Source: Eledone cirrhosa
Taxonomy: Eukaryota
NCBI GenBank assembly: GCA_964016885.1
Contig: OZ024759.1
Coordinates: forward strand, 15,252,001-15,316,000
Direction: 5' to 3'
DNA length: 64,000 nucleotides
Shown piece by piece: positions 1 to 64,000 of this stretch. Under the pieces are notes generated by a model. That model saw nothing but the letters and a program-made list of their open reading frames with translations, was not told where the DNA came from and ran no database searches. The translations under genes and the position numbers were made by a program. Every line of letters begins with the position of its first letter. Within the stretch, counting starts at the first letter, position 1.

Positions 1-635
1 CTAACTACACTCACACTAACACATCACATTCATACCAACAGACCAAGAAATACCAACTACAGTGAGAGATATGATTACTTAGGTCATCCATGTACATTTA
101 CAAATATATACAACGAGGTTAGTATACGTATATATTGCACACACACACACACATACACGCACACACATACATACACATACATACATACATGGTGGCTGCC
201 AACTCGTTTTCGAGTACGGACACTACTTTGTATCCATGTAGGAGAACCCCTACCAATGCACTGAACGAGTGTGACTTTTTAATCCAGCCAGCGACTTGAA
301 AACTCTGGTACAAACACTACACTTGTGACAATTATTGACACATAGTGCTGGGCCCATGGTACCATGTGACGACAAGTGCAGAGAGATATCCAGATACAAA
401 GCAATGCCTGTGCCGTGAAGCTTTTATAGTGAGCAAAGGCACTGCACAAAGCCAGTCCCACTCTCTTAACCAAGATGATATTTACCAAAAAGAAGAACAA
501 GTCAACATCATTGGATACCATCAGAGTTGCAGGTGTTATATCAGAGTTTTCCTTCTCCTAGAATTCTGCCTTGACAAAGGCTAAGGGGTCATATCTCCCG
601 GTAATTTTGGATGGCCATTGACTCTTAAGAGCTCC

Positions 636-666
<31 letters not shown>

Positions 667-674
667 CATACATA

Positions 675-1320
675 CATACATACATAATATGAAAGAGTAC
701 TGGTGGAATGTTCCAGTAAAAATCACAATAAAATGCAGGCATAACAGACCAGATATTATGATATGGGACAGAGAAATGAAAGCATGCACAGTAGTGGAAG
801 TTAGCTGTCCAGCATATGCCAATATAATATCAAAGATTAGCGAATAGGAGAATAGTTATGCAGAACTGATGAGAAATCTGCAGATACTCCACTCTGATTA
901 CACCTTCAGATTTATGCCTGTGATTATTGGGCCACTGGGGTATGTTAGTAACTGCCTCAATGCAAATCTTGTGAAGCTGGGCTTCACAGGAACAGAAAGA
1001 ACACAACTAGTTAGGAAATTACAAGTACGATCCATTAATGGAACAGTAAAAATATGTAAAACATTCCAAAAATTTGGCATCTAATAACTGCATATACACA
1101 TGTACAGATACAAAGCATATACACATGCACACATCCAACTCAAATCATACACATCCACACATACAATAACATCCATATCTACACATGCATGCATGCATAC
1201 ATACATATCTACCTAGTTGATGTTGTGTAAATTCCAATGACAGAGTCTTGTGTCTATGTTAGAAACCGACTCTCTTTCTATTGGTAAAACTTTGTGAAAT
1301 TATAAAACCAGAAGAACATA
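675..1320 (+). mobile_element. 5'-truncated 3' end of an RLE-type non-LTR retrotransposon (R2 superfamily, R4/Dong-like), copy 1
   Basis: Reads EYWWNVPV...HNRPDIMIWDRE...VVEVSCP...Y.ELMRNLQ, a PD-(D/E)xK restriction-like endonuclease. Near-identical to 2170-2800. Begins in a (TACA)n tract. Confidence 0.85.
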
Positions 1321-1339
1321 CATTGAACTCTCTGTGTAA

Positions 1340-2800
1340 AACAAAACAGCGGCCCACAATGCGTTTGCTGTGCCTGTCCTAATACCAACGTTTGGAATAC
1401 TGAATTGAACGATAGACGAAATCCGAACAGTTGATGTTAGAACTCGAAAAATACAATACAACACTGGAAACGTCCACATCAACAGTGACATAGACTGCCT
1501 TTAATTGAAACGTAAGCAGGGAGTCAGAAGCCTAACATCAGTTCAGACAGCATTTGAATGTCCCATCATATCCATCCGACATCTACGAACCCCGAAGCGT
1601 AGGAGCCCGTCTCTCGAGCAAGTCTATCTGCATGAAACAGAGGAGATCATGATACTTGGGAAGGAACTCCTCGAGAGATATTCCCTGTGTGATAATCAAA
1701 AACTCGCACCCTGGGATGTCGCTCAGCAGTATCGCAGTGAATCCATGGATGAAAAACTGCATACTTATCAGCAAAATATCATGCATGGATATGTTGCCAG
1801 GAAGCTCCAGAGTGAGAGTAATATAGATAAGGAAAGTAGTCTATCTTGGACCAACAACCGCTATATTGGCTCCCACTTTGAAGGATACCCTTTTGAAATC
1901 CAAGAACAGGAAATTAACACGAAATATCTGATTCACAAAAGAGATAGGGATGCAGGCAAAACATCTAGATGTGATAACAAGTGCAGACTCTGCAGAATTA
2001 ACATCGAAGATGTCACCCATGTCATCAGCAGCTGTCCAAAGATGTCATAGCGGTAATATCTACCTATGAGGCATGATGTAGTGGCCAAAACACTCTAAAA
2101 TGCAATTCGTAGAAAAGATAGTCCCGATAATAAACACATGAAACGCTACAGAAATGTGGAAGACATCCATATACATAATATGAAAGAGTACTGGTGGAAT
2201 GTTCCAGTAAAAATCCCAATAAAATGCAGGCATAACAGACCAGATATTATGATATGGGACAGAGAAAAGAAAACATGCACAGTAGTGGAAATTAGCTGTC
2301 CAGCAGATGCCAATATAATATCAAAGATTAGCGAAAAGGAGAATAGTTATGTAGAACTGATGAGAAATCTGCAGATACTCCACTCTGATTACACCTTCAG
2401 ATTTATGCCTGTGATTATTGGGTATGTTAGTAACTGCCTCAATGCAAATATTGAGAAGCTGGGCTTCACAAGAACAGAAATAACACAACTAGAAATTACA
2501 AGTACGATACATTAATGGAACAGTAAATATATGTAAAACATTCCAAAAATGTTGCATCTAATAACTGCATATACACATGTACAGATACTAAGCATAAACA
2601 CATGCACACATACAACTCAAAACATAGACATCCACACATACAATAACATCCATATCTACACCTGCATGCATGCAGGCATGCATACATATCTACCTAGTTG
2701 ATGTTGTGTAAATTCCAATGAGAGAGTCTTGTGTCTATGTTAGAAACCGACTCTCTCTCTGTTGGCAAAAATTTGTGAAATTATAAAACCCGAAGAACAT
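1340..2800 (+). mobile_element. Degenerate 3' part of an RLE-type non-LTR retrotransposon, copy 2
   Basis: QEQEINT motif, CCHC knuckle CRLCRINIEDVTHVISSC, RHDVV, then the RPDI...EISCP endonuclease. In-frame stops present. 3' UTR shared with copy 1 and ends in CATACAT. Confidence 0.88.
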
Positions 2801-3299
2801 ACATGCATATACATATATATATATATATTCATATATAAATCTATGGACGTGTGTATATATATATATATATATGAAGATCTAACGCCCCGTCCTTTTTAAT
2901 ATTATTATTAGTATATATATACGGGGAATTGGCAACATCTTTAGAGAGTCGGACGCCATGCTTTGCAGCATCAAGTTACGATAGTCTTCTTCTTCAGCTT
3001 CTTCTCCTTCTCCTTCATCTTCATCTTCTTCTTCTTCTCGTAATTGATGTTTTCGACAGTGTCATAGTCTTTAGTGTTATTGTTGTTATTTTAAAAATGG
3101 CGTTTCGTTGTGAATATTATATAAAGCTAACAACATGATTAAAGGCACGTAACACAAGACTCAAGATCGGATATATGAAATTGAGACGTTTTCTATCATT
3201 ATGCAATTATATTTTTAGTGTTTATAAATTTATCCTATTTTCTTTATATATTTATTGTTATATTGTTTCTTTAATTATATCATGTATTTCGTTATTGAA

Positions 3300-5711
<2,412 letters not shown>

Positions 5712-5933
5712 GTTATTAGGAGTATTCCAAAGCTTGGTAGAACAAGTTGTGAGGAAAGTTCTTAACATACGTTAAGGTGACTCGACAGGTTGGTAGGGAT
5801 TCTGTAGTGGAAACACGAACAAACGAGGTGTGTAATCAAAGAAGAGAAATAGGACGAAGGTAAACAATTACAAAAGAATTTAATCCACGTATTTACAATT
5901 GTTTCATCAGAATTTCAGATATATATATATATA

Positions 5934-6640
5934 TACGAGGTGTGTCAGAAAAGTTCCAGGACTGATGTCACAAAAGATTTATTTCAAACCCAAACTTCAC
6001 ACTAAGAGTTTTCTCCTTCAAAGTAAATCCCCCTTGAGTATGTAACTGTAATCTTAGCTCTCAGCAGCGATCAAACTTTTTTCTTCATAATCTTATATAC
6101 ATGTCCTCTGTTTCAGATCGAGCACAGAGCAACGAACAAACTTGAAGTTTCTAGTACGGCTGGGAAAAACTCCGTCAGAAGCAGTGGGATTGCTGCGGGC
6201 AAGTGTATGGAGATGAGACGATGTCACGCTCACGTGTGTTTGAGTGGTGCAAGAGGTGTAAAGAAGGACGCGAGGGACGTGGAAGATGACCCCAGGAGCG
6301 GAAGGCCCTCAACAACCAGGACTGAGGTCAACGTTGAGCGCGTCACTGTCCGACTGATGGCAAATCGCTGGGCCTGAATCGGGACAGCGTCAGGAAGATT
6401 CTCACTGAAGATTTGGACATGCGGAAAGTATGCGCGAAGATGGTGCCAAAACTGCTGAACGATGACCAGAATGGTCGACGCTTGCATGTGTGCCAGGACA
6501 TCCTCGAGCGTCTTGTAACCGAACCAGACTTGCTAGGGACAGTCATCGCCGGTGATGAGTCATGTATCTTCGAGTACGACCAGGAGGGGACCCGTTTTGA
6601 AGATGTGGACGACATATAAAAGGCCGTGGCAGACAGAGAC
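5934..6640 (+). mobile_element. Internally deleted mariner transposon remnant
   Basis: Starts TA-CGAGGTGTGTCAGAAAAGTTCC (mariner-like terminus). HTH region (SRSRVFEWCKR...DDPRSGRPST), MRKVCAKMVPKLL, GDESCIFEYD, then a jump to the C-terminal RFEDVDDI. Confidence 0.85.
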
Positions 6641-7260
6641 ACCATGTTGACACTATGGAGGACATTTGTCCTAAGCCGCCTAGACTATTGCTCCTAGCTG
6701 TGGTCACCCCCATAGTGTCAAACTAACCACGGAGCTTGAGGCAATCTAGAGAGGCTACACCAAGAGGATTGCCAAGATGAAGGAGATAAGCTACAGGGAG
6801 AGGCTAAAAGAAATGAATCTCTACTCCTTGGAACGAATACGGGAGAGATACGCTGTGATCTACATGTGGAAAATCCTGGAAGGATTTAGCACCAAACTAA
6901 GGGAGCTGGACCAGGCGCCGAACAGGACGTCATTGTGTGGTGCCAGCCAAAGGTCCCGTCTTCCACATTTAGAATAAGGAGCAGATATTGCAATAGCCTG
7001 GGGTTCAAGGGCCCTCAACTCTTCAACAAGATGCCGAGGGATCTAAAAGATCTGCATGGTTTGGAAGTGGATGTCTTCATGGAACATCTCGACACCTTGC
7101 TATCCAGGATCCCGGATGAGCCCACAACAAGGCACGAGGGAAACCTAAGGGCAGCAGCAAATAACTCCCTCTTGCACCAGTGGCCAACCAATACAGGCTG
7201 GAGATAAAATGTGTAGCAACAAGGGCGATGCCCCAGCATGGCCTCAGCCGGATGACTGGA
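6641..7260 (+). mobile_element. 3' end of a CR1-group LINE
   Basis: RL.YCS..WSP, SYRERLKEMNLYSLERIRERY, GPQLFN, IPDEPT: typical post-RT C-terminus, frameshifted. Confidence 0.8.
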
Positions 7261-7344
7261 ACAGGTAAAAGTGTAAAAGAGTATATATACATATATATAT
7301 ATATATTATATATATATACATATATATATATATATTATATATTG

Positions 7345-7379
<35 letters not shown>

Positions 7380-7383
<4 letters not shown>

Positions 7384-7700
7384 AATGGAAACTATATTTA
7401 TAAAACCATATTTATTTTATTATACATATTTCAAGGACACCACGTTAACTATCCGGGAGCTTCCAATAGTAATGGTTGCATTTGTTAAGGGTATGTCAAT
7501 AATTATTTATAAAACTGATCTATATTGTATTTTGTCTGATGAAAGCACACCATAATTTAACGTGGTGTCCTTGAAATATGTATAATAAAATAGATATGGT
7601 TTTATAAATATAGTTTCCATTTGTTAATATCGTATGTTTACTCCAAATACTTGTTGAGTGCTTTATATCAGTTATAAAAATATTTGCTTGTTGTATCCCA
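7380..7700. mobile_element. Penelope-type terminal remnant forming an inverted repeat
   Basis: 7381-7442 (acaaatggaaactatatttataaaaccata...ggacaccac) is inverted at about 7562-7624. Same family as 53815-54268. Confidence 0.6.
7528..7592 (+). ncRNA. Minimal type I hammerhead ribozyme motif
   Basis: tattttgt-CTGATGA-stem II (cacca/tggtg)-GAAA-tatgta-TA-ataaaata; stem I closes as tattttgt/ataaaata. Confidence 0.65.
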
Positions 7701-7722
7701 ACAATTTAAATAGAACTTTTGC

Positions 7723-7755
<33 letters not shown>

Positions 7756-7769
7756 CTGTATATATATAT

Positions 7770-8058
7770 GTGTCAGACCCGTTCAGCAGCACAGACTCCA
7801 CTACAGCAACGAAGAGGCAGATCTTCAGGTATTTACGAAGGTCCGACTTCCACACCGATCTCAAGCTGTGGCACGCCGCCCAGGCTTTGCTCTTCCTCTC
7901 GACCACATCATCTTCCGATTTCCCAATGTTTGCTCCCAAATACAGGAAATCGTCAACCAATTCTAGCCGCTTCCCGCCTACATTACTAATCTTCTCTAAC
8001 TTCTTAATATTCCCTACCTGATATTTCGTCTTAATCTCATTCATTCTCAGCCCCACCC
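7770..8058 (-). mobile_element. RTE-clade LINE fragment (RT C-terminal part)
   Basis: VGLRMNEIKTKY...DDFLYLG...KAWAAC...VESVLLNG; same family as 15045-15720. Confidence 0.85.
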
Positions 8059-8059
8059 T

Positions 8060-10740
8060 TGTCGACACAGCCCCACCTCCTGCATCAAATCCTTTGCCCC
8101 CTTCACTGTGTTTATCACCAAAACTATGTCGTCGGCAACACAACATTCTCTAATGGATACTGTGAATCAGTCACTGTGCACAATAAAGCCAATTACCTGA
8201 CATTAGTTGGGCTCTATAGGCCACCAGAAAAACCCATAATCTGCTTCAAAGAGTGCCTCAACAGTATTAATTGTTTTATTAAACAGTGCCATTCTAACAA
8301 CATACTTTTGATGGAAGACTTTACTCTACCCTGTGTCGATTGGTCTACATGTAGTTTGAAACCAGGCTCCACAGCCTCAACCACTGACAAAGAGGCTCTC
8401 GAATCACTTCTTGACCTCAGAAATGAGTTTTTCTTGTCCCAACTTGTTCTTGTGCCGACGAGGCATCAGAAGAACATTCTGGATCTAGTGTTTAGTAACC
8501 ACACTAACACTATATTACAGTGGAAAAAACTCTTCTCTCAGACCATGACATGGTTCTTTGTAACCTGAGATTCCACCAGCCGAAAGCTAATCCTAGAGTC
8601 ATCTCTCCAGCCCACCCATTTGATAACATGGATCTCTACAATGCCAACTGGGATGCAATTATCAACGAACTATCACATATCGACTGGTCTTTTACACACG
8701 CACACACTTCCACCAACATCAAGACATCTTGGCAGATCTTTGTAGACACTGTCACAAATATATGTACAAAACACACCCCCACCAAAACCTGTGAACAAAA
8801 TCAAGTGCAGTATCCCCCAAAACGGAAAAACAATTATCAGAAAAATAAAAAAGAACAAACAAAAAAATTAACACACTAAAATACTGCCAACAGCAACACA
8901 CACATTCTACGGCTATCACCCTACTTGAGTCATCACAATATAACCTCCAGCAATGCATGATGACCATCATCAATAACCAGAGATAGCTGAAGAGAGGTGG
9001 GCCATTGAGAAAATCAAACTCAACCCCAAAGAGTTCTTTTCATTTGCTAAAAAACACAAGGTCACCGTCTCCACTGTTGGCCCCCTAGTTGATGAAAATG
9101 GCACACTCCAGAACAATGCCAAAACCATGGGTGAGATACTGCAGAAACAATACTGCTCTGTTTTCAGCAATCCTGATATGGCCGATCTGGGCCGTATCAG
9201 TGATGTTAACCCCCAACACACTATATCAGACATAACGTTTGGCGCCTCTGATGTCTTAGCGGCAATAAACGAAATTAAATACAATTCAGGCGTAGGCCAT
9301 GACAGGTTCCCTGCTTGTGTCCTGAAGGTGTTTCGACACCAATTTACATCACCTCTTGCATCTGTGGAGGAGTCTCCTGGACACTGGCTATATTCCTGAA
9401 AACTTTCTGTCCCAGTCCGTTGTCCCAGTCTTCAAAAAGGTAAGTCCCTTGCAGTGAATTACCGTCCAATTTCAGTCACCTCTCATATTATCAAGGTATT
9501 TGATAGGGTGGTGAGATCACGAATAACCCACTTTCTTGAAAGCAACTGCCTGCTGAACTGTAGTCGAAGGAATAAAATCAAGCCCTACCAAAGTCAGCAG
9601 TGGCGTCCAACAAGGCACTGTGTTGGGCCCACTTCTTTTCATCATCTACATTAATGACATTACTGATATCATCAAGCACAGCAACATCAGAATCTGCACA
9701 GATGATTCCAGGCTCCAAGGTGGCATCAATGAGGTGGGTGACCGGACTTGCCTTCAGTCAGACCTACTGGCTGTTATCCAATGGGCAGAAATGAATAATA
9801 TGCTGTTGAATGAGGATAAAATTGAATTAATCTACTTGGAAAAAAGGATGCCCTGAAACTACCATACTCTCTTCCTTTGGGTGAAACTCTAGTGGCATCC
9901 AACAACATCAGAGACCTGAGAATAATTGTAGACAACAACATAAGCTGGTCCACTCATATAAACAGCAAAGTTGATATGGCCCGCAGAATGTGTTCCTGAA
10001 TTCTTAGAACTTTCCAGTTGAGAGATATCCACACTGTTATCCTTCTTTTCTCCGCTTTTGCCCGACCCCACCTTGAATAACTGCTGTCCATTGTGGTCAC
10101 CCCACATGAAACAAAGTATCATGAAAGTTGAAGCACCCCAAAGGTCAATTACAAAAAAGATACATGGCATGACAGGCCTTGACTATTGGATTCGATTAGA
10201 AAAGCTCAAACTTTATTATCTCCAACGTCGCCGTGAGCGCTACATTATCTGTTTCAAATCCCGCCGAGGTTGACTTTGCCTTTCATCCTTACGGGGTCGA
10301 TAAAATAAAGTACCAGTAATGCACTGGGTATTTGCTGGCCTTGTGCATAAAAGTAGAAACAATTATCTGTATGATGTGGAAAATATTCCATCAGCTTTGC
10401 CCAAATGATGTTGGCATCACCTTTAGTGTACACCCAAGCTTGGGCCCCGTGCTATCCGCCCACGAGAAAAATCTCAGTCGCATCACATAACGACAATACT
10501 ACACAATTATTTCACCTCAATTGGCCCTGCACTCATTAACATTATACCAAGACACATCAAAGCCGAGACAGACTCCATCAAATTCAAGAAGTCTTTGAAT
10601 AAATTCCTTCAAGAAATCCCGGATAAGCCTCCTATACCCGGATATGCCTCCGTAAACAATAACTCTCTGGACCATGGTGCCCAAACACTGATTTGTAAGA
10701 CTTCGCTAGGTGGTGCTATTAAGTTAGACATGGCCTGGGC
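8060..10740 (+). mobile_element. Degenerate CR1-group LINE ORF2 (APE endonuclease plus RT with internal deletion)
   Basis: GLYRPP, EDFTLP, PTR..NILDLVF, SDH (APE); NYRPISVTS, SGVQQGTVLGPLLF, C-T-D-D (RT); YWIRLEKLKLYYLQRRRERY and IPDKP tail. Many frameshifts; SINE inserted at about 10252. Confidence 0.88.
10252..10365 (+). mobile_element. tRNA-derived SINE, 3' part, inserted in the LINE
   Basis: ttcaaatcccgccgaggttgactttgcctttcatccttacggggtcgataaaataaagtaccag...agtagaaacaatta; matches 25187-25368. Confidence 0.85.
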
Positions 10741-10741
10741 A

Positions 10742-15040
<4,299 letters not shown>

Positions 15041-15044
15041 GAAT

Positions 15045-15720
15045 GTGGTGCTGAGAATGAATGAGACTGAAACAAAATATCTGGTAGAGAAAGTTGAGAA
15101 GCCAGAGGGGATCACCAATGTAGGCGGGAAGCTGCTAGAATTGGTTGAGGACTTTCTGTATTTCAGAGCAAAGATTGGGAATACAGACGATGATGTGGTT
15201 GAGAGGAAGAGCAAGGCCTGGGCGGCATGCCGCAGCTTGAGATCGGTGTGGAAGTCAGACCTTAGTAAAGACCTGAAAATTCGTCTCTTCGTTGCTGTAG
15301 TGGAGTCTGTGCTGCTGTACGGGTATGAGTCTTGGACACTGACAAAGAAACTCACTCAGATGGTGGATGGGTGCTACACGACAATGCTTAGGATGGCTCT
15401 GAACATTAATCAGTATACACTGAGGATGAAAATCTCAGATCTGTAAGGGAGCCTCCCAAATGTCAGCTCAAAAGTGACACAGAGGAGACTGGGGTTAGCT
15501 GGACATGCTCACCGACATTCAGAGTTGACATTGCACTTAGTACTCCTTCGGGAGCCCCAACATGGACACACTGGAAGAGGAAGACCAAGGATAACGTATA
15601 TTGATGCCCTAAGGACAGACACTGCTCTGTTGGAGACGCAGAACATGGCAGCGATAATGAGGGACAGAGACCACTTGAGAGAACTCGTCCATGGGTCTCG
15701 AGAATTTTACCCGCCCTTGA
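15045..15720 (+). mobile_element. RTE-clade LINE 3' end
   Basis: [10 protein letters not shown]...[16 protein letters not shown]...RRLGLAGHAHRH...GRGRPRITYID...DRDHLRELV. Confidence 0.88.
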
Positions 15721-15837
15721 ATATATATAAATATATATAGTAATAATAATAAATTTGAAGACTAAAATCTGTAAAGGGTGAAAGCAGCGATTCTTTGCTT
15801 AAACTTTAATCTGTTATTTTAATAAATATATATATAC

Positions 15838-15898
<61 letters not shown>

Positions 15899-15981
15899 TA
15901 TATGTATAAATGAAAGGTATAGAAAATATTGTAGCAAAAAGCCAACAGTATTCCATAATATATGAATATATATATATACAT

Positions 15982-18405
15982 TAGAGTGTGCCATAAAAGG
16001 CAAGGTCACAATACTAATGCTCCATGTGTATTTTCCCATTATAAATGCCCAATTGGTAAAATAAAACATATTTTGTAGAAAATAATTTATTTTGAGCCTT
16101 ACCTATATCATGGTGATTATAGTGGAAAGTGTGATTTTGTTGCATGAAATCCTGAAAATGTGAAACCAGATATGACTATACAATAATTTTTTATTTTATT
16201 AATCCATTATATTTATTAAACCAGCTTTAAATATAAAGGCGTACAAGGAAGAAACAAGTTCAGTTAAGTTAACTCCAGTCCTATTTTTTTCAGAGTTTCA
16301 TTTTTGAAATCCGGACCTTGCGATGATGATCTTCGACTACTTGATGAACACACGCTTCTTCTCCTCATTCTTGGTGATGGCAACAAAATCAGTTATCAAC
16401 TTGACTGCTCTCTCTGCCAGATCGTTGCCTACCTTGATATTGTGAACAACAACACCTGCATTTTGATATGACGCTTGTGATGACCAAGTTGCAGGTGACA
16501 GCTCAAGCCAAGTATCGTCGAGACCAAGGAGATCGAACAGAAGCCTTGATTTCTTCCCAACGAGATGAGGCAGGTTCGTGGACGACTTCAAAACAGCGCT
16601 AGCAGAATGACTTCCTCTGTCAGGTACCAAACATGCCTGCTCAGAGCAGTAGTGGCTGCCTGCGAGAGATCTCTGTCAACCTTACTGTACTGTGTCAATT
16701 CCACGTAGAATTGAAGGTCATTGGATGGTGCATCAGCACACTTGACTGCTGTCAGCCAGTATCGCACATAAAACAGAGCATTGAACATACAGATCCGGCG
16801 CAACTTTTCCATTTTAGCTTGATCGTAATTGAGTCGCTCACCAAATGCATACATCTTTGCACTATAGATGATTGTGGACATCCACCGAGTGTTATGATGT
16901 GCACCAGGCAGCATCCAATGAATTTCACGAGGAGGGGGTGACACCAAGCAAGCTCAACATCACCTCGGCATATTCTCGGTTGTCGTCCCGTGGAAGAGAA
17001 CTCATTTTCCCATCGTCGGATGTCAGCAAGTATTGGAGGAACTTGATGTTCTCAGAACACAGACGCTTGAGTCTCCGGTCGACAATGTTCAATGTTGGTC
17101 TTGTCCGTGAGTGACACCCAATCTGTTTTGAACTCCTTGAACTCTGGGGTAGCTGGACTGGACATTGCTCCGAATAGTTGTTGCCACACTGCACACAAGA
17201 TACGCTCCATGACATGGTGCCGACAAGCAAAATAAAACACCTTTTTGTTGAGCATCTCTTCTAGATTCACGCAGGCACCATCTTTCCATCCAGTAGTCGC
17301 AGCAGTTGTGTCGAAGACCAAGTCCACCACAAACCCATCAACATTCCAATCTTTAACAAGATCAAATGATGCTTTGGCTTGAGTGGTTCCAGTGCCATCA
17401 GTAATTATGGGAACACTGAGGAGTTTATCTTCTCTGAAGTCCGGAGTTCCAGCAACTAGCACACCTAGCCTCTTGTGGTCACCAGGAATTATTTTGCCAT
17501 CCCAATGCAAGGTATCAAAGTCTGGTACAGCAAATTATTCCTTTATGTGTTGAGCCCCCACAGTTCTGATCTTCTTAGCTGCACGTCTGCTACTATTCTT
17601 GGAGCGAGTTGTGGCGTCTATGTCACCCACCCTCAGAAATAATCGATGCCATAAATGCTGTTCTCTGGCCCAGTGTCAGGTTTAAACGATCAGCCATTAG
17701 AGACATGTTTGAACTTTGAAATGAATTCTTTGGGAGTTCCAGTTGGATTTTTCGTTTCTTGTCTGACTTTCAGCTGTCTCGGGGTGGGTTTGACGCCTGA
17801 AATTCAGGATCCTGTTCATCTTCAGTTTCATCAATGGTTGAACTTGAATCATCAGTTCATTACGTGGAAGTAGTGCTGCTACAGATCCTGTCAAACGCTT
17901 TCTATGGTTCTCTGACTTTCGACGAACCACAGAAACCTGATCACGCTTAAACTTTGAAGATACCTTTTTCTGGTAACCCTTGTCTTCAGCACCCAGAGAT
18001 ACCTTTTTTCTGGCAAGGCAGGGCTTCGAGAAATGTAGCATCTTCCATTTTCTGTTCATAACGAAGATGGTCTTTCAAAATTTTCTTTTCAGCATCAATA
18101 TGTGCAATGTAGAAATACGAATCCAATTCAGAAATAAATAGTGCTTCCTTTTGTTTGTTTGACTTAAAACCTTTGTTTTTTTTGTAAATTTCTGTATTGA
18201 CTGTACATGTTCATAATTTTCAGTTTCACTTTGTCTTTTCGTTGAGTCGCCACATCAGCTTTTTCCCACTGACTAACTACTTCCATCACAAGCCTATCCG
18301 CAATAGCACCATTGAAGCTCACATGCTTTTCGTGTTCCATAGAACCATCTTTCAGGTAGAAAAAATATCTTAGAACATCCCTCTTTGTTGGGATTTTGTT
18401 TGGTG
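15982..18405 (-). mobile_element. Degenerate DDE transposase relic, hAT superfamily (hATm-like), one terminus retained
   Basis: Minus-strand fragments [60 protein letters not shown]. Terminus TAGAGTGTGCC at 15982. Subfamily call is from recalled motifs. Confidence 0.75.
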
Positions 18406-18414
18406 AAAAGGATA

Positions 18415-18920
18415 TAATATATATATATATGTACATATATATATATGTATATATATGTATATGTATAAATATGTATATGTATATATGTATATGTATAAGT
18501 TTATATATGTATATGTATATATATATATGTATATATATGTGTATATGTATATATATGTATATATATGTATATATATGTATATATGTGTATATGTATATAT
18601 GTGTATATGTGTGTATATGTATATATATGTATATATATGTATATGTATATATATGTATATGTATATATATATATGTATATGTATATATGTATATATATGT
18701 ATATGTATATATATGTATATATATGTATATGTATATATATGTATATGTATATATATGTATATGTATATGTATATAAATATATATCTAGGTATGTACTTAT
18801 ATGTGTGTGTATGTATATATATGTGTATATATATATCTATGTATGTATATATATATATGTGTGTATGTATATATCATCTTCCTTGAAATATATACACTCA
18901 TATACATGTGTGTATATATT
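18415..18920. repeat. (TATG/TA)n microsatellite replacing the transposase 5' end
   Basis: Direct reading. Confidence 0.95.
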
Positions 18921-19093
18921 TTTATCTCCATAATAATTGTTCTGTATATATGTACAAAATACTATTAGATTCTAAATTAATTTAAATATAGAAACGGAAT
19001 GTGCTATAACGCACAAAATATATTTTGAGACGTGTTTCGTCCCTTTCCGTTTCTATATATTTTTTTTTAGATGCATACAATTTTACCGCTAAT

Positions 19094-19240
19094 GCGGTTC
19101 GGACTTCGTCGTCTACTTAATTATGGCGTGACCATTCTATGTGTCTGAAGTTCGAATCGTTACGAGGTCTTCGTGGCTTATGCAGCTGGGATTATTTGCA
19201 GGCTGGCTACTTGCTGGCCTGCGTCCCGGACCTCGCGAAC
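19094..19240 (+). ncRNA. Putative structured small RNA, copy A (5' part and promoter deleted)
   Basis: Stems ggttcggacttcg/tgaagttcgaatc, cgaggtc/gacctcg, tgggat/gtcccg and gcaggctggc/gctggcctgc. Irregular pairs are G-U on the + strand. Contains GTTCGAATC. Confidence 0.5.
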
Positions 19241-21295
19241 AATCATACACATACATTTTATTAGATAGACAGTTTATGTCAATAAACGTCACATGCATTT
19301 TGGATATTGTGTTCATGTGAAGAGGCTTTTTATGTGGCTTTCTGGCACATCTTAATATTAACCAGAATCTTTTGGATCTCTCATCTTTGATCATAGTCAA
19401 TATTATACCCGTCTAGTTTTGAACGAATTTTTTTTTTTTTTTCATATCATCAGCGTAATCAAAGATTAACTGTTGGTCAGTATTAACTAGATCGATATCA
19501 TTTTAACCTACGTAGCATAGAAGCATTTAGATTCTTCTTACGAAACTTCATTTACTTTTTTTGTTCGTTTTCAACACTTCATTTCCATTCTTAGTTTCAT
19601 TCTTTAGAAACTTGATTTACATTAAACTTCATTTACATTCTTAGTTTAGTTACACCCCTCGATGTAGGAAAGGTTTTCTTGTTTCCTCTATTTAAATCTA
19701 TATATAATAAAAGATAAAATAGAAAGAATTTAATATTCTTTTTATTGATAACGTATGTAAAGGACTTTCATTTCCTTTTACTGATGTCCAGCCTTCAAGG
19801 TCATATGCTGTGTTGTTTGTCGTAACACGTGGGAATGGCGAAGTTTCTGTTAATAAAAAAAGGTTACATTTTATATACAAATCCTGTTCAGTTTATTTTG
19901 ACAAAAATCAATAAAGTAGAGTTTTACCAATTGCCTCAAAAGGTAGATGGCATACGTAGTACTTTTACCTGTCACAAATCCAAACTGTAGAGGTATGTAA
20001 TGTTTTCTTTGCTCTATACACATACATGTTATTAGATACACACATTATGTCAACAACTCTCACACTTTGGATCTTGTGTTTATGTGGCTTTCTGAAACAT
20101 CATCTTCACCCACTCATTTCTTTGAAATTAAAAAATAATACACATACAAACAGTGTTACCCCTTCTAAGAAACTTAACTAAACCCTCTCGACACTATATA
20201 CATACTTTCTAACTCAAATTTCTCTCTATAAACCTCATTCTGTAGATCTTTCTTTAGAGACATACATATAAAACTATATACTCTCAACTAAGAAAAATAT
20301 ATAAAACTTCTCTATACCTTTCCTTTTTTCTTTTAATAAACCTCTATACACAGCTACATTTTATTATCTTCTCTATTTCTTTCACACGTGTCCTCTTGTA
20401 TATAGAGAGAAACCTTTGTGAGAATCGAACTCTCGATTGTAAACTTTACATAAATACTTTACGCATTGATGTCCTATTTTTTCGGCGCATGCGTACTTTA
20501 GTGAAAAATAAATGGCCGCATGAAGAACTTCATGTTTTACAACGTGAATTAAAAAAACGTTAAAAACTTGGATTTTACTAATTTTACGGAGGTAAAGTGA
20601 AGCTTTATTTTATGTTGATCAATTTTATTGAAACATTTTCTGTTTATTTCCCTCCATAATGTCAGAAATAATTATTTAAACATTAGTTTTGTTTAGCCAC
20701 ATCTTACATTCTAATGTAATACAACACCCTCCTCATACATATTTCTTGCTCATACGAAATAGTGTATTTTGTTAATTATTATTTAAGCTTGTAAATAATA
20801 TATTTCTATTTCCCTTCATGATATCCTCGTCTTTTGTAATCAGCGGTTAACTGTTGATCTGTGTAAACTAGATCGATATCGCTTTAACCTTTAACCTACA
20901 ATCATTTATATGCTTAGTTTCTTTCGTTAGAAACTTTATTTACATTTTTACTTTCTTTTTTTCAACACTTCATCTACATTCTTATTTTCCCACCAACAAT
21001 ATTATGTAGACGATAGTTTTGTTTAAGCTAGTGCCACATTTGTAAGTCATATGAAATAGAATTTAGCTTATTTTTTTAATTATTTAAATAATATATTTCT
21101 AGTTCCCTTCATGATATGCTCGTGTTTTTTTGTAAATTAGTTTTGCAGGACTTGTTCCTTCTCACACATGATGTTGGTTGCTATATTCTGGTTATTAATA
21201 TCAACCAGAATCTTTTGAGATCTGTCGTCTTTTCGAAATATATTTTGAGATGTGTTTCTTCCCTTTCCGTTTCTATATATTTTACCTATAAGTAT

Positions 21296-21441
21296 CGGTT
21301 CGGACTTCGTCGTCTATTTATGTATGGCGTGATCATTCTACGTGTCTGAAGTTCGAATCGTTACGAGGCCTTCGTGGCTTATGCAGCTGGGACTATTTGC
21401 AGGCTGGCTACTTGCTGCCCAGCGTCCCGGACCTCGCGAAC
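21296..21441 (+). ncRNA. Putative structured small RNA, copy B
   Basis: Near-identical to copy A. TATAAGTA directly abuts it, implying deletion of the 5' segment seen in copy C. Confidence 0.5.
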
Positions 21442-24409
21442 AATCATATACATACATTTTATTAGATAGACAGTTTATGTCAATAAACGTCACATGCATT
21501 TTGGATATTGTGTTCATGTGAAGAGGCTTTTTATGTGGCTTTCTGGCACATCTTAATATTAACCAGAATCTTTTGGATCTCTCATCTTTGATGTTGGTCA
21601 GTATTAACTAGATCGATATCATTTTAACCTACGTAGCATAGAACCATTTAGATTCTTTTTCCGAAACTTCATTTACTTTTTTTGTTCGTTTTCAACACTT
21701 CATTTCCATTCTTAGTTTCATTCTTTAGAAACTTGATTTACATTAAACTTCATTTACATTCTTAGTTTAGTTACACCCCTCGATGTAGGAAAGGTTTTCT
21801 TGTTTCCTCTATTTAAATCTATATATAATAAAAGATAAAATAGAAAGAATTTAATATTCTTTTTATTGATAACGTATGTAAAGGACTTTCATTTCCTTTT
21901 ACTGATGTCCAGCCTTCAAGGTCATATGCTGTGTTGTTTGTCGTAACACGTGGGAATGGCGAAGTTTCTGTTAATAAAAAAAGGTTACATTTATATACAA
22001 ATCCTGTTCAGTTTATTTTGACAAAAATCAATAAAGTAGAATTTTACCAATTGCCTCAAAAGGTAGATGGCATACGTAGTACTTTTACCTGTCACAAATC
22101 CAAACTGTAGAGGTATGTAATGTTTTCTTTGCTCTATACACATACATGTTATTAGATACACACATTATGTCAACAACTCTCACACTTTGGATCTTGTGTT
22201 TATGTGGCTTTCTGGCACATCATCTTCACCCACTCATTTCTTTGAAATTAAAAAATAATACACATACAAATAGTGTTACCCCTTCTAAGAAACTTAACTA
22301 AACCCTCTCGACACTATATACATACTTTCTAACTCAAATTTCTCTCTATAAACCTCATTCTGTAGATCTTTCTTTAGAGACATACATATAAAACTATATA
22401 CTCTCAATTTAGAAAAACATATAAAACTTCTTCTCTATACCTTTCCTTTTTTCTTCTAATAAACCTCTAACCACAGCTACATTTTATTATGGTCTCTATT
22501 TCTTTCACACGTGTCCTCTTGTATGTAGAGAGAAACCTTTGTGTGAATCGAACTCTCGATTGTAAAGTCCGACAACTTTACATAAATACTTTGCGCATTG
22601 ATGTCCTATTTTTTCGGCGCATGCGTACTTTAGTGAAAATTAAATGGCCGCATGAAGAACTTCATGTTTTACAACGTGAATTAAAAAAACGTTAAAAACT
22701 TGGATTTTACTAATTTTACGGAGGTAAAGTGAAGCTTTATTTTATGTTGGTCAGTTTTATTGAAACATTTTCTGTTTATTTCCCTCCATAAGGTCAGAAA
22801 TAATTATTTAAACATTAGTTTTGTTTAGCCACATCTTACATTCTAATGTAATGCAGCACCCCCCTCATACATATTTCTTGCTCATACGAAATAGTGTATT
22901 TTGTTAATTATTATTTAAGCTTGTAAATAATATATTTCCCCTCATGATATCCTCGTATTTTGTAATCAGCGGTTAACTGTTGATCTGTGTAAACTAGATC
23001 GATATCGCTTTAACTTTTAACCTACAATCATTTTTCATATTTTGTTTCTTTTTTTCAACGCTTCATCTATATTCTTATTTTCCCACCAACAATATTATTT
23101 AGACGATAGTTTTGTTTAAGCTACTGCAACATTTCTAGGTCATATGAAATAGAATTTAGCTTATTTTCTTTATTATTTAAATAATATATTTCTAGCTCCC
23201 GTCATGATATCCTCCTGTTTTGTTGTAAAATAGTTTTGGAGGACTTGCTCCTGTCACACATGATGTTGGTTGCTACATTCTGGTTATTAATATCAACCAG
23301 AATCTTTTGAGATATGTCGTCTTTAGTCAAGGTGAATATTACACCCGTCTCGTTTTGACCATAAAACTTAAATTTTGTACCCATTTCTTTTTTAGATATC
23401 ATGATCGTAATCAAAGATTAACTGTTGGTCAGTGTTAACTAGATCGATATCACTTTAACCTACATAACATAGAACCATTTCCATTCTTAATTTCTTCTCA
23501 CGAAACTTTATTTACTTTCTTTGTTCCTTTTCAACACTTAATTTACATTCTTAGTTTCTTTTTTCGTCATTGAAAACACCTAAGACTGTAGATGAAATTT
23601 GTAAAGAAAGAAACCTAGTTGTGTTTTTTTTTAGACATCATCATCGTAATCAGATCGATACCGCTTTCACTTTTAATCTACGTAACAAGTAACCATTTAC
23701 ATTCCGCTTTATGCACTTCATGTACATTCTTAGTTTCTTTCTTTATACACTTCATCTACATTCGTATTTTCTTTCTTTAAGAAACCTCATATACATTCTT
23801 AGTTTCCTCTATTTAAATGTTTTTATAATAAAACCAAAATTGGATGAATTTTATAAAGTTTAACATTCCTTTTATTGACAACGTCTGTAAATGACTTTTA
23901 TTTCTTTTACAGATGTCCAGTCATCGAGGTCATATGTTGTATTGTTTGCCGTAACAAGTAGGAATGTCGTAGTTTCTGTTAATAAAGAAAGTTTACATAT
24001 TGCCATTTTCAGTTGCGTCATATGTACTATCAGTGTGTCAACTGCTCTCTCCACACTTCTGATCTTCTCTATCAGAGCTGACGTGCTCTCTCTCCTTCTC
24101 TCTACTCGGCATATATACATACACATATTTATCTGTATATATGTACAAAAACCCCATCTTCACAACACCACCAATGCGTTAATAATTGTCTTATGTATAT
24201 ATATATATATATATACATACACACCCACACATATGTGTACATATATTTATCTCTATAATTGTTCTGTATATATGTACAAAATAATTGTAGATTCTAAATT
24301 AATTTGAATATAGAAACGGAATGTGAGATAACACACGAAATATATTTTGAGACGTGTTATCTCCCTTTCCGTTTCTATATTTTTTTAAAAAAATGAATAA
24401 AATTTTACC

Positions 24410-24417
24410 TATAAGTA
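24410..24417 (+). promoter_or_regulatory. TATA-like box of putative Pol III RNA copy C
   Basis: TATAAGTA starts 33 nt upstream of GGC at 24443; same spacing as at 27265/27232 on the minus strand. Confidence 0.5.
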
Positions 24418-24440
24418 TACTAATTTTACTTAGTAGAATT

Positions 24441-24607
24441 GTGGCTTTGCATGGTGATGCGCGTAGCGGTTCCGACTTTGTCGTCTACTTATGTATGGCG
24501 TGACTATTCTATGTGTCTGAAGTTCGAATCGTTACGAGGTCTTCGTGGCTTATGCAGCTGCGACTATTTCGCACTGCGTCCCGGACCTCGCGAACAATCG
24601 ATTTTTT
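24441..24607 (+). ncRNA. Putative Pol III structured small RNA, copy C (~165 nt)
   Basis: TATA upstream, AGTAGAATTG-TGGCTTT start context, B-box GTTCGAATC at 24522-24530, T6 run at 24602-24607. Same fold as copies A and B with a shortened inner hairpin. Confidence 0.55.
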
Positions 24608-25186
24608 GCTCAAAGTTTTATTAGAATTATCTCCCTTTTTTTAAACTCTTCTTTTTTTGAAGTTACTTTCGGTTATTTGGATGAAAACCATTTTGGATAT
24701 TACTTTCATGTAGAGAGGTATGTAATATTTTCTTTGCTCTATACTAGGACTAATATGTACACTTTATGTCAATAACGGATATATTAAGACTAATATATAC
24801 ACTTTATGTCAATATAGAATTTGTCTCAACATCACCAATTTCATATAGCTTTTTTTTCGACTTTTCAGAAAACATACATTTCAATAGATACATACTTTGG
24901 ATATTGTGTTCAAGTTTTATTTTCTGTGGCTTTCTTTGAAATTTCAAACGAAATACACACACAAATAGTGTTACCCCTTCTTAGAAACTAAATTAAGCCA
25001 TCTCGACACTGTATACATGCTTTCGAAGAAATATTCACCCAATGAATCTTGATTTCTCTTGACTTAGTTTCTTTGATACTTACTTTTATATTCTTAGTTT
25101 CTTTCGTTAGAAACTTCATTTACAATTTTCGTTTCTTTTTTCACCACTCTTAATTTCCATCCAACAATATTATTTCTAGTTCCCTA

Positions 25187-25368
25187 GGGCGGTGGATTGT
25201 CAGAGGGTCGGACGCCATGCTTTCCAGCATAGTTACGTCCCTTTACGATCTGAGTTCAAATCCCGCCGAGGTTGACTTTGCCTTTCATCATTACGGGGCC
25301 GATAAAATAAAGTACCAGTAATGCACTGGATAATTTGCTGGCCTTGTGGCTAAAGTAGAAACAATTAT
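25187..25368 (+). mobile_element. Full-length tRNA-derived SINE (partial second copy at 25430-25525)
   Basis: GGCGGTGGATTGTCAGA head, B box GAGTTCAAATCCC, central gactttgcctttcatc...gataaaataaagtaccag, tail agaaacaattatt. Repeated across the window. Confidence 0.85.
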
Positions 25369-25822
25369 TTCTAGTTCCCTTCAAGATATCCTCGTGTATT
25401 GTTGTAAATTCTGGTTATTATTAATAACGAACTGAGTTCAAATCCCACCGAGGTTGACAAAATCAAGTACCAGTAATACACTGGGTAATTGCTGGCCTTG
25501 TGCCTAAAGTAGAAACAATTATTAATAACCTTTTGAGATCTGCCGTCTCTGTATATATAATTTAAAAAAAGACAAAATTGGAAGAATCTTATAAAGTTTA
25601 ATATTCTTTTTATTGATAACGTATTTTCTTTTCTTTTACAGATGTCTCCAGCCTCCAAGGTCATACGCTGTGTTGCCGTAAAAATCGCGAACTTTCTGTT
25701 AACAAAGTTTACATATATACGAATCGTGTTCAGTTTATTTTGACAAAAATAAATAAAGTTTTCATATTATATACGAATTGTGTTCAATTTATTTTGATAA
25801 AAAAAAAAAAATTTTAAACAGC

Positions 25823-26560
25823 CTCATCAAGGTTTCGAATCCAACAGTGCCTCCAAAAATAGACGGAATCGCCAATGGTGCCAATCTAAGGAAAAAGAAT
25901 GGAAAATATCAATGAAGTGAAAAAGAAAAGAAAATTAGAGAAAGAACCATCAAGGGTTCGAATGTAACCGTCGTCCAAAATAGTAAGTAACATAAAGGGT
26001 AAAAAAGTAAGTATCAATAAAAGTGAACAATATAAAAAGTGTCATTAAGGGTTCGAATCCAACAGTCGTCCAAGAATGTAATAAGAACCTTAATGTAAAG
26101 AAAGTATCAAAGGTTCGAATCTAAGTAAGTCAAAAATGTAGTAAGAAGTATCAAGGGTAAGAATGTAATAAGAACCTTGAACTATGTAAAGAAAGTATCA
26201 AAGGTTCGAATCTCAGTCAAGAATGTAGTAACAAGTATCAAGGGTTAGAATGTAGTAAGAACCTTGAACCATGTAAAGAAAGTATCAAAGGTTCGAATCT
26301 CAGTCAAGAATGTAGTAACAAGTATCAAGGGTTAGAATATAATAATAACATTGAAGTATGTAAAGAAAGTATCAAAGGTTCGAATCTAAGTCAAGAATGT
26401 AGTAAGAATTATCAAGGGTTAGAATCTAAGAATCTGAGTTTAGATTCTAAGATTAGATTCTAAGTTTAGAATCTTAGATTCTAAGTTTAGAATCTAAGAT
26501 TCTAAGTTTAGAATCTAAGATTCTAAGTTAAAAAGGTTCGAATCTAACTGTCTTCAAAGA
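25823..26560 (+). repeat. Array of 8 GGTTCGAAT(C)-containing units (87-bp period in 26203-26377) ending in AGAATCTAAG/CTTAGATTCT micro-palindromes
   Basis: Motif at about 25831, 25955, 26050, 26112, 26203, 26290, 26377 and 26535. Confidence 0.9.
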
Positions 26561-26629
26561 ATGTTAATGACCTCCAAGGGTTTTAAGAATCTAGAAACTT
26601 CAAAAATATCATATTAGAAGAAATTTCTA

Positions 26630-26893
26630 ATATGCAAATTAGAAATTATATTAAAAGAAATTTCTTCTAATATAATTTCCAAATTAGCATATTAGATATG
26701 CAAATTAGAAATTATATTAAAAGAAATTTCTTCTAATATAATTTCCAAATTAGCATATTAGATATGCAAATTAGAAATTATATTAAAATAAATTTCTTCT
26801 AATATAATTTCCAAATTAGCATATTAGATATGCAAATTAGAAATTATATTAAAAGAAATTTCTTCTAATATAATTTCCAAATTAGCATATTAG
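26630..26893. repeat. 4 x 66-bp tandem repeat, each unit an imperfect palindrome carrying ATGCAAAT
   Basis: Unit atatgcaaattagaaattatattaaaagaaatttcttctaatataatttccaaattagcatattag at 26630, 26696, 26762 and 26828. Confidence 0.95.
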
Positions 26894-26918
26894 ATTTTCG
26901 AAATTAGCATATTAGATT

Positions 26919-27030
26919 AAATCTTCGACAAGTCTCACTATATATATATATATATATGTCGACATATATATATATATATACTATGTCGACATAGTAAATA
27001 TATATATATATATTTACTATGTCGAAGATT
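26919..27030. repeat. Nested palindromes centred on GTCGAC and (TA)n
   Basis: (at)n-gtcgac-(at)n; ctatgtcgacatag; tcgacatagtaaat..atttactatgtcga; outer aaatcttcgaca/tgtcgaagattt. Confidence 0.9.
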
Positions 27031-27077
27031 TTTTTCTTCTTTTTTTTTTTATCTAATTTGCATATTTAAAAAATTTC

Positions 27078-27234
27078 AAAAAAAAGGCTTCACGGTGGTC
27101 AGGGACGGGCCTTGCATCTATGTGCCGGCCCAGAATAGTCCCAGGCCGATGCAGTCGCACGCCACCACGAATAGAACGCCAGCCAGGGAGACTGGTAGTC
27201 CGAGACGCAGTTCGCACGCCACCGCGAAGGCCGC
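27078..27234 (-). ncRNA. Putative Pol III structured small RNA, copy D (~150 nt, diverged paralog)
   Basis: Minus strand: TATAAGTA (27265-27258), AGTAGAATTG-CGGCCTTC start, terminal stem cttcgcggtgg/ccaccgtgaag (with a G-U), core TGGGACTATT-hairpin-GTCCCTGACC, then T8. Confidence 0.6.
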
Positions 27235-27250
27235 AATTCTACTGAGTTAG

Positions 27251-28007
27251 ATAGTGGTACTTATACGTACTTTTGAAAGATTTTGTTGAAAAAAAAATTA
27301 ATATATGCAAACGGAACAAAGGGAAGTAATTTTGGATTTAAATATTTTTTTCATAAGACAATTATTAACGCATTGGTGGTGCTATGAAGATGGGGTTTTC
27401 GATGTCTGCCAACGGAGAGTTTAGGGAGTTTAATTGTGATGGTTTATCGAAGTTCGATGGTGACCGTCTTCTACAATTGTGGATCCTGTGTTGACTGCAA
27501 AATCTTACGATGGAGACGCAAATTAGACATGTCTCTAAATCTTTGTTTACAGTCAAGCGATAACCATAGATGATTATACAGGTTAGACAACCATAAGTGC
27601 ACCCCATAACAACACACACATTGCATTGCTGGTCATATGTGTGTGTTGTTATGGGGTGCACTTATGGTTGTCTAACCTGTATAATCATCTATGGTTATCG
27701 CTTGACTGTAAACAAAGATTTAGAGACATGTCTAATTTGCGTCTACATCGTAAGATTTTGCAGTCAACACAGGATCCACAATTGTAGAAGACGGTCACCA
27801 TCGAACTTCGATAAACCACCACAATTAAACTCCCTAAACACTCCGTTGGCAGACATCGAAAACCCCATCTTCATAGCACCACCAATCCGTTAATAATTGT
27901 CTTATGAAAAAAATATTTAAATCCAAAATTACATCCCTTTGTTCCGTTTGCATATATTAATTTTTTTTTCAACAAAATCTTTCAAAAGTATCTATAAGTA
28001 CCACTAT
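27251..28007. repeat. Near-perfect inverted repeat: 371-bp arms (27251-27621 and 27637-28007) with a 15-nt spacer
   Basis: Arms are reverse complements with only a handful of substitutions; they produce the mirror ORFs 27365-27661(-) and 27597-27893(+). Confidence 0.97.
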
Positions 28008-28243
28008 GCCGTTTACATATATCATTTTAGAAACGAATATTTAAAAAGATCGATACAAATGTGATAAATACGTACCTTGATGGATTCCAGGTTTAAGGAC
28101 ACATGATCCCAGTTCTGGGGGATGTTAAAATACAGGTCAACCTTTTATAAGCTGCCTTAGATGTAGACGGTAAGGAGGGACTGTATATCAGGAACACATC
28201 CTTACATGTAATCGTGGGCCGTATGGAGGTACAGCTACCATAA

Positions 28244-28800
28244 TCTATATATATAAAACTGAGGATGTCTGTCTGAGTTCGAATCCCTAAAGCTCGAGAA
28301 CTACCGAACCGACTGTTTTCAAACTTTACACATGTAATACTTATGTTTCAGGGAGTGTTCTGAGCAAAAACAATTTCAAATGTCCAAGGGACCCTATTAG
28401 CCTATTCTTTTCAAACTTTACATATGTATTACTTATGTTTCAGGGTGTGTTATGCACATAAAAATATTTAACTTTTTTTTATCTTTAGATGAAAAACTGC
28501 GTTTTTTAAGATATTTAGTGGTTTTTTAGGCGTTACGTCAGACCGATTTCCTTGAAATTGTAACTATGTATTAGTCAGTCTCTGCTTCATACCGTAAGCA
28601 AAGAAAATTCAACTTTCTTATGGGCCCGCATTAGATGAAAAACTTCATTTTTTCAGCTTCTTAGGGCTTTTAGGAGGCGTTACGTCTAGCCGATTATCCC
28701 GAAATTTTAAGGCATATTACGCACATGAAACAATTCATTTTCTTGATCTTCTAGGGCCCGCATTAGGTGAAAACCTGAATCTTTCCTGCTTCATCGAGGA
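28244..28800 (+). mobile_element. Helitron-like non-autonomous element, 5' part
   Basis: A|TCTATATATATAAAACTGAGGATGTCTGTCTG start typical of Helitron 5' ends, with internal subrepeats. No CTRR 3' end seen. Confidence 0.55.
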
Positions 28801-29069
28801 AAATCTTACACCCATGATACTACTGGGGGGGGGCAGCTACCACAGTATACTGTATAACAGGGACCTTAAAAGACAGACCCAAACTTATATTACATTTTTT
28901 ATTACGTTTAACTGTGGTTCTTATGGAGGCAGAGCTACCATAATATGCTGTAAATAAGGGACGTTTAAAGGACAAAACACAACATTAGATGTAACAGTAT
29001 ATCACGTTAAAAGGCAGGCCCAGCTCTCTAGACTGTAAGTAAACTTACAGCCTACACCGATATCACCAT

Positions 29070-29420
29070 TGGCAGGGCTGAACTAAACAGTCCTTCATAT
29101 CAGCTGCCTGGGGTGCATCTTCACATCAGATACCAACATTGAGAGGAAAATCCGCAACAGACTGGCAAAGGTGACCATTTGATTTGATAGACTGTACTAA
29201 CGTGTGAAAGATTAAACATGAAACTGGACAGTAAGAAGTTGTATAGGAGAAAGGTTCGTAGGTTTCTAGTCGAGGTGGGCTGCAGAGAATCATCGGCTTA
29301 ATCAGTATGGAGGATGCTCACAATCATTGGAATGACAGGACGAGAGAAGAAGGCTGCAGTTCGCAGGAAGAGGGAGGCAACAGCAAAGGCTTTGGAGAAG
29401 GAGATATGGGATTGAGGGTA
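29070..29420 (+). mobile_element. Old RTE-like LINE fragments (duplicated at about 31890-32240)
   Basis: LGCIFTSDTNIERKIRNRLAK resembles the RTE YLGS..S.D..I..RI.KA block; the downstream ..SVWRMLT resembles an RTE C-terminus. Confidence 0.55.
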
Positions 29421-30939
29421 AAAATTACCAAATAAACGAAGGGCGCGGACATCAACACCAAGCCTATGTCCATCGAAGGTGAATGAACCTGAGGACATAA
29501 TTAAATCCTATATATCATCAACAACGTTTAACGTCTATCTTCCACGCTAGCACTACTAAATTTCCCTCATGGGTCAACTGAAGTTTATGATGACCCTTGC
29601 TCGAGATGTCACTCTCCCACCTAATGATTGAGAATTCACGTGAGGAAAGTTAATCGATATCGATCTATCAACACTGATCAATACTTCAACCATGATTACC
29701 AGAAAAACAGACGTACACTGTTCTTGGACTATTAAAGGTGAAAACAAAACTTAGGTGTATAGAACTAAATTTACGACATTACAAGACGGAAGATAAGATT
29801 CCCCTATCCACAAAGTCAAATGGGAGGAAAATGGTTTAAAACATAGATGGTGAACAGCTGGACTTATTGTGTGTAACTCGGAAAGATTGCAAGATGTAGG
29901 CAACAATCGAAACGACGACGTTCGATTGATAATTGGAAGTGAGTTTGAATACGTAAACAAGAGAACAACTAGGAAGGTGTAAATACTATATCATACGAAA
30001 GAGGGAAAGATTTACAAAGATACCTCAACATAATATAACAATCTACGTTACCTTTCGGAAAGCAGCAATTGTCCATTGTTAAACCATTTAGCAAGAGTTT
30101 TTGTAAAGCTTGTAAAATTCTACAAACTAACGGCCATTTCTTTTTCCTTGTTTTGAATGCGCAAGCGCGAGATTTAAAAATCCAGTGCGCATGTTCCAAT
30201 TATACTGACCAAGCTGCAGCACCTTCTAAGATCCTGGGCCATGCTACAGCACCTTCTAAGATGCCTGGCCATGCTACAGCACTAGTTAATCTATAATTAC
30301 ATACGTAATTCTCAGGGAAATTCAGTATTATAAGACTGGCCATTGTGAATTACAGATGACACGCAGTTTCTGTTTACCCAGTTTCACATGGGGTGTGACC
30401 GAATCTGGGACTTAAATAAACCCACAAGTTAGTCGATATCGATATTTACAAACACTGATCGACAGTTAACCATTGATTAACAGACAGCGGAAGAAAGTGA
30501 TCGAAAAACTGAAATGAATTTACAATTGTTTTAGTTTTACGTATGATTCAAGAACACCAGCAATAAGTGTGTGTGTGGGGGGGGGGTTAACCCTGTGATG
30601 GACTGACGTTCAGGGGGGAGTCTTGTACTCTTGTACTCTCAGTCACTTTAGGGGATAAGCTTTTCACGACAGACCAGAGAATCTAGGGAAATCTTGATTG
30701 TATGCCCCTAAGACTCTAGTATAATGCTTCATATACCGAGAAATGAAAACATTTTCAATATATAAACGCTTTATTCGATTTTAATATAAATCAATCAAAT
30801 TTATTAAGTTCTTTTCCCCAAAGGATGTCCGGAGCCAACACGCTATCGCACCTCTCCTCTCTACACAAACTTTGGGGATTCAAGACAATCGCTGACTAAC
30901 TAACAATATTAAATTGTGATTACATATTCTAACAAACCT

Positions 30940-31090
30940 GTCCATGCTGCAGCACCATCTAAACAGCCATGCTACAGTAGCTTCTAACAAAGCTGGCCAT
31001 GCTACACCACCAACTGAACAGCCTGGCCATGCTTCATCACTATCTGAACAGCCTGGCCATGCTAAAGCGCCATCTAAAAAGCCAGGCGCT
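30940..31090 (+). repeat. 30-bp minisatellite (also 30210-30285, 33320-33395, 34048-34197)
   Basis: catgctacagcaccatctgaacagcctggc-like units; translate as HAT(A/P)PS(K/E)QPG. Confidence 0.85.
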
Positions 31091-34000
31091 ATTACTGAGT
31101 GCATTTTTATCAGGACACCAGAACTAATGAGGTTGTCATGTCTTTGATACAGTAGGAGAGTCCTCCTGGCCCTTTATTTGGAGGGATGCCCTTACGAAAA
31201 CCACTTTACTGAGTTTACTAAGTGATACAAACACTAGGGTCGTTGTCATGTATTTGGTACAGTTGGAGGGTCCTCCTTGTTTCTACTTTGGCTCAAGGGA
31301 CATTAGATGCGTGGAAGGACAGAATAATGTATATCAGTGACGTTAAAAGACAGGCCCATCATTAGATGTAACTGTGGACGGTAAGGAGGGCCAGCTACCA
31401 CAATATACTGGAAGACAAACACAACCTTACATATAACAGCTGCCGTGTTATAAGAATATGGTAAGAGACTTCCCCTGGATAGGACGCCGGTCGATCGCAA
31501 GATTAAAGTCTGTCTCAAATTCGGAGGCTCATTAGACCGGTGTTTATCCGAGTCAGTTAGTCGGCTGAAAATACAGGTACCTCACCTGGACAGAACGCCA
31601 GTCTATAACAGAGTTACACCCATGATACTACTGGGGGGGGGGGGGGCAGCTACCACAGTATACTGTATAACAGGGACCTTAAAAACAGACCCAAACTTAT
31701 ATTACATTTTTTATTACGTTTAACTGTTTTCTTATGGAGGGAGAGCTACCACAATATGCTGTAAATAAGGGACGTTTAAAGGACAAACACAACATTAGAT
31801 GTAACAGTATATCACGTTAAAAGGCAGGCACAGCTCTCTAGACTGTAAGTAAACTTAAAGAAGATGGAGGTATTCCACCAGCCTACACTCCATAACACCA
31901 TTGGCGAGACTGAACTAAACAGTCCATCATATCAGCTGCCTGGGGTGCATCTTCACATCAGATACCAACATTGAGAGGGAAATCCGCAACAGACTGGCAA
32001 AGGTGACCAGTAAATTTGATAGACTGTACTAACGTGTGAAAGATTAAACATGAAGCTGGACAGTAAGAAGTTGTATAGGAGAAAGGTTCGTAGGTTTCTA
32101 GTCGAGGTGGGCTGCAGAGAATCATCGGCTTAATCAGTATGGAGGATGCTCACAATCATTGGAATGACAGGACGAGAGAAGAAGGCTGCAGTCCGCAGGA
32201 AGAGGGAGGCAACAGAAAAGGCTTTGGAGAAGGAGAGATGGGATTGAGGGTAAACATTCCCAATGAACGAAGGGCGCGGACATCAACACCAAGCCTATGT
32301 CCATCGAAGGTGAATGAACCTGAGGACATAATTAAATCCTATATATCATCATCAACGTTTAACGTCTATCTGCCACGCTAGCATGGATTAGATGAGTCTG
32401 TCCCATTTAGAGGCAAGTTCGGTGGGGTGACCGCTCATATATATATATTGCAGCATATATATAAACTTACTTGGCATATTGCAATCGTATCAATATCGAT
32501 CATCTCAGGGTACAATCATAATTATGGACTTACGTAACATATGTGTGTGGGAGTGGCGAGTGGATAACTGCAATCCTTAAAACACCCGACAAAACCTCTC
32601 CAGAATACAAGACTGACTCAATTAAATGTACAGGCTTCCAGAATAGATGCTGTCTACTAAATTTCCCTCATGGGTCAACTAAAGTTTATGATGGCTCTTG
32701 CCCGAGATGTCACTCTCTCACCTAATGATTGAGAATTCACGTGAGGAAAGTTAATCGATATCGATCTATCAACACTGATCAATACTTCAACCATGATTAC
32801 CAGAAAAAACAGACGTACACTGTTCTTGGACTATTAAAGGTGAACACAAAACTTAGGTGTATAGAACTAAATTTACGACATTACAAGACGGAAGATAAGA
32901 TTCCCCTATCCACAAAGTCAAATGGGAGGAAAATGGTTTAAAACATAGATGGTGAACAACTGGATTTATTGTGTGTAACTCGGAAAGATCGCAAGATGTA
33001 GGCAACAATCGAAACGACGACGTTCGATTGCTAATTGGAAGTGAGTTTCAATACGTAAACAAGAGAACAACTAGGAAGGTGTAAATACTATATCATACGA
33101 AAGAGACTAAGAGGGAAAGATTTACAAAATTACCTCAACATAATATAACAATCTACGTTACCTTTCGGAAAGCAGCAATTGTCCATTGTTAAACCATTTA
33201 GCAAGAGTTTTTGTAAAGCTTGTAAAATTCTACAAACTAACGGCCATTTCTTTTTCCTTGTTTTGAATGCGCAAGCGCGAGATTTAAAAATCCAGTGCGC
33301 ATGTTCCAATTATACTGACCAAGCTGCAGCACCTTCTAAGATCCTGGGCCATGCTACAGCACCTTCTAAGATGCCTGGCCATGCTACAGCACTAGTTAAT
33401 CTATAATTACATACGTAATTCTCAGGGAAATTCAGTATTATAAGACTGGCCATTGGGAATTACAGATGACACGCAGTTTCTGTTTACCCAGTTTCACATG
33501 GGGTGTGACCGAATCTGGGACTTAAATAAACCCACAAGTTAGTCGATATCGATCTTTACAAACACTGATCAACAGTTAACCATTGATTAACAGACAGCGG
33601 AAGAAAGTGATCGAAAAACTGAAATGAATTTACAATTGTTTTAGTTTTACGTATGATTCAAGAACACCAGCAATAAGTGTGTGGGGGGGGGGGTTAACCC
33701 TGTGATGGACGGACGTTCAGGGGGGAGTCTTGTACTCTTGTACTCTCAGTCACTTTAGGGGATAAGCTTTTCACGACAGACCAGAGAATCTAGGGAAATC
33801 TTGATTGTATGCCCCTAAGACTCTAGTATAATGCTTCATATACCGAGAAATGAAAACATTTTCAATATATAAACGCTTTATTCGATTTTAATATAAATCA
33901 ATCAAATTTATTAAGTTCTTTTCCCCAAAGGATGTCCGGAGCCAACACGCTATCGCACCTCTCCTCTCTACACAAACTTTGGGGATTCAAGACAATCGCT

Positions 34001-34961
34001 GACTAACTAACAATATTAAATTGTGATTACATATTCTAACAAACCTGTCCATGCTGCAGCACCATCTAAACAGCCATGCTACAGTAGCTTCTAACAAAGC
34101 TGGCCATGCTACACCACCAACTGAACAGCCTGGCCATGCTACAGCACTATCTGAACAGCCTGGCCATGCTAAAGCACCATCTAAACAGCCAGGCGCTATT
34201 ACTGAGTGCATTTTTATCAGGACACTAGAACTAATGAGGTTTTCATGTCTTTGATACAGCAGGAGAGTCCTCCTGACCCTTTATTTGGAGGGATGCCCTT
34301 ACGAAAACCACTTTACTGAGTTTAGTGATACAAGTGATACAAACACTAGGGTCGTTGTCGTGTATTTGGTACAGTTGGAGGGTCCTCCTTGTTTCTACTT
34401 TGGCTCAAGGGAAAGTCAATTAAATCGACCCCAGTGCATTACTGTATGTTTACCTGGCTTGTTCACTGGGGTTAGCCCCTCTAGGTGAGTTGTCTACCCC
34501 TTCTTCCAGTTATACTCAGCTGAAAATGAGCACCAGCAGTAGATGGGGATTTAACCCTGTGATAGACTGGCGTACACTCAGTCACTTTACGGGATAAGCT
34601 TCTGGGCTCACGACAGACCAGAGAGCCTATCGCTGACTCACTAACAATATTACATTGTATTTAACACTGCTGAAGAATTGAATGAACAATTTTCGGTCTT
34701 TGATCTCAATCTTGAAAGAAAGATTTGCTAAAGACACCTGAGCTGTTACAGGGAAAACTAGGAACATTTTTGAAACAAAATACACTAAACATATTTCCTG
34801 TGAATAAAATAGAAACATGTTGAATTTTATTATTAAATCTCAACCATTATTGCATTACTGTTTTCCCGCTTGCACACCACCAGCGTTCTTCCAATCCAAT
34901 CTTTGATGTCATCATTCAAGTATATTCTTAGTCTTCCAATCAACTACACACTACCATATAT

Positions 34962-35095
34962 ATAATTGTTTCTACTTGTGGCACAGCCGAGCAATTACCT
35001 CAGTGCATTACTGGCACTTTATTTTATCGACCCTGTAACTCTATGCTGAATTCGGTCTGTAACTCAATGCTGCAAAGCATGTCGTCCGATACTTA
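34962..35095 (-). mobile_element. Degraded tRNA-derived SINE
   Basis: taattgtttctact...tgcattactggcactttattttatcgaccc, the reverse complement of the SINE tail and core. Confidence 0.7.
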
Positions 35096-35719
35096 CAATC
35101 AACTACACACTACCATATATATAATACACGGTAGTGTATAGATGATTGCAAGTCATCATTGTAGCATTGGTGGTGGCAGTGACAATGTTTACGTATCAAT
35201 GTTACCATGACTACCAACCTTATTTTTCAAAATTCAAGAAAGCATTTAAACAGGCTGTAACTGGCCAGAATTCTCTCACCTCTTTCTGTTCTAAATGGCT
35301 GTAAGTTGGTACTGATGATAAGGTATTGTTCTTAAAATAAATAACATCAAAGGCCCATTGATTTAATTTTATGTGAGATAAAGTCTTTACTGTGAAAATA
35401 CAATAGTATATATAGGGTAATGTAAATTCTAAAGGGTTAAATATGTTTGAAAGCAGAGGCAACTGATAGGATTTCCAGCTAGATCTCCATATGATTAAAA
35501 TATTCAACACGTTTCCACTATTCAAATAGTTAAATGTCAGCAGAAGGGCAGGGCACCCAAGCATTATGGCCTGGATGCGGCTGAGCCCCTTTAGAATGTA
35601 AGAAGTTAACAGCCGAAACTCTTGCTTGAGAGGGGTTCCTTCTCTGAAGACCTTCTGCTGTTCAGCTCTCCTGAGAGCTCCCTTCCTCTAGTTAATGTAG
35701 AACTATATGTGTGTGTGAA

Positions 35720-35965
35720 CGATCAAACATGGAAGAGTTGAGAGAGAAACTGTAGTGTGCAGGAGAGGAGACTACGTTGGTTGGCATGGCCATTTCATGT
35801 GCTGGGTGAAGATATGCAAGTAATCCCAATGGAAGGAAGACATAGGCGGAGGTGGTGAGAGCTGAAGCTCACACAGGAGATGGCAGAGGGCCGTGATGAA
35901 TGAAGAGATGCTGAAGAGGACACATCCCACCCGTGCAAGCAGACATAAAATGATGTTGATGATAA
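35720..35965 (+). mobile_element. RTE LINE 3' remnant with (GAT)n tail
   Basis: VQERRLRW..., ends gcaagcagacataaaatgatgttgatgat; related to 50027-50590. Confidence 0.65.
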
Positions 35966-36180
35966 TGGTTTCTTTATAATAAAGTATTTTCATGAAATAT
36001 TCATTTCATATCATAGACATTTATTTCCTACAAGAATATATCTAGATATATATAAACAATACTTAATGAAAAACATAAAAAAATAGACAATTCCTAAACA
36101 TGATAGAAAGATTCTAGAATATTAGAAATGTTTATAGGTTATCATGGTAAACATGTCCAAAGGACACGCACACATATATT

Positions 36181-36232
<52 letters not shown>

Positions 36233-36803
36233 AACATATATATATATATATACATGTAGATACTTTTGTATATGTATATTCTTTTACCTGTTCCAGCCAA
36301 GTGACTGAAGCCACATATATATATATTAAGAGGGAACAAAGAATCAGTATTACATCATATACTTATTTAATTACATATGTTTTACTGCCGATCAGCTCGA
36401 GGAATGATCGGTTAATGTTCTATCCTGACTCTGGAATCTCTCTCTGTGTATATATGTGTGTGTGTGTGTGCTTATACATGAATGCTCTTTTACCTGTGGT
36501 TGAGGCCACATATTATATATAAATACATGTGTACATGTATATAATTTATATAAGTGTATGTACATGTATATGATATATATAAGTGTGTATATAAATGCAT
36601 GTCTTAATTTTATTAAACTAGCATATTCACAACAGCTGCCTTCATTTCATAAGAGGTTACGTTTTCTAACTAAAAAACCGACCTGAAGCAATGAAACATT
36701 TGTCATGACTACGGTGGTTAAAGTGAAATTCTTATATTACAACCCTTCTCACAGATAGAGTATCTCCTCTGTTTTGGATATATATTTATTGTATGTCAGT
36801 ATA

Positions 36804-36860
<57 letters not shown>

Positions 36861-36942
36861 TGCACTCTCAGATCTTGAATAATCATCTCCCGCTGCTTAT
36901 TAATTTTTCAGATTCCCGTCCCCTATTATTTGGGAGCCGAGA

Positions 36943-37025
<83 letters not shown>

Positions 37026-37329
37026 TGATATATATTTATCTTTATTGAGCCCTCTTTGGATTTTAGTCTTCAACTTTATTATTATTACTATATATATATA
37101 TATATATATATAGTAATAATAATAAAGTTGAAGACTAAAATCCAAAGAGGGCTCAATAAAGATAAATATATATCAAATATATAAGAACCGTATAGCAAAT
37201 ATTTATTAAAATAACAGATTAAAGTTTAAGCAAAAAATCGCTGCTTTCTCCCTTAACGGGATCTTCTGAAACTAAAGAATATATATATGCATATATCAAT
37301 AGATATGTGTGCATGTATATGTGTTTGTG

Positions 37330-37366
<37 letters not shown>

Positions 37367-37714
37367 TTGTGTATATATATATATGTGCGTGTGTATATAT
37401 AGTATACAAAATCTCATACTTTACAGATAATACCTACATAGAAAATATTTGATAAACGCTGTCATAAATGATACCAAAATACTTCTTTTAGCTGCCATAG
37501 CGTATATATTTATACATAAGATTAAATATCTTTTGTAATATTGTCAAGAAGCACATCGTACTATACATTTCACATAGAGTATAAACATACTACGTAACAC
37601 ATCATATGAGGGTAGGCTGAAGAGTACACAGGTTGACTATGAAAGAGTGATGGTAGGCTGTGAAATCTTGCATGCATTTAATTCAACTTTTGGCAGTATT
37701 GATAGAAGGTCAGG

Positions 37715-37808
37715 CATGCTTTCCAGCGTAGTTACGTCCCTTTACGATCTGAGTTCAAATCCCGCTGAGGTTAACTTTGCCTTTCATCCTTACGGGGTCG
37801 ATAAAATA
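37715..37808 (+). mobile_element. SINE fragment
   Basis: gagttcaaatcccgctgaggttaactttgcctttcatccttacggggtcgataaaat. Confidence 0.8.
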
Positions 37809-37810
37809 TA

Positions 37811-38345
37811 ATGTCTCATGACACTATATTTAAAGATTCTACATGTAACCACATCGCACTATTTCAGCTGCTACATGTCACACTACACTCTATCAACAGC
37901 TCCAACATGTCACACCACACTATATTTAGAGCTACCCCATGTTGCAGCACACTATATCACCAACTGCCACATGTTACGTCACACCACTCTATATTTAGAG
38001 CTACCCCCTGTTGCAGCACACTATATCACCAATTGCCATATGTCACACTATACTATATCTAGAGATTCCACATGTCACACCACACTATATCACCAGCTGA
38101 CACATGTCACACAATACACTGCCACATGTTACATCATACTATATTAAGAGTTCCCTCATGTCAAACCACACTATGTCACCAGTGCCACATGTATGTCATA
38201 TGACTCTATACCACATGTAACATCACACTATGCCTCCAGGTCACACCATACAATATCTCCAACTGCCGCATGTCAAATCACATTATACCTCTAGCTGCCG
38301 CATGTTACACCGCCAGCTACTGTGTATCGCACCACACTATAGACA
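37811..38345 (+). repeat. Degenerate ~29-30 bp minisatellite with alternating subtypes
   Basis: Units ccacatgtcacaccacactatat followed by ttagagcta or caccaactg. Confidence 0.85.
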
Positions 38346-38349
38346 TCCC

Positions 38350-38396
<47 letters not shown>

Positions 38397-38521
38397 CCCG
38401 ACGGCAGAGCTCAAGCCGTTTCGACGGCAATTTCTGGACTATTTGAGTACTTTGGTGCGTTATGGTTCATCTGGTTCCTTACCACAATTCCTTCGTTATA
38501 CATATATATATATAATGTATG

Positions 38522-38633
<112 letters not shown>

Positions 38634-39435
38634 ATTCACCATAATAATACGAACACCTTCAGCACAACTTAATAAACTACTCTATAGTTAAAACACTTTA
38701 TGCTTTAGACATTTTTTGGAAGTTGCGCATAACCATAGAAATTAGTGTCTATATTGAGACACATTTCAATAGCTAGGTATAGAAACCCAGGAGTTACCTC
38801 CCCTCAGCCACACACACACTTCCGGGTAGTATTCAATGTCGTTTCTCGAAACGTAACAGCCTCCTGTATTGAACTAAAGAACATCAGACTACGATTCTCT
38901 AACTGGATTGTCAAACGCTCAATATCGAATTGCCGTGGATTATGTGAGGGCATATAATCGAAAAAAATCACTCCCCTGGCCATGAAAATGTCGAAGTACA
39001 TGAAGTCCTTGTCATCCCTTCGCTGTGCATCTCCAATACTTTTAATATTTTTAATGCTTGCACTATTTTTAATGCTTATATCATTTCTCCACACACAGAC
39101 TATAACAATCATATAAAGAAGTTGCCACCAGATCAACCAACCTAACACTCTTGTTTACCTACCTAAGTGCTCCTACTACACGTATCTCTCTGCCACACTA
39201 TATAAACAAGACGCACGTGCTTGCCACACATATAACATTTGCACTATATAACCGCTTATCTTCATGTTGTATTTTAACCTGTATTTTTGATTTTACCTTT
39301 TAATATGAATGTAATCTCGAAGTGTGTACTGCCACTCTAAATGCTGTAATGAATGTTGACCCACAATATTTGCATATGTATCGGTATGTCTCTTGGCTGA
39401 AAAGGAGGTCATATAACTGTCCATTCATTAATAAA

Positions 39436-39488
39436 TTGCTCCGAAGAATCCAAACCTCTGTTTGGAGGAAACAGCTGTAAGCACAATA
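39436..39488 (+). ncRNA. Minimal type I hammerhead ribozyme in pLTR 1
   Basis: gct-CCGAAGA-a-tccaaac/ctct/gtttgga-g-GAAA-c(agct)g-TA-agc. Palindromic stem III loop; core has C in place of U4. Confidence 0.7.
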
Positions 39489-39736
39489 ATGTTTTGAACA
39501 GTTCTTTGACTCTTATATTTCATATAACTACTCTGTAAATCATCTGATGTTTTTACATTGAGCTCCTTAACTTACTGGTAATAAGGTAGTAATACATTAC
39601 TGCCTATCACTATTTAGGGTTTGTATAAAAAAATACATATAACTACAAAAGGTTTTTGTATTTACATAACCATAAATAGTATAATTAATACTATTATCTG
39701 CTCCATATTGTTGAGCTGACATATAATATTACCAAT

Positions 39737-42165
39737 ATGCTAATCAAAGACCAACTCCCATGTCAACCAAGAACATACCAATACCATCCAGGAATACATA
39801 TGAGAAATTGCTGATCAACAGTGTAAATTCATTTATCAATAGAGTGAGATGGAGGACATTCCATTATGATAGAAACAGATCTAACAACGTGAATAATACT
39901 AACAAATTTGACTCCTTCGGCTTTAAAAGCCCCCCCCCCCCCCTCATAACACACTACTTAACTCCTTTGAAAATGACCTAGTTAAACTAGTTAAGAACAT
40001 TAAATACAATAAGCACCATATTAGAAGCGACACCTTCTTAAACAAACTTAGCACCTCTATTAATGGATTCAAAACTAGTAATAAAATTATTGTACACGCA
40101 GATAAAACTAATAACATATACAGCCTAGATTATAATAGTTATAGAAAATGTATATATAATGAACTACATAAAAGCTACAAAAAGACCACCTTGAAAAACT
40201 CAGAAGATATTAATATATAGGGATATAATATAGTGTCTAAACTAGGACTTCAGATACATACACAACCATTCACCCCAAACCCCCCTAGATTCTCTCTGAA
40301 GGACCATAAGGAGGAATTCATCAGCAACCCCTCGATCAGACTTATCTGCCCTTCCAAGTCCGACATTGGTATTATCAGCAAGAAAATTTTGGATAAAATC
40401 ATCCCACAAATTAAACACAAGATACACCTTAAACAATGGGGAAATACGGGTGAAGTGATTGAATGGTTCAAAGATATCAAGAATAATAAGGACAAAAAAT
40501 GTATTCAATTTGATATCAATTCATACTACACCTCTATTTCCCCTATCCTATTAAATAAGGCACTTATTATGGCCATGAACAATAGCGACCTGACTAGAGC
40601 CCAGATTGATGTCATCCTTGCGGCCCGTAAAACCATAATCACCTTCGAGGACCAACTATGGACACGCATGGATACGCACAACAACTTCGACATAACCATG
40701 GGATCTAGTGACTCGGCGCAGGTCACTGATTTGGTCGGCCTATACCTTCTCAATGAAATCCATAAGGACCTCCCTTACCTCAACGGTGGTTTGTACCGCG
40801 ATGATGCACTTCTACTTATAGAATATAAAAAATTTAATATAGAAAGAACTAGAAAACAATTGCATAAGACATTCAAAAACTTTAACCTTAGTATAACCAT
40901 GGACAAAAACACTAAAAATGTAAACTTCCTAGACGCCACACTATACCTAAACTCAAAAATATATACACCTTTCCATAAGCCTAACGAAAAACTCATTTAC
41001 GTAGATACCAAGTCTAATCACCCTAGATCAATATTAAACTCTATCTCTAAGGGGGTATCCAATAGAATCTCTAGTCTGTCCTATGACGCAAACATATTTA
41101 GCAAAAACTCACAATATTACAATCAAGCATTAGCTAGATCCGGCCATAATATAGAAATTGAGTTCCTACCTAAGAAAACACATAGCTACAACATCATCTC
41201 GCACAACATGTCCATGAGGAAACCTAATAATAGGAATAGCAACCACAAGTACACCAAAGCGGAGGGTGCCACCGGAAGTAACCATTACCACGGAAACTAC
41301 TGTGGTGCCTTAGGAAGAAACAACACACCAAACACTAAAAGCAGAAATAGAAGAAATAATACATTCTTCAACCCTCCTTTCAACCTAAATGTCTCCACCA
41401 ACATACCTAGGGCTTTCTTCTCACTACTAGATAAAAACTTCCCTCTAGGACACAAGTACCACAACCTTTTAAACAAAAACACTATTAAAATCTCATACGA
41501 CGCCTAACTTAGCATACCACATAGCTAGCAGCAATAAAAGTAAAATTAATTCTTACTTCCAACAAACGAAATCACAACAGGATGCAAACCTTCTAAATAC
41601 CTCCGTAGCAAGCAACCATAGTAACGGCAGTAACAATAGAAATAACACTAGTATAAGAAATAACACCGGGGTTGACAACCCGAATGTCCAAAATCCTATA
41701 GCTACCACCCAGACTTCTGCACTGCATTATAACCAGCAGACTAACACACAGGATAACTGTAACTGTAGAGCTAATAGAACCTGCCCTTTAGATAAAAAAT
41801 GCCTAACCAAGGATATCATATACTCATGCACCGTCACAACTAGCAACTCTTCAGAAACCTATGTAGGCTCCACTTCTAACTGCTTCAAAATCAGATATAA
41901 TTCGCACATCCAAGCCAACTCCACCTCACTATCTAGCTACATACACTATCTAAAAACTAAAAATAAACCATACACACTCAAATGGGAAGTGATAGGCAGC
42001 GCGACTTCGTACAAACCACCTAATAAATTTTGTAACCTCTGTATACTAGAGACCCACAATATTATCTTCTCCAACCGCAACCTACTTAACAAAAAATCTG
42101 AGGTGTTTGCAACTTGCCAGCACCGCTTCAGACATTCCATCCAAAACATTAAGCCCAATATATAG
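39737..42165 (+). pseudogene. Penelope-like RT and GIY-YIG endonuclease ORF, disrupted by a few frameshifts and a stop
   Basis: ADKTNN, QFDINSYY, ITMGSSDSAQVTDLVG, GLYRDD, NFLD, FFNPPF, CNCRANRTCPLDKKC, IIYSC...YVGST..FKIRYNSH, CNLCILE. Confidence 0.9.
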
Positions 42166-43605
42166 CAATGTCGGACTTGAACCAAACACCACATCTAGCA
42201 TCAAACACCAGGGGCACACCTTATACCGCATACCCAACACTAACTGATCTAATATAACACAAACAACGACATCCCTCTGGAACCCTTCGTTGGGAGAATA
42301 CCCATTTATACCTCTACGTTAGGTTGACAACATCCACCCACTTGAACTGCACTACACCGCTCTATAGGTAATTTAAGCATGAATTGATTGGTTTGGTAGT
42401 GTTGTGCGGAGGAAGTGCCTTCCTTAGACAGATGAAAAACGATTTAATCTAGTAACGCTGTTGAGCAGTAGGACCAGGACGCTGAGTGCAGAGAATGAAT
42501 GTATTGCAACTGGCGTGCGGGTTGTACATATATGGATGATTTGACGGTCAGAGTGGTGTCATGAGGACTGCGGATTGACCTCTGGCCGGCCCTGGTCATG
42601 ATTATCTTTCGACATCCAATGTAGCAAGCGATGACCCAGAACTTACCAGAGATCATTGTGTCTTGAAGTGATTCTGCAATCACCGCGCCTGGTCCTATGC
42701 GTAGACTACAACCACAGAGATCATTAATTTACAATCCTCGCTCATCGTCTATAATATTCATTTGTGGCACCCTACGATGGGGGTTAATTCACCATAATAA
42801 TACGAACACCTTCAGCACAACTTAATAAACTGCTCTATAGTTAAAACACTTTATGCTTTAGACATTTTTTGGAAGTTGCGCATAACCATAGAAATTAGGG
42901 TCTATATTGAGACACATTTCAATAGCTAGGTATAGAAACCCAGGAGTTACCTCCCCTCATGCATTAACTCCACTTAGCCACACACACACTTCCGGGTAGT
43001 ATTCAATGTCGTTTCTCGAAACGTAACGGCCTCCTGTATTGAACTAAAGAACATCAGACTACGATTCTCTAACTGGATTGTCAAACGCTCAATATCGAAT
43101 TGTCGTGGATTATGTGAGGGGCATATAATCGAAAAAAATCACTCCCCTGACCATGAAAATGTCGAAGTACATGAAGTCCTTGTCATCCCTTCGCTGTGCA
43201 TCTCCAATACTTTTAATATTTTTAATGCTTGCACTATTTTTAATGCTTATATCAATTCTCCACACACAGACTATAACAATCATATAAAGAATTTGCCACC
43301 AGATCAACCAACCTAACACTCTTGATTACCTACCTAAGTGCTCCTACTACACGTATCTCTATGCCACACTATATAAACAAGACGCACGTGCTTGCCACAC
43401 ATATAACATTTGCACTATATAACCGCTTATCTTCATGTTGTATTTTAACCTGTATTTTTGATTTTACCTTTTAATATGAATGTAATCTCGAAGTGTGTAC
43501 TGCCACTCTAAATGCTGTAATGAATGTTGACCCACAATATTTGCATATGTATCGGTATGTCTCTTGGCTGAAAAGGAGGTCATATAACTGTCCATTCATT
43601 AATAA

Positions 43606-43658
43606 ATTGCTCCGAAGAATCCAAACCTCGGTTTGGAGGAAACAGCTGTAAGCACAAT
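43606..43658 (+). ncRNA. Minimal type I hammerhead ribozyme in pLTR 2
   Basis: Same as the pLTR 1 copy; differs only in the stem II loop (ctcg). Confidence 0.7.
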
Positions 43659-60039: not shown

Positions 60040-60255
60040 TTTCTTCTCTCTCTCTCTCTCTCTCTCTCACTCTCGTCCCTCTCACCCACTCTCTCGCTCG
60101 CTCACTCTCACTTACTCTCTCATACCCACTCTCTTTAAATCTCTCTCGCTCACTCTCTCTTACTCGCTCCCTCTCGCTCGCACTCTCTCTCTCTCAATCA
60201 CCCTCTCTCGCTCCCTCACCCTCTCTCGCTCGCTCCCTCTATCTATCTATCTTTC
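60040..60255. repeat. CT-rich simple repeat (resumes at 63073-63520)
   Basis: Direct reading; flanks the Tx1 element on both sides. Confidence 0.9.
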
Positions 60256-60261
60256 AACCTC

Positions 60262-63070
60262 TTTTTGCCCGCGGATAGGAATAGGAAGGAAAGGGAGCTA
60301 ATAGATAGAGTAGAAGAGGCAATTAGAAGCGGCGACGTGGCCAGAGTGCTAGCGTCGAGAACGGCTTTGAGCCAGTTTTTCGACGCGAAGCACGAAGGCT
60401 GCGTTGTCCGAAGTAAAATACGTGCTCTAGGGAACGAGGGGACCAAAGCTGTTAGCTGGGCCCGCGTGACAGAGGCCAACAGTGGAACTAAATCCACCAT
60501 CCGGTCTTTGCGAGACCTGGATGGACGGGCGATTCTTGAGCCTAAGCAGATGTGTGAGGCCTTTCAAAGGCACTTTGCCCGACTGTTCGGGAGGGGCGGG
60601 GAGCCGGTTGGGAACGTGGACTTCGGTCCATACCTCGACGGCCTGCCGCGCCTCTCGGACAGGGAGGCGAAGTCCTGCGAGGAGCCGATTTCGGCCGCTG
60701 AGATAGAGGACGTGCTGAGCCAATGCGGCAAACGCAAATCCCCGGGTCTCGATGGTCTTCCTTACGAATTATATCTAGCTATGCCGGACTTGTTCCCCGA
60801 TCTCCTCGAGGCGGTCTACTGCAACTGGCAACAGAACGGGAGAATTCCCTGTACTGTGACCAAGGGCGTAGTCACGCTAGTGAGGAAGGACGAGAACAAG
60901 GGGGACGAAATAAGTAACTTCAGGCCCATAACACTGCTAAATACAGAGTTACAGATTTTGGCCAAGGTGCTAGCAAAGAGGTTGGCGCTTGTCGTGGGCA
61001 ACCTGGTGGGAGATGCGCAGACATGCGCTATCCCGTCCAGGTCCATCCATGACAACCTCCACCTCATGCGATACATCATAGAGAGGGTTGGGAACGAACC
61101 CGGCTTTGGTGGGGCTCTGATCAACTTGGATCAATCTAAGGCGTTCGATAGGGTCGACCATGGTTACCTGGATGCGGTGCTAGCGGCGGCAGGCTTCGGA
61201 CCCGTTTTCAGGGGCTGGATCACTGCTATGCACAGCAGCCGCATCTGCTCTAGGGTCAAGGTGAACGGCTACCTCTCGGAGCCGTTCAAAATCGCGCGGT
61301 CCATCCGACAAGGGTGCCCTCTCTCCTCCCTTCTGTATGTATTGACTCTCGAGCCACTACTGCGGAAGTTGGAGTTGTTGCAGGGCATCCCTTTGGAACC
61401 GGGATTGCGGAAAGCGGTGTCGGCCTACGCCGATGACGTGACAGTAATGGTGTCGACGGCCTCCGAAATCGAGGCGGTCGGCACCTTACTGGAGGAGTAC
61501 GAAAAGTTCACAGGGGCTAAGCTGAACCGGGACAAGTCGATCGGTTTGCAACTCGGCACGTGGAGGGGCAGACCGATGCCCTCCGATAGCGTCGTCGGAC
61601 GCTGGACGGAGGGCCCGGTGAAGTTGCTCGGGGTCTGGTTCGGACCGGACCTCCAGGTGGAGAAAAACTGGGCGGAGGTTACGAACAGAGTGTTTGCACT
61701 GACCCAGAAGTGGGCCAGTTGCAAACTATCCCTGAAAGGTCGGGCGGAGGTGGCGAACACCTACATAGCGTCCGTCATCTACTACCGCCTGACCGTAGTG
61801 CCCTGCCCAAGGGAAACCCTCACCAAGATGGAGCGCGCGCTCTTCCAATTCCTTTGGAAGAGGCGGGCTCCTATGGTGAGGAGATCCATCTGCTGTCAAC
61901 ACCCTTCGAAAGGAGGGCTGGGGATGCCGTGGCTAATGATGCGTAAACACGCATTAAGGCTACGGCACCTCTACGTATTCCTCACCGGACAACCGGTGTG
62001 GGCCTCGTTTGTGAGACGAACCTTTCCCAGACTCGTCTCACTCACCGAGCTGCAATCCTGGGTCAAGCAAAGACCGAGAAAACTGGGCGCCTGGCACACT
62101 GAGTGTGCCCAGGCGCTCACCGCCCTCTGGCAGGCGGATCCGGTTATCAGTGGAGACTCCACCGCAACATTCTATAGAGGGCTGGTACGCAGCAGGTGCG
62201 ACGACGCCCTCGGAGAAGCCCTAGACATGGAGGAGGACGAACTGGCCAGCCTTTTCGGTAGGACATTTAGCCCGGGACCTATGGACAACTTCCAGAAGTC
62301 TCTGGCCTGGCAGTGCTACCGAGGGGCTTTACCCGTTCGAGAAAGGCTCTACAGACACGGGCGCCCGGGTAGGGACCCCGCCAAAAAGATCTGTCCCAGA
62401 TGCGTGTGCGACGAGGAAACCGTTGCACACGCATTAGTACACTGCTCGGGCGTAGCCGATCTGTGGGGCTATGTCGAACAACTGCTGTCAAGGGTGGGAC
62501 CGATCCGGTTGACCACCGAGTCTATTGTAATGATCAAGCCGCCTCCCCCCTTCAAAGATGAAGCAGAGGCGGTGTTTCTGTGCGTAATAGCCATGGCGAA
62601 AGAGGTTGTATGGTGGACGCGTCTGAAAGGACTGAGGTCGGGCACCTTTCTCTCTGGCCAACAACTGGTCCGTTTCTTCCGATATCATTTCGGAAGAAGG
62701 ATCAGGATGGAGAGAGAGGTGCTGCACCCCAGCCGTTTCTATGAAAGATGGGTGAAAGTGGCGAGAATGGCCCGTGTGAATGGGCCTTCACTCTACATCA
62801 GACTATAGGTGAGGAAGATGAAAGACCAAGGGAGCACCCCTTCTCTGTGCTCCTGAGGAGAAGGGTTGCACACTTTTTTCGGGGGTGTGTGCGACCCCCC
62901 AAGGCGCCTCCTCTCTATTGAGGATTTTGTTAAAAATTTTATTTTTTGTTATATCTTATTTTATTTTTATATTTTGTTATTGCCTTCTCCTTATTGAGGA
63001 CGCCTTTTTGTGTAAACTCCCCCCTTTGTACTTGTCCCACTTTTGATGCCCTAGTGGCAAATAAAAGAAA
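60262..63070 (+). mobile_element. 5'-truncated L1-group (Tx1-like) non-LTR retrotransposon
   Basis: Open ORF2 remnant; 3' UTR with hairpins and a T-rich tract; AATAAA at about 63059; sits in CT-rich repeat. Confidence 0.93.
60265..62808 (+). CDS. Tx1/L1 ORF2 remnant: RT plus C-terminal zinc finger, APE domain missing
   Basis: 847 open codons: KSPGLDG, NFRPITLLN, LDQSKAFDRVDH, IRQGCPLS, AYADD, LSLKGR, GGLG, CPRC...ETVAHALVHC. No true ATG start. Confidence 0.9.
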   Translation: MPADRNRKERELIDRVEEAIRSGDVARVLASRTALSQFFDAKHEGCVVRSKIRALGNEGTKAVSWARVTEANSGTKSTIRSLRDLDGRAILEPKQMCEAFQRHFARLFGRGGEPVGNVDFGPYLDGLPRLSDREAKSCEEPISAAEIEDVLSQCGKRKSPGLDGLPYELYLAMPDLFPDLLEAVYCNWQQNGRIPCTVTKGVVTLVRKDENKGDEISNFRPITLLNTELQILAKVLAKRLALVVGNLVGDAQTCAIPSRSIHDNLHLMRYIIERVGNEPGFGGALINLDQSKAFDRVDHGYLDAVLAAAGFGPVFRGWITAMHSSRICSRVKVNGYLSEPFKIARSIRQGCPLSSLLYVLTLEPLLRKLELLQGIPLEPGLRKAVSAYADDVTVMVSTASEIEAVGTLLEEYEKFTGAKLNRDKSIGLQLGTWRGRPMPSDSVVGRWTEGPVKLLGVWFGPDLQVEKNWAEVTNRVFALTQKWASCKLSLKGRAEVANTYIASVIYYRLTVVPCPRETLTKMERALFQFLWKRRAPMVRRSICCQHPSKGGLGMPWLMMRKHALRLRHLYVFLTGQPVWASFVRRTFPRLVSLTELQSWVKQRPRKLGAWHTECAQALTALWQADPVISGDSTATFYRGLVRSRCDDALGEALDMEEDELASLFGRTFSPGPMDNFQKSLAWQCYRGALPVRERLYRHGRPGRDPAKKICPRCVCDEETVAHALVHCSGVADLWGYVEQLLSRVGPIRLTTESIVMIKPPPPFKDEAEAVFLCVIAMAKEVVWWTRLKGLRSGTFLSGQQLVRFFRYHFGRRIRMEREVLHPSRFYERWVKVARMARVNGPSLYIRL

Positions 63071-64000
63071 TATATCTATCTCTCTTTCTTCTCCCTCTCT
63101 CTATTCACTTCTCTCTCTCTGTTCCCCCATCTATCAATCTCGCCCTCTTTTCCTCTCTGTCTCACTCTCCTCCTCCCCTCTATCTATCTTCCCCTTCCCT
63201 CTATCTCTTCTTTTTCCCAGTGTTCTCTATCTCTCTTCCCCCCTCTATATGTCTCTCTCTTAATACCTCTCTTCTCTCCTCCTCACTACCCCATCCCTCT
63301 CTAACACCATCTATTTGTCTCCCTCTCTTAATCCGTCTCTCTCTCTCTCTTAATCCCTCTCTTCTCTCCCCATCAATCACTTTCTCCCTTCATCTCTATT
63401 CCTGTCTATCTATCTCCCTCTCTTCCATTTATCTCTCTCGCTTCTCCCTCTCTTCACTCACCCTCCCTCTGTACCAATGTCTATCTATCTACCTCTCTTC
63501 CCTATGAAGCTCTCCCTCTTATTCTCGATATACTGTTTCAGTGATCATCTTAATCTTTACTTCTAACAAGTTTTATTGATTTTCCCATCTATTTCAATTA
63601 GTTTATTATGTCTCCCATTAACTATTTTAGAATACTACTAGCAGAAAAACCGTCCTCAGGGCGGGTTTCTGAAATGTGTGTATATGTGAGTATACAGAGT
63701 ATGTTATACAAATGTATGTAAAATAAAAACAGTACTCCTGTCAAGCAATATATATGAACTTTCACCAAGATATTTCGTATTGCAGTTATTGAATTTAATA
63801 CGACGACATATTTCATTTTGCGGTATATTTGTTTATTATTAAAGTTGGATATATATATAACGCGCACTCCTAGTTCAGTCAGGATACGAGAAACTTAACA
63901 TCCTTTATGTAAAGTGGACAGTAAATCACTTATGGAGCCGCAGAAACCCCAACACTTGACTTTACCATCATTCCAGGGGTCCGGTGAGTATAAAACATTT

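What the first reader, a model, noticed from the sequence alone, without database searches (positions are those of the whole stretch)
18930..34412. ~15 kb quasi-symmetric block with diverged inverted arms around a palindrome and tandem-repeat core
Seen: the block is nearly free of microsatellites and carries only small nested TE pieces. Motifs left of about 26.5 kb recur inverted on the right. The TAACTGTTG(G/A)TCAGT..AACTAGATCGATATC motif is + at 19468, 20848, 21592, 22974 and 23420, and reversed at 29657, 30435, 32757 and 33545. A GCGCAT..AAATGGCCG..TTTTACAA module is + at about 20485 and 22615, reversed at about 30110-30195 and 33220-33305. 24150-24195 recurs reversed at 27351-27400. The structured RNA is + at 19-24 kb and - at 27.1 kb. 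Each arm is itself tandemly duplicated (2.2 kb and 2.5-2.8 kb units). Known: hairpin or concatemer junctions flanked by short tandem repeats and duplicated small genes typify ends and origins of large linear DNA viruses and linear plasmids. Inference: relic terminus or origin of an unknown endogenous virus or giant mobile element, or a fold-back amplification product. No hallmark viral protein is visible.
Basis: partly seen in the sequence, partly recalled or inferred. Interest (0 to 1): 0.75.

Follow-up and report, generated by a model that had tools for sequence, protein, structure and literature searches.

The report
Self-folding repeats carrying unknown RNA gene
This stretch is one copy of a scattered, non-coding repeat family whose units often sit head-to-head as mirror images and likely carry an undescribed small-RNA gene; it shows no sign of being a virus end and likely spreads by DNA folding back on itself and being duplicated along a chromosome.

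Summary
The motifs, duplications and palindromes are real, but the halves are not one pair of inverted arms: only 567 of 7,740 left-arm bases match the right side inverted. The block is a head-on fusion of two diverged subtypes of one non-coding cassette. 15,910 of 15,981 bases recur at other loci; searches give 120-314 candidates per module, mostly on the smaller chromosomes, in chromosome-restricted subfamilies; 44 of 61 loci are head-on. Relatives on the same chromosome fold back at a GC-rich hairpin (17 places) that this copy lacks. The cassette holds a 150-185-nt foldable sequence laid out like this genome's U6 genes (TATA-like box at -30, upstream motif, T-run) with no Rfam match, plus promoter-like exons ending in conserved GT. 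No viral gene, fixed end or target duplication was found; 23 of 29 parvoviral NS1 matches were checked and share no module. Best reading: a core-duplicon-like low-copy repeat family with a candidate Pol III RNA gene. Expression is untested. The scan had noted other fold-backs in this genome, but not this family.

The parts
18864..34844 (.). Whole block: one rearranged member of a dispersed non-coding cassette family; L-type units (+) fused head-on with R-type units (-)
18864..25816 (+). L-type array: upstream module, SRa, promoter-like exon pL, hairpin motif, terminal-exon-like module; direct duplication 19471-21232/21592-23324
19094..19244 (+). SRa copy 1, 5'-truncated (lacks the TATA spacer and first stem strand)
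21292..21445 (+). SRa copy 2, 5'-truncated
24411..24607 (+). SRa copy 3 with TATA-like box at 24411, predicted start G at 24441, T-run 24602-24607; short deletion in the 3' stem
20451..20640 (+). pL promoter-like first exon (GCGCATGCG, AAATGG, GT donor-like site at 20592); second copy 22583-22772
23841..24000 (+). Terminal-exon-like module (pyrimidine tract, CAG, AATAAA); further copies near 19779, 21900, 25637
23400..23475 (+). Small AT-rich hairpin plus AGATCGATATC motif; also 19448, 20836, 21592, 22962 (+) and 29656, 30435, 32757, 33545 (-)
25202..25523 (+). Two fragments of a high-copy SINE-like repeat inserted in the block (not family-specific)
26073..26429 (+). 87-bp tandem array, each unit with GGTTCGAATC (B-box-like; label recalled)
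26419..26529 (.). 21-bp palindromic tandem array
26630..26921 (.). 66-bp imperfect-palindrome array; each unit holds ATGCAAATTAG, the motif found at -76 to -78 of this genome's U6 genes
27078..27329 (-). SRc: candidate Pol III small-RNA gene; upstream motif about 27319-27329, reversed octamer-like motif at about -77, TATA-like box 27264, predicted start G 27234, T-run 27085-27078
27251..28007 (.). Fold-back palindrome, 96.8%, centre 27629; this form was seen only in the window among the loci compared; its tip is bridged by a short-read contig
28006..34844 (-). R-type array, duplicated as 28806-31300/31614-34412; holds 81-bp and 30-bp repeat seeds that form long arrays at other loci
30041..30200 (-). 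pR promoter-like first exon (GCGCAT, AAATGG, GT donor-like site near 30051); second copy 33151-33310

Best explanation
The block is one rearranged copy of a dispersed, non-coding low-copy repeat family whose units sit head-on at most loci; it likely carries an undescribed U6-type (Pol III) small-RNA gene inside a predicted spliced non-coding unit, and it likely spreads by strand fold-back followed by duplication along the same chromosome. Shown: the fixed module order, the multi-copy and chromosome-restricted distribution, the palindromes, the absence of a family ORF and of fixed ends in the loci examined, and the U6-like spacing of motifs. Inferred: that hairpins (the GC-rich centre in relatives, the palindromic 21- and 66-bp arrays and the 27629 tip here) are the sites where a broken or stalled strand folds back and copies one arm; that arms are re-homogenised by such copying or by conversion; that blocks with their TE cargo move as segmental duplications; that the window copy lost the GC hairpin and turned its left palindrome into a direct duplication; that SRa/SRc are transcribed. 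The quasi-symmetry arises because two old subtypes of one cassette meet head-on and only the motif-bearing parts still align.
For: 15,910 of 15,981 bases match at least one of 60 other loci. First-look candidates 258, 123, 120, 223, 314 for five module queries. Head-on arrangement in 44 of 61 loci. Nearest copy on the same chromosome for 24 of 35 SRa and 28 of 33 SRc copies, against about 6 in label shuffles, maxima 17 and 15. GC hairpin at 17 places, 16 on C20, centred on either of two loops with both loop orientations. Inner arms at least 95% alike within a locus in 11 of 14 palindromes, 83-90% on average to other loci. TE pieces lie symmetrically in both arms. Shared blocks end at varying places, often in microsatellites or TEs. 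Arm mismatches are G:T and A:C alike, as for DNA-level copying. ATAAG[TG]A lies at one fixed distance in 60 of 70 SR starts and at no other; U6 genes here have TATA at -30 and an octamer-like motif at -76 to -78; 19 of 21 SR copies with a reversed octamer-like motif have it at -76 to -79; a motif shared with U6 upstream DNA lies upstream of 48 of 68 SR copies against 54 of 4,006 unrelated windows; T-run in 59 of 68. SRc structure 98.6% paired, 3 pairs with two-sided change. GT kept in 14 of 14 and 16 of 16 distinct exon copies.
Against: No transcript was examined. Covariation in 20 SRa copies does not exceed shuffles (329 of 500 reach the paired fraction); the SRc result rests on 11 related sequences, where shuffles mislead. 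Between chromosomes the RNA-like part is better kept than its flank in SRa (0.79 vs 0.73) but not in SRc (0.73 vs 0.76). The shared upstream motif lies at about -90 in SR but -265 to -288 in U6, 47 of 68 copies lack the reversed octamer-like motif, and the 7SK gene lacks the exact motifs. The AG acceptor is no better kept than other dinucleotides. Within-locus arm identity beats the best other locus in only 3 of 14 cases, 5 ties. Many SR copies are truncated or deleted. Copies are related, so counts are not independent, and loci were picked as top hits. Hundreds of copies on many chromosomes may need an enzyme that was not found; ends may have eroded.
Confidence: 0.6

Rival explanations
1. A non-autonomous foldback DNA transposon family (Mutator- or P-like) whose long modular inverted arms captured a promoter, exons and a small-RNA gene, and whose true ends have eroded or lie outside the stretches compared.
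For: Long imperfect arms with internal tandem repeats, no coding capacity, many rearranged forms and seeding of satellite arrays match the foldback description in PMC4079207 (passages); many loci begin and end with the same upstream-plus-SR module; hundreds of candidates.
Against: No common terminus and no convincing target duplication at 21 arm ends, 83 upstream flanks or 23 junctions between near-identical copies; no linked transposase: the relic at 16.6-18.4 kb matches no other family locus and belongs to a separate family mostly on the largest chromosomes; spread is chromosome-restricted and carries flanking LINE pieces.
Confidence: 0.2
2. Relic termini, origins or defective genomes of a hairpin-ended DNA virus or linear replicon, integrated as concatemers.
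For: Relatives have a GC-rich hairpin centre with variable unit number and both loop orientations, flanked by short repeats; one locus is a head-to-head, tail-to-tail double palindrome; small Pol III RNAs are known from DNA viruses (recalled); the genome does hold parvoviral inserts.
Against: No viral ORF at 61 loci; only three weak module hits of 32-80 bp near 23 of 29 NS1 matches; one polB-2 match, on C2; four motifs absent from viral contigs and one from metagenome contigs (exact matches only); promoter motifs are those of host U6 genes; the window has no GC hairpin.
Confidence: 0.08
3. Composite rolling-circle (Helitron-like) elements that captured host promoter and exon fragments and grew internal tandem repeats.
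For: Modular capture and variable ends; a Helitron with a PIF1 piece lies in one locus and a Helitron 3' end in both arms of another.
Against: The Helitron is a nested insertion with its own ends between modules that are contiguous in the neighbouring copy; PIF1 hits 1 of 61 loci; no shared TC start or GC hairpin-CTRR end at family junctions; head-on palindromes dominate.
Confidence: 0.06
4. Products of an RNA intermediate (Penelope-like fold-backs or retrozymes).
For: Penelope-type RT pieces lie near some loci; other notes of the scan report such hairpins in this genome (not tested here).
Against: No hammerhead core in the block and no G:T excess between arms in 14 loci with arms; upstream promoter DNA and intron-like DNA travel with the units.
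Confidence: 0.04

Closest known systems
Human core-duplicon families (GOLGA8, NPIP, LRRC37; PMC6920530, passages seen)
   Same: Copies largely confined to single chromosomes, part tandem, part dispersed; mosaic blocks with acquired promoters and TE pieces; palindromic cores (GOLGA8).
   Different: No protein-coding core found; the conserved core is a candidate small-RNA gene and short non-coding exons; units are 4-30 kb; subfamilies on at least 13 contigs; invertebrate genome.
Foldback transposons (Tetris, Galileo, FB; PMC4079207, passages seen)
   Same: Long modular inverted arms with tandem repeats, non-coding, many rearranged forms, repeats that grow into satellite arrays.
   Different: No conserved outer ends, no 8-10-bp target duplication, no linked transposase found; arms of 2.5-7 kb carrying promoter-like modules.
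Type 3 Pol III genes (U6, 7SK of this genome)
   Same: TATA-like box at -30, G start, octamer-like motif at about -77 in the SRc subtype, a shared upstream motif, T-run end.
   Different: Sequence matches no Rfam family and neither U6 nor 7SK; octamer-like motif reversed; hundreds of diverged copies, many broken.
Hairpin termini of parvoviruses and poxviruses (recalled; not from a call)
   Same: GC-rich hairpin with two loop orientations at the centre of head-to-head junctions in relatives on C20.
   Different: No viral genes linked; no sequence shared with this genome's parvoviral inserts; absent from the window copy.

Membership tests
Endogenous DNA virus terminus or origin | Linked hallmark genes (polB, NS1/Rep, capsid, packaging ATPase) | tested here: not met
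   only polB-2 and NS1 were searched genome-wide, other hallmarks only through Pfam scans of ORFs at fetched loci
Endogenous DNA virus terminus or origin | Hairpin junction with two loop orientations | tested here: inconclusive
   Present in C20 relatives, absent from the window; fold-back repair would give the same
Endogenous DNA virus terminus or origin | Sequence match to a virus | tested here: not met
   Four exact-pattern scans of viral contigs empty; insensitive to diverged viruses
Foldback DNA transposon | Long modular inverted arms with internal tandem repeats, non-coding | tested here: met
Foldback DNA transposon | Conserved outer termini with 8-10-bp target duplication | tested here: not met
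   ends outside the fetched stretches cannot be excluded
Foldback DNA transposon | Cognate transposase sharing the termini | tested here: not met
Core-duplicon low-copy repeat | Copies confined largely to single chromosomes, tandem and dispersed | tested here: met
Core-duplicon low-copy repeat | Shared core inside mosaic blocks with variable ends and TE cargo | tested here: met
Core-duplicon low-copy repeat | Expressed protein-coding core gene | tested here: not met
   No family ORF; so it works like one but is not filed as a member
Core-duplicon low-copy repeat | Copy-number variation among individuals | not testable with these tools
   Only one sample was served
Type 3 Pol III small-RNA gene | TATA-like box at -30, G start, T-run terminator | tested here: met
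   the start is predicted from U6 spacing
Type 3 Pol III small-RNA gene | Upstream elements as in the host's U6 genes | tested here: inconclusive
   Motifs shared, but one reversed and only in 21 of 68 copies, the other at a different distance
Type 3 Pol III small-RNA gene | Conserved RNA structure with covariation | tested here: inconclusive
   no excess; excess, few related sequences
Type 3 Pol III small-RNA gene | Transcription by Pol III | not testable with these tools
   No transcript data examined
Known RNA families (Rfam 15) | Covariance-model match | tested here: not met
   no match over any SR copy; 7SK lies elsewhere
Helitron | TC start and hairpin-CTRR end at element junctions; Rep-helicase | tested here: not met
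Penelope-like fold-back or retrozyme | Hammerhead core; one-strand A-to-G marks | tested here: not met

The most novel reading that the evidence does not exclude
An octopod lineage has amplified an undescribed class of U6-type small RNA genes to hundreds of copies inside self-folding cassettes that act as their own duplication engine; convergent non-coding transcripts from the mirror arms, with trapped transposon pieces, would yield long double-stranded RNA, making the family a selfish or genome-defence system that evolves chromosome by chromosome.
Probability: 0.25. Interest if true: 0.85.

Novelty: new variant of a known kind. Interest (0 to 1): 0.55.

Why it matters
If SR is expressed, it adds a multi-copy Pol III RNA class unknown to Rfam in a lineage noted for RNA-level novelty, with a precise start, end and fold to test. 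The family would also be an invertebrate counterpart of core duplicons, whose confinement to single chromosomes is an open question (PMC6920530, discussion passage), with a visible fold-back site and dated arms. If not expressed, it is still a compact record of palindrome birth, arm homogenisation and satellite seeding, and a warning that hairpin-plus-repeat blocks need not be viral.

Tried and rejected
RNA evidence: no RNA holder listed; the three runs served are contigs of one sample, possibly the assembly's own source, so not independent; uncovered parts prove nothing and summed depth was not used as copy number. Rfam and ARAGORN: nothing but sub-threshold miRNA-like hits on palindromes. 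Coding repeats: long ORFs in 81-bp arrays and a Gly/Asp-rich frame in the GC hairpin were judged by-products, as sister arrays have 85-, 62-, 40- and 43-bp units; no protein search was run on them. C2H2 zinc-finger promoters: one stray linker motif in 1.1 Mb. The AGATCGATATC module as a Helitron end, snoRNA or micro-exon: geometry or invariance did not fit (by eye). The transposase relic left of the block as partner or as a marker of the insertion site: unrelated family, its 5' end is absent from the window. One search used a mis-typed structure and is void; one search replaces it. crashed; one search replaces it. PMC6128900 (mollusc piRNA clusters, passages) held nothing that bears on this; PMC7797068 seen as abstract only; PMC6431247 as passages. 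Literature searches (listings only) showed no description of this family; subscription papers, Repbase-type libraries and supplements were not seen, so it may be catalogued there as an unclassified repeat.
Full report
Setting. The window is G000:C20:15,252,001-15,316,000 in a 3.0-Gb animal assembly. Other notes of the scan call it octopus-like; I did not test that. Motif names below (octamer, B-box, TATA, hATm, CRE) are recalled labels, not tool results, unless a call is cited.

The observation. All listed motifs are at the stated places. The direct duplications, the 27251-28007 palindrome and the 24148-24195 inversion appear in a self-comparison, the 87-, 21- and 66-bp arrays. Microsatellites cover 0.5% of the block and 22% of the rest. 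But the halves are not collinear inverted arms: 567 of 7,740 left-arm bases have an inverted match on the right. The tip of the palindrome is bridged, without differences, by a 75-bp contig in each of three runs of one sample, so that tip is not an assembly artefact; the whole block was not spanned.

It is a family. Five module queries gave 258, 123, 120, 223 and 314 first-look candidates, 40 scored each. None of the 335 rows listed in these and lies on C1-C5, whereas 32 of 40 rows for the neighbouring transposon do; rows are top hits, so this is a bias in the closest copies, not a census. I fetched 60 other loci (1.26 Mb with the window). 15,910 of 15,981 block bases match at least one of them, 15,774 at least three. 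Modules keep their order: L-type runs upstream module, SRa, promoter-like exon pL, hairpin motif, terminal-exon-like module; R-type runs pR, 81-bp repeats, SRc. A model built from 11 SRc copies finds SRa copies at E 1e-11 to 3e-4 and nothing in U6, 7SK or parvoviral loci, so L and R are old subtypes of one cassette. In the window, and at four other C20 loci, they meet head-on at the 87/66-bp arrays. That explains the quasi-symmetry.

Palindromes and spread. 44 of 61 loci are head-on within 12 kb (some loci were chosen for a hairpin). On C20 the turn is a GC-rich hairpin of 75-bp units, found at 17 places, 16 on C20; it folds at z = -12 as DNA, varies in unit number, is centred on either of two loops and shows both loop orientations. 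The window lacks it and has a direct duplication where relatives have the palindrome. Elsewhere the turn is a 64-, 40- or 35-bp array. Inner arms are at least 95% alike within a locus in 11 of 14 cases and 83-90% alike on average to other loci, yet beat the best other locus in only 3 of 14: arms are homogenised within sub-lineages, then copied whole. LINE and Helitron pieces sit in both arms of some palindromes. Arm mismatches are G:T and A:C in equal measure. The nearest copy is on the same chromosome for 24 of 35 SRa and 28 of 33 SRc copies, against about 6 in shuffles. Shared blocks of 5-30 kb end at varying points, often in microsatellites or TEs; no common end or target duplication emerged.

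No coding partner. Of 284 ORFs of 130 aa or more, 159 overlap ordinary TE proteins; the rest form 105 clusters, 93 scanned and the others. Hits were TE domains, three host exons and two below cut-off; none viral. The genome has one polB-2 match, on C2, and 29 parvoviral NS1 matches; the stretches around 23 of them hold only three weak module hits of 32-80 bp and the common SINE. Four motifs are absent from viral contigs and one from metagenome contigs, by exact match. The transposase relic ending at 18422 is a separate family.

The RNA-like module. SRa and SRc are GC-rich, 150-185 nt, with a predicted terminal stem and two arms and no Rfam match. ATAAG[TG]A lies at one distance in 60 of 70 starts and at no other, though the spacer varies. 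This genome's U6 genes have TATA at -30, ATGC(A/T)AAT(T/G)AG at -76 to -78 and a TTAYYTCCCTT motif at -265 to -288 in three distinct promoters; one further copy is split by a SINE and one lacks both motifs (5 of 14 fetched loci measured, the rest are array copies). With the same spacing SR starts on G in 63 of 68 copies (partly set by the search anchor), 21 of 68 have a reversed octamer-like motif, 19 of them at -76 to -79, 48 of 68 have the second motif at -80 to -105 against 54 of 4,006 unrelated windows, and 59 of 68 have a T-run. Against: covariation is no higher than shuffles in 20 SRa copies, higher in 11 related SRc copies; conservation over flanks holds for SRa only; the 7SK promoter lacks the exact motifs; many copies are broken. 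SR is not 7SK, which lies on C2. I put expression of some copies at about even odds. The GT after pL and pR is kept in 14 of 14 and 16 of 16 distinct copies, AATAAA in 74% against 38% for other hexamers, the AG acceptor no better than average: a spliced non-coding unit is suggested, not shown.

Verdict. Most likely (0.6) a core-duplicon-like low-copy repeat family built around a candidate Pol III RNA gene, multiplied by fold-back and intrachromosomal duplication; the mechanism is inferred from structure. A foldback transposon with lost ends (0.2) is the main rival; a viral relic is unlikely (0.08). It resembles core duplicons (PMC6920530, passages) and foldback elements (PMC4079207, passages) but fails a defining test of each. 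Nine literature searches and five answered look-ups in the scan's notes found no description of this family. Interest 0.55.

Noticed in passing
G000, 29 places; L161-L180: Parvovirus-like endogenous inserts: NS1 matches, several beside a capsid-like frame with a phospholipase-like motif (label recalled), some tandem or in inverted duplications. Unrelated to the block. Observed only.
   Followed up: partly
G000:C19:31.78-31.84 Mb (L183-L193): Tandem array of about 30 U6 genes in 1.8-kb units, some with a SINE inserted between the TATA box and the upstream motif.
   Followed up: partly
L195 (G000:C2:194,684,573-194,684,851): Single 7SK gene above the Rfam cut-off, with a TATA box and a weaker octamer-like motif.
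   Followed up: partly
window 16614-18422: Truncated copy of a DNA transposon (hATm-like by recalled motifs, no Pfam hit) with 175 candidates at 92-96% identity, flanked by TA runs.
   Followed up: yes
L051:4617-6795: Internally deleted Helitron with a 391-aa PIF1 frame, nested in a family locus.
   Followed up: yes
8 of 61 family loci, e.g. L016:6936-7466, L051:8895-9999: Pieces of a CRE-like reverse transcriptase (label recalled) carried inside several blocks, in one case in both arms.
   Followed up: no
L022:7401-7796: The GC hairpin reads as a 131-aa Pro/Gly/Asp-rich open frame with strong triplet rhythm; it may come from a folded-back coding fragment.
   Followed up: no
L054, L062-L063, L034, L043: The 81/85-bp repeat present as a seed in the window has grown into arrays of 5 to more than 20 kb beside other copies.
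   Followed up: partly
window 40-48 kb: Penelope-type reverse transcriptase pieces and a 1.06-kb direct duplication 38634-39697/42787-43868.
   Followed up: no
L030:930-3032: 701-aa acidic open frame without Pfam match, 4 kb from a family copy on C21; probably a host exon.
   Followed up: no
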